Source: Yoonia sp. (GTDB lineage Bacteria > Pseudomonadota > Alphaproteobacteria > Rhodobacterales > Rhodobacteraceae). From it: a DNA stretch of 64,000 nucleotides. The position numbers were made by a program, and so were the translations under genes. This document shows, in pieces, positions 1 to 64,000 of the stretch (position 1 is its first letter; the number at the start of each line of letters is the position of its first letter). Under the pieces are notes generated by a model. The model saw only the letters and a program-made list of their open reading frames with translations, had not been told where the DNA came from and did no database searches. The stretch is from contig NZ_JANQTS010000009.1 of NCBI RefSeq assembly GCF_030731595.1, forward strand, positions 7 to 64,006. Direction: 5' to 3'.

Positions 1-116
1 TCTTCGATCCCGCGATACATTTCCTGATTATGCACCCCCGGAATGCCGAAAATCACATCGACCCCGCGGTCTTTGAGCATATGCGAGATTTGTGCGCCAA
101 GGGGTCGCGTCGTCAT
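1..116 (-). CDS. Thiamine-pyrophosphate-binding enzyme (acetolactate synthase-like), N-terminus only, runs off the window start
   Basis: Not in the ORF track. Manual translation from ATG at 116: MTTRPLGAQISHMLKDRGVDVIFGIPGVHNQEMYRGIE, with the FGIPGxH N-terminal motif of TPP enzymes. Starts right after the trkH stop. Confidence 0.85.
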   Translation of the reverse strand, partial: MTTRPLGAQISHMLKDRGVDVIFGIPGVHNQEMYRGIE

Positions 117-117
117 C

Positions 118-1566
118 TTAAGGTCTCCAGAATTTGATCGTCAGGATAGTCAGGACGACCATGATCTCGAGCCGTCCGACGAACATGGCAATCGCCAAAA
201 TCCACTTGGCCGTGTCGTTGATATTGGCATAATTGCCCGCCGGTCCGATCTCGAGTCCGAGGCCCGGGCCGATATTGGCAAGGGCCGCCGCAGCACCCGA
301 AATCGAGGTGATGAAATCAAGGCCCGTCAGACCCAGCAGAACCGTCGTGATGCCCAAGGACAGGATAAAGGCCACAAGAAAGGCGATGACCGAGTTCAGG
401 ACATCTTCGCTGATGGGCCGCCCGTCATAGCGGGGTGTAAAGACGCCATGAGGCGAATGAATCTGGCGGATCTGGCTTTTGATGGCCGCAAAGACCAACT
501 GGTAGCGAAAGACCTTCACCGAACAGGACGTCGATCCGGCGCAGCCACCGATCAGGCCGATCAGGAAGAACATGACAACCGGAAATGTCCCCCAAGACAT
601 ATAATCCGCACTGGAGTATCCCGTGCCCGAAATGATGGACGTCACGTTAAAGAGTGCTTCGCGGAAAGCGACCTCTGACATCACACCCTCACGGCCCCAC
701 ACCCATGATGTAATCAAAAGGACGGTGATCGCGACGATCCAGAGGAAGGCGTGGATTTGCGTGTCACGCCACAGCGGTTGCGCTGTCCCCGCCAAAAGCT
801 GCACATACCGCACGAAAGGCAATGCAGCCAGCAACATGAAAAATGCGCCGACATAATGCGCGCCCGCCCCATAGATGCCAAAAGAGGCATCATAGTTGGC
901 CATGCCCCCCGTCGAGACTGTCGTCATCGCGTGGACCAAAGCGTCAAACGGCAGCATGCCAGTTACGGAATAGGCGAGCGCACAGCTGACCGTCAGTATA
1001 AGGTAAATCACTGAAATGCGGCTTGCGATCTGGCCTGCACGTGGCAGGATTTTTCCCATTGTATCAAAGGCTTCAGTGCGGAAAATCTGCATGCCCCCGA
1101 CCCGCAATTCGGGCAGAAAGACCATCGCTACCACGACGATACCGACCCCGCCCAGCCATTGCAGGATGCCGCGCCACAGCTTGAGCCCGTCAGGCAGGTC
1201 CTCGATACCGGTAAAGACTGTGGCACCTGTTGTGGTCAGACCTGACATCGCTTCGAAGAATGCGTTGGTGAAACTGGCTTGCGTCGCCCCCAGGATAAAG
1301 GGGATCGCGCCGAACAGAGGCAAGGTCAGCCAGACCAGTGACGTCAGCAAAAAGGTCTGCCGCAGCGAAAGCCGTTGCGTCACACCATTGGCGCAGGCCA
1401 AAGCAATCAATCCTCCGGTCAGGACTGTGATCACGGCGCTTTCAAAGAAAACAAACCAGTGATCGTCTCCTGCCAGCAGGTCAACCAAGAGCGGGCCGAT
1501 CATGGTTAACCCAAGCGACGCCACAAGCAGACCGATCACATATCCCACAGGGCGTAAATCTAGCAT
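118..1566 (-). CDS. trkH: TrkH family potassium uptake membrane protein
   Basis: 482 aa, multi-TM, four pore-loop motifs (TTTGAT, STGGMA, SGTGY, ANIGPG) and GGCAGSTSC. Confidence 0.93.
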   Translation of the reverse strand: MLDLRPVGYVIGLLVASLGLTMIGPLLVDLLAGDDHWFVFFESAVITVLTGGLIALACANGVTQRLSLRQTFLLTSLVWLTLPLFGAIPFILGATQASFTNAFFEAMSGLTTTGATVFTGIEDLPDGLKLWRGILQWLGGVGIVVVAMVFLPELRVGGMQIFRTEAFDTMGKILPRAGQIASRISVIYLILTVSCALAYSVTGMLPFDALVHAMTTVSTGGMANYDASFGIYGAGAHYVGAFFMLLAALPFVRYVQLLAGTAQPLWRDTQIHAFLWIVAITVLLITSWVWGREGVMSEVAFREALFNVTSIISGTGYSSADYMSWGTFPVVMFFLIGLIGGCAGSTSCSVKVFRYQLVFAAIKSQIRQIHSPHGVFTPRYDGRPISEDVLNSVIAFLVAFILSLGITTVLLGLTGLDFITSISGAAAALANIGPGLGLEIGPAGNYANINDTAKWILAIAMFVGRLEIMVVLTILTIKFWRP

Positions 1567-1662
1567 GTGGCAGCGTTGTCCCGCCCGCTCGCTGGTGTCA
1601 AGAACGGGCGACGTAAAACCGCGCGGGAGTCGTTAAACAATGACAAAGGCCAGACGGATTGC

Positions 1663-2478
1663 ATGATGAAAAACATTGTCCTGATTTCTCTTCTGTTATT
1701 GCTGATTGCCAGCATGGCCCCCGCACAAACCCGTCAAGAGTTCAGCTATGGCCCTGACCCGCGCCAGCGGCTGGATGTCTATCGGCCGCAGAATGTCGTC
1801 GATGCCCCCATTCTTGTGATGCTGCATGGCGGTGGCTGGCGCGGGGGTGATAAACGGTATGCAGGCGTTTGGCGGGCCAAAGTCGCAAACTGGGTGCCGC
1901 AAGGATATGTTTTCGTCGCGGTTAATACGCGCCTTTTGCCTCAGGCGGGCCCGATTGACCAAGCCGTTGATTTTGCGGCCGCGCTTGCTTTCATCCAGCA
2001 AAACGCCGCACGCTTTGGGGCAAATTCAAATGATATGGTCGTGATGGGCCATTCAGCAGGCGCGCATGTGGCAGGCTTGGTGGCCACCCGCAACGATATC
2101 AGAATGGCGGCAGGCCTGCGCCCATGGGCTGGCACAGTATTGCTTGATACTGCTGCACTGAATGTTCCCGCGCTGATGCGCGGCAACCCACCTGCGCTTT
2201 ATCAAAATGCGTTCGGCGACGATCCTGCCTATTGGCAAGCGGCCTCTCCTGACCTGCATCTCAGTGCGGATGATGGCCCGTTCTTGCTTGTCTGCTCCAG
2301 CACGCGCCGCAGCGCCTGCCCTGCCGCACAAAGCTTTGAGCGCATCGCCAGTCGCTTCGCCGTGGCTGCGACCCTGCTGCCGCAAGACCGCTCTCACCGG
2401 CAAATCAACATCGCGTTGGGCGAAGACAATGCCTACACCGCTATGGTCGAAAACTGGATGACGTCAGCCTTGCGCTGA
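1663..2478 (+). CDS. Exported alpha/beta hydrolase (esterase/lipase family)
   Basis: Signal-peptide-like start MMKNIVLISLLLLLIASMAPA, HGGGW oxyanion motif, GHSAG nucleophile elbow. Start moved from 1567 to ATG 1663. Confidence 0.85.
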   Translation: MMKNIVLISLLLLLIASMAPAQTRQEFSYGPDPRQRLDVYRPQNVVDAPILVMLHGGGWRGGDKRYAGVWRAKVANWVPQGYVFVAVNTRLLPQAGPIDQAVDFAAALAFIQQNAARFGANSNDMVVMGHSAGAHVAGLVATRNDIRMAAGLRPWAGTVLLDTAALNVPALMRGNPPALYQNAFGDDPAYWQAASPDLHLSADDGPFLLVCSSTRRSACPAAQSFERIASRFAVAATLLPQDRSHRQINIALGEDNAYTAMVENWMTSALR

Positions 2479-2514
2479 CTTGAAACAGACGCGCTGCGCA
2501 TTAGCTGGCCTGCC

Positions 2515-3678
2515 ATGTTTGAACCGTCCTACACACATGCCCTTGCGCGCCTGAATGCCTTTGTGCCCAAGGCCGGACAAACCTATGCCGCCAAGCGCAA
2601 CTATGATGATATCGGCAATGTCTCTGGCCTGTCCCCCTACATCCGGCACCGGATTATCACAGAAGAAGACGTCTTGCGGGCCTGCCTTGCCCGCCACAGC
2701 CCAAGTGCGGCCGAGAAATTCATCCAAGAGGTCTATTGGCGCACCTATTGGAAAGGCTGGCTGGAACAGCGCCCCGCCGTCTGGACGGCTTATCAGGCCG
2801 AATTGCGCGGCGCGCTGAACCGCGTGCAGACCGAAAGTGGTTTGCGCCAGGCATGGGAGGCCGCCTGCAAGGGCGAGACGGGCATTGATGGCTTTGACCA
2901 CTGGGCCCGCGAACTTGTGCAGACAGGCTATCTGCACAACCACGCGCGGATGTGGTTTGCCTCGATCTGGATTTTCACCCTGCGTCTACCTTGGACCTTG
3001 GGGGCCGATTTTTTCTTGCGGCATTTGCTGGATGGTGATCCTGCGTCCAATACGCTGTCATGGCGCTGGGTCGGCGGGCTGCAAACGGTGGGCAAGACCT
3101 ATCTGGCGCGCGCAGACAATATCGCCAAATATACCGAAGGCCGCTTTGCGCCCAAAGGACTTGCCAGCTTTGCGGCCCCCCTTGAAGGGTTGCCACACCC
3201 TGCCCTGTCTCCTTTGCCCCGCACGGGTGTCATTGATCCCAACCAGCGCACCGGACTGCTGATCACCGAAGAGGACCTGTCGCCGGGGTGGCTGCTTGAT
3301 CAGGTTTCCCCTGTCGCCACGGCTGTGGTGCAAACCACCGCCGCGCGCAGCCCTTTGGTCGTGGGTGAAAAGGTCACGGCCTTCGTGGGTGAGAGTTTGC
3401 AAAATTGCGCCACACGCTTTGCAGCGCGCCTTGGCCCTGTGACGGTTTGCGCGGCCGAAGGGCTGGAGGCATGGATGGCGGAACATGCGCTAGATCAGGT
3501 TGTCACCGCCTATCTGCCTGTCGGCCCAACCGCAGATGCCTTGGGCAAAGTTCCATTGGTGCGGGTGATCAGGCCCTATGATGCTGCGGCTTGGCCTCAT
3601 GCAACGCATGGGTTTTTCCGGTTCAAGGAAAAGATCCCCGCATTGATCGGCCAGTTGAACGGTCTGCGCGTGGCGTGA
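2515..3678 (+). CDS. Short DNA photolyase with N-terminal FAD-binding domain (NewPHL-type architecture)
   Basis: 387 aa. FAD-domain motifs SGLSPY, FIQEVYWRTYW, GYLHNHARMWFAS and LLDGDPASNTLSWRW all lie in the N-terminal half, with no N-terminal antenna domain. Confidence 0.85.
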   Translation: MFEPSYTHALARLNAFVPKAGQTYAAKRNYDDIGNVSGLSPYIRHRIITEEDVLRACLARHSPSAAEKFIQEVYWRTYWKGWLEQRPAVWTAYQAELRGALNRVQTESGLRQAWEAACKGETGIDGFDHWARELVQTGYLHNHARMWFASIWIFTLRLPWTLGADFFLRHLLDGDPASNTLSWRWVGGLQTVGKTYLARADNIAKYTEGRFAPKGLASFAAPLEGLPHPALSPLPRTGVIDPNQRTGLLITEEDLSPGWLLDQVSPVATAVVQTTAARSPLVVGEKVTAFVGESLQNCATRFAARLGPVTVCAAEGLEAWMAEHALDQVVTAYLPVGPTADALGKVPLVRVIRPYDAAAWPHATHGFFRFKEKIPALIGQLNGLRVA

Positions 3679-3688
3679 CGCCTGTGGC

Positions 3689-4375
3689 TTAGGACAGCCA
3701 CGCCTTGTAGTCGCTGACCAACAGATGGGTCGGTGCCACATCCTCTTCGATCGTTGAAAACCGCCCTATCGGTTCGCGAAAGATGTTGTCAGTCTCGTCA
3801 TCGTTCACGGTAGAGACTTCGCCAATCAGCACATCGCCGCCTTCGCCCCAAAAGGCGTGCCAGTCGCCGGGCATCAGCGTGACGCTTTCACCGGGGGCCA
3901 GATGCAGTTTCTGACCGGGGGCGTAGTCGACGCGGATCCCGTCGCAAAACACGGTGCCGCCCTTGTTTTCATCAAACTGCCCCTGATCGTCAGAGCCGAA
4001 AAGCTCGATCACCAAAGTCGCTCCGCCACGATTGATGATATCTTCGGCCTTGATCACATGGGTATGCATCGGCGAAAGCTGATCCTGCTTTGAAATCAAC
4101 AGCTTTTCGGCATAGCACATGCCACCACCGCGTTGCAGATCGGCCAGACGGCCATTGCGCAGGGTGAAAAGAAACAGGCCCATCTGGTCATAGCGTCCGG
4201 CCCCATAGTCGGTAATGTCCCAGCCGCAGCGGGCATCGATCACGGCTTGTGCTTGTAGCGCGCGGGCCTGGAAATCTTGGGGCGTCCAATAGGCAAACGG
4301 GGGCAGCACGAACCCAAAGGAACGGATCATCGCGTCTGCTTCCGCCATGATATCGTTGATGCGGGATCGTTTCAT
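3689..4375 (-). CDS. D-lyxose/D-mannose ketol-isomerase family (cupin)
   Basis: MKRSRINDIM start; YAEKLLI, SPMHTHVIKAEDIINRGG, PGDWHAFW and GEVSTVNDD motifs. Confidence 0.85.
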   Translation of the reverse strand: MKRSRINDIMAEADAMIRSFGFVLPPFAYWTPQDFQARALQAQAVIDARCGWDITDYGAGRYDQMGLFLFTLRNGRLADLQRGGGMCYAEKLLISKQDQLSPMHTHVIKAEDIINRGGATLVIELFGSDDQGQFDENKGGTVFCDGIRVDYAPGQKLHLAPGESVTLMPGDWHAFWGEGGDVLIGEVSTVNDDETDNIFREPIGRFSTIEEDVAPTHLLVSDYKAWLS

Positions 4376-4437
4376 TGCACACCTCGGTCTTTGCTTGGCG
4401 CGATCCTTTCGCAAATGAACCGCTTCGGCAAGGCAGG

Positions 4438-4962
4438 TTAAGCAAGCCAGTCATCCAGCGTCTTTTTCAGCGCCGCCCAATCGGTGTATTCCTTGTCGGT
4501 CTGCGGATCGACCTCTTGGTCCTTTTGCGCCGCGATCCAGCGCATCGCCCATGATTTGAAGAAATCATATTCGGAAAACCGGAATGCGCCTGCCACATGC
4601 ATGACCGTGGGCGGTGTCCACCCCGTCTTGTCCGCAAAGCGGTTCACGCATTCCGTCAGACCTGTCCAGTCGTCAACATCCGTGCCAGCGGCGGCCAACG
4701 AAACAGACATGAATGCAGACCGGACATGGGCAAGTGCTGCCGATTTTTTCCTGGCGAGCCGGACCAACTCCTTTTGATATTTGCCGGCATGAACTGACCC
4801 CGCCAGCAATACTGCGTCAAATCTGGCCAGTTCGGCATCAAGCCCATCTTCGGCGCTCACCAGTTCAACGGTGTGGTTCTTGCCGTTGAGGTAGTCTGCG
4901 CAATAGCGGGCAATCTTGCGCGTTTGCCCTTCGGTCGAGGCGTAAGCGATCAGAATATTCAT
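4438..4962 (-). CDS. Flavodoxin-domain protein, HemG-like (menaquinone-dependent protoporphyrinogen IX oxidase family)
   Basis: 174 aa; YASTEGQTRKIA FMN-binding loop, AGSVHAGKY, C-terminal EYTDW; AAGGAG RBS. Confidence 0.75.
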   Translation of the reverse strand: MNILIAYASTEGQTRKIARYCADYLNGKNHTVELVSAEDGLDAELARFDAVLLAGSVHAGKYQKELVRLARKKSAALAHVRSAFMSVSLAAAGTDVDDWTGLTECVNRFADKTGWTPPTVMHVAGAFRFSEYDFFKSWAMRWIAAQKDQEVDPQTDKEYTDWAALKKTLDDWLA

Positions 4963-5015
4963 CGGGATTCTCCTTGCTGCTTTCGGCAGAATACCAAAGA
5001 GAACAAAGCGCCGGA

Positions 5016-5029
5016 TTGATTCAAATCAG
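5016..5029. promoter_or_regulatory. FNR/FnrL-type box upstream of the hemG-like gene
   Basis: TTGAT-TCAA-ATCAG matches TTGAT-N4-ATCAA at 9/10 positions, about 60 bp upstream of the ATG at 4962. Confidence 0.6.
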
Positions 5030-5044
5030 GCGTGGGGCCGCCTG

Positions 5045-5812
5045 TCAGCCCGCCTTGCGTAACCCGCGGGCAGACCACGTGCGGCAGGCTTCACCAAAGG
5101 CTTCGAACAATGGGCGCGAGACCGGATCATTGTCGGCGTTCCATTCGGGGTGCCACTGCACGGAAAGGGTAAAGCCGGGGGCATCAGCGACATAGATTGC
5201 CTCTGGCGTGCCATCAGGGGCGTGGCCGTCGATGACAATGCGGGGCCCGGGAGTTTTGATCCCCTGCCCGTGCAGCGTGTTCGTCATCACCTTGTGTGAT
5301 CCGAAGACGCGGTGGAACGGCCCACCTTCGGTCAGTGTCACCTCGTGGCGCAGCGCGAATTTTTCTTCCAGCGTACCATCGGGCGGCATCCGGTGATTGT
5401 CACGCCCCGGCAAGTCGCGGATTTCGGGGTAAAGCGTGCCACCCATCGCGACATTCAATTCCTGAAATCCAAGGCAGACGCCCATGATGGGTTGGCCGCG
5501 TGCAACACAGGCGCGGATCAACGGCAGCGTTGTGCGGTCGCGGTTGCGATCGAACGTGCCGTGCGCCTCGGTCGGTTCCTCACCGTATTCTTCGGGGTGG
5601 ACGTTGGGCCGCCCGCCGGGAAAGAAGAAACCGTCACAGGTGGCCATCAGTTGATCAATGCAGGTGCTATTGGGATCGACGGGAACAATCAGGGGCAGGA
5701 CTTGCGACACGGTCGCCAGTGCCCAGACGTTCATCGCGCCCGCTGCGTGGACCGCGTATTGGTCATTGATCAGATGGTTGTTCGAGACGATGCCAACAAC
5801 GGGCCGGGACAT
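5045..5812 (-). CDS. Gamma-glutamyl-gamma-aminobutyrate hydrolase family (peptidase C26, PuuD-like)
   Basis: Class I glutamine amidotransferase motifs PGGRPNVHP, GVCLGFQE and VQWHPE. Confidence 0.88.
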   Translation of the reverse strand: MSRPVVGIVSNNHLINDQYAVHAAGAMNVWALATVSQVLPLIVPVDPNSTCIDQLMATCDGFFFPGGRPNVHPEEYGEEPTEAHGTFDRNRDRTTLPLIRACVARGQPIMGVCLGFQELNVAMGGTLYPEIRDLPGRDNHRMPPDGTLEEKFALRHEVTLTEGGPFHRVFGSHKVMTNTLHGQGIKTPGPRIVIDGHAPDGTPEAIYVADAPGFTLSVQWHPEWNADNDPVSRPLFEAFGEACRTWSARGLRKAG

Positions 5813-5983
5813 GATGAATCCTTTCGCAATCGCCTTTTTTCTAGCTGGAAAAATTCGAAAGTGAAAGGCAGTGCAAGCGCACAGTGATATGGGCCGTAGC
5901 GCACAGGCTCAGGGATTGGGCACGGCGGCTATGTTTTGGGCAGTTTGATCTGTTCTCAGTCAGCTTGGCGATCAGCAGATCGC

Positions 5984-6009
5984 AAAACGCCGCTTCGCAG
6001 GAAGCGGCG
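5984..6009 (-). terminator. Intrinsic terminator of glcB-glcG
   Basis: CGCCGCTTC-GCAG-GAAGCGGCG stem-loop, followed by TTTT on the minus strand. Confidence 0.7.
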
Positions 6010-6039
6010 CTTGGGTCGTTTGAATAGCTCGGGTTGGCG

Positions 6040-6468
6040 TCAGGCTTCGCCCACCAGACCGGCGGCCTCGATCCCGGCCATGGCCGCGACGACGTCGTTG
6101 TCAGAGGTATCGCCAGTCACACCGACAGCACCGATCACCGCACCACGTTTATCGCGCACCAGGACACCACCCGGAACAGGCACAACCTGCCCGCCATAGA
6201 CCCCGTTCACCGCTGCCATGAAATAGGCTTGGCTTTCGGCCCGCGCCATCTGCGCAGTCCCTGCCATCCCCAGCATCACCGACCCATAAGCCTTGCCATG
6301 CGCAATCCCGAACCGACCCGGTGCAGCACCATCTTCACGCTCGAAGGCTTTGACGTGACCGCCAGAATCGAGCACGACGACCGAAAGAGGTTTGAGCCCC
6401 ATCTCGTGGCCTTTGGCCAATGCCTTGCGAATAATCGTCCGTGCCTTGCCTGCTGAAATCTCGGCCAT
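6040..6468 (-). CDS. glcG: GlcG/HbpS family heme-binding protein
   Basis: 142 aa; VVVLDSGG, AHGKAYGS, PGGVL and GAVGVTGD motifs; directly downstream of malate synthase G. Confidence 0.85.
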   Translation of the reverse strand: MAEISAGKARTIIRKALAKGHEMGLKPLSVVVLDSGGHVKAFEREDGAAPGRFGIAHGKAYGSVMLGMAGTAQMARAESQAYFMAAVNGVYGGQVVPVPGGVLVRDKRGAVIGAVGVTGDTSDNDVVAAMAGIEAAGLVGEA

Positions 6469-6487
6469 AGTCTCAACTCCCTCTGTC

Positions 6488-8635
6488 TTAGTGGTTGCGC
6501 TGTGCTTTTAGCTCCAGCCGGCGCTGATGCAAGATTGGCTCGGTATATCCGGACGGCTGGATGCGGCCTTTGAAGACCAGATCACAGGCCGCCTGAAAGG
6601 CAATACCGTCAAATTCTGGCGCCATAGGCCGATAGGCCGGATCGCCCGCATTCTGTGCATCCACGACAGCGGCCATCTTGTGCATGGCGTCCATGACCAT
6701 CTCTTGGCTGACAACATCATGGTGCAGCCAGTTGGCCAAAGCCTGACTCGAAATCCGGCAGGTGGCGCGGTCTTCCATCAGGCCCACATCATTGATGTCG
6801 GGCACTTTGGAACAGCCCACTCCCTGATCGATCCAGCGCACAACATAGCCAAGGATACCTTGGGCGTTGTTCTCGACCTCTTTGATCTTTTGAGCGTCTG
6901 TCCAGCGCTGGTACTGCGCCAACGGGATATCCAAAATCGAGGATACATAGGCACGGCGTCCGCCTTTGAGCAGCTTGGCCTGCACCGCCATCACGTCGAC
7001 CTTGTGATAGTGCAGCGCATGCAGCGTGGCCGCCGTCGGGCTTGGCACCCAGGCACAATTGGCACCGGCCTGCGGGTGCGCGATCTTTTGTTCCAGCATC
7101 GCCGCCATCATGTCGGGCATCGCCCACATGCCTTTGCCGATCTGGGCCTTGCCGGAGAAACCGCACTCGAGCCCGATATCGACATTCTGATCTTCATAAG
7201 CGCCAATCCATTGTTTGCGCTTGATAAAGTCCTTGCGGCTGAAAGGGCCCGCCTCCATCGAGGTGTGGATTTCATCGCCGGTACGATCGAGGAAACCAGT
7301 GTTGATGAAAGCCACCCGCGATTTGGCCGCGCGGATACATTCCTTGAGGTTTACAGTTGTGCGCCGCTCTTCGTCCATGATCCCGATCTTGACGGTGTTG
7401 CGGGGCAAGCCCAGTGCATCCTCGACCATGGCAAAGATATCGCTGGTCAGGGCCACTTCTTCGGGGCCGTGCATCTTGGGTTTGACCACATAGACCGACC
7501 CGTGGGCAGAGTTGCCGCCTTCTTGCTTGAGATCATGCATCGCGATCAGCACGGTGATCATCGCGTCCATCAGGCCTTCGAAAACTTCATCGCCATTGGA
7601 ATCGAGAATCGCAGGATTGGTCATCAAGTGGCCCACGTTGCGAATCCACAAGAGCGCGCGGCCTTTGAGGGTCAGCGTGCCGCCATCCGGCGCGGTGTAG
7701 GTAAGGTCTGGCGCCAGACGGCGGGTCATGGTCTTGCCGCCTTTCTGGAATTCGGCGGTCAGGTCACCTTTCATCAGGCCCAGCCAGTTTGCGTAAGCCG
7801 CGACCTTGTCCTCGGCATCCACGCAAGCCACGCTGTCTTCGCAGTCCATGATCGCCGAGACAGCGCTTTCAAGACGCACATCGGCGAGCAAGGCCTGATC
7901 GCGGCTCCCGATGGGGTGGGCGCGGTCGAAAACCAGTTCAACATGCAGCCCGTTGTTGACCAGCAAGATCGCATCGGGTGCTTTGGGGTTGCCGCGATAG
8001 CCCGCAAATTTCGCAGGCTCGCGCAAGGGGTTGTCGTCGATCAGCAGCGCGCCATTCTGCACATGGTAACGCGATACATCCGCATGGCTGGTGCCGACAA
8101 TCGGGAAAGCTTCGTCAAGGAAGACGCGGGCGCGGGCCACAACACGCGCACCGTGGCCACGATCATAGGGGCCTTTGGGTGGCTGCACACCCATCGCATC
8201 AGTCCCATAAAAAGCGTCATAGAGGCTGCCCCAACGGGCGTTTGCCGCATTCAGCGCAAAACGGGCATTCGTGATCGGCACAACAAGCTGGGGGCCGGGG
8301 ACAGTCGCGATCTCGGGGTCGACATTGGCGGTGTCGATGCTGAAATCCTCGCCCTCTTCGACCAGATAGCCGATCTCGTGCAGGAAGGCTTCGTATTCGG
8401 TCCGGTCAAGTTGCTGGCCGCGCCGCTTGACGTGCCATGCATCGATAATTCCTTGCAGATCTTCACGTTTTTGCAGCATCGCGCGGTTGCGCGGGGTCAT
8501 TTCAGCAACAAGTGCGGCAAAGCTTTTCCAGAAGGTTTCACTGTCGATACCTGTGCCGTCCAAGGCGCGGGCATCGATGAAATCTGCCAATTCACTGGCG
8601 ACCTGCAAGCCATGCTTTTCAGTGCGATTTGTCAT
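6488..8635 (-). CDS. glcB: Malate synthase G
   Basis: [42 protein letters not shown] and [12 protein letters not shown] motifs; GGGAG RBS before ATG 8635. Confidence 0.97.
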
Positions 8636-8750
8636 GACAACTCCCAATCCTGCGTGTCCGGTATGCTATGGCACACGGCGGTGCCGTTTCCACGAACTAG
8701 TCCAGAAGTTTCCGATAGGCAACAAGCCGGGACCGGTTTTTTGCGGGTGT

Positions 8751-8897
8751 TTACGTCTGCCGACCTGCCTTGCAGCGGTCCGAGCAATAGCGGACCTGAT
8801 CCCAGACCTTGGCCCATTTCTTGCGCCAAGCAAAAGGCCGGCCACAGGTGGCGCAGGTTTTCTGGGGCAGATCGGATTTACGGCGCATTTTGGGCAT
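8751..8897 (-). CDS. DUF2256 family small Cys-rich protein (48 aa)
   Basis: Hidden at the end of a spurious longer ORF: [42 protein letters not shown] (CxxC...CSxxC). Confidence 0.85.
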
Positions 8898-8917
8898 GTC
8901 ATTCCATCTAATCCACT

Positions 8918-8964
8918 GGCAAAGATTTTCAAAAACCTTGCCGCAAAATCTGTTTCGGATTTTG
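8918..8964. repeat. Paired REP-like palindromes in the DUF2256/pepN divergent spacer
   Basis: Imperfect GGCAAAGATTTT-C-AAAAACCTTGCC, followed by perfect CAAAATC-N7-GATTTTG. Confidence 0.4.
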
Positions 8965-9038
8965 TCCGCCCCACCGAAAGGCGGTGGCCATCTTCGCGCC
9001 ACCGACCTACCTTTGCACCAACCACAAAGGATTGTCCG

Positions 9039-11591
9039 ATGAAAGACGCAGCCCCCCAGACTATCTATCTCTCTGACTATACTCCGCCCGCATATCTGGT
9101 GGATGCGGTACATCTGACATTCAAACTGGCCCCGACTAGCACGCGCGTGCTGTCCCGCATCACCTTCCGCCCCAATCCCGCGACGGCAAACCGCGATTTC
9201 TTTTTGCAGGGCGTTGATCTGAAACTGATCTCTGCGGCGATCAACGGCGCGCCTGTCACACCCCAGATCACCGATCAGGGTCTGCACTGCACCGTGCCTG
9301 ACACGGACTTTGTCTTTGAGGCAGAGGTCGAGATCAGCCCAAGTACCAATACTGCTCTTGAAGGGCTCTATATGTCGAACGGCATGTATTGCACCCAATG
9401 CGAGGCAGAAGGATTTCGCAAGATCACCTACTATCCGGACCGGCCTGATGTCATGGCTGTCTTCACGGTGCGGATTGAAAGCGATCTGCCAGTCCTGCTC
9501 TCTAACGGCAACCCGGCGGGCGCTGGCCCAGGCTGGGCCGAATGGCACGATCCTTGGCCGAAACCTGCCTATCTTTTCGCGCTCGTCGCGGGTGATCTGG
9601 TCGGTCATGCGGATCAATTCACCACCAAGTCAGGCAAGCCTGTCGCCTTGAACATCTGGGTCCGCCCCGGCGGCGACGAAGCCAAATGCGCGTTCGGGAT
9701 GGAGGCGCTCAAGACCGCGATGAAATGGGACGAGGATGTCTATGGGCGCGAATACGACCTTGATCTTTTCAACATCGTCGCCGTCGATGATTTCAACATG
9801 GGTGCGATGGAAAACAAGGGGCTGAATATCTTCAACGCCTCTGCCGTGCTGGCCTCGCCCGAAACCGCGACAGACGCTGATTTCGAACGGATCGAGGCGA
9901 TCATCGCGCATGAGTATTTCCATAACTGGACAGGCAACCGGATCACGTGCCGCGACTGGTTCCAGCTTTGCCTCAAAGAGGGCCTCACCGTCTTTCGCGA
10001 CCAGCAATTCACCAGCGATCTGCGCTCTAAAGCAGTCAAACGGATCGACGACGCCCTGGTACTGCGCGCTTATCAGTTCCGCGAGGATAACGGCCCTTTG
10101 GCGCACCCCGTCCGGCCAGCCAGCTTTGTCGAGATCAACAATTTCTACACAGCGACCGTCTATGAAAAAGGGGCGGAAATTATCGGGATGCTCAAGCGGA
10201 TCGTCGGCGATGCCGCCTATGCGCAAGCGCTCGACCTCTATTTCATGCGCCACGACGGGGATGCGGCGACGATCGAGGATTGGTTGCAGGTCTTTGCAGA
10301 CACCACCGGTCGCGACCTGAGCCAGTTCGCCAAATGGTATAGCCAAGCGGGGACGCCGCGCATTACCGTCACTGACGACTTCGAGGGGGGTACATATCGT
10401 CTTCATGTCACACAATACACGCCTGCCACGCCCGGTCAGGCGGTCAAGGACCCCCTGCTTGTTCCCATCGCCGTCGGTTTGCTGAATGACAATGGCGATG
10501 AGATCGTGCCGACCACCGTGTTGGAACTGACCCAAGAGGCGCAGACCTTCACCTTTGACGGGCTTGCATCCAAACCGATCCCTTCCATCTTGCGGGATTT
10601 CTCTGCACCGGTGATTGTTCACCAAGACCAAAGTGCAACGCGGCAAGCCTTTCTTCTTGCCCATGACACCGACCTTTTCAACAAATGGAGCGCGGGGCGC
10701 AGCCTTGCCCAAGATATCCTTGTGCGCATGGTCCGCGACGAGGCGACACCGGATCTGGCCTATCTGGACGGGCTGACGGCAGTGCTGCGCAATGATGATC
10801 TTGACCCCGCCTTTCGCGCACGCGTGCTTGGCCTGCCCAGCGAGGATGACACCGCGCAGGCGCTTGTGGACGCCGGAGAAATCCCTGATCCAAGTGTGAT
10901 CTACCACGCGCATGAGGGTTTAAAGCTGCAGATTGCACAGCATTTGCAAGACCTGCTGCCGCGCCTTTACGCGCAGATGACGGTCGAGGGGCCTTATTCC
11001 CCGGATGCAGAAGCGGCTGGCAAGCGCAGCCTCGGCAATGCAGTGCTGTCGTTGGCCAGCAAGACCGACGGGGGCCGATTGGCAGCACTCCAATACGCCA
11101 AAGCCGACAATATGACCCAGCAGTTGGGGGCGCTGCGGGCGCTTTTGCAAATTGGCAAGGGTGAAGCGGAGATCGCGGGGTTTGCCGAACAGTGGCGGCA
11201 TGACCGTCTGGTGATGGACAAGTGGTTCGGGTTGCAAGTGGCGCTCGCCGCTCCCGAAGCGGCTGCAAAGACAGCCGCCGCACTCGCTGCCCATCCTGCC
11301 TTTGACATCAAGAACCCCAACCGGTTCCGTGCTGTTTTCGGTGCGCTCAAGGGCAACGCTGCCGGCTTTCATGACGCATCGGGCGCGGGCTATGATCTGT
11401 TGGCGGCATGGCTGATAAAACTTGACCCGATCAACCCGCAGACCACGGCACGGATGACCACCGCGTTTGATACGTGGAAACGCTATGGTACCGACCGGCA
11501 AGCCAAAATGCGTGCCGCCCTGTCGCGGATTGCACAAACTCCGGGGCTTTCGCGCGATACAACCGAGATGGTTTTGCGGATTCTGGGCTGA
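9039..11591 (+). CDS. pepN: Aminopeptidase N (M1 family)
   Basis: GAMENKGLN and HEYFH-x18-E zinc motifs, TQCEAEGFR. True start [11 protein letters not shown] at 9039 with AAGGA RBS. Confidence 0.97.
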
Positions 11592-11692
11592 TCCTTGCCA
11601 ATGCACAGGGCAATCCTTGCGAAATCTTGCCGTCTTAAAGCCTTTACGAATTTGTCGTGGAACCGTTACGCCGCGCTGCGCATTATGCCGAC

Positions 11693-12562
11693 ATGGAACA
11701 TCGCATTGACCCGCTGATCGCTGAACGCGCGCCCTGGCTTTACAGTGATCGCCCCGGAACACGCATTGCGAGACATGGTCTGCATCGTTTGCTGGGCTAC
11801 GACAAAACGGTCCAAATTGCAAAAACGCTCGAAGATGCGCAACCTGCACTGATCATGCAGACAATGGCCGAGAGGCTGTCGAAGATGGTAGATGCAAGCG
11901 GGTTGGGCCATATCCCGGCCCATGGCCCTGCCCTGATCGTTGCCAACCACCCGACAGGCATTGCGGACGGCATTATTCTGAACGGATTGATCGCGGCCAC
12001 CCGCCCGGATGCTTATTTCTTTGCCAACCGCGATATTCTGCGTGTTTTCCCGCAGATGGAGACGATGATTGCTCCTGTGGAGTGGCGCAAGGAGTTGCGC
12101 AGCCATGCCAAGACCCGCGAAACGATGGGCTATGTGCGTAAAGCGACGCAAGACGGGCGTCTGGGCGTCATCTTTCCGTCAGGCCGCTTGGCCAAGCGGC
12201 GCGGTTTGCGACTATACGAGCGGCCGTGGATGGCCTCTGCGGCCATGCTGGCGCGCAAATTCGACCTGCCAGTCATTCCGGTGAACATTCAGGCGCGCAA
12301 CTCTGCGCTGTTTTATCTGTTCGATTTCATCCATCCCACACTGCGCGACATCACCTTGTTTCATGAAACGCTGAACAAGGCGCGCCAGCCCTTTAAGGTC
12401 ACTGTCGGAGAGCCCATCTCGGCAGCCTCGATCCCGCAAAATTCCGAAGACGGGATAGCGATGTTGCGCAAGGCCACGCTTGCGCTTGGCGGCAAAGACG
12501 CACCGACGGTCAATCTGGTATCGACCTCGCGCGCTTGGGTCCGCACCATGCAGCACCAATAA
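11693..12562 (+). CDS. Lysophospholipid/1-acyl-glycerol-phosphate acyltransferase family protein
   Basis: NHPTGIAD (HX4D) and IFPSGR motifs; start set at ATG 11693. Confidence 0.85.
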   Translation: MEHRIDPLIAERAPWLYSDRPGTRIARHGLHRLLGYDKTVQIAKTLEDAQPALIMQTMAERLSKMVDASGLGHIPAHGPALIVANHPTGIADGIILNGLIAATRPDAYFFANRDILRVFPQMETMIAPVEWRKELRSHAKTRETMGYVRKATQDGRLGVIFPSGRLAKRRGLRLYERPWMASAAMLARKFDLPVIPVNIQARNSALFYLFDFIHPTLRDITLFHETLNKARQPFKVTVGEPISAASIPQNSEDGIAMLRKATLALGGKDAPTVNLVSTSRAWVRTMQHQ

Positions 12563-12637
12563 GGCCACTCTTGCCGACTTGAAGCTGGCAGCGCCTTCTT
12601 TTAAACGAGGCGGGACACAGCTCAAAGGAAGTGCCAG

Positions 12638-14149
12638 ATGCTCGACCTCACCTACGACACCCCGACCCCGAAAGTCATCGCTGGTGCCACCGGCGACTGG
12701 GAACTTGTCATTGGTCTTGAAGTGCATGCGCAGGTCGCAACGAATGCGAAACTCTTTTCGGGCGCATCGACGCTTTTTGGTGCAGAGCCGAACAGCAATG
12801 TGGCTTTCGTCGACGCCGGCATGCCTGGCATGCTGCCCGTCATCAACGAAGGGTGCGTTGCGCAGGCCGTCAAAACAGGTCTTGGGCTGAATGCGCAGAT
12901 CAACCTTGTCTCTGCCTTTGACCGCAAGAACTATTTCTATCCAGACCTGCCGCAGGGCTATCAGATTTCGCAGCTTTACCACCCGATCGTGGGCGAAGGC
13001 GAAGTGCTGGTGGAGATGGGCAACGGGCAGGCGCGGAATGTGCGGATCGAACGCATCCACCTTGAGCAGGACGCAGGCAAATCCATCCATGACATGGACC
13101 CGCATATGTCCTTTGTGGACCTGAACCGCACCGGCGTGGCGCTGATGGAAATCGTCAGTCGCCCCGATATTCGCGGGCCGGAAGAGGCTGCCGCTTACGT
13201 TTTGAAACTGCGTCAGATCCTGCGCTACCTGGGTACCTGCGACGGCAATATGCAAAACGGCAACCTGCGTGCAGACGTGAACGTGTCGGTCTGCAAGCCC
13301 GGGGATTACGAAAAATATCAGGCGACACAGGATTTCAGCCACCTTGGTACGCGCTGCGAGATCAAGAACATGAACTCGATGCGGTTCATCCAGATGGCGA
13401 TTGATTATGAGGCGCGGCGCCAGATTGCCTTGATCGAGGATGGCAAAGAGGTGGTGCAGGAAACCCGTCTTTATGATCCGGACAAGAACGAGACACGCTC
13501 GATGCGGTCCAAGGAGGAAGCGCATGACTATCGCTATTTCCCGGACCCGGACCTATTGCCGCTCGAGATCGAGCAGGCTTGGGTTGATGACATCAAAGCG
13601 TCATTGCCAGAGCTGCCAGACCAGAAGAAGGCGCGCTTTATCAGTGACTTTGGCCTGTCAGACTATGACGCCTCGGTGCTGACAGCCGAAGTTGCCAACG
13701 CGGAATACTTCGAAAAAGTCGCCGAAGGACGCGACGGGAAACTGGCGGCAAACTGGGTCATCAACGAACTTTTCGGGCGGCTCAAAAAAGAAGACCACAG
13801 CATCGAGGACAGTCCCGTCGCCGCTGCGCAATTGGGCGAGCTGATTGGCTTGATCAAGTCCGGCGACATCTCGGGCAAGATCGCCAAAGACGTCTTTGAA
13901 ATCTGCTACACGACGGGCCGCGACCCGGCCGAAATCGTTGCGACCGAAGGCATGACGCAGGTGACCGATACCGGTGCGATCGAAGCGGCGGTGGATGAAA
14001 TCATCGCCGCAAATCCTGCGCAGGTGGAAAAGGCGCAAGCCAACCCCAAACTGGTCGGCTGGTTTGTCGGTCAGGTCATGAAGGCCACCGGCGGCAAGGC
14101 GAACCCAGCAGCCGTGAACGAGATTGTGTCACAGAAACTGGGGCTTTAA
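12638..14149 (+). CDS. gatB: Asp-tRNA(Asn)/Glu-tRNA(Gln) amidotransferase subunit B
   Basis: [31 protein letters not shown] and YRYFPDPDL motifs. Confidence 0.98.
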
Positions 14150-14236
14150 CGCCACGCTTTTGCCAAAGCGCTGCAAAGGGTTGGCGCTGGTTATCAATTT
14201 TTGATACATCCGTCGGGTGGATACGGGGGTGGCGCG

Positions 14237-14650
14237 ATGTCATACGAGTACAAAGTTGTTCCAGCGCCGGTGCGCGGGGTGAAAGCCAAAGGCGTGAAGA
14301 CAGCGCAAGATCGCTTTGCCCATGCCTTGCAAACCGTGATGAATGATCTGGCCGCTGAAGGCTGGGAATATCTGCGCGCCGATACGCTCCCCGCCGAGCA
14401 GCGCGAAGGCTTGATGAGCAAAACGACAGTCTACCAGAATATGCTGGTTTTTCGTCGTGCCAAAGTGCCAGCACAGTCTGTCAAAACGCTGTCCGAACCA
14501 TCGCTTGGGGCACCACGCCTGAAGACCGGTGAAGAGCGACTGGCGGAAAAGGCAGCACTTGCCCAACCCAAACCCGTCACGCCGCCAAAGCCCCCAAAGA
14601 GCGAAACGGCCAGCAAGTCCGATCCCTCGTCCGACGTGGCGGCACAATAG
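14237..14650 (+). CDS. DUF4177 family protein
   Basis: YEYKVV...MNDLAAEGWEYL...LVFRR signature with a Pro/Lys-rich tail. Confidence 0.75.
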   Translation: MSYEYKVVPAPVRGVKAKGVKTAQDRFAHALQTVMNDLAAEGWEYLRADTLPAEQREGLMSKTTVYQNMLVFRRAKVPAQSVKTLSEPSLGAPRLKTGEERLAEKAALAQPKPVTPPKPPKSETASKSDPSSDVAAQ

Positions 14651-14902
14651 CTATTTGATTTCAATTGCGAGGGCGTGGATGCGCCCCATAACCGCTGATC
14701 CCAATGCGGCGTGGATCGCACGGTGCCGCGCGATGCGCGACATATCGTCCAGCGCCTGCGCCTTGATCACAATCCGCCAATGGCTTTCGCCGGACCCATC
14801 GTCGCCCGCATGCCCACTATGCAAGGCGCTTTCGTTGATAACGTCCAGATGATCTGGCGAAAGGCTGCCAAGAGCGTCGCGAATTTCGGTTTCAAGTGTC
14901 AT
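14651..14902 (-). CDS. bolA: BolA family protein
   Basis: VINESALHSGH, ESHW, RIARHRAIHAAL and IHALAI motifs. Confidence 0.9.
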   Translation of the reverse strand: MTLETEIRDALGSLSPDHLDVINESALHSGHAGDDGSGESHWRIVIKAQALDDMSRIARHRAIHAALGSAVMGRIHALAIEIK

Positions 14903-14982
14903 TATTTTGTCCCTGCCCTCTTCAATCTCTCGCTGCATTGTTTAAGGTTTGTCGTCCGAGTCGGAAAGGCGAGACACGCACC

Positions 14983-15618
14983 ATGAAAAAAGATGATCCA
15001 TTCGGCTTTGACATGTCTGTGTCGGGCTCCAAGAAAAAAAACCCGCGCGGTCGTCGCGGGATGTCAGGCGCGTCTGAAACATCGACCCGTGTCTGCGACC
15101 ACGAAGGATGCGAAGAATCCGGCAAGTACCGCGCGCCAAAGTCTCCGGATGTTCTGGACGATTATTTCTGGTTCTGCCAGCAGCATGTGCGCGAATACAA
15201 CCTGAAATGGAATTTCTTTGACACAACCTCCGAGGCCGAACTGGCCGCGCAGATGGACCGCGACCGCGTCTGGGAGCGGCCGACAAAACCCTTCAAGCGG
15301 ACTGTTGAAGAGGCCGCCTGGGCACGTCTTGGTGTCGACGATCCACATCAGGTGCTGGGTGAGAACGCGACCCTGAACCCCGGGCGCGGAGCGGCAGTTG
15401 GCCGTAAACTGCCCCCGACAGAGCGGCGTGCGGTAGAGATACTTGAAGCCAAGGACAATTGGTCAAAGCAAGAGATCCGCAAAGCCTATAAGTCGCTGAT
15501 CAAAGTCCTGCACCCCGACATGAACGGCGGGGATCGCAGCCAGGAAGAACAACTGTCAGAGGTTGTCTGGGCTTGGGACCAGATCAAGGAAAGCAGAAAC
15601 TTTCGAGACAAAGACTAG
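14983..15618 (+). CDS. J-domain protein with C-terminal J domain and N-terminal Cys/His motif
   Basis: C-terminal LHPDMNGG; N-terminal CDHEGC...WFCQQH. Confidence 0.88.
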   Translation: MKKDDPFGFDMSVSGSKKKNPRGRRGMSGASETSTRVCDHEGCEESGKYRAPKSPDVLDDYFWFCQQHVREYNLKWNFFDTTSEAELAAQMDRDRVWERPTKPFKRTVEEAAWARLGVDDPHQVLGENATLNPGRGAAVGRKLPPTERRAVEILEAKDNWSKQEIRKAYKSLIKVLHPDMNGGDRSQEEQLSEVVWAWDQIKESRNFRDKD

Positions 15619-15647
15619 CGGCCCAACGCACATTGGGCCGCTGCGCA

Positions 15648-16187
15648 TTAGTCTCTTCTATAGAGCTGCGCCCGTGTCAGAGAGCTCAACTGCGATGATG
15701 CACTGCGCTGCGCATAGCGCCCTGCGCCATCAGCAATCTCTTCTGTCAGGATAACCATCAGGTAGTGCGCGCCAAACAAGGCAGCGAACCAAGCAAAGGC
15801 AATCCATGGCTTTCCGATGAACTCGGACAGCAGCAGGAACGGACCATAGAACGTCCCGTAAACCGGCAGAATCAGTGTTCCCGCGATGATCGCACCAAGC
15901 AGCGCGACTGCGATTGCACCCACAGTTGCACGCGCAAAACCCAAAAGCCCCGTTTGCCCCATCCAGCCACGCGCTGCGAACAAGCCGATGCCACCACTCA
16001 GTGCTCCGGCAAAAATCACCCACAGGACATAAAGCGATGGCTCTTGTGGCAAGGCGCTTGGCCCTTCGACACCGGACATGACCAGCATCGTCAAGCCCGC
16101 AGAGATCGCGATAACGATGGCATACGCCGAAACGAATGCCTTCTCACCTCTTGTCAGATACATGAATTCCGTAAAACGCGTAAACAT
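15648..16187 (-). CDS. Hypothetical membrane protein (4-5 TM)
   Basis: 179 aa with long hydrophobic Gly/Ala-rich segments; fills the gap with a plausible RBS; family not recognised. Confidence 0.7.
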   Translation of the reverse strand: MFTRFTEFMYLTRGEKAFVSAYAIVIAISAGLTMLVMSGVEGPSALPQEPSLYVLWVIFAGALSGGIGLFAARGWMGQTGLLGFARATVGAIAVALLGAIIAGTLILPVYGTFYGPFLLLSEFIGKPWIAFAWFAALFGAHYLMVILTEEIADGAGRYAQRSASSQLSSLTRAQLYRRD

Positions 16188-16638
16188 CGCGTCTATCCCC
16201 CATACTCGTCATAAACCAACAACACGCACTTAGAACAAATTTGTCTGTGCGTTACGTCACAGCAGAAAGTTTCAATAAGCGAAAAATTGCCACAATGTCG
16301 GCTAAAACTCAAGTGCAAAGGGGTATTTCAAACTTAATTGTGAACAAGCAAGGCAAATACCTGATACTTTTTCGAAATCGGAAACATGCAGCGGCACGGC
16401 ACCTTTTGCTGCGATGGGCAAGTTGTCCGGGTATTCCGGCGTTGACAGAGAATCATTTCGCGATCCGCGCCACAAAGCGACATGCCAGACGCTTCACCTG
16501 CCCAAGCTCAAAGTGTCCCGATAGCCTTGTGCAAGGCCCTGACCCGACATCTGGACGCGCCAGACACACGCGACCGATCAATTCAACCGGCCCTTTCCCT
16601 TGCAGCAGTTCGGTTTATGATGCATTCCCAAGCGCAGA

Positions 16639-17655
16639 TTGACGCAAGATAGCATAAAGGCACCTAAGATGGCGGACGGTACGATCGACATGCAAGCTAA
16701 ACCAACCGAAGAAATCTCGGTTCGCGAGGTCTTTGGCATCGACAGCGAGATGAAGATCAAAGGGTTTGCCGAGCGGACAGATCGCGTGCCCGAGATCGAC
16801 AGCACTTACAAATTCGATCCCGATACGACTTTGGCCATCCTCGCCGGCTTTGGCTACAATCGTCGTGTGATGATCCAAGGCTATCACGGCACAGGCAAGT
16901 CGACCCATATCGAACAAGTCGCCGCCCGCCTGAACTGGCCTGCTGTGCGCGTAAACCTTGATAGCCACATCAGCCGGATCGACCTGATCGGCAAAGACGC
17001 GATCAAACTGCGCGACGGCGTGCAGGTAACAGAGTTCCACGAAGGCATCCTCCCTTGGGCGTTGCGTAACCCTGTGGCCATCGTCTTTGACGAATACGAT
17101 GCAGGCCGCGCCGACGTGATGTTCGTGATCCAGCGGGTGCTGGAAGCGGATGGTAAGCTGACGCTGATGGATCAGAACGAGATCATCACCCCGAACCCCT
17201 ATTTCCGTCTCTTCGCCACTGCGAATACCGTTGGTCTGGGCGACACCACCGGCCTTTACCACGGCACGCAGCAGATCAACCAGGCGCAGATGGACCGCTG
17301 GTCGCTTGTCGCCACGCTCAACTACCTGAGCCACGATGCAGAAGCAGCCATCGTGTTGTCGAAATCGCCGCATTACAACACCGACAAAGGCCGCAGGATT
17401 ATCAGCCAGATGGTGACCGTTGCGGATTTGACCCGCACGGCCTTCATGAACGGCGATCTGAGCACGGTGATGTCCCCGCGCACCGTTCTGGCTTGGGCGG
17501 AAAATGCACGAATCTTCCAAGACGTGGGCTATGCCTTCCGCCTGTCGTTCCTGAACAAATGTGACGAATTGGAGCGCCAGACGGTCGCCGAGTTCTATCA
17601 GCGGTGTTTCGACGAAGAACTGCCAGAAAGTGCGGCAAGCCTGAGCTTGGGATAA
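16639..17655 (+). CDS. cobS: Cobaltochelatase subunit CobS (MoxR-type AAA+ ATPase)
   Basis: Walker [26 protein letters not shown]. Exact start uncertain (TTG 16639 or a downstream ATG). Confidence 0.95.
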
Positions 17656-17680
17656 TGCGAGCAAGACAGTCTTGACTGAC

Positions 17681-17708
17681 AAAGGGCGGGGTTTTCCCCG
17701 CCTTTTTT
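17681..17708 (+). terminator. Intrinsic terminator after cobS
   Basis: GGCGGGG-TTTT-CCCCGCC followed by TTTTTT. Confidence 0.85.
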
Positions 17709-17809
17709 GTGCCGGTACGTGCTGTTGCAAATTCATCAAGAACAAAATGTTTCCAAATTGCCTAATTGGCATACAGAAAATTTAACATCATGCTGCTTTT
17801 ATGGGCAGT

Positions 17810-18184
17810 ATGAAAACTCTTATTGCAGCAATCGCACTGGCATCGGCTCTCGGTGGTTCCGCGCAGGCCCTTGAAAACAACGCGCTACAGACATTTGCAA
17901 CCTGCGTAGGGCGGCTATCGGCAGTCATGGAACATCAGTGGATGTTCGACGGGCCCGCATCAGAGAAAACCAACACAAGCAGGGCGCACCTTCTTGATCT
18001 TGTCGCTGCGGTGATGGAGCCCGAGCAAAGCTCCGAGGTATTGCAATGGCGCATTTCCGGCAAACATGCGCAAGCGATCTTGCTTTCGCGTGCGACCTTT
18101 AGCGATGATGCAGACGATGCGGCATGGGCCAGAGCGCAAGCCCTACAGTTTGAACAGGGCTGTACGGGGCTTTTGTTGAGTTGA
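17810..18184 (+). CDS. Exported hypothetical protein
   Basis: Signal peptide MKTLIAAIALASALGGSAQA; two Cys near the termini. Confidence 0.75.
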   Translation: MKTLIAAIALASALGGSAQALENNALQTFATCVGRLSAVMEHQWMFDGPASEKTNTSRAHLLDLVAAVMEPEQSSEVLQWRISGKHAQAILLSRATFSDDADDAAWARAQALQFEQGCTGLLLS

Positions 18185-18299
18185 TAAGCCGTTTGTGCAG
18201 CCAACTGCGCGTTTAATCATAAATAAACGCAGGCTTGTCATAATGCGGTCTGTTTTCTACGCATGATGCGGGGACAACTCAAACAGACCGGAGCCTATC

Positions 18300-18665
18300 A
18301 TGAAGATGAAAATCGGGGCGGAACTGCCAGCAGATTATGTGACCAGCCATGAAGACCTGGCTGAATCCGCAACCGCATTGATGGCACAAGTGCTGCTGCC
18401 CTTGTTTGCCGAGAATATGTCTGAAGAGATTGCAAAGGCCAATGTCGAAGGGATCATCACCGAACTGGCCTATCTCTTCGATGAAGGCGAAATCGAGATT
18501 GGTGGAAAGACCTACCGCCCCCGCCTTGCCTTTGTCGATGATAGTGGCGCTATTTTGCCCGGTGTTGCGGAATTGGGGAACCTGCACGAACTTGCCGAAG
18601 ACCCGTTCGAAATCGCACCAGAGGCAGGGATCACATTTGAATTCGACCCGGTCGACGAAGACTGA
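18300..18665 (+). CDS. Hypothetical acidic protein
   Basis: 121 aa, 27 D/E versus 6 K/R; GGAG RBS. Confidence 0.75.
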   Translation: MKMKIGAELPADYVTSHEDLAESATALMAQVLLPLFAENMSEEIAKANVEGIITELAYLFDEGEIEIGGKTYRPRLAFVDDSGAILPGVAELGNLHELAEDPFEIAPEAGITFEFDPVDED

Positions 18666-18716
18666 CCGAAATTGTGGCGCAGGGCGTCGAAACACACCAC
18701 CCTGCGCCTTTCTGTG

Positions 18717-19301
18717 TTAGCTACGCGCCGCTTTGGTCGCATTCGCCCACCAGACGATATCATCCAGTGTCGCAGTGACAGAGGCTGAAAGGTGGTCTGC
18801 GATGGTGTCAATCTCTGCATTCGCGCCCATCGGATGCACGGCAAAGAAATCGCTGCCACCGATATGGATTGCATTGCGTGTTGGGACCATCTGCAATTCG
18901 ACCGCAATATTGCGCAGATGTTCCAGCGCACGGGTGCCGCCAACGGACCCATAGGCGATGGCCGACATCGGTTTGCGATTCCACTCTTTATAGGCCTGAT
19001 CCAGCGCATTCTTGAGCGCACCTGTGATCGAACGGTTGTATTCGGCGACAACGAAAATATAGCCGTCGAATTCACCGATCTTGTCTTGCCATTTCACAGC
19101 GCGCGCATCGCTGGACGGCATCCAGAGGTTGCTGGCGGGTTCATCAAAAAGCGGCAGGTCATAGTCACGCAGGTCGACAAGCTCGACCTCCATGTCGTCG
19201 CGTGCCTGCGCTTGCTTGAGCATCCATGCAGCAGGTTTGTCGGCAAAGCGCGTTTGCCGAGTTGAACCGATAATCAGGGCAATTCTTGGTTTGGTTGTCA
19301 T
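18717..19301 (-). CDS. NADPH-dependent FMN reductase family
   Basis: IIGSTRQTR, AEYNRSITGALKNALD and YGSVGG motifs. Confidence 0.9.
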   Translation of the reverse strand: MTTKPRIALIIGSTRQTRFADKPAAWMLKQAQARDDMEVELVDLRDYDLPLFDEPASNLWMPSSDARAVKWQDKIGEFDGYIFVVAEYNRSITGALKNALDQAYKEWNRKPMSAIAYGSVGGTRALEHLRNIAVELQMVPTRNAIHIGGSDFFAVHPMGANAEIDTIADHLSASVTATLDDIVWWANATKAARS

Positions 19302-19454
19302 GGTAATCTCCAGCCTCGGGTTAATTCATGTGACCTAGAGGTAGGCATCTTCGGCACCGCTGAAAACGAGCACCCGGGCGCAGCCCCTGTGCAAAAATAG
19401 CAGAGTTGCACCAGCCCCCTTGCTCCGGCTGTCGTCCAGTGCTTTATCAGGTTT

Positions 19455-21335
19455 ATGCAAAAACCATCAGACAATCCTGCCGACCCGTTCAAGAAAGCGC
19501 TCGCCGAAGCGACGAAAGTCATGGCGGACGATCCTGAACTTGCGATCACCTATTCCGTAGACCCTGCCGGCCAGACCGCCGATACGATCCGCTTGCCGCA
19601 GGTCTCGCGCCGCATGACGCGCGAGGAAGTGCTACTGGCCCGCGGCACTGCTGACGCTTTTGCACTGCGCCACAAGTTTCACGACCCCAAGGTTGCAGCC
19701 CGCTACATGCCGCAAGGACAGATGGCCCAAGATCTCTACGAGGCGATGGAAACAGCCCGCATCGAGGCTGTAGGCGCGCAGTACATGCCGGGCACTGCGG
19801 GCAATATCGATGCCAAAATCGGCAGCGAGGCGCAACGCAAAGGCTATGACCAGATCACGCAGGCCGCCGATGCGCCGCTTGCGGTTGCCGCCGGATACCT
19901 GATCCGCCACCTTGCCACCGGTCGGGACCTGCCCAAAGGTGCCGACAATGTCATGGAACTCTGGCGCGGGTTCATCGAAGATCACTGTGGTGGTACTCTG
20001 GAGAACCTTTCCAAGACATTGAACAACCAGCAAGACTTTGCGAAATTCGCCCGTCAGCTGATCAGCGACATGGGCTATGGCGACCAGCTGGGCGATGACC
20101 CCGACAACCTTGACGACGATATGGACGACGAGGCCGAAGAAGGCCAGGACGACGACCAGAACGAACCGGACAGCACAGGCGAGGATGACAGCGAAGGCGA
20201 TGAAGCCGAAGGTACGCCAGAGCAAAGTCAAGAAGACAGCCAGGATGCCAGCCAGGCACAGGTCAGCATGGACGATCAGGCCGACGCCGAAATGGGCGAA
20301 GAGGCTGAAATGCCCGAAGGCGAGGCTCCGATGGAGCCACCTGCGCCACAACCGGTGTCGGACGCCGACCCTGACTACAAAGTCTTCACGACCGAATTTG
20401 ACGAGGAAATCAGCGCAGCGGATTTGGCAGAGCCGGTCGAATTGGAACGCCTGCGTGCCTACCTTGATCAGCAGCTAGAACCGCTGAAGGGCGCGGTTAG
20501 CCGATTGGCTAACAAACTTCAGCGCCGCCTGCAGGCACAACAGAACCGGTCGTGGGAGTTTGACCGCGAAGAGGGTATTCTGGATGCCGGTCGCTTGGCC
20601 CGCGTTGTCGCCTCTCCGACAACACCGCTATCGTTCAAGGTCGAGAAAGACACCGATTTCCGCGATACGGTTGTAACCTTGCTGCTGGATAATTCGGGCT
20701 CTATGCGGGGCCGCCCGATTTCCATCGCGGCGATCTGTGCCGATGTGATGGCGCGCACGCTGGAACGCTGCGATGTGAAGGTCGAGATTCTGGGCTTTAC
20801 CACCAAGGCGTGGAAAGGCGGACAGTCGCGTGAAAAATGGCTGGCCGAGGGGCGCAGTGCGACGCCCGGCCGCCTGAATGATCTGCGCCATATCATCTAT
20901 AAATCCGCCGATGCCCCGTGGCGCCGGACCCGCCCGAACCTTGGGCTGATGATGAAAGAGGGCCTGCTGAAGGAAAATATCGACGGTGAGGCGCTGGAAT
21001 GGGCGCACCGCCGTATGGTGGGCCGCCCAGAGCAGCGTAAAGTGCTGATGGTCATCTCGGACGGAGCACCGGTGGACGATTCGACTTTGTCCGTTAACCC
21101 TGCGAATTATCTGGAAAAACACCTGCGTGACGTGATTGCGATGGTCGAAAAACGCAAAGCTGTCGAACTGGTCGCCATCGGGATCGGCCATGATGTGACC
21201 CGCTACTATCAGCGCGCGGTCACGATCACGGATGTCGAACAGCTTGCCGGCGCGATGACCGAACAACTGGCCAGTCTTTTTGATAGCGACCCACGCAAAC
21301 GCGCCCGCGTCCTGGGGATGCGCAAGGTCGGATAG
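19455..21335 (+). CDS. cobT: Cobaltochelatase subunit CobT (vWA domain)
   Basis: Acidic linker, MIDAS motif [19 protein letters not shown] and ISDGAPVDD. Confidence 0.95.
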
Positions 21336-21385
21336 CGCATGGCGCGACAGTTTGCTTGGACACAAAAAGAGGCTGGGGCTTAAGT

Positions 21386-23170
21386 ATGTTTCAAACGTTT
21401 GAGTCCCAATCCTCACCCGAACAGGGGCCACCACGACTAAGCGCCTTGCGCGCTGTCATGGCCACGCGCGGCTTTGATGCATTTCTGGTCCCCCGCGCCG
21501 ATGCACATCAGGGCGAATACGTAGCCCCGCGCGATGCACGTCTGGAGTGGCTGACAGGATTCTCTGGCTCTGCGGGGTTTTGCGCGGTGCTGCATGACCG
21601 GGCCGGTGTCTTTATTGATGGCCGCTACCGTCTACAGGTCCGCGCGCAAATCGCCGATGTCTATACACCTGTCCATTGGCCGGAAACACAGCTTGATGCA
21701 TGGCTGTCCGACCACCTGACACAGGGGGCGGTGATCGCCTACGATCCTTGGCTTCATACCGTCGATGAAATCGCAGGGCTGCGCAAGAAACTGAAAGACT
21801 ATATGCTCGTGGCGACGGACAACCTTGTTGATGCCATCTGGGACAATCAACCGCCCCCCCCAAAAGCACCCTTCACCGCCCATGCGCTTGAGCATGCAGG
21901 AAAGTCCCACGACGAAAAACGGGCAATGCTGGCTGCAGACCTAGAGGCAGATACGGCTGTCCTGACCTTGCCGGACAGTATCGCCTGGCTGTTGAATATC
22001 CGTGGCACCGACATCGCACGCAATCCCGTGCCGCAGGCCTTTGCACTTTTGCACAAGGGTGGACAGGTTGATCTATTCGCGGGCGCAGGCAAGGCTGACG
22101 ACATCCGCGATCACTTGGGTCCGCAGGTCGCGGTGCATGAGATCGACAGCTTTGTTGCGGCGCTGAAGGACCTGGAGGGCGCAGCACTCATCGACCCAAA
22201 GACCTGCCCCGATCTGGTTGCAACGACGCTCGCGGATGCCAACGTCGAGATCATCAAGGGCAAAGATCCCTGCATCCTGCCCAAGGCCTGCAAGAATGAG
22301 ACAGAGATCGCAGGCGCCAAAGCCGCACAGGCCCGTGATGCGGTGGCCATGGTGCGCTTTCTGGCATGGCTCGATGCGCAAGCGCCCAAGGGCGGCTTGA
22401 CAGAGATCGACGTGGTCAAGGCGCTTGAAGGGTTCCGGATGCAGACCAACGCCCTGCGCGACATCAGCTTCGAGACGATCTGCGGAGCGGGCCCGAACGG
22501 GGCGATTGTCCATTACCGTGTCAGTCAGCAAACAAACCGGCCCGTTGTGCCAGGTGAATTACTGTTGGTCGATAGCGGCGGGCAATATGTGGATGGCACC
22601 ACCGACATCACGCGCACAATCGCCATCGGCACTCCGACCGATCTACACCGCACGCAGTATACCCGCGTTTTGCAAGGGATGATCGCTGTCAGCCGCATCC
22701 GCTTTCCCTATGGTGTCGGGGGTCAGCATCTGGATGCTTTGGCACGCGCACCGCTTTGGATGGCGGGGCAGGACTATGATCACGGGACAGGGCATGGCGT
22801 CGGCAGCTATCTCAGCGTCCATGAAGGCCCGCAAGGCATTTCACGCCGCTCCGAGATCGCTTTGGAAGCAGGGATGATCTTGTCCAACGAACCGGGCTAC
22901 TACCGTGAAGGTGCTTTTGGCATCCGGATCGAAAATCTGATTGTCGTGATCAAGGCCCCCGCGCTCGCGGGTGGTGATGACCGCAACATGCTTTGCTTTG
23001 AAACCCTGACCCATGTGCCGTTTGACAGACGGTTGATTGACAGCAATCTGCTCTCTTTTGCAGAACGGGACTGGATTGATCGCTATCATGCCGATACATT
23101 GTCGCTTCTGGCACCCCGCATGGACAGGCAAACGCTTGAATGGCTGACGCAGGCCTGCGCGCCGCTTTGA
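21386..23170 (+). CDS. Aminopeptidase P family (M24B) Xaa-Pro aminopeptidase
   Basis: DSGGQYVDGTTDITRT, HGTGHGVG, VHEGP, SNEPGYY and IRIEN motifs. Confidence 0.93.
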   Translation: MFQTFESQSSPEQGPPRLSALRAVMATRGFDAFLVPRADAHQGEYVAPRDARLEWLTGFSGSAGFCAVLHDRAGVFIDGRYRLQVRAQIADVYTPVHWPETQLDAWLSDHLTQGAVIAYDPWLHTVDEIAGLRKKLKDYMLVATDNLVDAIWDNQPPPPKAPFTAHALEHAGKSHDEKRAMLAADLEADTAVLTLPDSIAWLLNIRGTDIARNPVPQAFALLHKGGQVDLFAGAGKADDIRDHLGPQVAVHEIDSFVAALKDLEGAALIDPKTCPDLVATTLADANVEIIKGKDPCILPKACKNETEIAGAKAAQARDAVAMVRFLAWLDAQAPKGGLTEIDVVKALEGFRMQTNALRDISFETICGAGPNGAIVHYRVSQQTNRPVVPGELLLVDSGGQYVDGTTDITRTIAIGTPTDLHRTQYTRVLQGMIAVSRIRFPYGVGGQHLDALARAPLWMAGQDYDHGTGHGVGSYLSVHEGPQGISRRSEIALEAGMILSNEPGYYREGAFGIRIENLIVVIKAPALAGGDDRNMLCFETLTHVPFDRRLIDSNLLSFAERDWIDRYHADTLSLLAPRMDRQTLEWLTQACAPL

Positions 23171-23249
23171 CATCATACTGTCATCTTGGGCATGGACGGT
23201 GGTTGTCCAATCACGGCAATGCGCCGCAATAAACGAGGAGGACCGCAAT

Positions 23250-23591
23250 ATGGCCGACCACATCAAAATTCGTCCTGCAACGGGCACTTGGGTTGTTCGC
23301 GCAGGTGGTGCTGTCTTGGGTGAAAGCACCAACGCGCTTGAGCTGGTGGAAGGTGACTATCCGCCCGTCATCTATTTCCCGCGCGCGGACCTCGCGATGG
23401 CCTTTTTTGAACCGACCGATCTTTTGACCACTTGCCCTTACAAGGGGAAGGCCAGCTATTACACAATCGTTGCAAAGAGCGGTCCGATCGCGAATGCCGC
23501 ATGGTCCTACGAGAGCCCGAACGAAGATGTCGCCGCTCTTAAGGATCATCTCGCCTTCTATACCAACAAGGTCGCGGTAGAGCAGGTTTAG
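23250..23591 (+). CDS. DUF427 family protein
   Basis: YFPRADL, TTCPYKGKASYY and AWSYE motifs; GAGGAGG RBS. Confidence 0.88.
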   Translation: MADHIKIRPATGTWVVRAGGAVLGESTNALELVEGDYPPVIYFPRADLAMAFFEPTDLLTTCPYKGKASYYTIVAKSGPIANAAWSYESPNEDVAALKDHLAFYTNKVAVEQV

Positions 23592-25276
23592 GAATGCTCT
23601 TCGGCTGCCGTCTCTGACAAGGCCCTGTTCATCGCACGCAGTGCGTCCACCTGAAACAGTGCGCCCCAAAGCTCGGGCGGCGAATCTTCGCCCCCCAAGG
23701 TTACAACAGGGATAAAGCGCGGGCCTGCCCGCTCGAAGATCGGCATGGCCTGTTCCAAAGTCGCATTCCCATCGACATAGATCCCATCGCGCACCAGATC
23801 CCAGCATTCATCCTCTGGGATTGTATCTGGCCCCTTGAGATCACGCATGATGCTTGAGACTTTGAAGGTGGCAAGCAGATAGGCTTGCGGGCCAGCCGCG
23901 AGATGCACGTTGCGCCGTTCCAACTGTGTCAGAAAGAATGACCGGTCAACCAAGCGCGATGACAGCGCAGACGAGAGCGACACCGCAACCATGACAGCAA
24001 GGCCGGTCTGCCAGTCGCCTGTCAGCTCAAACACGATCAGGGTTGTTGAAATCGGCGCTCCCAGCACCGCTGCGGCCACAGCGCCCATCCCGGCCAAGGC
24101 ATAGAGCGTACCGCTGCCCGACACTGTGGGAAAGACCGCCGTGGCGATGGTGCCAAAAGCCAGCCCTGTCAAAGCACCAATCATCAAGGACGGAGAGAAA
24201 ACGCCGCCGCCCATCCGTCCGCCCATGGTGATGGCGACGGCAACGACCTTGAGGATCACAAAGACGATGGCCTCATGCCACAGCAAACTGCCGGTCAATG
24301 CGGCGGATGTCGTCTCGTAACCAACACCGATGATATGCGGCCACCAGATCGCCAGCCCCCCCAGCAGCGCACCTGCAATGGCCGGACGCAAGAACCGCGG
24401 GATGCCTGTTTCCTTCTGGATATAAGACCCAAAATCATCCGCCCAGAAGATCGCCTTCATAAGGGCAACCGCCACAAGGCCGCAGACAAGGCCAAGGATC
24501 AGGAACGCGGGCAACTCGACATAAAAGCCAAGTGCGTTTTGCCCGGGAAGGCTGAATTCTGTCACATCGCCAAAAACCAGCCGGTTGATCACAGTCCCCA
24601 CCGCCGAGGCAATCACGATCGGGGCGAAGGCGTGGACTGCAAAATGCCGCAGGACAACCTCCAGCGCAAAAAGCGCACCGGCAATCGGCGCATTGAAGCT
24701 TGCAGAAACAGCCGCCGCGACAGCGCAACCAAGAAGGTCCCGACCGGTGATCCCATTGGCATTGATCCACCGGCATACGACAGTCGAGATGACCGCCGCA
24801 AGATGCACCACAGGCCCTTCCCGCCCGGTGGAGCCACCGGTGGACAGCGTAATCAACGACGCCGCAGCAGAGGCCAGCCCGCGGCGGACTTCGACACGTC
24901 CCTCTGCCAGCGCAGCCCCTTCGATCACGTCTGCAACCGAACGTACCCGGCCATCATCGGTAAAACGATCTAGAATAAGACCAACAACCAAGCCGCCACA
25001 TATCGGGATCAGCAAGATCTGATACCACGCCAGACCCGCCGCGAAGGAATGCAAGGTCAGCACATCATCGGTGCCATAGGCTGCTGTCTGGATGGCATAA
25101 ATGCCAAGCCGAAAAAGAACCGCCACGCAACCCGCAGCAACACCGACAGCCAAAGCGATAAACCAAAACTGGATCTGGTTTGGGCCATGTCTGCGCATGA
25201 CACGGGCGGCATCACGGCAAGCTTGTGTTGCATCAGCAATCCCTTGCTGTAGCAACACTTTTGCTGGCTTGCCCAT
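23588..25276 (-). CDS. CLC chloride channel/transporter family protein with C-terminal CBS-like region
   Basis: GREGP, FNAPIAGALFALE, GGVFSP and APISTTLIVFELTGD motifs. Start uncertain (ATG 25276 chosen). Confidence 0.9.
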   Translation of the reverse strand: MGKPAKVLLQQGIADATQACRDAARVMRRHGPNQIQFWFIALAVGVAAGCVAVLFRLGIYAIQTAAYGTDDVLTLHSFAAGLAWYQILLIPICGGLVVGLILDRFTDDGRVRSVADVIEGAALAEGRVEVRRGLASAAASLITLSTGGSTGREGPVVHLAAVISTVVCRWINANGITGRDLLGCAVAAAVSASFNAPIAGALFALEVVLRHFAVHAFAPIVIASAVGTVINRLVFGDVTEFSLPGQNALGFYVELPAFLILGLVCGLVAVALMKAIFWADDFGSYIQKETGIPRFLRPAIAGALLGGLAIWWPHIIGVGYETTSAALTGSLLWHEAIVFVILKVVAVAITMGGRMGGGVFSPSLMIGALTGLAFGTIATAVFPTVSGSGTLYALAGMGAVAAAVLGAPISTTLIVFELTGDWQTGLAVMVAVSLSSALSSRLVDRSFFLTQLERRNVHLAAGPQAYLLATFKVSSIMRDLKGPDTIPEDECWDLVRDGIYVDGNATLEQAMPIFERAGPRFIPVVTLGGEDSPPELWGALFQVDALRAMNRALSETAAEEHS

Positions 25277-25975
25277 AAAGTCTGCTTTCTCAAAAGCGGT
25301 GCAGCGCGGCACGGTCAGAAAATGCACCCGAAAACAAAGGCCGGGACGGTGGTGATGTAGTATTTCAACTGCATCGGGCATCCAAGAAGTTTCTGGATGT
25401 CCACGCAAAGGAACGACGCCGTTGGTCACTGTCCAACCGATTTTGATGTCGCGCAGAGCCCTGAAGAAAAGAAGCCATCAAGATGCCTAAATTTTGCCCT
25501 GATTCTCAAAATTGCGCGCCAAAATACAACCAATGCGATAGCTCTTGGAGTCAGTCTAGCATCTCGCACCCGCCGGCGACTATATGCCCACCAGACACGG
25601 CAGAGAGTGTCGGATTAAGAATATGCCTTTATTTACTGATTTTATTAAAACTTTTTCGGTATTGTATCGATCATTTTCCCATGAATACGAAAGATAGAGT
25701 TATCAACCCCTGATAGTTATGTCAGTAATAGTGACATACTTTGGTATAGGTTGTCCGTCTTCCCCCCTCTTGTTACCCATACGTCAAGGGGCGTGTTGGT
25801 GCCTCGCTGTCAGTAACCAGTGACCAAGTACCGACCTGCATTGTTGCCAGATCGTGCTTAATTTAAAGAGGGGGCAAGTCTTTTGGACCCTCTAAAAATG
25901 AACGACGTGTATCGAGGAGGTGAGTGGCCGAGATACGCAGGTATGAGTGGGCTGTGGGTAAGGGGTGCAAGTTCA

Positions 25976-26007
25976 GGGCGTCGCATGTTGCGGCGCCCAT
26001 TGTTTTT
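25976..26007 (+). terminator. Terminator-like hairpin whose U-tract is on the + strand (faces recN)
   Basis: GGGCGTCGC-ATGTT-GCGGCGCCC followed by ATTGTTTTT; no U-tract on the minus side. Confidence 0.55.
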
Positions 26008-27656
26008 CAGGCTTTGATCAGCGCCCGTGCTGCTGCCCGTGCCGCCTCTGTCACGGTGTCGCCAGACAGCATCCGTGCGATTTCATCAACCCGCGCCGCT
26101 GCATCAAGAGCGACGACTGTTGATCTTGTCTCATCCTTCGTCTGCTGCTTTTCAACACGCCAATGGTGCCCGCCAAGTGCAGCAACTTGAGGTGAGTGCG
26201 TAACGACCAGCACCTGACCGCCTTCCGCCAGTTCTGCCAACCGCCGCCCCACCGCATCGGCGGTGGCCCCTCCAACGCCACGGTCGATCTCGTCAAAGAT
26301 CATGGTAAGACCGTCGCTGGCTTGGGTCAGGCAAACCTTCAGCGCCAAAAGAAAGCGGCTAAGTTCGCCACCTGATGCAATCTTGTTCAGCGGGCCAGCA
26401 GGCGCACCGGGATTGGTGGCGACGGTAAATGCCACCGCATCAATCCCATCAGGGCCCGGCTCTGCCACAGAGAGTGCGGTGGCAAAGACCGCGCGCTCCA
26501 TCTTGAGCGGTGCCAGTTCTTGCGCCATGGCGGCGTCCAGCGCCCTGGCTGCCTTGCTGCGCTTGTCACGCAACGAGGTTGCAGCCTGATCATAGTCCGC
26601 TTTGGCACCACTCACCTTTGCTTGCAGCGCCGCCAAATCACGCGCACCGTCGTCCAGAATGGCCAATCGGCTGCGCAATTCATCTGCAAAGCCGCGCAAG
26701 TCATCTGGCAAAACGCTGTGTTTGCGCGCCAGTCCACGGATCGCGAACAAGCGCTCTTCGACGTCTTCCAAGTCCGATATGTTGAAGGATAGGGCATCCA
26801 GACAGTCGGCGACGCCCCGCTGGGCTTCATCAAGGGCCAGCATCGCGGTCTCGATCGCCTCTAGTGGCGCGTCAAGTCGCCCTTCGGCCTCTGTGGCGAC
26901 GCCCTGCAGCCAGCGTGACGCATCCCCGACAAGGCCCTCTGCGCCATTCAGCCCCAAGGCTTCTGCAGCTTTACCGATATCGGCACGGATCTTCTCGGAA
27001 GCTTGCATCAACCGGCGCTGGGTATCCAGCGCAGCCTCCTCTCCGGCCTCTGGCGCTAGCGCATCCAGTTCCGCCACCGCATGGCGCAGATAGTCTTCCT
27101 CGGCCCGTGCCGCTGCAATACGGGTTTCAGCAGCGGCCAAGTCCCGCTGCGCCGAGGATAAAAGACGCCAGTGAGTCCGGACAATATCAAGGTCGCCATC
27201 AAGCATGGCAAAGGCATCCAGCATCTGCCGGTGGCCACGCGGATTAAGGAGCCCACGGTCATCATGCTGCCCGTGCAATTCAACAAGCGTATCCGAAAGG
27301 GCGCGCAGCACGTCCCCGCTCACACGCCGGTCATTGACCCAAGCGGTTTTGCGCCCGTCACGGGAATTGATCCGACGCAAGATCAGTTCGTCTTCGACAA
27401 CGATCCCTGCCTCTTGCAGAACGGCACGTGCAGGATGGTCTGCCGCCAGGTCAAACCAGGCGGTGACTTCGCCTTGTTCTGCCCCCTGCCGCACCAGTTC
27501 CGCCCTGCCCCGCCAGCCCAGAACGAAACCCAGCGCATCCAGCAGAATTGATTTTCCGGCACCGGTCTCTCCGGTCAGCACATTCAGACCAGGCTGAAAC
27601 AACAGTTCCAGCCGGTCGATAATGAGCATGTCCCTGATGTCTAAGCCACGCAGCAT
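26007..27656 (-). CDS. recN: DNA repair protein RecN
   Basis: Walker A TGETGAGKS, HGQHD, ASGGELSR, IFDEID and VTHSPQVA motifs. Confidence 0.97.
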   Translation of the reverse strand: MLRGLDIRDMLIIDRLELLFQPGLNVLTGETGAGKSILLDALGFVLGWRGRAELVRQGAEQGEVTAWFDLAADHPARAVLQEAGIVVEDELILRRINSRDGRKTAWVNDRRVSGDVLRALSDTLVELHGQHDDRGLLNPRGHRQMLDAFAMLDGDLDIVRTHWRLLSSAQRDLAAAETRIAAARAEEDYLRHAVAELDALAPEAGEEAALDTQRRLMQASEKIRADIGKAAEALGLNGAEGLVGDASRWLQGVATEAEGRLDAPLEAIETAMLALDEAQRGVADCLDALSFNISDLEDVEERLFAIRGLARKHSVLPDDLRGFADELRSRLAILDDGARDLAALQAKVSGAKADYDQAATSLRDKRSKAARALDAAMAQELAPLKMERAVFATALSVAEPGPDGIDAVAFTVATNPGAPAGPLNKIASGGELSRFLLALKVCLTQASDGLTMIFDEIDRGVGGATADAVGRRLAELAEGGQVLVVTHSPQVAALGGHHWRVEKQQTKDETRSTVVALDAAARVDEIARMLSGDTVTEAARAAARALIKA

Positions 27657-27692
27657 GACAAGGCCCAAGGGGCGGGGATGCCCCCGCGATGT

Positions 27693-28541
27693 TTACAGCC
27701 ACTCGCCACGAAGGACCTGCCGATAGATCGACGCGAGCCAGTTGTCACCTGCCGCATCAGCCGAAAGACCGGCGCCAGTCAGCAGGGCAAAGCTTGACTC
27801 GTACCATTCGCTTGACTGGTAGTTATAGCCAAGGATGGCACCCGCCGTCTGTGCCTCTTCAACAAGCCCGAGCGACAGATAGCATTCGACCAGCCGGTGC
27901 AAGGCCTCTGCGGTATGCGTGGTGGTCTGGAAATCCTCGACAACAGTCCGGAAACGATTGGCCGCAGCAACGAAGTTGCCACGCTTGAGATAGTAGCGAC
28001 CAATTTCCATTTCCTTGGCCGCAAGATGATCAAACGCCAGATCGAACTTGAGCACCGATGCACGGGCATATTCGCTGTCAGGATATTGTTCGATGACCCG
28101 ACGCAGTGATTGCAGCGCCTGAAAGGTCAGCCCCTGATCGCGACCGACTTCGTCAATCTGATCGTAGTAGGACAGCGCCAAGAGATAGGCCGCATAAGCT
28201 GCATCTTCCTCGGCTGGGTAGAAATCGAGGTAGCGCTGCGCCGAAGCGCGACTATTGGGGTAATCCTCGTCACGGTGATAAGCAAAGGCCTGCATGATCA
28301 AGGCCCGTTGCGCGAACTCCGAATAGGGATAAAGCCGTTCAATCTCGCCAAAGGTGAAGGCAGCATCATCGGGATTGCCCTGCTCGATCTGGCGCTCGCC
28401 ACGCTCAAAGATCGCCTGCGCACTCAGGTCGTCCAGTGGTTGCCCACTTTGTTCAGCGCCGCAACCCGCGAGGATTGCAAAAGAGATCGCAGCGCCGACA
28501 CGGATGACCCACCGGCTCTTGTTCTCCCTGCTGGCTGACAT
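27693..28541 (-). CDS. bamD: Outer membrane protein assembly factor BamD (lipoprotein)
   Basis: Lipobox LAGC, TPR repeats, HLAAKEMEIGRYY; located between lpxC and recN. Confidence 0.93.
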   Translation of the reverse strand: MSASRENKSRWVIRVGAAISFAILAGCGAEQSGQPLDDLSAQAIFERGERQIEQGNPDDAAFTFGEIERLYPYSEFAQRALIMQAFAYHRDEDYPNSRASAQRYLDFYPAEEDAAYAAYLLALSYYDQIDEVGRDQGLTFQALQSLRRVIEQYPDSEYARASVLKFDLAFDHLAAKEMEIGRYYLKRGNFVAAANRFRTVVEDFQTTTHTAEALHRLVECYLSLGLVEEAQTAGAILGYNYQSSEWYESSFALLTGAGLSADAAGDNWLASIYRQVLRGEWL

Positions 28542-28676
28542 ATTCGGGCCCTCGCTTACGGCTGACTGCTCTGACCGAAGGCGTTCCTACGGCTTATCGA
28601 GGATCGGTCTAGCATAGAAAAATCGGGGGCAAAATGCCTTTTGACCTATTCAAGATCAACTGTCAGTGGGGCTTCT

Positions 28677-29594
28677 TCAGGCGACGGCAGCCAGATCGGC
28701 CGGGCTCACGCCCACTCCGGGCAGGCGGGCGGCAATTTGTGCATCGCAGTCCACCCAACGCCATGCTTGGGGCCTTGCAAAAAGGGCGTGCAGCAACTTG
28801 TTTGTCATCGCATGACCTGCGCGGGTGCCAGTGTAGCGCCCAAGGATTGGCGCGCCCGCAGTGTAAAGATCGCCCAATGCATCAAGCATTTTGTGACGCA
28901 CGGCCTCGTCCGGATGCCGCAGCCCTCCCGGGGTCATAACCTGATCGCCATCAAAGACCACGGCATTTTCAACCGAGCCACCAAGAGCAAGCCCTTTGGC
29001 ATGCATGGCGTCCACATCGGAAGACCGACAGAAGGTGCGACTGTCGCAAAGCTCGCGCACAAATGCGCCATTGGCCATGTTCAGTGTTTTTCTTTGACGC
29101 CCGATCGCTGCGTCAGAAAACTCAATCTCAAAATCAATTTGCAGTGATGCACTGGGGGATAGCGTCGCAAAGGAAAGCCCCTCGGACACCGATACCTCTT
29201 CCAGTATCTCGATGGCGCGCAAAGGTGCGGACAGATGGCACAACCCTGCGCTCACGATGGCACGCACAAAGCTTGCAGCGCTGCCGTCAAGGATTGGAAC
29301 TTCGGGTCCATTAACATCCACAAGTACATTGTGCACGCCACACCCTGCCAGTGCGGCCATCAGATGCTCGATCGTAGAGACTGTGACGCCCGCCGCATTG
29401 CTGAGCCGCGTATTGAGCGGAGACACGATTACATTGCGCCAGAGCGCTGGCAGCATGGGTTGATCGGCCAAGTCAGAACGACGGAACACGATCCCTGTAT
29501 CCGCCGCAGCCGGATGCAAAACAACACGCACGGCCGCACCAGAGTGCAATCCAATGCCCTCAAAAGTAACTTCGGTCTTCAGTGTTGTTTGCAC
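28677..29594 (-). CDS. lpxC: UDP-3-O-acyl-N-acetylglucosamine deacetylase
   Basis: GIGLHSG, STIEHLMAAL, EVPILDGSA and HKMLDALGDL motifs; GTG start at 29594. Confidence 0.95.
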   Translation of the reverse strand: MQTTLKTEVTFEGIGLHSGAAVRVVLHPAAADTGIVFRRSDLADQPMLPALWRNVIVSPLNTRLSNAAGVTVSTIEHLMAALAGCGVHNVLVDVNGPEVPILDGSAASFVRAIVSAGLCHLSAPLRAIEILEEVSVSEGLSFATLSPSASLQIDFEIEFSDAAIGRQRKTLNMANGAFVRELCDSRTFCRSSDVDAMHAKGLALGGSVENAVVFDGDQVMTPGGLRHPDEAVRHKMLDALGDLYTAGAPILGRYTGTRAGHAMTNKLLHALFARPQAWRWVDCDAQIAARLPGVGVSPADLAAVA

Positions 29595-29741
29595 GCTTAT
29601 TTCGCCCTTGCAGCATTTTTGGCCATACCTTGAACTAGGTCTCAATCACGAATCTCTCAACTCACTCTTTACAACGGACTGAAACATGAGATGGCAAGAT
29701 TAAGGCAAGAACAAGATCAGCCAGTTAAGGCATTGAAACAA

Positions 29742-29774
29742 AACAAAAAGGGCCGCATCACTGCGGCCCCTTTT
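29742..29774 (-). terminator. Intrinsic terminator after ftsZ
   Basis: GGGCCGC-N6-GCGGCCC with T-runs on both sides; minus strand reads ...GCGGCCCTTTTTGTTTTG. Confidence 0.8.
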
Positions 29775-29814
29775 CATAAATGCAACGTCGCGTCAGACTA
29801 AAAAATGTTTCAGT

Positions 29815-31401
29815 CTAGTTTGCTTGGCGGCGCAAGAAAGCAGGAATCTCGATCTTTTCCTGCTCCTCGGACAGCTCTGGCTCGTTGTGCAAAGCTGTCA
29901 CTTGTGGCTGTGCGCGGGCAGGCTGCGGTGTGTGACCATCCGCTTGTGCGCCTGTCATACGGTTGATCAAAGAGTTGATTCCGAAACGTGGCCTTTCTGC
30001 TTCGACCGGAGCAGCAGGGGCTGGCTGTCGCGGTGTCTCTGCCTTTGGAACACGGTTCACCGCAGCCTGAAGACGCGCAAGTGCCTCTGGCGATGGTGTT
30101 CCGGGTGCTTGGGCGCGCGGCGCGACAAAGTGATCCGCCTCATTCAGCGCAGGCTCGGTGCGCGGCCGGTAAGCCGGTGGCGGCAAATCATCCGAAAGAG
30201 TCTGTGGTGCTGGCGCAACCTCACGCTGTGGCGCGTAGGTCTGAGCCTGTGGTGCTGGCGCCTCGAAGCTTTCAAAAAGTGTACGCTCCTGCGGCGCTGC
30301 TGCGGCGGCTGGCTGTGCCATGGCCGCAACGTCTGGCAGTTCTGCCTCGGGCTCTTCAACTGGCGCTGCTTCAACAATCGGCGCCAGAGGTGCGGCCATA
30401 GAGCGGCGAGCCACAGGTGCTTCGGTCCGCTTTGCAAGCGCATCAATGCCTGTCGCCACAACAGAAACGCGCATCTTGCCTTCCATGCTTGGATCGAGCG
30501 TTGAACCAACGATAATGTTTGCGTTCGGGTCGACCTTTTCACGGATTTTATTGGCCGCTTCATCCAGTTCAAACAGCGTCAGGTCGTAGCCGCCCGTGAT
30601 GTTGATCAGGACGCCCTTTGCGCCTTCCAGCGAAATCTCATCCAGAAGCGGGTTCGCAATGGCCTTTTCAGCGGCTTGAATGGCGCGGTTTTCACCCTCG
30701 GCTTCGCCGGTACCCATCATCGCCTTGCCCATTTCGTCCATCACGGCGCGGACATCTGCAAAATCAAGGTTGATCAGGCCCGGACGCACCATCAGGTCTG
30801 TCACACCTTTGACGCCCTGATAAAGCACGTCATCCGCAAGCGCGAAGGCCTCGGTAAATGTTGTATTTTCATTGGCCAGACGGAACAGGTTCTGGTTGGG
30901 AATGATGATCAGCGTATCGACAACTTTCTGAAGCGCCTCAACACCTTCTTCCGCTTGCCGCATGCGCTTGGCGCCTTCGAACTGGAAAGGTTTGGTGACG
31001 ACACCAACAGTCAACACGCCCAATTCGCGGGCTGCTTGTGCGATGATCGGCGCAGCACCTGTCCCGGTGCCACCACCCATGCCGGCTGTGATAAAGCACA
31101 TATGCGCCCCTGCCAGATGGTCGACAATCTGTTCGATGCTTTCTTCGGCGGCAGCCGCACCGACGGTTGCGCGTGCACCGGCGCCCAGACCTTCGGTGAC
31201 CTTGAGGCCCATCTGGATCTTGGCGCTGGCCCGCGACTGCTGGAGCGCCTGGGCATCTGTATTCGCAACAACGAAATCAGTGCCGTCAAGCTCTTGCTCG
31301 ATCATGTTATTGACCGCGTTGCCACCCGCGCCACCAACACCAAACACGGTGATCCGGGGTTTCAGTTCGTCGTGCCCTGGAAGGGAAAGATTCAAAGTCA
31401 T
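29815..31401 (-). CDS. ftsZ: Cell division protein FtsZ (long alphaproteobacterial linker)
   Basis: [10 protein letters not shown], tubulin signature GGGTGTG, NLDFADV and C-terminal [10 protein letters not shown]. Confidence 0.99.
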
Positions 31402-31575
31402 AACTCGATCCGCCTGTTTTTATAGCCCGTGCCCGCGGGCGTTTACTGCTTATTGATAGTCATAATAACGAAGTGGTGCTGAAAGGTCACGACAAAAACA
31501 CGAAATCGCCACCAAATCTGGACAAAAACTTGCCCGTTTCCGCCGTATTTCGACAAATCAGCAAGATATTGCGCA

Positions 31576-32910
31576 TTACCAGTTATCCTTGAACCATTTT
31601 ACCGCCCGTTTGAGCGATCTGGCGGGGTATCTGTCGGCGGGAATCTCGAAATCCCACCACTCGTCTTGCGGATTGGCCGCAAAAAGTGTCAGCCCCACCG
31701 CACTCGAAAACGCGGGGCCAATTGCCGCCTGCGGCAAGCCCTGAACACGCAGCGGACGCCCCAAGCGGACTTGCTGGCCAAGAATTTTGCTTGCCAATCC
31801 GTCCAGTCCGGGAATTTGACTGCCGCCACCTGTCAAGACGATCTGCTGGCTTGGAAGATGTTCGAACCCAGCAGCATCCAGCCGCGCGCGCACTTCTTCC
31901 AGAATCTCTTCGACCCGCGGGCGCATGATCCCGATCAACTCGGCGCGGCTCACGGTCCGGCGATCATGTTCCCAGTCACCCGTATCGCCGCCGATCTCGA
32001 TCATTTCGCGGTCGTCCATGCCGGTCGCGACGACGCCACCATAAAAGGTCTTGATCCGCTCTGCGGTTGGCGCGGGAATTTGCAGACCCATAGAGATGTC
32101 GGAAGTGACATGATCACCGCCCATGCGCACCGAATCCGCATAGATCATGTGTTTCTTCATAAAGACCGAAATCCCGGTAGAGCCGCCGCCAAGGTCAATA
32201 CAGGCCGCACCCAGTTCTTGTTCGTCCTCGACCAAGGACGACATCCCCGAAACATAGGCAGACGACGCAAGGCCCGCGAGTTCAAGATCGCAGCGCTTGA
32301 TGCAATAAAACAGGTTCTGAAGGGCCGTCGCATCGACCGTCAGCATATGCATATCCGTGGTCAGCTTGTTCCCGATCTGGCCACGCGGATCTGCCAGTCC
32401 GGACCGGTGATCCAGCGCAAAGTTCACCGGCTGCGCATGCAGAACCTCGCGGTCGGCGCCATAGTCGGGGACATCGCAGGAGGCCATGACCTGGCTGATG
32501 TCCTGCTCTGTCACGATACCGCCCGCGACATTCAGCGACCCGTCCAGACCATAAGAGCGCGGCCTTGCGCCGGACAGGCAGGCAATCACGTGATCAACGC
32601 GAACATTGGCCATCTTCTGGGCCGCCTGCACCGCCGTGCGAATGGCGCGCTCTGTCTCTTGCATGGCGTCAATCTCGCCAAAACGGACACCCCGAGACCG
32701 CGTCGTGGCCGCCCCGATCACCCGGAATTGCGATTGGCCGGCAAGAGAGCCGACACCATCGACACTCCGAAACTGCTCTGGCCCATCGAAACGCAACACA
32801 AGGCAGGCGATCTTGGACGTGCCTACATCCAAAATGGCGACGACCCCGCGCTGCATCGCTGCTTTGCGCATTTGCCGCATTGCCCGTTGGTTGTCGTACA
32901 GATCGCCCAT
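31576..32910 (-). CDS. ftsA: Cell division protein FtsA
   Basis: LDVGTSKI, IDLGGGST and VLTGGGSQ motifs. Confidence 0.97.
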   Translation of the reverse strand: MGDLYDNQRAMRQMRKAAMQRGVVAILDVGTSKIACLVLRFDGPEQFRSVDGVGSLAGQSQFRVIGAATTRSRGVRFGEIDAMQETERAIRTAVQAAQKMANVRVDHVIACLSGARPRSYGLDGSLNVAGGIVTEQDISQVMASCDVPDYGADREVLHAQPVNFALDHRSGLADPRGQIGNKLTTDMHMLTVDATALQNLFYCIKRCDLELAGLASSAYVSGMSSLVEDEQELGAACIDLGGGSTGISVFMKKHMIYADSVRMGGDHVTSDISMGLQIPAPTAERIKTFYGGVVATGMDDREMIEIGGDTGDWEHDRRTVSRAELIGIMRPRVEEILEEVRARLDAAGFEHLPSQQIVLTGGGSQIPGLDGLASKILGQQVRLGRPLRVQGLPQAAIGPAFSSAVGLTLFAANPQDEWWDFEIPADRYPARSLKRAVKWFKDNW

Positions 32911-33807
32911 CTAGTTGCCCGCCCCATTGTTGATTGTTGTACTTACACGGCGCAGCGCTGCTGCAGCCTCTTCATTCATCCGCAGCGTCGGTCTTTCCGC
33001 GTTGCGCATATCGACAACGGCCACGTCCCGGCTCAGCATGTCTTGCGCATCGTTCAGCGCGATCACCCGATCAAGCGCCGCAACCGGCCCTTCGGCTGGC
33101 AAAAGAATGCGCTGGTCCCGGTCCAGAACCATGTCCCACCGCCGTTCGCCCATACGGACGAGGCCACGGACACGCTCCAAAAGCGGACCGGAGGTGGCAA
33201 AAAGTGCCAAGGCCTCGCTGAGCGCCTCTTCTGCCCCATCGCCGGCGATCAAGGGCAGATCAAGCCGCTCCGCGCGGGCCGCAATCGTGCCAGAGATCAC
33301 ACCATCAGCGTCAATCAATTGAAGCGTTGCCCCGTCACGCCACAGTGCCACCGGCACTCGTGGTATCAACCGTACCTCAAGCACTCCGGCCTGACCGACA
33401 CGGACGCTTGCCGATTTGATCGGATCGAGGGCTTCGATATCGGCGCGGATTTTTTCGAGATCAAGATCAAAGGACGAGACAGGAAACTCCGACGGCAAAT
33501 GCACCGCGACTTCGGCCATCGACGCCAAATCACCCCCTGCAATGTTCATTGATTGCACCATGAACTGCGGGCGCTGCTGAAAGCTCTGTTTGGTCTCTGC
33601 GATAGTGGCCGCAAGGGCCGCGCGGTTCTCGGGCTTGGAATACCAAGAACCCGCAATGCTCGCGATCAGGATCAACGGCACCCCGATCCGGACCGCGGCA
33701 CGAAACCCGGGTGTCAGCATCAAACGCTGATACCGGTACCCCAGCTTTGATGGCGCGGGATCACGCGGGCCTGTATCAGCCACGGGTCGACGGATCAGCG
33801 ATCGCAT
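32911..33807 (-). CDS. ftsQ: Cell division protein FtsQ/DivIB
   Basis: Single TM plus POTRA/beta domain, RRWD and VVDMR motifs; located between ddl and ftsA. Confidence 0.9.
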   Translation of the reverse strand: MRSLIRRPVADTGPRDPAPSKLGYRYQRLMLTPGFRAAVRIGVPLILIASIAGSWYSKPENRAALAATIAETKQSFQQRPQFMVQSMNIAGGDLASMAEVAVHLPSEFPVSSFDLDLEKIRADIEALDPIKSASVRVGQAGVLEVRLIPRVPVALWRDGATLQLIDADGVISGTIAARAERLDLPLIAGDGAEEALSEALALFATSGPLLERVRGLVRMGERRWDMVLDRDQRILLPAEGPVAALDRVIALNDAQDMLSRDVAVVDMRNAERPTLRMNEEAAAALRRVSTTINNGAGN

Positions 33808-34709
33808 GATGCGTCCTCCACCATCCAGCGACAAAGCTGTGGAAATGAGACGCCCACATGTGCTGCCTGTTCAGGCGTGAGTGATGTGGGCGTCATACCG
33901 GGCTGGGTATTGGTTTCAAGCAGGATCAAGCCGTCGATTCCGCGGGCTTCGTCCCAACGGAAATCGGTGCGCGACACGCCACGACAGCCCAAAGCCACAT
34001 GGGCGCGCAGGGCATAATCCATGCAAGCGTCGAAAATCTGCGCGGGAATATCCGCAGGCAGCACATGGCGCGATCCACCGGGGGCGTATTTGGCGTGATA
34101 ATCATACCAGCCGTCCGTGATGATATCGGTCACCGTCAACGCGCGGTCCCCCATCACGGTCGTCGTCAACTCGCGACCGGGGGCATAGGTTTCGACCATG
34201 ACCCGGGCGGGCATATCCTTGGCCAGTTGTGGCGGGCCGTTCGCGTCTTCATTCACGATGTAGATGCCAACGCTGGAACCTTCGTTGTAAGGCTTCACCA
34301 CGTAGGGCGGCGGCATGACATGGGCGGCGCGCACATCAGCAGCGCTGGCCAGTATGCTATCGACAACAGGCAGACCGGCTTTGCGGTAAACATCTTTGGT
34401 GCGTTGCTTGTCGAGCGTGAGCGCAGAGGCCAGAATACCGGAATGGGTATAGGGAATGCGCAGCCACTCAAGAACGCCCTGAATGGCACCATCCTCGCCC
34501 CAGCGCCCATGCAGCGCATTAAAGACGACGTCGGGCGCGATTTCGATCAGGCGTGCAGCGACGTCGGGGCCAGCATCGACCTCGATCACGTCACATTCTG
34601 CTTCCCGCAAAGCTGCCGCACATTCACGGCCCGAACTGAGGGAAACCTCCCGCTCAGCCGATGGGCCGCCCATCAGGACAACAACTTTCGGGTTTGTCCT
34701 GCTCGACAT
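33795..34709 (-). CDS. ddl: D-alanine--D-alanine ligase
   Basis: MGGPSAEREVSLSSG, LHGRWGEDG, EGSSVG and LETNTQPGMT motifs. Confidence 0.97.
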   Translation of the reverse strand: MSSRTNPKVVVLMGGPSAEREVSLSSGRECAAALREAECDVIEVDAGPDVAARLIEIAPDVVFNALHGRWGEDGAIQGVLEWLRIPYTHSGILASALTLDKQRTKDVYRKAGLPVVDSILASAADVRAAHVMPPPYVVKPYNEGSSVGIYIVNEDANGPPQLAKDMPARVMVETYAPGRELTTTVMGDRALTVTDIITDGWYDYHAKYAPGGSRHVLPADIPAQIFDACMDYALRAHVALGCRGVSRTDFRWDEARGIDGLILLETNTQPGMTPTSLTPEQAAHVGVSFPQLCRWMVEDASCDR

Positions 34710-34789
34710 ACCCTACCGCCTTTGACGCAGGTCTTTTGCGACCTGTCTTTTCGTGTGATCCTTGCCTTGGATCGTGGCCTTTTGGCCAA

Positions 34790-35728
34790 TTATTTTGCGG
34801 TGTCTTCATCCAAACGATCACCGACCCGCATGATTTCCCATTGTAGCGTGATCCCTTGGGAATCGTAAACCTTTTTCCGCACCAATTCGCCCAAATCCTC
34901 TAGGTCGGCGGCACTCGCATTGCCGGCATTGGTCAGAAAGTTGGAATGCATCGTATTCATGATCGCGCCGCCAAGGGTCGCACCGCGCATACCTGCGTCA
35001 TCGATCACCTTCCACGCCTTGAGATCGTGGACATCATCGGCCCGTCCGGTCGAGGAAAAACCGGCAGGATTGCGGAAGGTTGACCCTGCGGTCCGGTCTT
35101 TTGTGGGCTGGGTTGCGTCGCGCTTGGCCAGTTGGTCCGTCATGCGCTGATGCAGCGTTTCTGGCGGGGCCTTGGCCGGACGAAAGCGCGCGGCAACAAT
35201 CACGGCGCCATCGGGCAAGGTGCTTTGGCGGTAGGCAAGATCCAGCGTATCGGCGCCGACTTCAGAGATTGCACCATCCCGCCCCACCACCGTCACCGAT
35301 GTCAAGACATCGGCCACATAGGATCCGTAGCAGCCGGCATTCATGCGCACTGCCCCGCCAATGGTTCCCGGGATCGTACGCAGGAATGTCAGATCAAGGC
35401 CCGCATCCGCCGCCTTGCGGGCGACATGGGCATCAAGGGCGGCGGCCCCTGCAATCACGTCGTCCCCGGCAATGTCGATGGCATTGAACCCGCGTCCCAT
35501 CCGAATGACGACACCGCGAATACCGCCATCCCGCACAATCAGGTTGCTGCCCACCCCCATCGGGAAAACCGGCACCGATGGATCAAGCGCCGCAAGGAAG
35601 GCTGAGAGGTCTTCGATATCCGCGGGTTGGAACAGCACATCGGCTGGTCCGCCGACACGCATCCATGTCAAATCCGCCAAGGATCGCTGCGCCGTCAGCG
35701 TGCCGCGCACCGCAGGTAATTCAAGCAT
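34790..35728 (-). CDS. murB: UDP-N-acetylenolpyruvoylglucosamine reductase
   Basis: [34 protein letters not shown] and HSNF motifs; ATG 35728 overlaps the upstream gene stop by 8 nt. Confidence 0.96.
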
Positions 35729-36008
35729 CAATCGCCTTTTCATATTTCGCCCACCCGATCAGGCCACCAATCAATGCCGCCACACCCCATGGAGCACTGA
35801 TGCCGATCAGGGCAAGAAGATAGCCCAAGCCATCCCAGCCGTTTGCGTTTTGCATTCCAAAAAACATGAAGACTGTAAAGGCTAACCAGACAGCGCCAAC
35901 CCCAACCAATGCCGCCCCTTTTTTGTTTTTGCCTAACTGGAAGGTGACAAAAACACTCGCTACGAAAACCGCAGTCGGAACCCCGAAAAGAATAATGGTC
36001 TCGTTCAT
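35721..36008 (-). CDS. Hypothetical 3-TM membrane protein A (95 aa)
   Basis: Three hydrophobic segments, GGGAGA RBS, about 48% GC counted over 35821-36000. Confidence 0.75.
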
Positions 36009-36025
36009 GATGATTCTCCCAAAAA

Positions 36026-36068
36026 TGAACTATGTTCAAATTAGTAGTCCAATCGTGAACAGTGTTCA
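36026..36068. promoter_or_regulatory. Tandem palindromic operators TGAAC-N3-GTTCA over a sigma70-like promoter
   Basis: TGAACTATGTTCA (36026-36038) and TGAACAGTGTTCA (36056-36068), 30 bp apart. Minus strand reads TTGAAC-N17-TACTAA (36069-36041). Confidence 0.65.
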
Positions 36069-36093
36069 AGAAAAAAATTATGGGCGATGCTTT

Positions 36094-36381
36094 TCAAACC
36101 ACTCGATCATCCTGCCTACGCAACAACCACCCCAGAAAGGCCCCTGCCGTGCTTCCCAGAAAGGCAGGTACACAGACCAGCAGTGCGACCGTCATCGCAA
36201 ACACCGGATTGATCCCGAAGGGCCGTCCGCTGGCAAAGATGAAAATGGCAAGCGTTGCCCCGATAAGACAGAGAATTGTCACCGCGAGCCCGTTTCGCCC
36301 TGACCGGACCAGCCAAGTCAGCAAGGCAAAGGGCAGCATCGCGCAGAAGACCATGCCGCCGAAAACATAAAGTTGCGTCAT
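36094..36381 (-). CDS. Hypothetical 3-TM membrane protein B (95 aa)
   Basis: MTQLYVFGG start, 4 nt after the DUF2484 stop, GAGG RBS, three hydrophobic segments. Confidence 0.72.
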   Translation of the reverse strand: MTQLYVFGGMVFCAMLPFALLTWLVRSGRNGLAVTILCLIGATLAIFIFASGRPFGINPVFAMTVALLVCVPAFLGSTAGAFLGWLLRRQDDRVV

Positions 36382-36385
36382 CTGA

Positions 36386-36661
36386 CTACCTCGCCACCTT
36401 GCCCCTGATCCAGCGCCAGAGAAAATAAACGGGCCATCGCAAGACGAGCCCACCGACCACGACCCCAAGCAGCCCCATGACAATCCCATATTGCCATGTG
36501 ATCCAGACCAGTAGCGGCGCTCCGATCCCCATCAGCACATAGGCACGCCGCCAATGGTTGTCGTTCGAAGGAAACGCCGCCATCACGAATGCCACAAGCA
36601 CCCAAAGCCCGATCAGGATCAAAGGATCCGCGAGGGTCTCGGTCAGCGCTTGCTTGGTCAT
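36386..36661 (-). CDS. DUF2484 family membrane protein
   Basis: W...[12 protein letters not shown]...G.PLL and VLRWPV pattern; ATGA overlap with murC. Confidence 0.8.
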
Positions 36662-38076
36662 TTTTCCAATCGCGCGGGCAACCTGTTCGCCCAGGTGCTA
36701 ATCGTACCCGCCCCCAGACAGACAACCATATCGCCCGGTTTCGCCTGCTCGCGCACAAGCCTTTCCAGATCATCCTCGGATTCAACCGTGCGGGCGTGAC
36801 GGTGCCCGTGGCGGATCAATCCCGCCACAAGATCGGTATGGCTGGCCCCTGCAATCGGGTCTTCGCCGGCGGAAAAGACCTCTGCGATGCCGACGACATC
36901 GGCGTCATTGAAGCAGGCGCAGAATTCATCGAAATGATGCGACAGCCGTGTGAAACGGTGCGGCTGGTGGACAGCGATCACGCGCCCCTCGGTCGACTGC
37001 CGTGCGGCTTTCAACACGGCTGTGATCTCGACCGGATGGTGGCCGTAGTCGTCAATGATGGTCACGCCACCCACTTCACCGACTTTGGTAAACCGGCGAT
37101 TGACGCCGCGAAAGCCTTTCAACGCGGTCTTGATCTGCTCTTTCTTCATGCCCAGATGCCGCGCCACCGCGACAGCTGCCAAAGCATTCGAGACATTGTG
37201 ATCCCCCGGCATCGGCAATTCGCAGCCTTCGATCACGGCACCTTCGGCCTGCAATGCGATATCAAAATGCGCGACCCCCGCCTTGTATGTCAGGTTCATG
37301 GCGCGCACATCCGCCTGCGCATTAAAGCCAAAGGTGACAACACGGCGATCCGTGATCTTGCCCACGAGTGACTGCACATCCGGATCATCGGTGCAGCAGA
37401 CCGCCAGACCGTAGAACGGAATGTTCGACACAAAATCGTAAAAGCCCTTATGCAGCGCCTCGACCGTGCCCCAGTGTTCCATATGTTCGGGGTCGATATT
37501 GGTCACAATGGCGATGGTCGCGGGCAGGCGGTTGAACGTCCCGTCGCTTTCGTCGGCCTCGACCACCATCCACTCGCCCTGCCCCATACGGGCGTTCGAG
37601 CCATAGGCGTGGATGATGCCGCCATTGATCACCGTTGGATCAATCCCGCCTTCATCCAGCAAAGCTGCAACCATCGTGGTCGTTGTCGTCTTGCCATGTG
37701 TTCCGGCCACGGCCACATTCGATTTCAGGCGCATCAGTTCGGCCAGCATTTCCGCGCGGCGCACGACCGGCAGACCTTTTTTGCGGGCCTCGTCCAGCTC
37801 GGGGTTGCCCGATTTGATCGCAGAAGAGATCACGACAACCTCGGCCCCTTCCAGATTATCCGCGCGCTGGCCTTCAAAAATGATCGCACCCAGCGATTTC
37901 AGACGGTCGGTGATCTTTGACGCCTTCAGGTCAGAGCCTTGGACCCGATAGCCATGGTTCAAAAGCACCTCTGCGATGCCCGACATCCCGATGCCACCAA
38001 TGCCCACAAAATGGATCGGACCCACATCAAGGGGCAGTTTCGTTGCAGCGCTCATTACAGGGTTCCCATCCATCAT
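36658..38076 (-). CDS. murC: UDP-N-acetylmuramate--L-alanine ligase
   Basis: [27 protein letters not shown] and DDYGHHP motifs. Confidence 0.98.
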
Positions 38077-39170
38077 TTCTTGCCCGCCTCTGCCAGATTT
38101 TCAACCAATTGTACAAGACGCGCTGTCGCGTCAGGCACGCCGCACGCCAAAGCTGCTTGGGCCATTTGCAACATACCTTGCTCGTCAGACAGCAATTCCG
38201 TCAGCTTTGCCGTCAAAGGTGCGACTTCAAATTGGCCTTCGGTCATCAGCACCGCAGCGCCGGCGTCAACCAACTGCCGGGCATTGGCGGTCTGCTCGTC
38301 GCGGATCGCGCCACCATAGGGCACCCATATCGTAGGGCGCCCGATGACGCTGACATCGGCCACTGTTGACGCGCCAGAGCGCGAGATGACAAGTTGCGCA
38401 TCCGCCATGCGGCGCGGCACATCATTGAAAAAGCTTTGCACATCCGCCTTGATCAACTCGGCGGCGTAATACGCCGTCACCCGCTCTAGATCTTCTGGCC
38501 GCGCCTGATGGCTGACCCGAATGTTCCGGCGGATATGTTCAGGCAAGGCGGCAATCGCTGGCGGTACGATATCGGACATGATGCGCGCGCCCTGCGATCC
38601 GCCCATGACAAGGAGTGCCATCGGATAATCACCCGGCGGTATATAGGGGGATCCCGCATGTTCCAATATCACAGAGCGGACAGGGTTGCCGGTATGAACG
38701 CCTTCAACCCCTTTGGGCAAGTCCGCAGGCCATGTCCCGCAGGCAATCTGGTTCACGCGCCTAGCGAAGACCTGGTTCACCCGCCCCAACACACCGTTTT
38801 GTTCGTGTATCATCCGCGGAATGCGCAGTACCCAAGCCGCAGTCATTGCGGGGATCGCAGGATAGCCACCAAAGCCTACGACAACCGCAGGACGGTCACG
38901 CAACATACGCCATTTGGCGGCACCAATGCCGCCCAAGATACGAAACGGAACAAGCAGTTTCTGGACGATGCCGCCACGGGCAAAGGTCGCACTGCCGACA
39001 ACGCTGACCTCAACCGCCTCGGGAAAGCCGCCTGCATAGCGCGCGCCGCGGGCATCCGTAGAAAGGCGCACCCGCCAACCCTTTGCCAGCATCGCCTCGG
39101 CCAAGGCTTGGGCCGGAAACATATGCCCGCCCGTGCCACCTGCGGCGATAATGAGTAGCGGCGCTGTCAT
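38073..39170 (-). CDS. murG: Undecaprenyldiphospho-muramoylpentapeptide GlcNAc transferase
   Basis: [26 protein letters not shown] and SRSGAST motifs; ATGA overlap with ftsW. Confidence 0.97.
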
Positions 39171-40336
39171 CGGTTCGCCCGTCGCAACAGGATATCGCCC
39201 ATCTCGCCTTGCGGACGGGTGCGGGTGAAGGCCAGCAACATGCCCATCGCAATGCCGCCAGCAATCAACGACGACCCGCCATAAGACACGAAAGGCAGCG
39301 TCATCCCCTTGGCAGGCAAAAGGCGCACTGCCACGCCCATGTTGATCATGGCTTGGACGCCGAAGGCACAAACGAGGCCGGTCCCGGCAAGGCGAATAAA
39401 CACATCGCGCTCTTTCATCAGGCGCAGGAGCGAACGCACCACGATCACGGCATAAAGGGCGATGATAACCAGCACGCAGATCAGGCCATACTCTTCAGCT
39501 GCCACCGCGATTATGAAATCTGTATGGGCATCCGGCAGCGACCACTTCACCTGCCCCTCACCGACGCCCACACCAAAGAAACCGCCTTCGCGAATGGCAT
39601 TGGTCGCATAGCCAAGCTGTGTGTTTGGATCGAGGTCAGGAGACAGAAACCCGTCAATCCGGCGGGCGAAGTGTTCCGAATTGGAATAGGCGACAGCGCC
39701 GCCGAACATCACAAGTCCCGCCAAGACGATCAGCACAGTCATCGGCGCGCCTGCCACGAAATACATCACCCCCCAAGCGAAGAGGACCAAAGCGGCTTGG
39801 CCAAAGTCAGGCTGCATCGCCAGCATAAGGACAATGACCATCGTCAACACAAACGAATAGCTTTTGCCCGGCGGACCGCCCAACTGCTGTGCTGCCGCCA
39901 AGAGCCACGCCGTCATGACCACAAAACCGGGCTTGAGAAATTCAGAAGGCTGCACAGAGGCAAAGCCCAGCGAATACCACCGGGTGGCGCCTTTGCCGAA
40001 ATCCGTGCCGAAGACAGGCAGGAATGCAAGTGCCGCAAAGGCACAAAGAAAACCCAAAACGGCCAAGCGACGGACCAGTGTCGGTGACATCATCGACACG
40101 ATAAACATCGCAATCATGGCCGCTCCGCCAAAAATGGCCTGACGGGTCACATAATGGAAAGGCTCCAGCCCGTTCTTGGCTGCCAGGGGCGGCGACGAGG
40201 CAAGACCCAAAAGCAACCCGATCCCGAACAACAACAGGATGCAGGACATCGTCCACTTGTCAATTGTCCGCCACCATCGGGGAAGAACCGGGTCACCGGA
40301 TTGTACCGGGACCGTCCCATAGACCATTTCCGTCAT
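39167..40336 (-). CDS. ftsW: SEDS peptidoglycan polymerase FtsW
   Basis: [21 protein letters not shown] and [10 protein letters not shown] motifs. Confidence 0.97.
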
Positions 40337-40522
40337 GGATCACCGCCATACTGCCTCAACCGCCCGTTTTCCGGGTCTGGGGGCAGCATAACCCGCAATT
40401 CCCAGCGATTCCACCGAAATTCGGCCCCTTTTGTGTTTCTTTCTTCAGGCCGTCTGCCGCCAATGGCCAAGATCATCCGTAAGAATTTGATCTCCCCCTG
40501 CCCTTGCGCCATATGCAGCGCC

Positions 40523-41701
40523 ATGAAGATAGAAACGCTGATCATCGGGGCCGGAGCCGCAGGCATGATGTGCGCCGCCCATGCGGGGCGCGGCGTGCTT
40601 GTCGTGGACCACGCCAAAGCGCCGGGCGAAAAGATCCGTATTTCTGGCGGCGGGCGGTGCAACTTTACCAATCTGCACACAAGTCCCGCGAATTTCATCA
40701 GTCAGAACAAGCACTTCAGCAAGTCGGCTCTGGGCCGCTATACACAATGGGATTTTATCGCATTGGTCGATCAGCACCGCATCGCATGGCATGAAAAAAC
40801 GCTGGGGCAGCTTTTCTGCGATGACAGCGCCAAGGACATCATCGCGATGCTGCGGGCCGAGATGGACAAGGCTGGCGCCCAGCTTTGGCTGCACACCGAA
40901 GTGGGCGAAATCGGCCATGACGGGACCCATTTTCAGGTGACCCTGATCCGCGACGGTCGGCACATACAGGTTGAGACAAAGAACCTAGTTGTCGCCTGCG
41001 GCGGCAAGTCCATTCCCAAAATGGGGGCGACAGGTCTGGGATATCAGATCGCCGCACAATTCGGCGTGCCGGTCGTGACACCTCGGCCGGGGCTCGTGCC
41101 GCTGACATTCTCGGACGAGAGGTTCAAACCGCTTGCGGGTGTTGCAACGCCTGCGCGGGTCAGCACACAGGGTGTCAGTTTTGACGAAGCGGTCCTGTTT
41201 ACTCACCGTGGCCTGTCCGGCCCCGCTGTCTTGCAAGTCTCATCCTATTGGCACGAAAGCGTGCCGATCCAGATCAACCTTAACCCCATGGGCGATCTTT
41301 TCGGCGCACTGCAATCGCACCGCCAAAGCGACGGGCGCAAGGCGCTCACCACGGTGCTGGGGCTGCATCTTCCGGCGCGATTGGTGGATTTTCTACGCGC
41401 AGACCTGCCGTTGGAGGGCAATATCGCCGACCAAAGCGACAGCAAGCTCAAAGCTTTGTGTGACGCGCTTTCCGCGTGGTCGCTGATGCCTGCAGGGTCA
41501 GAGGGCTATCGCACGGCAGAGGTGACACTGGGCGGGGTTGATACCGATGCACTGTCATCCAAAACGATGGAAACAAAGGCTGTGGCTGGCCTTTATTTCA
41601 TCGGGGAATGTGTGGATGTGACCGGATGGCTGGGCGGGTATAACTTCCAGTGGGCGTGGTCATCGGGCTGGGCTGCGGGACAGGCGATCAGGGCTGCGTG
41701 A
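40523..41701 (+). CDS. NAD(P)/FAD-dependent oxidoreductase, HI0933/BaiN/YhiN family
   Basis: IIGAGAAG, KIRISGGGRCNFTN, LFTHRGLSGP, AEVTLGGV and GWLGGYNFQWA motifs; true start 40523. Confidence 0.92.
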   Translation: MKIETLIIGAGAAGMMCAAHAGRGVLVVDHAKAPGEKIRISGGGRCNFTNLHTSPANFISQNKHFSKSALGRYTQWDFIALVDQHRIAWHEKTLGQLFCDDSAKDIIAMLRAEMDKAGAQLWLHTEVGEIGHDGTHFQVTLIRDGRHIQVETKNLVVACGGKSIPKMGATGLGYQIAAQFGVPVVTPRPGLVPLTFSDERFKPLAGVATPARVSTQGVSFDEAVLFTHRGLSGPAVLQVSSYWHESVPIQINLNPMGDLFGALQSHRQSDGRKALTTVLGLHLPARLVDFLRADLPLEGNIADQSDSKLKALCDALSAWSLMPAGSEGYRTAEVTLGGVDTDALSSKTMETKAVAGLYFIGECVDVTGWLGGYNFQWAWSSGWAAGQAIRAA

Positions 41702-41724
41702 GGTCAGGTGGATGATGATCCACT

Positions 41725-43119
41725 TTACCCCCCTGTCACACACCGGATAAAATCTTCGCCCCGTTTCTCGAAATTATCATATTGATCAAAGGAGGCCGCA
41801 GCTGGCGCCAAAAGCACCACATCGCCCGGCATTGCATCCGCCGTGGCACGCGCCACAGCCACATCCATGGTCCCGCAAACCTCTGCCTCGGCACCCGTCA
41901 ACTGGCGGGCAAAATCTTCGGCTTCACGCCCGATCACATAGGCTTTGGCCACGTGATCAAGGTAGGGCAACAGCCCGTCCAGGCCGCCCTCCTTTTGCAA
42001 ACCACCGCAAATCCACCGGATTTTCGCAAAAGCCTGCAAGGCTTTGGCCGCACTGTCCACATTGGTGGCTTTGCTGTCGTTCACAAAGATCACACCGTCC
42101 TTTTCGGCCACGACCTGACTGCGATGGGGCAGACCGGGATAGGTCTGCATCGCAGCCTCGATCCCTTTGGGACCCAAGCCCAAGGTCCGACAGGCGGCAT
42201 AGGCTGCGCAAGCGTTCTGGTGATTATGTGCGCCCGGCAGCCCGCGTATGCCGCGCAGATCAATCGAACCCACCTGCCGCCCTTTGCGGTATTCGGACAA
42301 GAACCCTTTGCGTGCAAACACGCTCCAGCCCTGCCCTACCAGCTTTTGTCCCGAAGACACGCGGATCACCCGGTCATCGCCCGGCCCTTCGGAAAGTTGG
42401 TTTGCGATGTAACGCCCTTCGGTTTCATCCACACCGATCACCGCTCTGTCCGGCCCGCCTTCGGCAAAGAGCCTGCGCTTGGCCGCAAAATAGCCGCCAA
42501 ATCCGCCATGACGGTCCAGATGATCCGGGCTCAGGTTGGTCCAGACCGCGACATCAGGGGTAAGGCTGCGTGCCAGATCGGTTTGATAGGAGGAAAGCTC
42601 CAGCACCACCACTTCGCCATCATGCGCCGGTTCGATATCCAGCACGCCGCGGCCGATATTTCCGGCCAGTTGCGACGGGCGGCCATTCTCGACAAGGATG
42701 TGATGGATAAGCGCCGCAGTCGTGGATTTCCCGTTTGAGCCAGTAACGGCGATCACGCGGGGGGCGGTGTCAAACTCTTCCCATTCGGTCGTTGCAAAAG
42801 AGCGAAAGAACAACCCGATATCGTTGTCGACAGGCACATCCGCATCCCATGCAGCTGCGATCACTGGATGAGGCGCAGGGAAAAGATGCGGGATGCCGGG
42901 GCTCACGATCAGGGCAGCGACCCCCTCGAAAGCTGCGGGTTTGGTCAGGTTGCGCACCTCGAAACCCTCGGCCTCTGCGGCTTCGCGCGCTGTCAGACTA
43001 TCATCCCAGACAACGGGGTGCGCATCACCCGCCGCCAGTGCTGCCGCGGCCGCGCGCCCCGTGCGCCCAAGGCCCAGAACAGCAACCGTCAGCCCTGCAT
43101 ATCCTTGGACGGGGATCAT
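41725..43119 (-). CDS. murD: UDP-MurNAc-L-Ala--D-glutamate ligase
   Basis: [28 protein letters not shown] and [11 protein letters not shown] motifs. Confidence 0.97.
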
Positions 43120-44201
43120 TACCGCACCTTCAAGGTTGCAAGACCGATCATCGCCAGAATAAGCGAGATGATCCAGAAACGGATGACGATCTGCGGCTCG
43201 GCCCAGCCCTTTTTCTCGTAGTGGTGGTGGATCGGGGCCATCAGGAACACCCGCTTGCCGGTGCGTTTGAAATAGAGCACCTGAATGATCACCGACAGCG
43301 CCTCGACCACGAACAGCCCACCCACGATCGCCAAAACGATCTCGTGCTTGGTGGCCACCGCGATCGCGCCCAAAGCACCGCCCAGCGCCAGTGAACCTGT
43401 GTCGCCCATAAAGACCGCCGCAGGTGGCGCGTTATACCACAAAAAGCCCAAGCCCCCCCCGATCAGACCCATCGAGAAAATCAAGAGCTCACCGGTTTGC
43501 GGCACATAATGCACGTCCAGATATTCGGTAAAGTCGGTCCGCCCGACAGCATAGGCGATCACTCCGAAGGTCCCCGCCGCAATCATCACCGGCATGATCG
43601 CCAGCCCGTCAAGCCCGTCTGTCAGGTTAACCGCATTGGCAGCACCGACGATGACGATGATGGCAAAAGGAATGAAAAGGATGCCAAGGTTGATCAGCGT
43701 ATCCTTGAAAATCGGCAATGCCAGTTGATTGGTCAGGTCATCGGGATGATAGGCCGCGGCCCAATAACCCGCGATCCCGGCGATCAGAATACCCAGCAAG
43801 ATACGCACTTTGCCCGACACGCCCCTGGTGTTCTGCTTGGAGACTTTCGCGTAATCATCCGCAAAGCCGATGGCGGCAAAGGACAGCGTGACAAAAAGCA
43901 CCATCCAGACAAACGGGTTGTCCAGACGCGCCCAAAGCAGCGTCGAAAAGGTCAAGGCGCCCACAATCAGCAACCCGCCCATCGTGGGTGTTCCTGCTTT
44001 TGCAAAATGCCCCTCTGGCCCGTCACCGCGAATTGGCTGGCCTTTGCCCTGCTTGCGCCGCAGCACGTTGATCAATGGAGGCCCAAAGATGAAGCCAAAC
44101 ACCAGTGCCGTGATAAAGGCCCCGCCTGCCCGGAACGTGATATAGCGGAAGAGGTTGAAAAAATCGCCACCGTCCGAGAGCGCTGTGAGCCAATAGAGCA
44201 T
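43119..44201 (-). CDS. mraY: Phospho-N-acetylmuramoyl-pentapeptide transferase
   Basis: [28 protein letters not shown] and MAPIHHHYE motifs; start MLYWL at 44201. Confidence 0.98.
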
Positions 44202-44211
44202 CTGATATCCC

Positions 44212-45645
44212 TTATTCTTCTTGAGGGCGGCGATGCCCCAGTTTGCGGATGGCGTCAACGACGATACTGATTTTGCTGCCCTTGGACCCTTTGACCAGAA
44301 CCACATCTCCCGCATCAACCAGCCGCGAGACTTTGGGGACCAGTTCGGCTGCCGTTTCGGCCCATTGCCCGCGTTGTGCTTCGGGTAAAGCGAGCCAGAG
44401 GTGATGCATCAGCGGTCCTGCACAATGGATCACATCTAGGCTTTGCAGATGGGTGTTCGCGGCCATATCCCGATGCATCTGCACCTCGGCCTGTCCCAGT
44501 TCCAGCATATCGCCAAGGATGGCAATCCGCCGTCCCTTGATATGACGCCCGACATTGTCGGTTGGTTTGGATGCCGCCAGAACTTCGAGCGATGCCGCCA
44601 GCGAGGTTGGATTGGCGTTAAAGGCATCATCCAGCAAGGCAAGGCTTTCGCCGTCGTTTGCCATGTCCGTCACAATAATCTCGCGCGTCCCGCGCCCCGC
44701 AGGTGGAACCCAGTTGGCAATATCCAGCGATGCGGCAACCGGATCAGCACCCAAGGCTTCGGCAACAGCCAAGACGCCAACCGCATTGTTTGCAAAATGG
44801 CGACCGGGCACCGAGAGCTTAAAGAGATAATCCGTGCCTTGGGATGTTGCCTTTATCACGGTCGCCTCGCCGCAAAGCCTGACATGATTGATGGTCCAGT
44901 CCGGGCCCTTTTCCCCGAACAGTACCTGTTGGGCGCCAAGCGCGCGGGCGTGATCCTGCAAAATATGACTGGTCTCGATATCCCCATTGAGCACCGCAAT
45001 GCCGCCCGGCTCCAGCCCGTCCATGATGCTGGCCTTTTCAACGGCAATCCCTGCGAGGTTCTCGAAAGACGCCAGATGCGCCGCCGCGACGGTTGTGACC
45101 ATGGCCACATGCGGGCGCGCCATTTGTGACAATGGCGTGATTTCGCCGGGATTGCTCATCCCGATCTCGATCACGGCATAATCGGTATCGGCTGGCATCC
45201 GCGCCAAGGTCAGCGGCACACCCCAATGATTGTTGTAGGAGGCTTCAGCCGCATGGCATCTGCCCTGCATCGACAAGACCGCGCGCAGCATTTCCTTGGT
45301 CGAGGTTTTTCCGACGGACCCCGTGATGGCCGCAATGCGCGCCTGGGTGCGCGCGCGGGCCGCAACACCCAAGCCTTCCAAAGCGGTCAGCACATCGGAC
45401 ACGATCAGCAAAGGCGCGTCCTCTCCCACACCCTCTGGGCGATGCGTCACTAATGCCGCAGCCGCCCCTTTTTCCAGCGCTTGTGCGACAAAATCATGAC
45501 CGTCGCGGATATCCTTCAGGGCGACAAAAAGGTCACCGGGTTGGATCGTGCGCGTATCAATCGATACGCCGCTGGCTTCCCAAGTCGTTGTGGTCTGTCC
45601 ACCTGTTGCAGCGGCGGCCTCATCCGAGGTCCAAAGCGCGGTCAT
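44212..45645 (-). CDS. murF: UDP-MurNAc-tripeptide--D-Ala-D-Ala ligase
   Basis: [25 protein letters not shown] and GDMLELG motifs. Confidence 0.97.
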
Positions 45646-47129
45646 ATCCGGCCCTCCAAAGCAGCGACGGCCACGCTGGCCTGCTCCACATCATCAAAAG
45701 GCAGAACAGTATCGCCCACGATCTGCCCCGGTTCATGGCCTTTGCCCGCAATCAGCAAGGCATCGCCCGCGCCCAACATATCCACCCCGCGCAAGATCGC
45801 CTCGGCCCTGTCGCCAACTTCAGTGATACTGTCCGACCCGCCCGCTGCCAGCGCGCCAGCCATCACCGCTGCGCGAATGGCGCTTGGCTCTTCAGAGCGT
45901 GGGTTGTCGTCTGTCACAATGACTGTGTCGGCGTTTTGCGCCGCAGCGGCCCCCATCAAAGGGCGCTTGGCTGTGTCACGATCCCCACCCGCACCGACAA
46001 TCACGACGATCCGGCCCATCACATGCGGGCGCATGGCCTTGAGCGCAGTTTCAACTGCATCCGGCGTATGGGCGTAATCGACGAAAACAGCCGCACCATT
46101 GTCACGGGTTGCGGCAAGTTCCATACGGCCGCGCACCGTGGTCAGATGCGGCAGCGTATCGAAGACATCCGCAGGATCAGCACCGGCGGCAATCACCAGC
46201 CCTGCGGCAAGCAAGACATTTTCGGCCTGAAAACCGCCAATCAGTGCAAGGCGGGCCTGCCGCGCGCGCCCTTGCCATTCAAACAGGACTTCCTGCCCCG
46301 TTGCATCAAACCGCTGCCCCGTCAGGCGCAAGCGTGCATTCGGATGACGGCCAACGCCGATCACCTCTTGCCCGCGCGCCGCACATATGGCCACGACCTC
46401 GGCGCTTTTGGGATCATCAAGGTTGATGACTGCCACGCCATCGTCAGAAAGCACCCGATTGAACAGGCCCATCTTGGCGGCAAAATAGGCTTCGAACGTA
46501 TGATGATAGTCCAGATGATCCTGAGAAAAATTCGAAAAACCTGCGGCAGCCAGCAGAACACCATCCAAACGGCGCTGATCGAGCCCATGCGATGAGGCCT
46601 CCATCGCTACATGGGTCACGCCGTTCTTGGCGGCCTCTGCCATGACACGATGCAGGGTGATCGGCTCTGGCGTCGTATGTTTCAAAGGGTGGCTCCAAGC
46701 CCCTTCCACGCCTGTGGTGCCCAGATTGACGCCGGCTATGCCCAGTTCTTCCCAAATCTGGCGGCAAAAGGTCGAGACCGAGGTTTTGCCATTTGTGCCA
46801 GTGACCGCAACGACGGTGGCCGGATGCGCACCAAACCAGAGCGATGCAGTTTGCGCCAGCGCCTGCCGCGGATCTTGGGCCACGATCAGCGCAGCATCGC
46901 TCGCGGCCAGTTCGGCGGCCGCAATCCGCGCGCCTTCCGCATCTGTCAGGATCGCGCCAGCCTTCATGCGCAGGGCATATTGGATGAATTCACCGCCATG
47001 CACTTTTGCACCCGGCAATGCAGCAAACAGGAACCCCGGCTTTACCTCGCGGCTATCAACAGCCAAGCCGGTGATCTGCGCCTCGCGCCCGCCTTGTGCC
47101 CTCAGCCCCAGTTCCGCCAGAGATTTCAT
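45642..47129 (-). CDS. murE: UDP-MurNAc-dipeptide--meso-DAP ligase
   Basis: TGTNGKTS, EASSHG, DYAHTPD and DNPR motifs. Confidence 0.97.
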   Translation of the reverse strand: MKSLAELGLRAQGGREAQITGLAVDSREVKPGFLFAALPGAKVHGGEFIQYALRMKAGAILTDAEGARIAAAELAASDAALIVAQDPRQALAQTASLWFGAHPATVVAVTGTNGKTSVSTFCRQIWEELGIAGVNLGTTGVEGAWSHPLKHTTPEPITLHRVMAEAAKNGVTHVAMEASSHGLDQRRLDGVLLAAAGFSNFSQDHLDYHHTFEAYFAAKMGLFNRVLSDDGVAVINLDDPKSAEVVAICAARGQEVIGVGRHPNARLRLTGQRFDATGQEVLFEWQGRARQARLALIGGFQAENVLLAAGLVIAAGADPADVFDTLPHLTTVRGRMELAATRDNGAAVFVDYAHTPDAVETALKAMRPHVMGRIVVIVGAGGDRDTAKRPLMGAAAAQNADTVIVTDDNPRSEEPSAIRAAVMAGALAAGGSDSITEVGDRAEAILRGVDMLGAGDALLIAGKGHEPGQIVGDTVLPFDDVEQASVAVAALEGRI

Positions 47130-47142
47130 CGCCTGCCCTCGA

Positions 47143-48927
47143 TCAGTTTGAGGTGAGTGTTACACCGACGGGTTGAGAACTGTCCACTTGTGGCCTGAGC
47201 CCCAGCAAAGGGGCAACGCGGCGGATCATTTCAGCGGCCACTGGCACGGCAGTCCAACCCGCTGTCCGACGCGGCTCGACGCCCGTATTCTCGGACGGTT
47301 CGTCGAAGGTGACGATCAAGACATATTGCGGATCATTCGCCGGAAAAATGGAGGCAAAGGTGGAAATGACCTTGTCGTCATAGTAACCGCCGCCCGCAGC
47401 ACGCGGTTTGTCCGCAGTCCCTGTTTTGCCACCCACCGCATAGCCCGGAACATTGGCAAAAGAAGCCGTGCCGCGTGACACGACCTGCCGCAGCATGTCG
47501 CGTGACCGCGCGCTGACCGCTTCGCTGACAATGCGCGGGCCAACCTCGACCGTATCGCGGCGCAACAAGGTCGGTTGCACGCGCGTTCCGCCATTCACCA
47601 AAGATGCATAGCCAGCGGCCAAATGCACCGGCGAAGATGACAACCCGTGACCGTAAGAGATTGTCATTGTTGAAATTTCAGACCAATTCGTAGGCAACAG
47701 CGGTCTTCCGGTCGGTGCTTCGATCATCTCGAGCGGGGTCGGTTCCAGAAAGCCCAGCGCGCCGAGAAATTCCCGTTGGCGCTCTGCACCGATCAGCATC
47801 GCAATGCGCGCAGTCCCGATGTTGGAGCTTTCCACAATCACATCTGTCGTGCTCAACTCTGGCCCGTAGTCGTGAAAGTCGCGGATGCGAAAGCGGCCCC
47901 AGGTCAGCGGACCTGTGGTGTCGATCATGGTATTGGCGTTCACCAACCCAAGCTCCATCGCTTGCGCCGCTGTAAATATCTTGAAGACCGAGCCCAGTTC
48001 ATAAACGCCCTGTACCGCACGATTGAACAACGGGCTGTCAGACTGATCGCCCGTTGTCAGCACACGGGGGCGGTTGTTGGGGTCGAAATCGGGGAGCGAG
48101 ACCATAGAGATAATCTCGCCGGTGTGCACATCCATCAAAACAGAAGCCGCACCCTTGGCGTTCATGATCGACATGCCACCGGCCAGAACCTGCTCTGCCG
48201 CCGCCTGCACCGTCAGGTCTAGCGACAGTTGCAAGGGCGCACCTTCATTCGCAGGGTCACGCAGGAAGCTGTCAAACTGCCGTTCAACCCCGGCCACGCC
48301 AATGACCTCGGCCGATGCCACGCCTTCACGGCCATAGCTGGCCCCGCCAAGGATATGGGCCGCAATCGGGCCATTGGGATAAAGCCGCATCTCGCGCGGG
48401 CCGAACAGCAGACCAGGCGAGCCGATATCATGCACGGCCTGCATCTGTTCGGGACTGATCTGGCGTCTGATCCACAAGAAACGGCGGTCGCCGGTAAAAT
48501 CCTTGAGCAGTTCCGCCTCGTCCAGTTCGGGGAAAATCTGTGCCAGACCTTTGGCCGCATTGGCAGGGTCAATCATGTCACGCGGATGGGCATACAGCGA
48601 ATGGGTGGCCAGATTGGTCGCCAGAATCCGGCCGTTTCTATCAACGATATCAGAGCGTTGTCCGATAATGGGATTGCCCGCGACCGACGCGCGCGGCTCT
48701 TCGGGAACAGACGAGGCCAATGCGCCCATGCGCATCCCGATCAGACCAAAGGCACAAAAGAATGCAAGACCCAGCACCAGCAAACGCCCCTCGGCGCGTT
48801 GCCGCTGCTTGTCGGCCATGGCCTCGTGGCGTTTCGCACGGTTCTCTGCCTCGATTGCATCGGGGTTTTCGCCCTGTTCGCGGGCCTTGAGAACGCGCGC
48901 AAGCGGGCGCAGGGGCTCGCGGATCAT
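47143..48927 (-). CDS. ftsI: Penicillin-binding protein FtsI (class B)
   Basis: SxxK (GSVFK), SxN (SSN) and KTG motifs. Confidence 0.95.
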   Translation of the reverse strand: MIREPLRPLARVLKAREQGENPDAIEAENRAKRHEAMADKQRQRAEGRLLVLGLAFFCAFGLIGMRMGALASSVPEEPRASVAGNPIIGQRSDIVDRNGRILATNLATHSLYAHPRDMIDPANAAKGLAQIFPELDEAELLKDFTGDRRFLWIRRQISPEQMQAVHDIGSPGLLFGPREMRLYPNGPIAAHILGGASYGREGVASAEVIGVAGVERQFDSFLRDPANEGAPLQLSLDLTVQAAAEQVLAGGMSIMNAKGAASVLMDVHTGEIISMVSLPDFDPNNRPRVLTTGDQSDSPLFNRAVQGVYELGSVFKIFTAAQAMELGLVNANTMIDTTGPLTWGRFRIRDFHDYGPELSTTDVIVESSNIGTARIAMLIGAERQREFLGALGFLEPTPLEMIEAPTGRPLLPTNWSEISTMTISYGHGLSSSPVHLAAGYASLVNGGTRVQPTLLRRDTVEVGPRIVSEAVSARSRDMLRQVVSRGTASFANVPGYAVGGKTGTADKPRAAGGGYYDDKVISTFASIFPANDPQYVLIVTFDEPSENTGVEPRRTAGWTAVPVAAEMIRRVAPLLGLRPQVDSSQPVGVTLTSN

Positions 48928-49283
48928 AGCGGATCCTCGACGTTGGTAAACGCATCAGACGACAGTTCGACCGGGTCGGTGATCGGCAGGATCGGCGGGA
49001 TCGGATAGATGATCTGATCAACCGCACCAAAGGCATCCGGCATCAAAGGCAACAGGCCCAGTCGGTCAAAGTTCAGGTCCGCAAGATCGGCAAGGCGGTC
49101 TGGCCGGTTCAGATAGGCCCATTCCGCACGCAGCATGCCCAACCGCTCGTGGGCTGCACCAATCTGCCCATGCAGGTCACGCACATCGCCAATGGCCGCT
49201 TGGGTCTTGTAGTTTTCCTGATAGGCCCAGAACGCGAGCCCCATCACGGCGAAAGCGGCCAAAACATAAAACAAGCCACGCAT
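48924..49283 (-). CDS. ftsL: Cell division protein FtsL
   Basis: TM plus coiled coil, LRAEWAYLNRPDRL; located between rsmH and ftsI. Confidence 0.9.
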   Translation of the reverse strand: MRGLFYVLAAFAVMGLAFWAYQENYKTQAAIGDVRDLHGQIGAAHERLGMLRAEWAYLNRPDRLADLADLNFDRLGLLPLMPDAFGAVDQIIYPIPPILPITDPVELSSDAFTNVEDPL

Positions 49284-50267
49284 CTACCTGCCCCCCTTCT
49301 TTTGCTTTTTCATCGGCATGCCCAACTCTGCCGGATCAATATCTTTCGCGGGCGCAGCCGTGCGGATCGCCACACGCAACTTGGCCGAACGCGAACGCGG
49401 GTTTTCTGATAACTCCTGATCGTCCGGCCCGAGTGCCTTGCGCTTTTCAATCCGCCAAGCCGGGGTGACCTGTGAGGTCTCGGGCGCGTAGCGGTTCGCA
49501 TTTGCGGTGTTGCCAGAGCGGGCTTGCAGGAACCGTTTGACCATCCGGTCCTCGACCGAGTGGAACGTCACGACAGCCAACTGCCCACCCGGTTTCAGCG
49601 CACGCTCTGCCGCCATGAGACCTGCTGCCAGCTCGCCATATTCGTTATTCACCGCGATCCGCAGCGCCTGAAAAGTGCGCGTTGCGGGATGTGATTGGCC
49701 GGGTTTGGCGCGCGGCAGGCAACTTTCCACGATTTTGGCCAGTTGCAGCGTCGTCGTCAGAGGGCGGGCCGCGACAATCGCCTTGGCGATGCGCCGCGAT
49801 GCGCGTTCTTCCCCGTAAAGGTAGATGATATCGGCAAGTTCCGCTTCGTCCGCGTTATTGCACAGATCGGCCGCCGAAGGCCCCTCTTGCGACATCCGCA
49901 TGTCCAGTGGCCCATCACGCATAAAGGAGAACCCGCGTTCGGCCAGATCAAGCTGCATGGAACTCACGCCCAGATCCAAGACAACGCCATCCAGATCAGA
50001 GGCATAGTCGTCCAACTTTGAAAATACGCCCGCGACCGTTTCAATCCGGTCACCATAAGTGCCGATCCAATCCGCAGCCATTTCAAACGCCAGCGGATCA
50101 CGGTCCACGCCGATCACTTTGTCAGCGCCAGCGGCCAGCAAAGCGCGAGTATATCCGCCATTGCCAAAGGTTCCGTCCAACCAGACCCCTGAAACAGGCG
50201 AGACCGCTGCGATGAGCGGTCTAATCAGAACAGGAATATGGGGTGAGGTTTCAGCGGCAGCGGACAT
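49284..50267 (-). CDS. rsmH: 16S rRNA m4C1402 methyltransferase
   Basis: [34 protein letters not shown] and [10 protein letters not shown] motifs. Confidence 0.98.
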
Positions 50268-50272
50268 AAGTG

Positions 50273-50767
50273 TTACCCGTCCAAGAGGATCAGCGGATCA
50301 AAGCCATCCCCCTGCTCGCTTAGCCAGGCGGCCATTTCGTCGGCGACTTCATTGGTGTAGGTCTCGGCCTTCCATATCTCGAAATGGTCGCCCATGCCGG
50401 TAAAGGTCAACTCTCCCTCAGCAATCCCCAGCTTCTGACGCTGACTGATCGGCATGACCGTGCGCCCATCTCTGTCGACATCCAGCAGGATGGATTGGCC
50501 AATGATCAGGCGAGAGAGTTTTTTCTTCTTGTCCGACCCACGCGGCAAGGCATTGATCTGGTCGATGACCGCGCGAAACTCGTCAACGGTATAGCCGTGC
50601 AACTGATTGCTCAGATGCTCACCATACAAAAGATACATGCGGGGAAAGAGGCCGGGCGTCCAATCGGGGTCTCCGGTTTCAAGCACACGACGGAAATCGG
50701 CAGGGATCGACATGCGTCCCTTCCCGTCCACCTTTTGGGTGTGTGTACCTGTAAAACTCAGAACCAC
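50273..50767 (-). CDS. mraZ: Transcriptional regulator MraZ
   Basis: Two SpoVT/AbrB repeats ([10 protein letters not shown] and [10 protein letters not shown]), GMGDHFEIW; GTG start at 50767. Confidence 0.93.
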
Positions 50768-50810
50768 TGTCCCTCGGCCCTCAAATCCCCCTAAAAATGC
50801 TTTGGATGTG

Positions 50811-50850
50811 AAAACGGCGGATTGATCTGCTGCCACTGATCAATCCGCCG
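50811..50850 (-). terminator. Intrinsic terminator inside the mraZ leader
   Basis: Perfect CGGCGGATTGATC-N10-GATCAATCCGCCG stem with TTTT on the minus strand, 44 nt before the mraZ start. Confidence 0.85.
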
Positions 50851-51021
50851 CCCTCGTCCCATTTCTGGGATAGTCCGACTGCGCGTGCCACCTGGGGGGA
50901 TGTCTGCTCGCTCACGCGCCGGATCTTCATTGCGGTAATGGCGAAGCCTGTATGAAACCTGCTTTTGCCGGTAGGGGTTCTTAATTTGCCCCTTTGAAAT
51001 TGTGTCCGTCATTACCGTGAG
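50811..51021 (-). ncRNA. upsM: Extended mraZ 5' leader / UpsM-like sRNA
   Basis: About 210 nt between a sigma70-like promoter and a 13-bp terminator stem. Position and length match UpsM of Rhodobacter sphaeroides; the resemblance is from memory, not an alignment. Confidence 0.75.
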
Positions 51022-51024
51022 ACA

Positions 51025-51086
51025 GTTGTGGCATCAGTTTCATCACCGATCAACACTTTTTTGGGATTTCATGGTACTACATGGTG
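51025..51086 (-). promoter_or_regulatory. dcw promoter (TTGATC-N17-CACAAC) with upstream 10-bp-phased TGG boxes (MraZ-type)
   Basis: -35 at 51053-51048 and -10 at 51030-51025; TGGGA/TGGTA/TGGTG at 51062, 51072 and 51082 on the + strand. Confidence 0.5.
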
Positions 51087-51360
51087 TTCCGGAACGGCAT
51101 CGCGAACAAGATGTTGGTCCAATCAGAGGGAATTCGCAATATATGCAGCGAAATTCGGCAATCTATCTACAAAATGTAGTGCAAGTCGGACAAAAAGCGA
51201 TCTGTTCCATAAAATCCCAAAAACTTGGAAAAAGATCAGACAAAAACACTATTTTTCAAATTTGCGCTGCTCAGGACCAAAAATCAATCGGAATTTGATT
51301 CGAATTCTGGATCGATTCCATGAATTCCCGACGCTGTGGCAGAATCATCGATGATCCGTG

Positions 51361-51861
51361 CTATCGCGTCTCATCGCGCAGTGCTTTGTGCATCACAAAG
51401 GCATCGACATAGCCCTGTGTCGGGTGCGCGAAGGCCAGAGGGATTGTTCCCACCGTCGTGAACCCCAACCGATGCCAGAGCCGGACAGCCCCCGCATTGG
51501 AGGCCAGAACAAAGTTGAACTGCATCGCGAGGTAACCCAAGGCCTGCGCTTCGGCCTGACTATGCGCGCACATTTGTGCCGCGATCCCCCGCCCGCGCGC
51601 ATCGGGATCAACAATATAGCCGCAGTTGCAGATATGCGCCCCGCCGCCGGGTTGATTGGTCTTGATATAATAGGTCCCGACGATGCGACCCGCGGCCTCG
51701 GCTATATAGGTCGCCTTGGCCTGTCCCATCCAATAATCCCTTGCCTGCGCTGCGGTGATGTCGGGATCAACAGCATAAGTCTCGCCCGCCCGAAACACAT
51801 CGCGCAGCATGGGCCAGATAAGATCGAAATCTTCTGGCACAGCAGCGCGGATGGTGATCAA
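51361..51861 (-). CDS. GNAT family N-acetyltransferase
   Basis: [22 protein letters not shown] and [10 protein letters not shown] motifs; TTG start overlaps the mrp stop. Confidence 0.9.
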
Positions 51862-52931
51862 GCGATGCCACCGTCAATCAGGCGGCGCGCCAAGGCGCGG
51901 TAGGCATCGGCCATCGGCCCGTCACCTGCCGCAATCGGTGTACCTGCATCCCCCGCAAGTCGCGTAGCCAGATCAATCGGCAATGACCCAAGGAACGGCA
52001 CCCCGATCTTTTCAGCTTCGGCCGCAACGCCGCCATGACCAAATATATGCGATTCGGTCCCGCAAGTCGGGCAGACGAAGGTTGACATGTTCTCGATCAT
52101 CCCAAGCACAGGGGTCCGCAGCGAATTGAACATATCCAGCGCCTTGCGCGCATCAATCAAGGCCACGTCCTGCGGGGTACTGACCACAATCGCGCCCGTC
52201 AGTTCGGTTTTCTGGCACAGGGTCAACTGCACATCACCAGTGCCGGGGGGCAGATCGACGATCAAAACATCAAGTTCGCCCCATTGCACCTGCCCCAACA
52301 TCTGTTGCAACGCCCCCATCAGCATCGGGCCGCGCCAGACAACGGCCTTGCCCTCTTCCATCATCAGACCGATCGACATCATCGTGACACCGTGCGCCTG
52401 CAACGGGATGATGGTTTTGCCATCCGGACTGCCCGGGCGCTTGTTCACACCCATCATGCGGGGCTGCGAGGGGCCATAGATATCTGCGTCCAAAAGACCA
52501 ACGCGGCGACCTTCCCGTGCCAAAGCCACAGCAAGGTTGGATGAAACAGTCGATTTGCCAACGCCGCCTTTGCCCGACCCAATCGCCAGAATACGGTCAA
52601 CGCCAGAGACCTTGGCAGGTCCGGCCTGCGGTGTCGGATGGCGGCCAATCTTGAGCGAGGGTGGCTCTGCAGGCTTGGGTGCTGGGCCGTGGGCTGTCAA
52701 AACAACCGAAACCTTTTCAACTCCGGCCAATCCCTGCACCATTTGTTCCGCGGCGCGGCGGACACCCTCCATTTTGGAAGCTTCCTCTGGATTGGCTGCC
52801 TCGATAACGAAACGGACGGCCGCGCCTTCGATAGAAAGCGCGCGGATCATGTCACGCGACACCAGATCATCCCCACCCGGCAAAGTGAGTCGCGCCAAAG
52901 CGCTTAGAATTTCATCGCGGGTGACGGACAT
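51858..52931 (-). CDS. apbC: Mrp/NBP35 (ApbC) Fe-S cluster carrier ATPase
   Basis: [30 protein letters not shown] and [12 protein letters not shown] motifs. Confidence 0.93.
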
Positions 52932-53060
52932 GCTGAGACCTCGAGTTTTCTTTATGGCTAAATTTTCCCCCAACTTCTGGCACGTTTGGGCCAAATCGCA
53001 AGGGTTTCACACCGGATGCCCAAAATTGCGTCAGATTGATGACAGTAGGTCAGAAGTGCT

Positions 53061-53115
53061 TATGCAATTTCTGCATAGCAGCATTGTCTAAACGGCCATT
53101 GTGCAACTGCAGCAT
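53061..53115. promoter_or_regulatory. Two LysR-type T-N11-A boxes upstream of the DUF1127 gene
   Basis: TATGCA-ATTTC-TGCATA (53061-53077) and GTGC-N7-GCAT (53101-53115), the latter overlapping CATAAT. Confidence 0.45.
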
Positions 53116-53182
53116 AATCATACATCTTTGGCACAACGGAGCAACAAACAGCGCTCCTCTTAATTGGAATTGAGACAAGCAG

Positions 53183-53398
53183 ATGACTTATAACACAGCA
53201 ACAGGCTTTGCCGGTTTCTCACTTGGACAGCGGTTTGCCGCGCTCCGGGCTGATATGGCGGAGTACGCCGCGAAACGCAAAGTCTATAACACAACACTGG
53301 CCGAACTGGCCTCACTGACAGACCGTGATCTCGACGATCTGGGCATTGCGCGCGCTTCGATCAGCGCCATCGCCCGTGAAGCCGCTTACGGCAAGTAA
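53183..53398 (+). CDS. DUF1127 (YjiS-like / CcaF1-like) small protein
   Basis: 71 aa; ELASLTDRDLDDLGIAR..I..IA signature; directly upstream of a CCTCCTCCC hairpin array. Confidence 0.92.
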   Translation: MTYNTATGFAGFSLGQRFAALRADMAEYAAKRKVYNTTLAELASLTDRDLDDLGIARASISAIAREAAYGK

Positions 53399-53410
53399 TT
53401 GAAGAATTCG

Positions 53411-53716
53411 GATCTGCCGCCTCCTCCCTTAAGGCAGATCTGGACACAACCCAAGGCTTCACCTCCTCCCGAGGCTTTGGGTCAACATTAAGGTGGCGGC
53501 ATCCACCTCCTCCCGGATGCCGCCGCTTTAAGACACAAGTTTCGGAACCGCCCACCTCCTCCCGGGTGGAACCGATGATACCGCAGGCCGCGCTCACCTC
53601 CTCCCGAGCAACGTCAGCGAGGACGCGCCTTGCTTCTTCTCCTCCCGAGACGCAAGGAGGCGCTGATAAATAAAGACGGTCATGCCCACCTCCTCCCGGG
53701 CATGGCCGTTTTTTTA
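53411..53716 (+). ncRNA. ccsR: CcsR/cuckoo-type sRNA array: seven stem-loops with CCUCCUCCC loops
   Basis: Motif at 53420, 53462, 53506, 53555, 53597, 53638 (TCTCCTCCC variant) and 53689, each enclosed by its own inverted repeat; the last stem ends in a T-run. Confidence 0.9.
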
Positions 53717-53737
53717 TGGGCGATAGCGGGCCTTGGG

Positions 53738-54205
53738 CTAGGCGCGGCGTTCCTGGACCGTCAGGTAGATCACCAAAAGATCAATCGCTGTCAGCACGAT
53801 CAGCATCGCGCCGCCCACAGAGAACCACTCGAATATCTGGTAGACGACAAAAGCGCTCAACACGATGATCGCCGCATGATGCGCCCATCGTGCTCCGCCC
53901 AGCAATGCGGCCACGACCACAAGATGCAAAGTCCCGTGTGCCGCGAAGTAGACAGTATAAAAGCTCGTATCCGACGCAGGCAGCATCTGGGCCCATGTGA
54001 GGATATGCGAGGCTAGAAAATCACTCGGGTCTTCTGTGAGTTCATTTTGCACCAGCCATTGGGCGAACTGCGGCAGGTCTTGCGTGACGCCCAAAGAAAG
54101 CGCTGCCGCAATCATGACTTGCAACAGCCCCAGCAGCCCCTTTGCCGTAAGGGTTACAACAAAGAACTGGTGCTGGTTCAGCAAGATCGGACCGTTGGCG
54201 CTCAT
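53738..54205 (-). CDS. DUF2127 family membrane protein
   Basis: KG..G, LTEDPSDFLA, YF..HG, WA, F..YQ and D..VIYLT..E pattern; GAGAGG RBS. Confidence 0.75.
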   Translation of the reverse strand: MSANGPILLNQHQFFVVTLTAKGLLGLLQVMIAAALSLGVTQDLPQFAQWLVQNELTEDPSDFLASHILTWAQMLPASDTSFYTVYFAAHGTLHLVVVAALLGGARWAHHAAIIVLSAFVVYQIFEWFSVGGAMLIVLTAIDLLVIYLTVQERRA

Positions 54206-54289
54206 CTTGTGCCTCTCCTTGTCATCTCGCTCCATGTGCCATGAATGCGCGGAACTGTAAGCCTCAAAGTGACACCTGATCCGGTGGCC

Positions 54290-54742
54290 CTACGCACGGA
54301 CATCCTTGGACGATCCCATCACCATATAGCTGGTGATCGCGCGCACATGCGGCACAGTCCCCAATTTGTCGGTATGAAACGCCTTGTAGGCCGGCAAATC
54401 CGCCACCTCGACCCGCAGCATATACTCGAAAGCGCCTGCGACATTGTGGCATTCGGCGACCTCATCAGCGCGCTGCATCGCCTGTTCAAACGCCATTTGC
54501 GCCGCTTTGGTATGTTCGGCCAGCCCCACAGCCACATAAACCACAAAGGCCCGCCCCGTCTGCGCGGGATCAAGCCGCGCGCGGTAGCCTTTGATGACGC
54601 CTGCTTTTTCCAGCTCTTGCACACGGCGCAGGCAGGCAGAGGGCGACAAGCCGACGCGATCTGCCAATTCGATATTGCTGATACGCCCATCACGCGACAA
54701 CGCGCGCAATATCTTTTCGTTTATGGGGTCCTGTTTCATCAT
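54290..54742 (-). CDS. Lrp/AsnC family transcriptional regulator
   Basis: N-terminal HTH (DGRISNIELADRVGLSPSACLRRV) and RAM domain. Confidence 0.93.
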   Translation of the reverse strand: MMKQDPINEKILRALSRDGRISNIELADRVGLSPSACLRRVQELEKAGVIKGYRARLDPAQTGRAFVVYVAVGLAEHTKAAQMAFEQAMQRADEVAECHNVAGAFEYMLRVEVADLPAYKAFHTDKLGTVPHVRAITSYMVMGSSKDVRA

Positions 54743-54814
54743 TTATTGCAACTTTAAGCACTAATTTGGCGATGCAGCAATTTTATTGCGCTCTGTTCGG
54801 CATATTATTGCGCC

Positions 54815-55414
54815 ATGACTTATGAAATTCTGATCGCCCTCATCGGCTTTGCCTTTGCAAGCTCTATCACGCCCGGGCCGAATAACCTGATGCTGATGGC
54901 ATCGGGTGCCAACTATGGTTTGCGCCGCACCGTCCCGCATATGCTGGGCATCTCGCTTGGCCATGCCTTCATGGTGCTGATGGTGGGTATCGTTCTGTTA
55001 CAGATCTTCGAGACTTATCCGATCCTCAATGTCGTCCTTAAGGTCGTCAGCGCCAGTTACATGATCTGGTTGGCCTGGAAAATCGCCAACGCGGTCCCAC
55101 CCGAGGCAAAGGAGGTGAAAGGCAATCCTTTCACCTTCCTTCAAGCGGCGGCGTTTCAATGGGTCAATCCCAAAGCATGGTTCATGGCAATCACCGCAAT
55201 CAGCGCCTATGCCCCACAGGATCAAAGCATCTGGATAGGATCACTGATGGTCGCGGGCGTGTTTGCCGCAACCAATTTTCCGTCAGTCACGGTTTGGGCC
55301 TGGATGGGGGTGCAGGTCCGGCGCTGGCTTGGTACCGCGCGGCGGTTGCGGGCTTTCAACGTCTCAATGGCAGTTTTGCTCGTCGTCTCTCTGTATCCGA
55401 TGTTGACGCATTAG
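54815..55414 (+). CDS. LysE/RhtB family amino-acid exporter
   Basis: ITPGPNN and FQWVNPKAW motifs; divergent from the Lrp gene. Confidence 0.92.
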   Translation: MTYEILIALIGFAFASSITPGPNNLMLMASGANYGLRRTVPHMLGISLGHAFMVLMVGIVLLQIFETYPILNVVLKVVSASYMIWLAWKIANAVPPEAKEVKGNPFTFLQAAAFQWVNPKAWFMAITAISAYAPQDQSIWIGSLMVAGVFAATNFPSVTVWAWMGVQVRRWLGTARRLRAFNVSMAVLLVVSLYPMLTH

Positions 55415-55418
55415 GAGC

Positions 55419-55472
55419 GAACAATTTTCGCCGAAAATTGTTCACGACCCTAGATTTTTCGACGAAAAATCT
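55419..55472. repeat. Two tandem perfect palindromes sharing TTTTCG-N-CGAAAA (REP-like)
   Basis: GAACAATTTTCG-C-CGAAAATTGTTC (12-bp arms) and AGATTTTTCG-A-CGAAAAATCT (10-bp arms), between convergent lysE and uvrD. Confidence 0.7.
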
Positions 55473-55480
55473 TTGCGCTC

Positions 55481-57874
55481 TCAAAACGGCACATCATCGG
55501 CCTGATCTGCCGCAACAACAAACCGCGCGACCACATGCTTTGATCCCGCTTTGTCGAATGCGATGACCAGCTTGTCGCCTTCGATCCCTGTCACTGCGCC
55601 ATAACCGAATTTCTGATGGAACACACGGTCGCCTTCGGTAAAGGCGCTGACCGCGTCGAGGTCGATCGTGATGTGGCGCGCTTCAGATGGCATCGCCATG
55701 CCCCGCTGCTGGCTGCGCGACTGCAACCGCCGCCAGCCCGGGGAATTATAGACATCCGCACTCTGGGCCTTTTCATGCAGGTCCGATCCCACCATCCCCG
55801 CCATGGCAGGCGAGGCGCTCGCGGCCATGCCCGCAGCACCATATCCGCCCCCATAAAGGCCCGGTGGGGTCAGGACCTCCACATGATCTGCGGGCAATTC
55901 GTCGATAAAGCGCGACGGCATCTGTGACTGCCATTGGCCATAGACCCGCCTGTTGGCGGCAAAGGAAATCGTGCAAATCTCCTCGGCCCGCGTGATGCCC
56001 ACATAGGCCAAGCGCCGCTCTTCCTCGAGACCTTTCAATCCGCTTTCATCCATCGAACGCTGCGAGGGAAACAGACCATCCTCCCAACCGGGCAGAAAGA
56101 CGGCCGGAAACTCCAGCCCCTTGGCGGCGTGGAGCGTCATGATGCTGACCTTCTCGCCCTGCTCTTCGGTCTCGTTCTCCATGATCAGGCTCACATGTTC
56201 GAGAAAGCCTTGCAGGTTCTCGAAATTCTCGAGCGCCTTGACCAGTTCCTTGAGGTTTTCCAGCCGCCCCGGCGCCTCTGGCGTTTTGTCGTTTTGCCAG
56301 AACCCCGTATAGCCGCTTTCATCAAGGATCATCTCGGCGAGTTCGACATGGGTATCCGCCTCGGCGCGGACCTGCGCCGCCCAGCGATCCAACCCGGCAA
56401 CCAAGATCGCAAGCTCTTTGAGCCCCTTGCCGCCCAGCAATTTCCCCTGACAGACAAGGCGTGCGCCCTCAACCAGCGATACCCCATTGCTGCGCGCTGT
56501 GCGCTGGATGGTCTGGATCGCCTTGTCACCAAGCCCGCGTTTGGGCGTGTTCACGATCCGCTCGAAGGCCAGATCATCCTCGGGGGACACGGCAAGCCGG
56601 AAATAGGCCATGGCATCTCGGATCTCCATCCGCTCGTAAAAGCGCGGGCCGCCGATGACGCGATACGGCAGACCGATGGTCAGGAACCGGTCCTCGAACG
56701 CGCGCATCTGGTGTGAGGCGCGGACGAGAATGGCCATGGAATCCAGCCCCAAAGGATCACGCCCCCGCGTACCGCGCTGCATCGCCTCAACCTCTTCACC
56801 GATCCAGCGGGCCTCTTCCTCGCCGTCCCAATGGCCGATCAGGCGAACCTTTTCGCCATCCTGTTGCGCGGTAAACAAAGTCTTGCCCAAGCGCCCCTTA
56901 TTGGCCGCGATGACGCCTGAGGCCGCAGCGAGAATATGCGGGGTAGAGCGATAGTTCTCCTCCAGCCGCACCACATGCGCGCCCGGGAAATCCTTTTCAA
57001 ACCGCAGGATATTGCCCACCTCGGCCCCGCGCCAGCCATAGATCGACTGGTCGTCATCGCCCACACAGCAAATGTTCTTGTGCCCAGCCGCCAGCAGGCG
57101 CAGCCACATATATTGGGCCACGTTGGTGTCTTGGTATTCGTCCACAAGGATGTAGCGGAACCAGCGCTGGTATTGCTGCAAGATATCGTCGTGGGTCTGA
57201 AAGATCGTGACCATATGCAACAGAATATCGCCAAAATCGACTGCGTTGAGTTCCCGCAAACGGCGCTGATAGGCGGCGTAAAGCTCTATGCCCTTGTGAT
57301 CAAAGGCACCGCTATCCGCAACAGGCACCTTGTCAGGCGTATAGGCCTTGTTCTTCCAGCCGTCGATAATGCCCGAGAGCATCCGCGCGGGCCAACGCTT
57401 ATCGTCAATGCCAGCCGCCGCGATCAATTGCTTCATCAGCCGGATTTGGTCGTCAGTATCGAGAATCGTAAAGTTCGACTTCAGCCCGACCAATTCCGCA
57501 TGGCGGCGCAACTGTTTGGCGCAGACAGAATGGAAGGTCCCCAGCCACGGCATCCCTTCGACCGCTTCACCCATCAGACCGCCGATCCGCGACTTCATCT
57601 CGCGGGCGGCCTTGTTGGTAAAGGTGACCGCCAAAATCTCGTGCGGTCGGGCGCTGCCCGTGGCAAGCAAATGTGCGATCCGGCTGGTGAGGGCCTTCGT
57701 TTTGCCAGTGCCAGCGCCTGCCAGCATCAAGACCGGACCATCAAGCCGCTCGACGGCCTCGCGTTGCGCGGGGTTCAGCCCGTCCAGATGGGTCATCGCA
57801 GGCCGTGCCATCGCCCGCTGGCTCAACGGCAGGGCTGCGGCTTCGAACGCATCATCTTCGGAAAAACTGCTCAT
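55481..57874 (-). CDS. uvrD: UvrD/PcrA family ATP-dependent DNA helicase
   Basis: AGAGTGKT, TFTNKAA, VDEYQDTN, VGDDDQSIY, LEENYRS, TLHAAKGLEF and EERRLAYV motifs; GGAGG RBS before ATG 57874. Confidence 0.95.
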   Translation of the reverse strand: MSSFSEDDAFEAAALPLSQRAMARPAMTHLDGLNPAQREAVERLDGPVLMLAGAGTGKTKALTSRIAHLLATGSARPHEILAVTFTNKAAREMKSRIGGLMGEAVEGMPWLGTFHSVCAKQLRRHAELVGLKSNFTILDTDDQIRLMKQLIAAAGIDDKRWPARMLSGIIDGWKNKAYTPDKVPVADSGAFDHKGIELYAAYQRRLRELNAVDFGDILLHMVTIFQTHDDILQQYQRWFRYILVDEYQDTNVAQYMWLRLLAAGHKNICCVGDDDQSIYGWRGAEVGNILRFEKDFPGAHVVRLEENYRSTPHILAAASGVIAANKGRLGKTLFTAQQDGEKVRLIGHWDGEEEARWIGEEVEAMQRGTRGRDPLGLDSMAILVRASHQMRAFEDRFLTIGLPYRVIGGPRFYERMEIRDAMAYFRLAVSPEDDLAFERIVNTPKRGLGDKAIQTIQRTARSNGVSLVEGARLVCQGKLLGGKGLKELAILVAGLDRWAAQVRAEADTHVELAEMILDESGYTGFWQNDKTPEAPGRLENLKELVKALENFENLQGFLEHVSLIMENETEEQGEKVSIMTLHAAKGLEFPAVFLPGWEDGLFPSQRSMDESGLKGLEEERRLAYVGITRAEEICTISFAANRRVYGQWQSQMPSRFIDELPADHVEVLTPPGLYGGGYGAAGMAASASPAMAGMVGSDLHEKAQSADVYNSPGWRRLQSRSQQRGMAMPSEARHITIDLDAVSAFTEGDRVFHQKFGYGAVTGIEGDKLVIAFDKAGSKHVVARFVVAADQADDVPF

Positions 57875-57914
57875 CCTCCAGACATAGCGCCAACTGCCCG
57901 CCAAGAAAAGCCTT

Positions 57915-57929
57915 GTTCTACTTCCGTTC
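57915..57929. promoter_or_regulatory. Alphaproteobacterial LexA (SOS) box upstream of uvrD
   Basis: GTTC-TACTTCC-GTTC is an exact GTTC-N7-GTTC, 41 bp upstream of the start codon. Confidence 0.7.
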
Positions 57930-58014
57930 TCCCCGCCTTCTTCCGAGCAAAAATATCCCCGCCGGAGGCATCCCGACATTGCCAATCGCGCAAGTTCCGC
58001 CATAGCTTGCAAAC

Positions 58015-59154
58015 ATGAGTCTACATAGCCAGTACCCCGCAATATCCGACCTGAAAACGCGCGCACGCGCCCGCATTCCGCATTTCGTCTGGGAATATCT
58101 GGACAGTGCGACCGGTGTCGAAGCCACCCAGAAACGCAACCGGCAAAAGCTGGATCAGGTCTTGCTCAACCCCTCCATCCTGCATGGGGAGTTCGATCCC
58201 GATCTCTCTACGACATTGCTGGGCCAGACCCATCCGTTGCCTATCGGCATTGCCCCTGTCGGCATGTCCGGCCTGATCTGGCCGGGGGCCGAGCAGATGC
58301 TGGCCCGCACTGCCGCCCGCGAGAATATTCCCTACACCCTGTCCACCGTGGCCAGTCAATTGCCCGAGGATGTGGGCCCGCACGCAGGCGATCACGCATG
58401 GTTCCAGCTGTATCCCCCGCGTGATCCCGGTATTCGCGACGATATCCTGTCGCGCGCCAGGAACGCGGGCTTTCATACGATTGTCTTGACCGTTGATGTG
58501 CCGGTCGCGTCACGCCGTGAGCGGCAAACGCGGGGCGGGTTGACCCAGCCGCCGAAACTGACCCCAAGGCTTGCAATGCAGGCCGCGCAATGTCCGGCCT
58601 GGCTGAATGGCGTGCGCAAGACGGGCATGCCGCGCCTGCGCCTGATGGAAAGCTATTCGGACGTCAAAGGCACCCTGCCCTCGAACCAGCATGTGGGCTA
58701 TCTGCTGCGGACCTCGCCGGATTGGGACTATTTCAAATCGCTGCGCGATGTCTGGGATGGGCCGTTGATCGTCAAAGGCATCGGCAACCCTGATGACGCC
58801 GCCCGCCTGACGGATGAAGGCGCTGATGCGATCTGGGTCAGCAACCACGCTGGGCGTCAGTTTGATGGCGGGCCTGCGACAATCGAAACGCTCCCTTTGG
58901 TGCGCGCCGCCACACCGCTGCCCATCATTTTTGACAGCGGAATCGAAGGTGGTCTGGACGTGCTGCGTGCGCTTGCCCTTGGGGCAGATTTCGTGATGCT
59001 GGGCCGCGCGTTCCACTACGGGCTGGCGGCATTGGGTGAACAGGGGGCGTCCCATGTGCTGGATATTTTGCGACAGGATATGATCAGCAATATGGGGCAG
59101 ATCGGGACCAGAAGCCTCAAGGAATTGCCCGGTCGGTTGCGCGTAAACAGTTAA
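58015..59154 (+). CDS. FMN-dependent alpha-hydroxy-acid oxidase / L-lactate dehydrogenase (LldD-like)
   Basis: IAPVG, LTVD, LIVKG, VSNHAGRQ and DSGIEGGLDV motifs. Confidence 0.9.
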   Translation: MSLHSQYPAISDLKTRARARIPHFVWEYLDSATGVEATQKRNRQKLDQVLLNPSILHGEFDPDLSTTLLGQTHPLPIGIAPVGMSGLIWPGAEQMLARTAARENIPYTLSTVASQLPEDVGPHAGDHAWFQLYPPRDPGIRDDILSRARNAGFHTIVLTVDVPVASRRERQTRGGLTQPPKLTPRLAMQAAQCPAWLNGVRKTGMPRLRLMESYSDVKGTLPSNQHVGYLLRTSPDWDYFKSLRDVWDGPLIVKGIGNPDDAARLTDEGADAIWVSNHAGRQFDGGPATIETLPLVRAATPLPIIFDSGIEGGLDVLRALALGADFVMLGRAFHYGLAALGEQGASHVLDILRQDMISNMGQIGTRSLKELPGRLRVNS

Positions 59155-59214
59155 TCACAGTGGACGCCCCGTGATTTGCCGCTTACCAATGCTGCAACTG
59201 CGAAAGGATCCGCC

Positions 59215-62200
59215 ATGACCGACTTTAAGAAAATCCTGATTGCCAACCGAGGCGAGATTGCGATCCGCATCATGCGTGCCGCCAATGAGATGGGCAAGAA
59301 GACGGTCGCGATCTTTGCCGAAGAGGATAAATTGGGCCTGCACCGCTTCAAGGCGGATGAAGCCTACCGGATCGGCGAAAACCTCGGGCCTGTTGCGGCC
59401 TATCTTTCGATTGATGAAATCATCCGCGTCGCCAAAATGTCGGGCGCCGATGCGATCCACCCCGGTTATGGGCTGCTGTCAGAGAACCCTGACTTTGTCG
59501 ATGCCTGTACCGCCAACGGGATCACATTCATCGGGCCCAAGGCCGAAACCATGCGCCAGTTGGGCGACAAGGCCAGCGCCCGCCGCGTGGCGATGGAGGC
59601 CGGCGTACCCGTCATTCCCGCCACGGAAGTGCTTGGCGATGATATGGCCGCAATCAAGAAAGAAGCGGCCGCTGTCGGCTATCCGCTGATGCTCAAGGCC
59701 TCTTGGGGCGGCGGCGGGCGCGGCATGCGCCCGATCATGAACGAAAGCGAGCTAGAGGAAAAAGTCCTGGAAGGCCGCCGCGAGGCCGAAGCCGCCTTTG
59801 GCAATGGCGAAGGCTATCTGGAAAAGATGATCATGCGCGCGCGCCACGTGGAAGTGCAGATCCTCGGTGACAGCCACGGCCAGATTTACCACCTGTGGGA
59901 ACGCGACTGTTCCGTCCAGCGCCGCAACCAAAAGGTGGTTGAGCGCGCCCCTGCCCCCTACCTCAGCGAAACCCAGCGCGAACAGATCTGCAATCTGGGC
60001 AAAAAGCTATGCCAGCACGTAAACTACGAATGCGCGGGCACGGTCGAATTCCTGATGGATATGGACAGCGGCGAGTTCTATTTTATCGAAGTGAACCCCC
60101 GTGTGCAGGTCGAACATACCGTGACGGAAGAGGTCACTGGCATCGACATTGTCCGCGCACAGATCCTGATCGCCGAGGGCAAATCACTGGTCGAGGCCAC
60201 AGGCTGCGCCAGCCAGTATGACGTGAAACTGGACGGCCATGCCCTGCAATGTCGGGTGACGACCGAAGACCCGCAGAACAACTTTATCCCTGACTATGGC
60301 CGCATCCAGATGTATCGCTCGGCCACAGGACCCGGTATTCGTCTGGACGGTGGCACCGCCTATTCGGGCGCTGTGATCACGCGCTATTATGACAGCTTGC
60401 TGACCAAAGTGACCGCCCGCGCGCCGACGCCGGAAATGGCCATCGCACGGATGGACCGCGCCTTGCGCGAATTCCGAATTCGCGGTGTGTCGACCAATAT
60501 CGCCTTTGTGGAAAACCTGCTCAAGCACCCGACATTCCTGAACAACGAATACCACACCAAATTCATCGACGAGACGCCGGAGCTTTTCAAATTCTCCAAG
60601 CGGCGCGACAGGGCCACGAAAATCCTGACCTATATCGCCGATATCACCGTGAACGGGCATCCAGAGACCGTGGGCCGTCCGCGCCCTGCTGCCGATGTGA
60701 AAAAACCGCGTCCGCCGGTGAAACCGACAATTGAGGTGACACCGGGTACCCGCAACATCCTGGACCAATTCGGGCCAGAGGCCGTGGCCGATTGGATGCG
60801 CGACCAAAAGCAGCTTCTGATCACCGACACCACGATGCGCGACGGGCACCAGTCCCTGCTGGCCACGCGGATGCGCTCGATCGACATGATCAACGCGGCT
60901 CCTGCCTATGCCACCAAGATGCACCAGCTTTTCAGCGTCGAGTGCTGGGGCGGGGCAACTTTCGATGTGGCCTACCGCTTTTTGCAGGAATGCCCGTGGC
61001 AGCGCCTGCGCGACATCCGCGCGGCGATGCCCAATATCATGACCCAAATGCTGCTGCGTGCCTCCAACGGTGTGGGCTACACCAATTACCCCGATAACGT
61101 GGTGCAAAGCTTTGTGGCGCAGGCCGCAACATCCGGCGTCGATGTCTTCCGTGTGTTCGACAGCCTGAACTGGGTGGAAAACATGCGCGTGGCGATGGAT
61201 GCCGTGATCAAGGCCGAAAAAGTCTGCGAAGGCACGATCTGCTATACCGGCGATCTGCTTGATCCCAACCGGTCAAAATACGACCTCAAATATTACGTCG
61301 GCATGGCCAAGGAACTGGAAGCCGCAGGCGCGCATGTGCTGGGCCTCAAGGATATGGCGGGCCTGATGAAACCGGCAGCGGCCACGGCTTTGGTCAAGGC
61401 GCTGAAGGACGAAATCAACCTGCCGATCCATTTCCACACGCATGACACTTCGGGGGCGGCCATCGCCACGATCCTTGCCGCCTCTGCCGCCGGTGTTGAC
61501 TGTGTTGATGCGGCGATGGATGCGCTGTCGGGCAACACGTCCCAGCCCACCCTCGGGTCGATCGTAGAGGCCCTGCGCGGCGATGCCCGCGACACCGGCC
61601 TTGATATCAAGGCGATCCGCGAGATCAGCAACTACTTTGAACAGGTCCGCGCGCATTACGCGGCCTTTGAAAGCGGGCTACAGGCCCCCGCCTCCGAGGT
61701 CTATTTGCACGAAATGCCCGGTGGGCAGTTCACCAACCTCAAAGCACAGGCGCGCTCGCTGGGGCTGGAAGAACGCTGGCACGAAGTCGCCCAGACCTAT
61801 GCGGATGTGAACCAGATGTTCGGCGATATCGTCAAGGTCACGCCGTCATCAAAGGTGGTGGGCGACATGGCCCTGATGATGGTCAGCCAAGGGCTGACCC
61901 GCGCGCAGGTCGAAGACCCTGCTGTCGAAGTTGTCTTCCCTGACAGCGTTGTGGAGATGATGCACGGCAATCTGGGCCAACCTCCCGGTGGCTGGCCGAA
62001 AGCGATCCAGAAGAAGATCCTGAAAGGCGAAAAGCCGATCACGGAACGCCCGGGCAAGCATTTGCCGCCCGTCGATCTGGACGCCGCCCGTGCCGATCTG
62101 ATCAAGCAGCTTGAGGGCAAGACGATTGATGACGAAGACCTCAACGGCTATCTGATGTACCCCAAGGTTTTCCTTGATTATATGGGCCGCCATAGGATCT

Positions 62201-62658
62201 ACGGCCCCGTGCGGACATTACCCACGCGCACTTTCTTTTACGGGATGGAACCGGGCGAAGAGATCACCGCCGAAATCGACCCCGGCAAAACGCTTGAAAT
62301 ACGGATGCAGGCCGTGGCGGATGCGAATGAAGACGGCGAGGTCAAAGTCTTTTTCGAACTTAACGGCCAGCCGCGCACGATCCGCGTGATGAACCGCTTG
62401 GCCGCCGCCGACAAGGTCCAGCGACCCAAAGCCGATATCAGCAATCACAACCATATCGGTGCGCCGATGCCGGGAGTTGTGGCAACCGTGGCCGCCACTG
62501 CGGGCAAAGAGGTCAAAGCGGGCGATCTGCTGCTGACCATCGAGGCTATGAAGATGGAAACCGGCATTCATGCCGAGCGGGACGCGGTCATCAAGGCCGT
62601 GCATGTCCAAGCGGGTAGCCAGATTGACGCCAAGGACCTGTTGGTGGAGTTGGAGTGA
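59215..62658 (+). CDS. pyc: Pyruvate carboxylase
   Basis: Biotin carboxylase (LIANRGE), carboxyltransferase (RDGHQSL, WGGATFD, HFHTHD) and biotin carrier (EAMKME) domains. Confidence 0.98.
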   Translation: MTDFKKILIANRGEIAIRIMRAANEMGKKTVAIFAEEDKLGLHRFKADEAYRIGENLGPVAAYLSIDEIIRVAKMSGADAIHPGYGLLSENPDFVDACTANGITFIGPKAETMRQLGDKASARRVAMEAGVPVIPATEVLGDDMAAIKKEAAAVGYPLMLKASWGGGGRGMRPIMNESELEEKVLEGRREAEAAFGNGEGYLEKMIMRARHVEVQILGDSHGQIYHLWERDCSVQRRNQKVVERAPAPYLSETQREQICNLGKKLCQHVNYECAGTVEFLMDMDSGEFYFIEVNPRVQVEHTVTEEVTGIDIVRAQILIAEGKSLVEATGCASQYDVKLDGHALQCRVTTEDPQNNFIPDYGRIQMYRSATGPGIRLDGGTAYSGAVITRYYDSLLTKVTARAPTPEMAIARMDRALREFRIRGVSTNIAFVENLLKHPTFLNNEYHTKFIDETPELFKFSKRRDRATKILTYIADITVNGHPETVGRPRPAADVKKPRPPVKPTIEVTPGTRNILDQFGPEAVADWMRDQKQLLITDTTMRDGHQSLLATRMRSIDMINAAPAYATKMHQLFSVECWGGATFDVAYRFLQECPWQRLRDIRAAMPNIMTQMLLRASNGVGYTNYPDNVVQSFVAQAATSGVDVFRVFDSLNWVENMRVAMDAVIKAEKVCEGTICYTGDLLDPNRSKYDLKYYVGMAKELEAAGAHVLGLKDMAGLMKPAAATALVKALKDEINLPIHFHTHDTSGAAIATILAASAAGVDCVDAAMDALSGNTSQPTLGSIVEALRGDARDTGLDIKAIREISNYFEQVRAHYAAFESGLQAPASEVYLHEMPGGQFTNLKAQARSLGLEERWHEVAQTYADVNQMFGDIVKVTPSSKVVGDMALMMVSQGLTRAQVEDPAVEVVFPDSVVEMMHGNLGQPPGGWPKAIQKKILKGEKPITERPGKHLPPVDLDAARADLIKQLEGKTIDDEDLNGYLMYPKVFLDYMGRHRIYGPVRTLPTRTFFYGMEPGEEITAEIDPGKTLEIRMQAVADANEDGEVKVFFELNGQPRTIRVMNRLAAADKVQRPKADISNHNHIGAPMPGVVATVAATAGKEVKAGDLLLTIEAMKMETGIHAERDAVIKAVHVQAGSQIDAKDLLVELE

Positions 62659-63044
62659 GCCAGCACCTTGCCCTCTTGTCGATCCTCGTGCCGGACTATG
62701 ACGCAGGGCTCGCATTCTTCGTAGGGCAAATGGGGTTTGACCTTCTGGAAGACACCGACCTTGGGGCCGGCAAACGCTGGGTGCGGGTGGCGCCCAAGGG
62801 CGCACAAACCGGATTTCTGCTGGCCCGCGCTGTTGGCGACGCTCAGGTGGCCGCGATTGGCGCACAAGGCGGCGGACGTGTCTGGCTGTTCTTGCAGACC
62901 GACGATTTTTCGGGCGATTACAAACGGATGCGCGAAAACGCTGTGGTCTTCGAGGAAGCGCCCCGCACAGAGCCTTACGGGCAAGTCGCGGTGTTTGCTG
63001 ATCCGTTCGGAAACCGTTGGGATTTGATCCAGTTCAAGGATTAG
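62655..63044 (+). CDS. VOC/glyoxalase family protein
   Basis: V.DYDA..FF, RWVRV, PYG.VAVF.DPFGN.WDL pattern; GTGA overlap with pyc. Confidence 0.88.
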   Translation: MSQHLALLSILVPDYDAGLAFFVGQMGFDLLEDTDLGAGKRWVRVAPKGAQTGFLLARAVGDAQVAAIGAQGGGRVWLFLQTDDFSGDYKRMRENAVVFEEAPRTEPYGQVAVFADPFGNRWDLIQFKD

Positions 63045-63049
63045 GCGAC

Positions 63050-63865
63050 ATGCAAAAAATCCTGTTCCTCAGCGATCTGCACATCTGTGCGCCGGGCGCG
63101 ACGATCATCGGGCTTGATCCGGCGGCGCGGCTGCAAAAGGCGCTGGATGCGGCACTGACCGCTCATGGGGATGCGGCAGCGCTGATCGTGCTGGGCGATC
63201 TGACCCACCACGGACTGCCCGAAGAATACGCCGTTCTGCGTGGCATCCTTGAGGCCGTCCCGATCCCGATCATCCCGATGCTGGGGAACCACGACCGGCG
63301 CGAGGCGTTCCTTGCCGCGTTCCCCAAGGCCCCGCAGACGGAATCGGGCCATATCCAGCATGTCTTTGACCTTGAAAACCACCGGATCATCACACTCGAT
63401 TCGCTTGATGGCCCGCCCTATCCCGAGGGGCATCATGCAGGCCGCCTTTGCCACGCGCGTTTGGCATTTCTAGAGGATGCGCTGGTGTCGCGGGAGGGTC
63501 GGCAAGCGATCGTCTGCATCCATCACCCGCCTTTTGCGACGGGCATCGTCGGCATGGATTTGATCAGGCTTGCTCAGGGTGACTCCTTTCTGGACCTGCT
63601 GGCACGTCATGGCGCTGTCCACCTGATCTGCGGGCATGTGCATCGCACCATGTCCGGCAGCATACGGGGCGTGCCATGGAGCATGTTCAAAAGTCCCTGT
63701 CATCAGGGGGTGATTGATCTTGAGACGCCCAATTCGCATCTGTCATCAAACGAACCCGGCGCATACGGGCTGGCCCTGCTCTCTGACGACGGCGTGATCG
63801 TACATAGCGAAGATGTCGGAATCAAAGACCGCCGTGTCTATGGCGGCTACAGCACCGACGATTGA
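63050..63865 (+). CDS. Calcineurin-like metallophosphoesterase (CpdA/GpdQ-like phosphodiesterase)
   Basis: SDLH, GDLT, GNHD, HHPP and GHVH motifs. Confidence 0.9.
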   Translation: MQKILFLSDLHICAPGATIIGLDPAARLQKALDAALTAHGDAAALIVLGDLTHHGLPEEYAVLRGILEAVPIPIIPMLGNHDRREAFLAAFPKAPQTESGHIQHVFDLENHRIITLDSLDGPPYPEGHHAGRLCHARLAFLEDALVSREGRQAIVCIHHPPFATGIVGMDLIRLAQGDSFLDLLARHGAVHLICGHVHRTMSGSIRGVPWSMFKSPCHQGVIDLETPNSHLSSNEPGAYGLALLSDDGVIVHSEDVGIKDRRVYGGYSTDD

Positions 63866-63961
63866 CTGACAGAATGACCATCAGGAAATTCTGGGCCGAT
63901 ATGTGATTTTGGTCTTGCAGAACGCAAAGCTTCTTTATAGATCAGCCCTCACGAAACGGAT

Positions 63962-64000
63962 GCGGGCGTAGCTCAGGGGTAGAGCATAACCTTGCCAAGG
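63962..64000 (+). tRNA. tRNA-Gly(GCC), 5' part (truncated by the window end)
   Basis: GCGGGCG-TA-GCTC-AGGGGTA-GAGC D-arm, then AACC-TTGCCAA-GG anticodon arm. Sigma70-like TTGCAG-N17-TAGATC at 63915-63943. Confidence 0.93.

Follow-up and report, generated by a model that had tools for sequence, protein, structure and literature searches.

A predicted promoter with paired operators for a TetR-family repressor ahead of murB-ddl-ftsQAZ in Yoonia, a candidate arm of a membrane-stress regulon

The 64-kb window (the whole stretch of DNA from a marine Yoonia sp. that was analysed, 64,000 nt) carries a cluster of division and cell-wall genes on its minus strand. By Pfam assignment the gene order is murD, a flavoprotein gene on the opposite strand, ftsW, murG, murC, a DUF2484 gene, a small frame termed ORF-B and an AT-rich spacer; 3' of the spacer the cluster continues with a second small frame (ORF-C), murB, ddl, ftsQ, ftsA, ftsZ and lpxC. 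The coordinates are listed in Table 1. A first-pass annotation, made from the sequence alone, had placed the spacer inside an otherwise tightly packed operon, directly ahead of murB-ddl-ftsQ-ftsA-ftsZ. The downstream genes agree by Pfam, and the dense packing holds from ftsW onward, but it starts only there: the HI0933-like flavoprotein gene (40154-41701, plus strand) sits between murD and ftsW and splits the cluster, and ftsW-murG-murC onward therefore needs its own promoter. The longest frame of murG (38073-39371, minus strand) opens with a TTG codon, encodes 432 aa and reaches about 200 nt into ftsW; the true start of murG probably lies downstream of this codon.

Table 1. Features of the murC-murB gap and its surroundings, with the candidate regulator gene on contig C46
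Feature	Position	Strand	Basis or remark
murC	36658-38076	-	Pfam
DUF2484 small membrane-protein gene, 91 aa	36386..36661	-	Pfam DUF2484, 62 bits (cut-off 25)
ORF-B, 95 aa, three TM	36094..36381	-	native small gene of the murC-murB gap
Regulatory spacer, 85 bp, AT-rich (34% GC)	36009..36093	-	A/T tract, promoter, two operators, RBS
-35 hexamer TTGAAC	36064-36069	-	T before O1 plus O1 half-site
Operator O1, TGAACACTGTTCA (coding strand)	36056..36068	.	predicted operator; overlaps -35
-10 element TACTAA	36041..36046	-	17 nt after TTGAAC
Operator O2, TGAACATAGTTCA (coding strand)	36026..36038	.	predicted operator; covers predicted start (~36033-36035)
RBS GGGAG	36016..36020	-	7 nt ahead of ORF-C ATG
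ORF-C, 95 aa, three helices	35721..36008	-	ATG at 36008; family alignment, AlphaFold2
murB	34790..35728	-	Pfam MurB_C and FAD_binding_4; ATG 35726-35728, stop at 34790
ddl, ftsQ, ftsA, ftsZ	29815..34709	-	Pfam
TetR-family gene, candidate regulator	C46:2067-2663		TetR_N 27.2 bits (cut-off 24), TetR_C_33 36.3 bits (cut-off 26.8)

At the upstream end of the murC-murB gap the ATG of the DUF2484 gene overlaps the murC stop, and the synteny of this gene is kept in all relatives examined. At the downstream end the ORF-C TGA (35721-35723) and the murB ATG give the two genes the 8 shared nucleotides that had been reported for them, so that murB would be co-transcribed with ORF-C; given this overlap, the two genes are probably also translationally coupled. 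The 95-aa product with three helices that had been described for ORF-C was borne out by AlphaFold2 on a family alignment (helices at residues 3-27, 31-54 and 58-94; pLDDT 71), but its GC content is 50% and not the 48% given earlier, compared with 34% in the spacer and 57-60% in the neighbouring genes. No intrinsic terminator was found upstream of the spacer promoter by RNA folding, and none was found in the direction of the genes in the murB-ddl gap by terminator scan and inspection of the gap sequence. Two GC-rich hairpins are present in the murB-ddl gap, at 34727-34746 and 34775-34788, with T-runs on the plus strand only; they look like terminators of antisense transcription, not of transcription from murB to ddl.

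The first-pass annotation had described an 85-bp AT-rich spacer with two TGAAC-N3-GTTCA palindromes 30 bp apart, one over the -35 and the other over the predicted start of a TTGAAC-N17-TACTAA promoter, and both the sequence and the coordinates agree with this description. The two exact dyads, O1 and O2, are spaced by exactly 30 bp, and O2 begins 3 nt past the -10 element; the 13-bp dyads thereby lie over the core promoter, on the -35 and the +1 (36026-36068). A strict promoter scan built on the E. coli consensus of the TATAAT type did not call the spacer promoter, because its -35 and -10 fit that consensus badly, the -10 ending in A. The housekeeping promoter consensus of rhizobia is CTTGAC-N17-CTATAT, and the two spacer elements resemble this type. 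The LexA box of alphaproteobacteria is a GTTC-N7-GTTC direct repeat; no such repeat occurs in the spacer and a LexA site was dropped as a candidate. Both of the exact dyads present in the 64-kb window are in the spacer, against 0.06 expected for the window, and one of 100 shuffled versions of the window reached two.

A genome-wide scan for the dyad, especially at autoregulated TetR/MarR genes, had been suggested as a check. The whole Yoonia sp. assembly (3.27 Mb, 58% GC) contains eight exact TGAAC-N3-GTTCA dyads versus about two expected, and all eight are located in AT-rich DNA just upstream of genes, at five promoters. Besides the pair in the spacer, one dyad is found on contig C46, about 16 nt ahead of the start codon of a TetR-family gene, and two flank a CTTGCA-N17-CTATCT promoter of the pspA gene next to it. 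The pspA operon encodes, in this order, PspA/IM30, a YiaAB-like membrane protein, a PlsC-like acyltransferase and a CdsA-like cytidylyltransferase. Two more dyads flank a GTTGAC-N17-CTACCA promoter of a lipoprotein-DUF2145 operon on contig C71, and the last one is ahead of a secreted-protein gene on contig C22. Allowing one mismatch gave 65 further matches, mostly in DNA of ordinary GC content. The PspA/IM30 assignment rests on PF04012 (70 bits versus a cut-off of 33.9); against the NCBIfam equivalog for enterobacterial PspA the same protein scored 24 bits, under the 243-bit cut-off, and PspF/sigma-54, PspB and PspC were not seen among the genes adjoining pspA. On contig C22 (19126-19151) the exact dyad abuts a one-mismatch copy (TGAACATTATTCA) ahead of the gene for a 408-aa secreted protein without family, and a comparable abutting pair precedes the gene for a 489-aa secreted protein in the genome of a relative (G096).

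Alignment of 78 dyad sites from relatives gave the consensus TGAAC-R-N-Y-GTTCA with AT-rich flanks. The half-sites are invariant in all 78 sites and compensatory changes are absent, which argues for recognition of DNA by a protein and not for an RNA hairpin. A reading of the pair as a non-functional leftover, a chance match or an RNA hairpin or terminator is extremely improbable: a 5-bp stem per dyad could form and a run of seven Ts precedes O1, but the fold of the region is weaker than that of shuffled controls (z = +1.8) and the 78 sites show no covariation, while the window counts, the genome counts and the conservation exclude chance. On the same fold result, an upstream terminator in the spacer region was dropped.

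The genes behind the dyads suggest that the murB cassette is one arm of a small regulon for membrane stress and phospholipid homeostasis. They include PspA/IM30, the YiaAB-like, PlsC-like and CdsA-like proteins and the lipoprotein-DUF2145 operon and, in other genomes, an LplT-Aas fusion and a membrane protein of about 398 aa, and from this content we infer that the signal is membrane damage or lipid imbalance, with a lipid-like ligand. The envelope-stress input that had been proposed from the locus fits such a regulon, down to the LplT-Aas fusion in another genus. The protein of about 398 aa is a multi-pass membrane protein without a Pfam family and with an N-terminus like M-x-H-V-V-x-T...EGVLT; its gene repeatedly follows one or two dyads in other genera, and does so in one genome of Yoonia as well. 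In another genus (L123:2646-5201) a homologous TetR gene is divergent from a gene for an MFS-acyltransferase-AMP-binding fusion, with three dyads between the two; a fusion of this composition is of the LplT-Aas type, which acts in lysophospholipid repair.

The first-pass annotation had placed a TetR- or MarR-type repressor in trans, and the occurrence of the same dyad before a TetR gene and the pspA operon at about 130 related loci is consistent with a trans-acting repressor of the TetR type. The closest solved relative of the C46 protein is PDB 3cjd (E 3.3e-55, residues 1-194), whose title reads "Transcriptional regulator, TetR family"; neither this title nor the literature searched gave a function for it, and no citing paper was found. 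Matches to the named TetR proteins AcrR, KstR, BetI and FasR were marginal (E 1e-4 to 1e-7). At 20 of 20 Yoonia loci tetR is preceded by one dyad and pspA by two. A dyad, either exact or one mismatch away, was present 23-31 bp ahead of the tetR ATG in all of the 80 named loci examined in Yoonia, Loktanella, Octadecabacter, Pseudooctadecabacter and Cognatiyoonia; the usual layout in these relatives is one dyad before tetR and two or three before pspA. When the family Rhodobacteraceae was sampled at one genome per genus, 84 of 400 other genera had a TetR orthologue at E <= 1e-30. In all 29 of the other-genus loci that were fetched an exact dyad was next to tetR, with TetR identity down to 52%, and pspA adjoins tetR in 22 of them. 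Genera whose TetR is 38-39% identical have the divergent order, with tetR opposite pspA-yiaAB or the LplT-Aas fusion, and the half-site is unchanged.

The dyads also follow the presence of the gene. TetR was found in 38 of the 40 Yoonia genomes with paired dyads (the two exceptions are 55% and 88% complete) and in 11 of the 12 other genera whose dyads form close pairs, versus 84 of 400 overall, although these counts overstate the statistical weight since related genomes are non-independent samples. Five complete Yoonia genomes that lack TetR contained 13 scattered, unpaired dyads with GC-rich centres, compared with 10 matches to the control pattern, and the trio of dyads at tetR and pspA was seen in five TetR-positive genomes. 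A link of this kind, together with co-occurrence, is the usual signature of a regulator and its cognate operator, and for this reason we regard the C46 TetR as very likely the protein that binds the dyads. The other way to read the regulon is that a different transcription factor binds and the tetR gene is a mere target. Membership in a regulon does not by itself name the binding protein; this reading is nevertheless quite improbable, as the dyad-tetR link is kept across about 85 genera, in tandem and divergent orders and down to 38% identity, the TetR-less genomes checked show no dyad clusters, and no other regulator gene is consistently nearby. With the C46 TetR as the candidate binding protein, the dyad ahead of its own gene points to autoregulation, and we infer repression rather than activation at the spacer.

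The distribution of the module was followed across relatives, as had been proposed earlier, and it is present in some Yoonia species and absent from others. Relatives were ascertained by searching with the ORF-C protein, a query blind to the dyads, and this gave 12 Yoonia genomes with ORF-C identity of 35-56%. All 12 have ORF-C in the position between ORF-B and murB, with two exact dyads ahead of it at a spacing of 28-30 bp; over a wider set of relatives the distance from O1 to O2 is 28-32 bp. An alignment of 13 spacers is invariant at TTGAAC...GTTCA and at TGAAC...GTTCA. Also kept are the tA of the -10 (cTA/TAnnnA at the -10 position of the relatives), the A-rich tract before the -35, GGAG and aatcATG, whereas the remaining spacer positions, the N3 centres among them, differ between relatives. 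At least 40 of the 102 Yoonia genomes have the exact pair, each of them a single time; this is a lower bound, as one more genome carries a cassette in which one of the dyads is a mismatch away from exact, and another has one dyad with a truncated ORF-C. Two deep-branching Yoonia, with TetR 57-58% identical, carry the dyad pair in the same place. No close dyad pair was found at murB in the 400-genus sample.

Yoonia genomes without the cassette join ORF-B, or even the DUF2484 gene, directly to murB, and in some genomes of the genus the operators are followed by two ORF-C copies in tandem. The branching within Yoonia in a MurB tree of 23 loci is compatible both with one gain followed by losses and with several gains. 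Between murC and murB, Yoonia species have from 1 to 5 small membrane-protein genes, made up of 1-2 DUF2484, 0-1 ORF-B and 0-2 ORF-C genes. Two loci look like decaying cassettes: at G008:C1:139502-139765 the first ORF-C copy has an in-frame TAA, and in the relative G044 one dyad and the C-terminal half of ORF-C are left. Judged by matching contig coordinates, the cultured strains Yoonia maricola DSM 29128, Roseobacter sp. CCS2, Yoonia sp. R78084 and Yoonia sp. F2084L probably carry the cassette. Y. maritima DSM 101533, by the same matching, has the TetR, but its gene order is murC-DUF2484-murB and no cassette was found; an exact dyad pair was likewise not found in Y. tamlensis DSM 26879 or Y. 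vestfoldensis DSM 16212.

ORF-C had been taken for an acquired gene, and this claim did not survive profile comparison. No family model in Pfam or NCBIfam matched ORF-C, and a single-sequence search of the genome collection gave no match; a profile search of 1.84 billion proteins recovered 134 clusters at 50% identity, which makes the family a small one. ORF-C has the invariant motifs GWD, AP and G..G. Membership in DUF2484 (PF10658) was considered for ORF-C and rejected: neither ORF-C nor ORF-B matched the model, and only the gene at 36386-36661 did. The profiles of ORF-C and ORF-B were aligned end to end by hhalign (probability 80%, E 1.5e-5, 88 colinear columns), with the G-[WI]-D and P-A..G..G-A..G-W motifs in register. 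Both profiles also match the single small gene in the slot between DUF2484 and murB in 21 other genera; these homologues are weak and their slot has no dyads. The GC content of ORF-C is only moderately low, and no repeats or mobility genes were seen at the locus. On these profile matches we concluded that ORF-C is a distant paralogue of its neighbour ORF-B and that the murC-murB gap is the native place of their family; a foreign origin was rejected. Since homologues of ORF-C natively fill the slot without dyads, the new element at the locus is the operator-bearing promoter that a native paralogue has come under. The simplest reading is that a native small membrane-protein gene was duplicated locally and brought under a promoter of the regulon early in Yoonia, and has been lost repeatedly since.

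Taken with the dyad distribution, the layout of the spacer points to a likely promoter of the sigma-70 type, on which a TetR repressor encoded elsewhere in the genome, on C46, would act through two operators. Bound about three helical turns from each other, two repressor dimers would shut the promoter by covering its -35 and start site. A membrane- or lipid-derived signal would free the repressor from the operators, and transcription would then start in the spacer, give the three-helix membrane protein from ORF-C and proceed to murB, the stop of the first gene overlapping the start of the second. The transcript would probably continue into ddl-ftsQ-ftsA-ftsZ, since the murB-ddl gap showed no terminator for this direction. 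The same repressor would also control its own gene, the adjacent pspA-yiaAB-plsC-cdsA operon and the lipoprotein-DUF2145 operon. If so, membrane stress is probably wired into the expression of cell-wall and division genes in Yoonia.

The murB gene is essential and lies directly behind the operators, and it must therefore be expressed while the promoter is repressed. Its supply under repression would come from upstream read-through that passes the bound repressor or from a leaky promoter; the spacer promoter may thus add little to murB expression, or repressor on the operators may reduce read-through instead. The second possibility can be taken further, with a roadblock as the main effect: the bound repressor would damp read-through from the upstream promoter of ftsW-murG-murC into murB-ftsZ, and induction would relieve this block, new initiation in the spacer counting for less. 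The operators do lie inside a co-directional string of genes with no upstream terminator, two adjacent bound dimers are a plausible obstacle, and the cassette-less genomes have ORF-B joined directly to murB. A roadblock component is to be taken seriously, but we consider it unlikely that blocking is the main effect, given that a complete promoter (A-tract, -35 and -10) is conserved along with the operators, which a pure roadblock does not need, and that the dyads at pspA and the lipoprotein operon are found around ordinary promoters. One effect does not exclude the other, and control of the promoter by the repressor can coexist with a block of read-through.

Each part of the proposed system has known counterparts: repressors of the TetR type that act on palindromic operators, stress operons with PspA, and conditional promoters within clusters of division and cell-wall genes. 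Classical repressor-operator pairs of the TetR family include TetR-tetO and QacR, and members that sense fatty acids or lipids include FadR of Bacillus, DesT and FabR. As in the classical systems, the C46 regulator combines a TetR_N helix-turn-helix with a C-terminal ligand domain, and its predicted short palindromic operators overlap the promoter, two per promoter, with one before its own gene; as with the lipid-sensing members, the target genes in Yoonia concern the membrane and lipids. Unlike in the classical systems, the candidate regulon takes in PspA/IM30 and reaches with one arm into the cluster of division and cell-wall genes, and the regulator gene is not adjacent to its murB target.

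Known controls of Psp systems are PspF with sigma-54 in enterobacteria, LiaRS-LiaIH in Bacillus and ClgR in mycobacteria. The Yoonia arrangement resembles them in that the PspA/IM30 gene has a stress-responsive regulator of its own and small membrane proteins as partners. It differs in its candidate regulator, a repressor of the TetR type; TetR is not mentioned at all in two comparative surveys of Psp systems. Conditional promoters are also known in division and cell-wall clusters, with MraZ at the cluster head, RcsB, SdiA and RpoS at ftsQAZ of E. coli, and CtrA and DnaA at ftsQA and ftsZ of Caulobacter. The spacer would likewise be a conditional promoter that feeds the distal genes murB-ddl-ftsQAZ, but the input differs from these in coming from a TetR-type repressor shared with a PspA regulon, in being delivered through a small membrane-protein gene that overlaps murB, and in being restricted to a part of one genus. 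The first-pass annotation knew of no description of this arrangement, and in the literature searched we likewise found none of a TetR-family PspA regulator, of the dyad operator or of such an input before murB-ddl-ftsQAZ.

What is known of the regulation of PspA-type membrane repair comes largely from enterobacteria, Firmicutes and actinobacteria. The present analysis offers a concrete candidate PspA regulator for the Roseobacter group, namely a TetR-family repressor with the operator TGAAC-N3-GTTCA and a candidate regulon that includes phospholipid enzymes. It also suggests a likely biological role for the protein family that includes the structural-genomics entry 3cjd. As a wider picture, which we put forward tentatively and as possible rather than probable, a widespread Rhodobacteraceae TetR that regulates PspA and senses membrane damage or lipids may have been recruited in Yoonia to couple membrane stress directly to the synthesis of peptidoglycan precursors and the dosage of divisome genes (murB-ddl-ftsQAZ), with the co-induced ORF-C as a stress-specific modulator of the machinery for the cell wall or division. 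Sister species without the cassette or without the repressor are natural comparators, and the switch ahead of murB-ddl-ftsQAZ would be a simple route by which membrane stress could tune cell-wall synthesis and division.

Follow-up and report, generated by a model that had tools for sequence, protein, structure and literature searches.

The locus analysed here is, with high confidence on our part, a CIN1-type cuckoo/CcsR locus of a Yoonia/Loktanella-like member of the Rhodobacterales, and this confidence covers the identification taken together with the mechanism proposed below. It lies on the forward strand of the window, by which we mean the whole 64,000-nucleotide stretch of DNA that was analysed, and comprises a gene for a small CcaF1-like DUF1127 protein (53183–53398) followed by seven hairpins (53407–53713), the first of which begins 8 nt past the stop codon. 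The feature is real and was rightly identified by an earlier sequence-only reading; within a family already described it is ordinary, its apparently odd traits falling within published variation.

The sequence-only reading had described seven consecutive stem-loops, and all motif sites were found where it had placed them. The anti-Shine-Dalgarno (anti-SD) sequence CCUCCUCCC is present exactly in six of the seven loops and the sixth loop carries the variant UCUCCUCCC. The exact 9-mer CCTCCTCCC occurs at 53420, 53462, 53506, 53555, 53597, and 53689, and its counterpart TCTCCTCCC at 53638, giving motif spacings of 42, 44, 49, 42, 41, and 51 nt along the array. The stem pairs quoted earlier, GATCTGCC/GGCAGATC, GGCGGCATCC/GGATGCCGCC, and ACGGTCATGCCC/GGGCATGGCCGT, are also right. 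Folding of a 318-nt stretch containing the array resulted in a free energy of −140.7 kcal/mol compared with −100.5 ± 5.1 kcal/mol for dinucleotide shuffles (z = −7.9), with none of 100 shuffles folding as well. The hairpins come out in this minimum-free-energy fold and also when folded one by one.

Hairpin 1 (53407–53444) is formed by a 12-bp stem with the loop GCCUCCUCCCUUAA (−18.0 kcal/mol) and shows compensatory changes in 11 of its 12 pairs among 21 relatives. The loop ACCUCCUCCC is common to hairpins 2, 3, 4, 5, and 7. Hairpin 2 (53448–53483; −18.2 kcal/mol) shows covariation in five of six consensus pairs, and hairpin 3 (53492–53527; −25.2 kcal/mol) has a GC-rich stem of 13 bp, a loop conserved at 100%, and CUUUA immediately after it. 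The stem of hairpin 4 (53542–53575; −14.9 kcal/mol) is opened by a conserved AA/AA internal loop, and that of hairpin 5 (53582–53619; −9.8 kcal/mol) is weak and interrupted, with covariation in 7 of 11 pairs. Hairpin 6 (53625–53663) presents the variant loop and contains AAGGAGG in its 3′ arm; its outer 7 bp covary (five of the seven pairs). Hairpin 7 with its run of U residues spans 53672–53715, has a core stem at 53676–53687/53698–53709 within a stem of 12–16 bp, and folds with −25.4 kcal/mol; its loop is conserved at 100% and its stem at 89–97%. The seven T/U residues at 53709–53715 make it a terminator-like end of the transcript, in agreement with the earlier suggestion that the last stem doubles as a terminator. 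A scan for consensus terminators gave nothing at hairpin 7, because the 10-nt loop of this hairpin exceeds the 8-nt loop limit of the scan. Since the gap between the DUF1127 stop codon and hairpin 1 is too short to hold a promoter, and since seven U residues follow hairpin 7, the array is placed in the 3′ UTR of the DUF1127 gene. Gene and array would thus be co-transcribed, a conclusion which, beyond the lack of promoter space, is taken from the homologues.

The secondary structure is conserved across the genus. The locus is held by 21 of the 24 other same-genus genomes, whose matches share 70–90% DNA identity with it, and their orthologous arrays were collected together with those of four named relatives (Yoonia sp. 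F2084L, Loktanella sp. Alg231-35, and two uncultured Rhodobacteraceae). RNAalifold, run on 21 arrays from the genus and its close relatives, predicted all seven hairpins unguided, with compensatory changes in 37 of 76 consensus pairs (at least one sequence with both sides changed and pairing kept). In a separate count of 74 hairpin pairs, 95% of the cells were standard pairs, compared with 34–43% when the 3′ partner was slid by one or two columns; double changes were seen in 36 of the 74 pairs but in 8–13 after sliding, and all seven helices outdo their own slid versions. Loop conservation is 0.92–1.00 in hairpins 2–5 and 7, with lower values for most stems and linkers. A conserved loop on a stem that varies while staying paired is the pattern expected when the loop is the part that is read and the stem has only to form pairs. 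Outside the loops the modules resemble one another weakly, the best pairs being hairpins 3 and 7 (z 3.8) and then hairpins 1 and 4 (z 1.9). An internal duplication relating hairpins 1–3 to hairpins 4–7 was examined on the same grounds; the weak likeness outside the loops does not settle the origin of the array.

Family membership was assessed with Rfam covariance models, among them ar14 (RF02344), which represents the cuckoo family in its three-hairpin form (alpha-r14/NfeR1). The ar14 model matches 53403–53530 with 63.1 bits, above its gathering score of 58.8, and covers hairpins 1–3 end to end. With relaxed thresholds a second ar14 match is obtained at 53537–53713 (hairpins 4–7); unlike a regular ar14 member, this part scores 53.9 bits, below the gathering score, and hairpin 6 is accommodated as a 53-nt insertion. 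In its own genome ar14 matches at this locus alone. The ar7 model gives a weaker match on the same stretch of the array. The assignment of the locus to the cuckoo/CcsR family, for which covariance models had been proposed as a check, therefore stands with ar14; it does not extend to the CcsR1 model (RF02791), whose best match reaches 37.0 bits against a gathering score of 65.3. Adjacent loop-motif hairpins, a score above the gathering threshold, and a structure kept despite varying stems are all found together at the locus, and a DUF1127 orthologue (OG1) directly adjoins the array here, in 21 congeners, and in 29 other genera. These are the features of the cuckoo CIN1 loci as published, namely adjoining hairpins with CCUCCUCCC loops, variable stems, and a DUF1127 neighbor (Reinkensmeier & Giegerich 2015, PMC4615179), so that the earlier call of a cuckoo/CcsR-type array in the 3′ UTR of a CcaF1-like gene is borne out by both the ar14 score and the gene context.

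The same evidence bears on whether the hairpins could instead be repeated terminators or REP-like palindromes of no regulatory role, their C-rich loops being a compositional accident. Hairpins 3 and 7, being GC-rich and followed by U residues, do have the look of terminators. Against such an origin, the exact 9-mer is scarce rather than abundant, with 15 copies on both strands of the 3.27-Mb genome where base composition would predict about 50; the array accounts for six of the 15, and the 64-kb window holds no others. The reading is further contradicted by the invariant loops on covarying stems, by the match to an Rfam family above its gathering score, and by the link to one DUF1127 orthologue across 29 other genera, and we consider it scarcely credible. 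A lone exact CCTCCTCCC is found elsewhere in the genome, on contig C48 near position 16333 (+), between complementary GC-rich arms (CGCGCCCTG ... CAGGCGCG). This site could represent a solitary cuckoo-like hairpin or simply a terminator; read from the other strand, it presents a Shine-Dalgarno (SD) sequence 11 nt ahead of an ORF starting with TTG.

The product of the gene at 53183–53398, which ends with a TAA stop codon, is 71 amino acids long and matches Pfam DUF1127 (PF06568) with an E-value of 4.4e-9 and 36.4 bits, the curated cut-off being 23.3. The domain occupies residues 29–58 of 71, and the protein is thus of the CcaF1 type, small, with an N-terminal extension and a domain scoring above the Pfam cut-off. 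CcaF1 of R. sphaeroides likewise has 71 amino acids, with its domain at residues 23–62 (PMC8034643). Relatives of the window protein are present in 232 of 301 genomes of the family, its own genome counted in. This genome has four DUF1127 genes, and the array stands behind the one at 53183–53398 only. A search of the PDB with the DUF1127 protein returned no solved homologue; its single weak match, to CooJ (E 0.029), is probably meaningless. The locus is flanked upstream by a divergent gene for an Fe-S P-loop NTPase of the Mrp/ApbC type (51858–52994, minus strand) and downstream by convergent genes for a DUF2127 membrane protein (53738–54235, minus strand) and an Lrp/AsnC regulator (54290–54742, minus strand). 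These flanks differ from the benzoate-transporter flank reported for many CIN1 loci of the Rhodobacteraceae.

A close studied counterpart is ccaF1-CcsR1-4 of Rhodobacter (Cereibacter) sphaeroides, which likewise combines a 71-amino acid DUF1127 gene, an array of anti-SD loops in its 3′ UTR, and a terminator at the end (PMC8034643), although with eight hairpins instead of the seven found here. Upstream of the gene, a TTG/−10 block partly resembles the RpoHI/HII promoters. A candidate RpoH-type promoter can be placed at 53099–53127 on the plus strand, with TTG at 53099–53101 and ACATCT at 53122–53127, and the same-genus loci conserve, ahead of the DUF1127 ORF, the block ATTGTGCA-N-CAGCATnATC-aTACATsT. 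In R. sphaeroides the RpoHI/HII consensus is TTG for the −35 element and CCATGT for the −10 element (PMC8266604). Measured against this R. sphaeroides consensus, the −10 element agrees at four of six positions in the window and at five of six in some relatives. A scan for the sigma-70 consensus upstream of the DUF1127 ORF found none. By comparison with the R. sphaeroides locus, the transcript probably starts at a stress promoter of the RpoH type. About 25 nt upstream of the candidate −35 element lies a perfect palindrome, ATGCA-N5-TGCAT (53062–53076), which is conserved in nearly all same-genus loci (TTATGCAtTTtCTGCATAGCAGCATTG) and may be a binding site for a regulator of the ccaF1-like operon. 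Just downstream of the predicted start site a small hairpin of the 5′ UTR, GGAGC...GCUCC, is present at 53138–53157; at the equivalent place the relatives have different yet complementary arms (GCGG..CCGC, AUGA..UCAU), which suggests a conserved 5′ stem-loop.

In the mechanism that we propose, one RNA would carry both the DUF1127 gene and the seven-hairpin array of its 3′ UTR, with transcription running, probably from the stress (RpoH-type) promoter, to hairpin 7 and its U-run. By analogy to CcsR1-4 and to NfeR1 of S. meliloti, RNase E would cut this precursor in AU-rich linkers, with the DUF1127 protein modulating the process, and the products would be small RNAs of a few hairpins each. For R. 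sphaeroides it has been reported that RNase E cuts the precursor beside U residues in AU-rich linkers, with GUUUCC at the 5′ end of CcsR1, and that CcaF1 binds the CcsR precursor and modulates its maturation (PMC8034643). The linkers of the present array fall into short ones, of 3 nt (hairpins 1/2), 5 nt (hairpins 5/6), and 6 nt (hairpins 4/5), and AU-rich, conserved ones of 8–14 nt (53484–53491, 53528–53541, and 53664–53671). The longest, UUAAGACACAAGUU at 53528–53541 on the plus strand, is 71% AU and runs into GUUUCGG, which makes it a candidate for RNase E cleavage, by which the array would be divided into three and four hairpins.

Another possibility is that the array stays uncut and works in cis, or serves as a single long, multivalent RNA. 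It might, for instance, be a structured 3′ UTR that stabilizes or titrates the DUF1127 mRNA and protein, or a sponge of about 320 nt for SD-like sequences or 30S subunits. The uniform spacing and the several very short linkers would fit such a role, as would the binding of CcaF1 to its own precursor in R. sphaeroides (PMC8034643) and the conserved internal SD-like runs GAGGA and AAGGAGG, which are able to pair with the loops. Three linkers are nevertheless AU-rich, 8–14 nt long, and conserved, one of them leading into a sequence that resembles the mapped CcsR cleavage context, and all studied homologues give discrete trans-acting sRNAs (PMC8034643; bioRxiv 10.1101/2025.11.14.688489). We therefore regard an uncut array as very unlikely compared with processing into small RNAs.

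If the precursor is cut, the units may not be those of the CcsR RNAs. Unlike CcsR two-hairpin units with their longer linkers, the present array has uniform spacing and an odd count. The meeting of the longest linker with GUUUCGG, together with the boundary between the two ar14 matches (the second begins at 53537, inside this linker), makes a split into three plus four hairpins no less plausible than the 2+2+3 that was published from computation. The '223' split published for L. vestfoldensis thus disagrees with the 3+4 that Rfam suggests for the window array, both being computational assignments. The sequence-only reading had proposed processing units differing from the two-hairpin CcsR, and this is plausible; because the spacing is uniform (41–51 nt) and not alternating, the mature RNAs may differ from the R. 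sphaeroides paradigm.

Accessibility of the loops was evaluated with the partition function of the full array, in which the motifs of hairpins 1–4 and 7 are unpaired with a probability of 1.0. In this single-sequence ensemble hairpins 5 and 6 leave their motifs unpaired only about 40% of the time, and for the remaining 60% or so these motifs pair with nearby SD-like purine runs, namely GAGGA at 53618–53622, kept in 18 of 21 arrays, and AAGGAGG at 53654–53660 in the 3′ arm of hairpin 6. When hairpin 6 is folded in isolation, the variant U53638 lets UCUC (53638–53641) pair with GAGA (53647–53650), leaving a CUCCC pentaloop. Covariation across relatives backs the outer stems of both hairpin 5 and hairpin 6. 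It neither backs nor refutes the UCUC/GAGA register, because these columns are invariant among the species bearing the variant. A more specific reading of these data is that the array of this genus matures unlike the two-hairpin CcsR RNAs, either into ar14-like RNAs of three and four hairpins or into one long RNA, with hairpins 5 and 6 self-masked. The predicted masking would have the anti-SD motifs held by GAGGA, by AAGGAGG, and by the stem-extending U of loop 6, and if true, the motifs of hairpins 5 and 6 would be released only upon processing or upon binding of the DUF1127 protein. Taken as a whole we consider this reading unlikely.

The sequence-only reading had regarded three traits as unusual, the odd number of modules, the fully diverged stems on an invariant loop, and the one mutated loop with a possibly diverged target, and comparison with relatives and with published descriptions removes the novelty of each. 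The comparison of copy number it had suggested gives seven module positions in 20 of 20 complete arrays from the genus and the named relatives, spanning 338–357 nt, and seven is accordingly the norm of the genus. Counts of five or six from the motif scan go with a doubled spacing, which marks a module whose loop carries at least two changes. Elsewhere in the family, 29 other genera were compared, and behind the best DUF1127 orthologue of each stand 2–17 modules, with 16 odd and 13 even counts, some of which are lower bounds as a few contigs end early. Two styles of spacing occur in the family, one alternating between about 39 and 60–80 nt, as for the two-hairpin units of R. sphaeroides, and the other uniform at about 40–50 nt; the window array has the uniform style. 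The longest arrays linked to DUF1127 genes, at loci of other genera (L024, L032, and L027), have 17, 16, and 14 CCUCCUCCC hairpins, and many of their loops are extended to CCUCCUCCUCCC.

Odd totals in mixed clusters are also on record for cuckoo CIN1, including seven hairpins in Loktanella (Yoonia) vestfoldensis SKA53. Table 1 of PMC4615179 (2015) lists '223' for this strain, '24' for Sulfitobacter and Oceanicola batsensis, '2223' for Sagittula, and '22223' for Oceanicola granulosus, and some CIN1 clusters are described as beginning with two-hairpin RNAs and finishing with other variants (PMC4615179). Loktanella vestfoldensis is now Yoonia vestfoldensis, and Yoonia also names one of the closest named relatives of the window. 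A seven-hairpin CIN1 cluster of this lineage has thus been in print since 2015, as read from the '223' entry of Table 1. With seven modules throughout the genus, odd and even counts alike in the family, and 223, 2223, and 22223 already published, rarity of an odd count was rejected. The combination of variable stems and an invariant loop is the published definition of the cuckoo family (PMC4615179) and so is no peculiarity of this array.

Of the 21 aligned arrays, 15 share the U of loop 6 at one and the same position, indicating that it is inherited, and TCTCCTCCC occurs in arrays of 8 of the 29 other genera. A C-to-U change at the 5′ end of the motif keeps a G·U wobble with the same target G, so that the array need not have acquired a different target. 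Taking the U as private to this array, or as pointing to a new target, was rejected as the default explanation, as the variant is common to most of the genus, recurs elsewhere, and retains G·U pairing.

At the level of targets, the redundant anti-SD loops (CCUCCUCCC) would pair with many mRNAs, at G-rich ribosome-binding sites and elsewhere, with silencing as the usual outcome. The predicted mode of action resembles that of NfeR1 (Smr14C) of Sinorhizobium meliloti and of AbcR1/2, in which redundant anti-SD loop motifs address ribosome-binding sites. In contrast to the window array, NfeR1 is transcribed from a promoter of its own as one sRNA of three hairpins, and the AbcR RNAs belong to a different family. 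In S. meliloti the three CCUCCUCCC loops of NfeR1 serve as redundant seeds, at ribosome-binding sites and within coding regions, and its regulon comprises several hundred mRNAs, most of which have roles in nutrient uptake and metabolism, silencing being the main effect (bioRxiv 10.1101/2025.11.14.688489). A crude SD scan of the window's own genome yielded 20 ORFs whose SD is complementary to the loop over 8 nt or more. Ten of these ORFs were annotated in the present analysis, and five of the ten encode periplasmic solute-binding proteins (SBP_bac_1 twice, TctC, DctP, and NMT1-like), which recalls the nutrient-uptake-rich regulon of NfeR1 and AbcR1/2. The candidate list fits the NfeR1 picture, and as the scan is biased toward strongly translated genes with strong SD sequences, we treat it as a lead and not as evidence.

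What is gained is mainly annotation, with one more ccaF1-like gene and cuckoo/CcsR array delimited in a genome of the marine Roseobacter group. That hairpin number varies, that stems diverge, and that clusters can be mixed was already reported in 2015, and the locus opens no new question. The genus-level alignment gives covariation support for all seven hairpins, and the survey of the family, with its 2–17 modules, two spacing styles, and recurrent loop U, could guide the choice of species in which to map how the precursor is cut.
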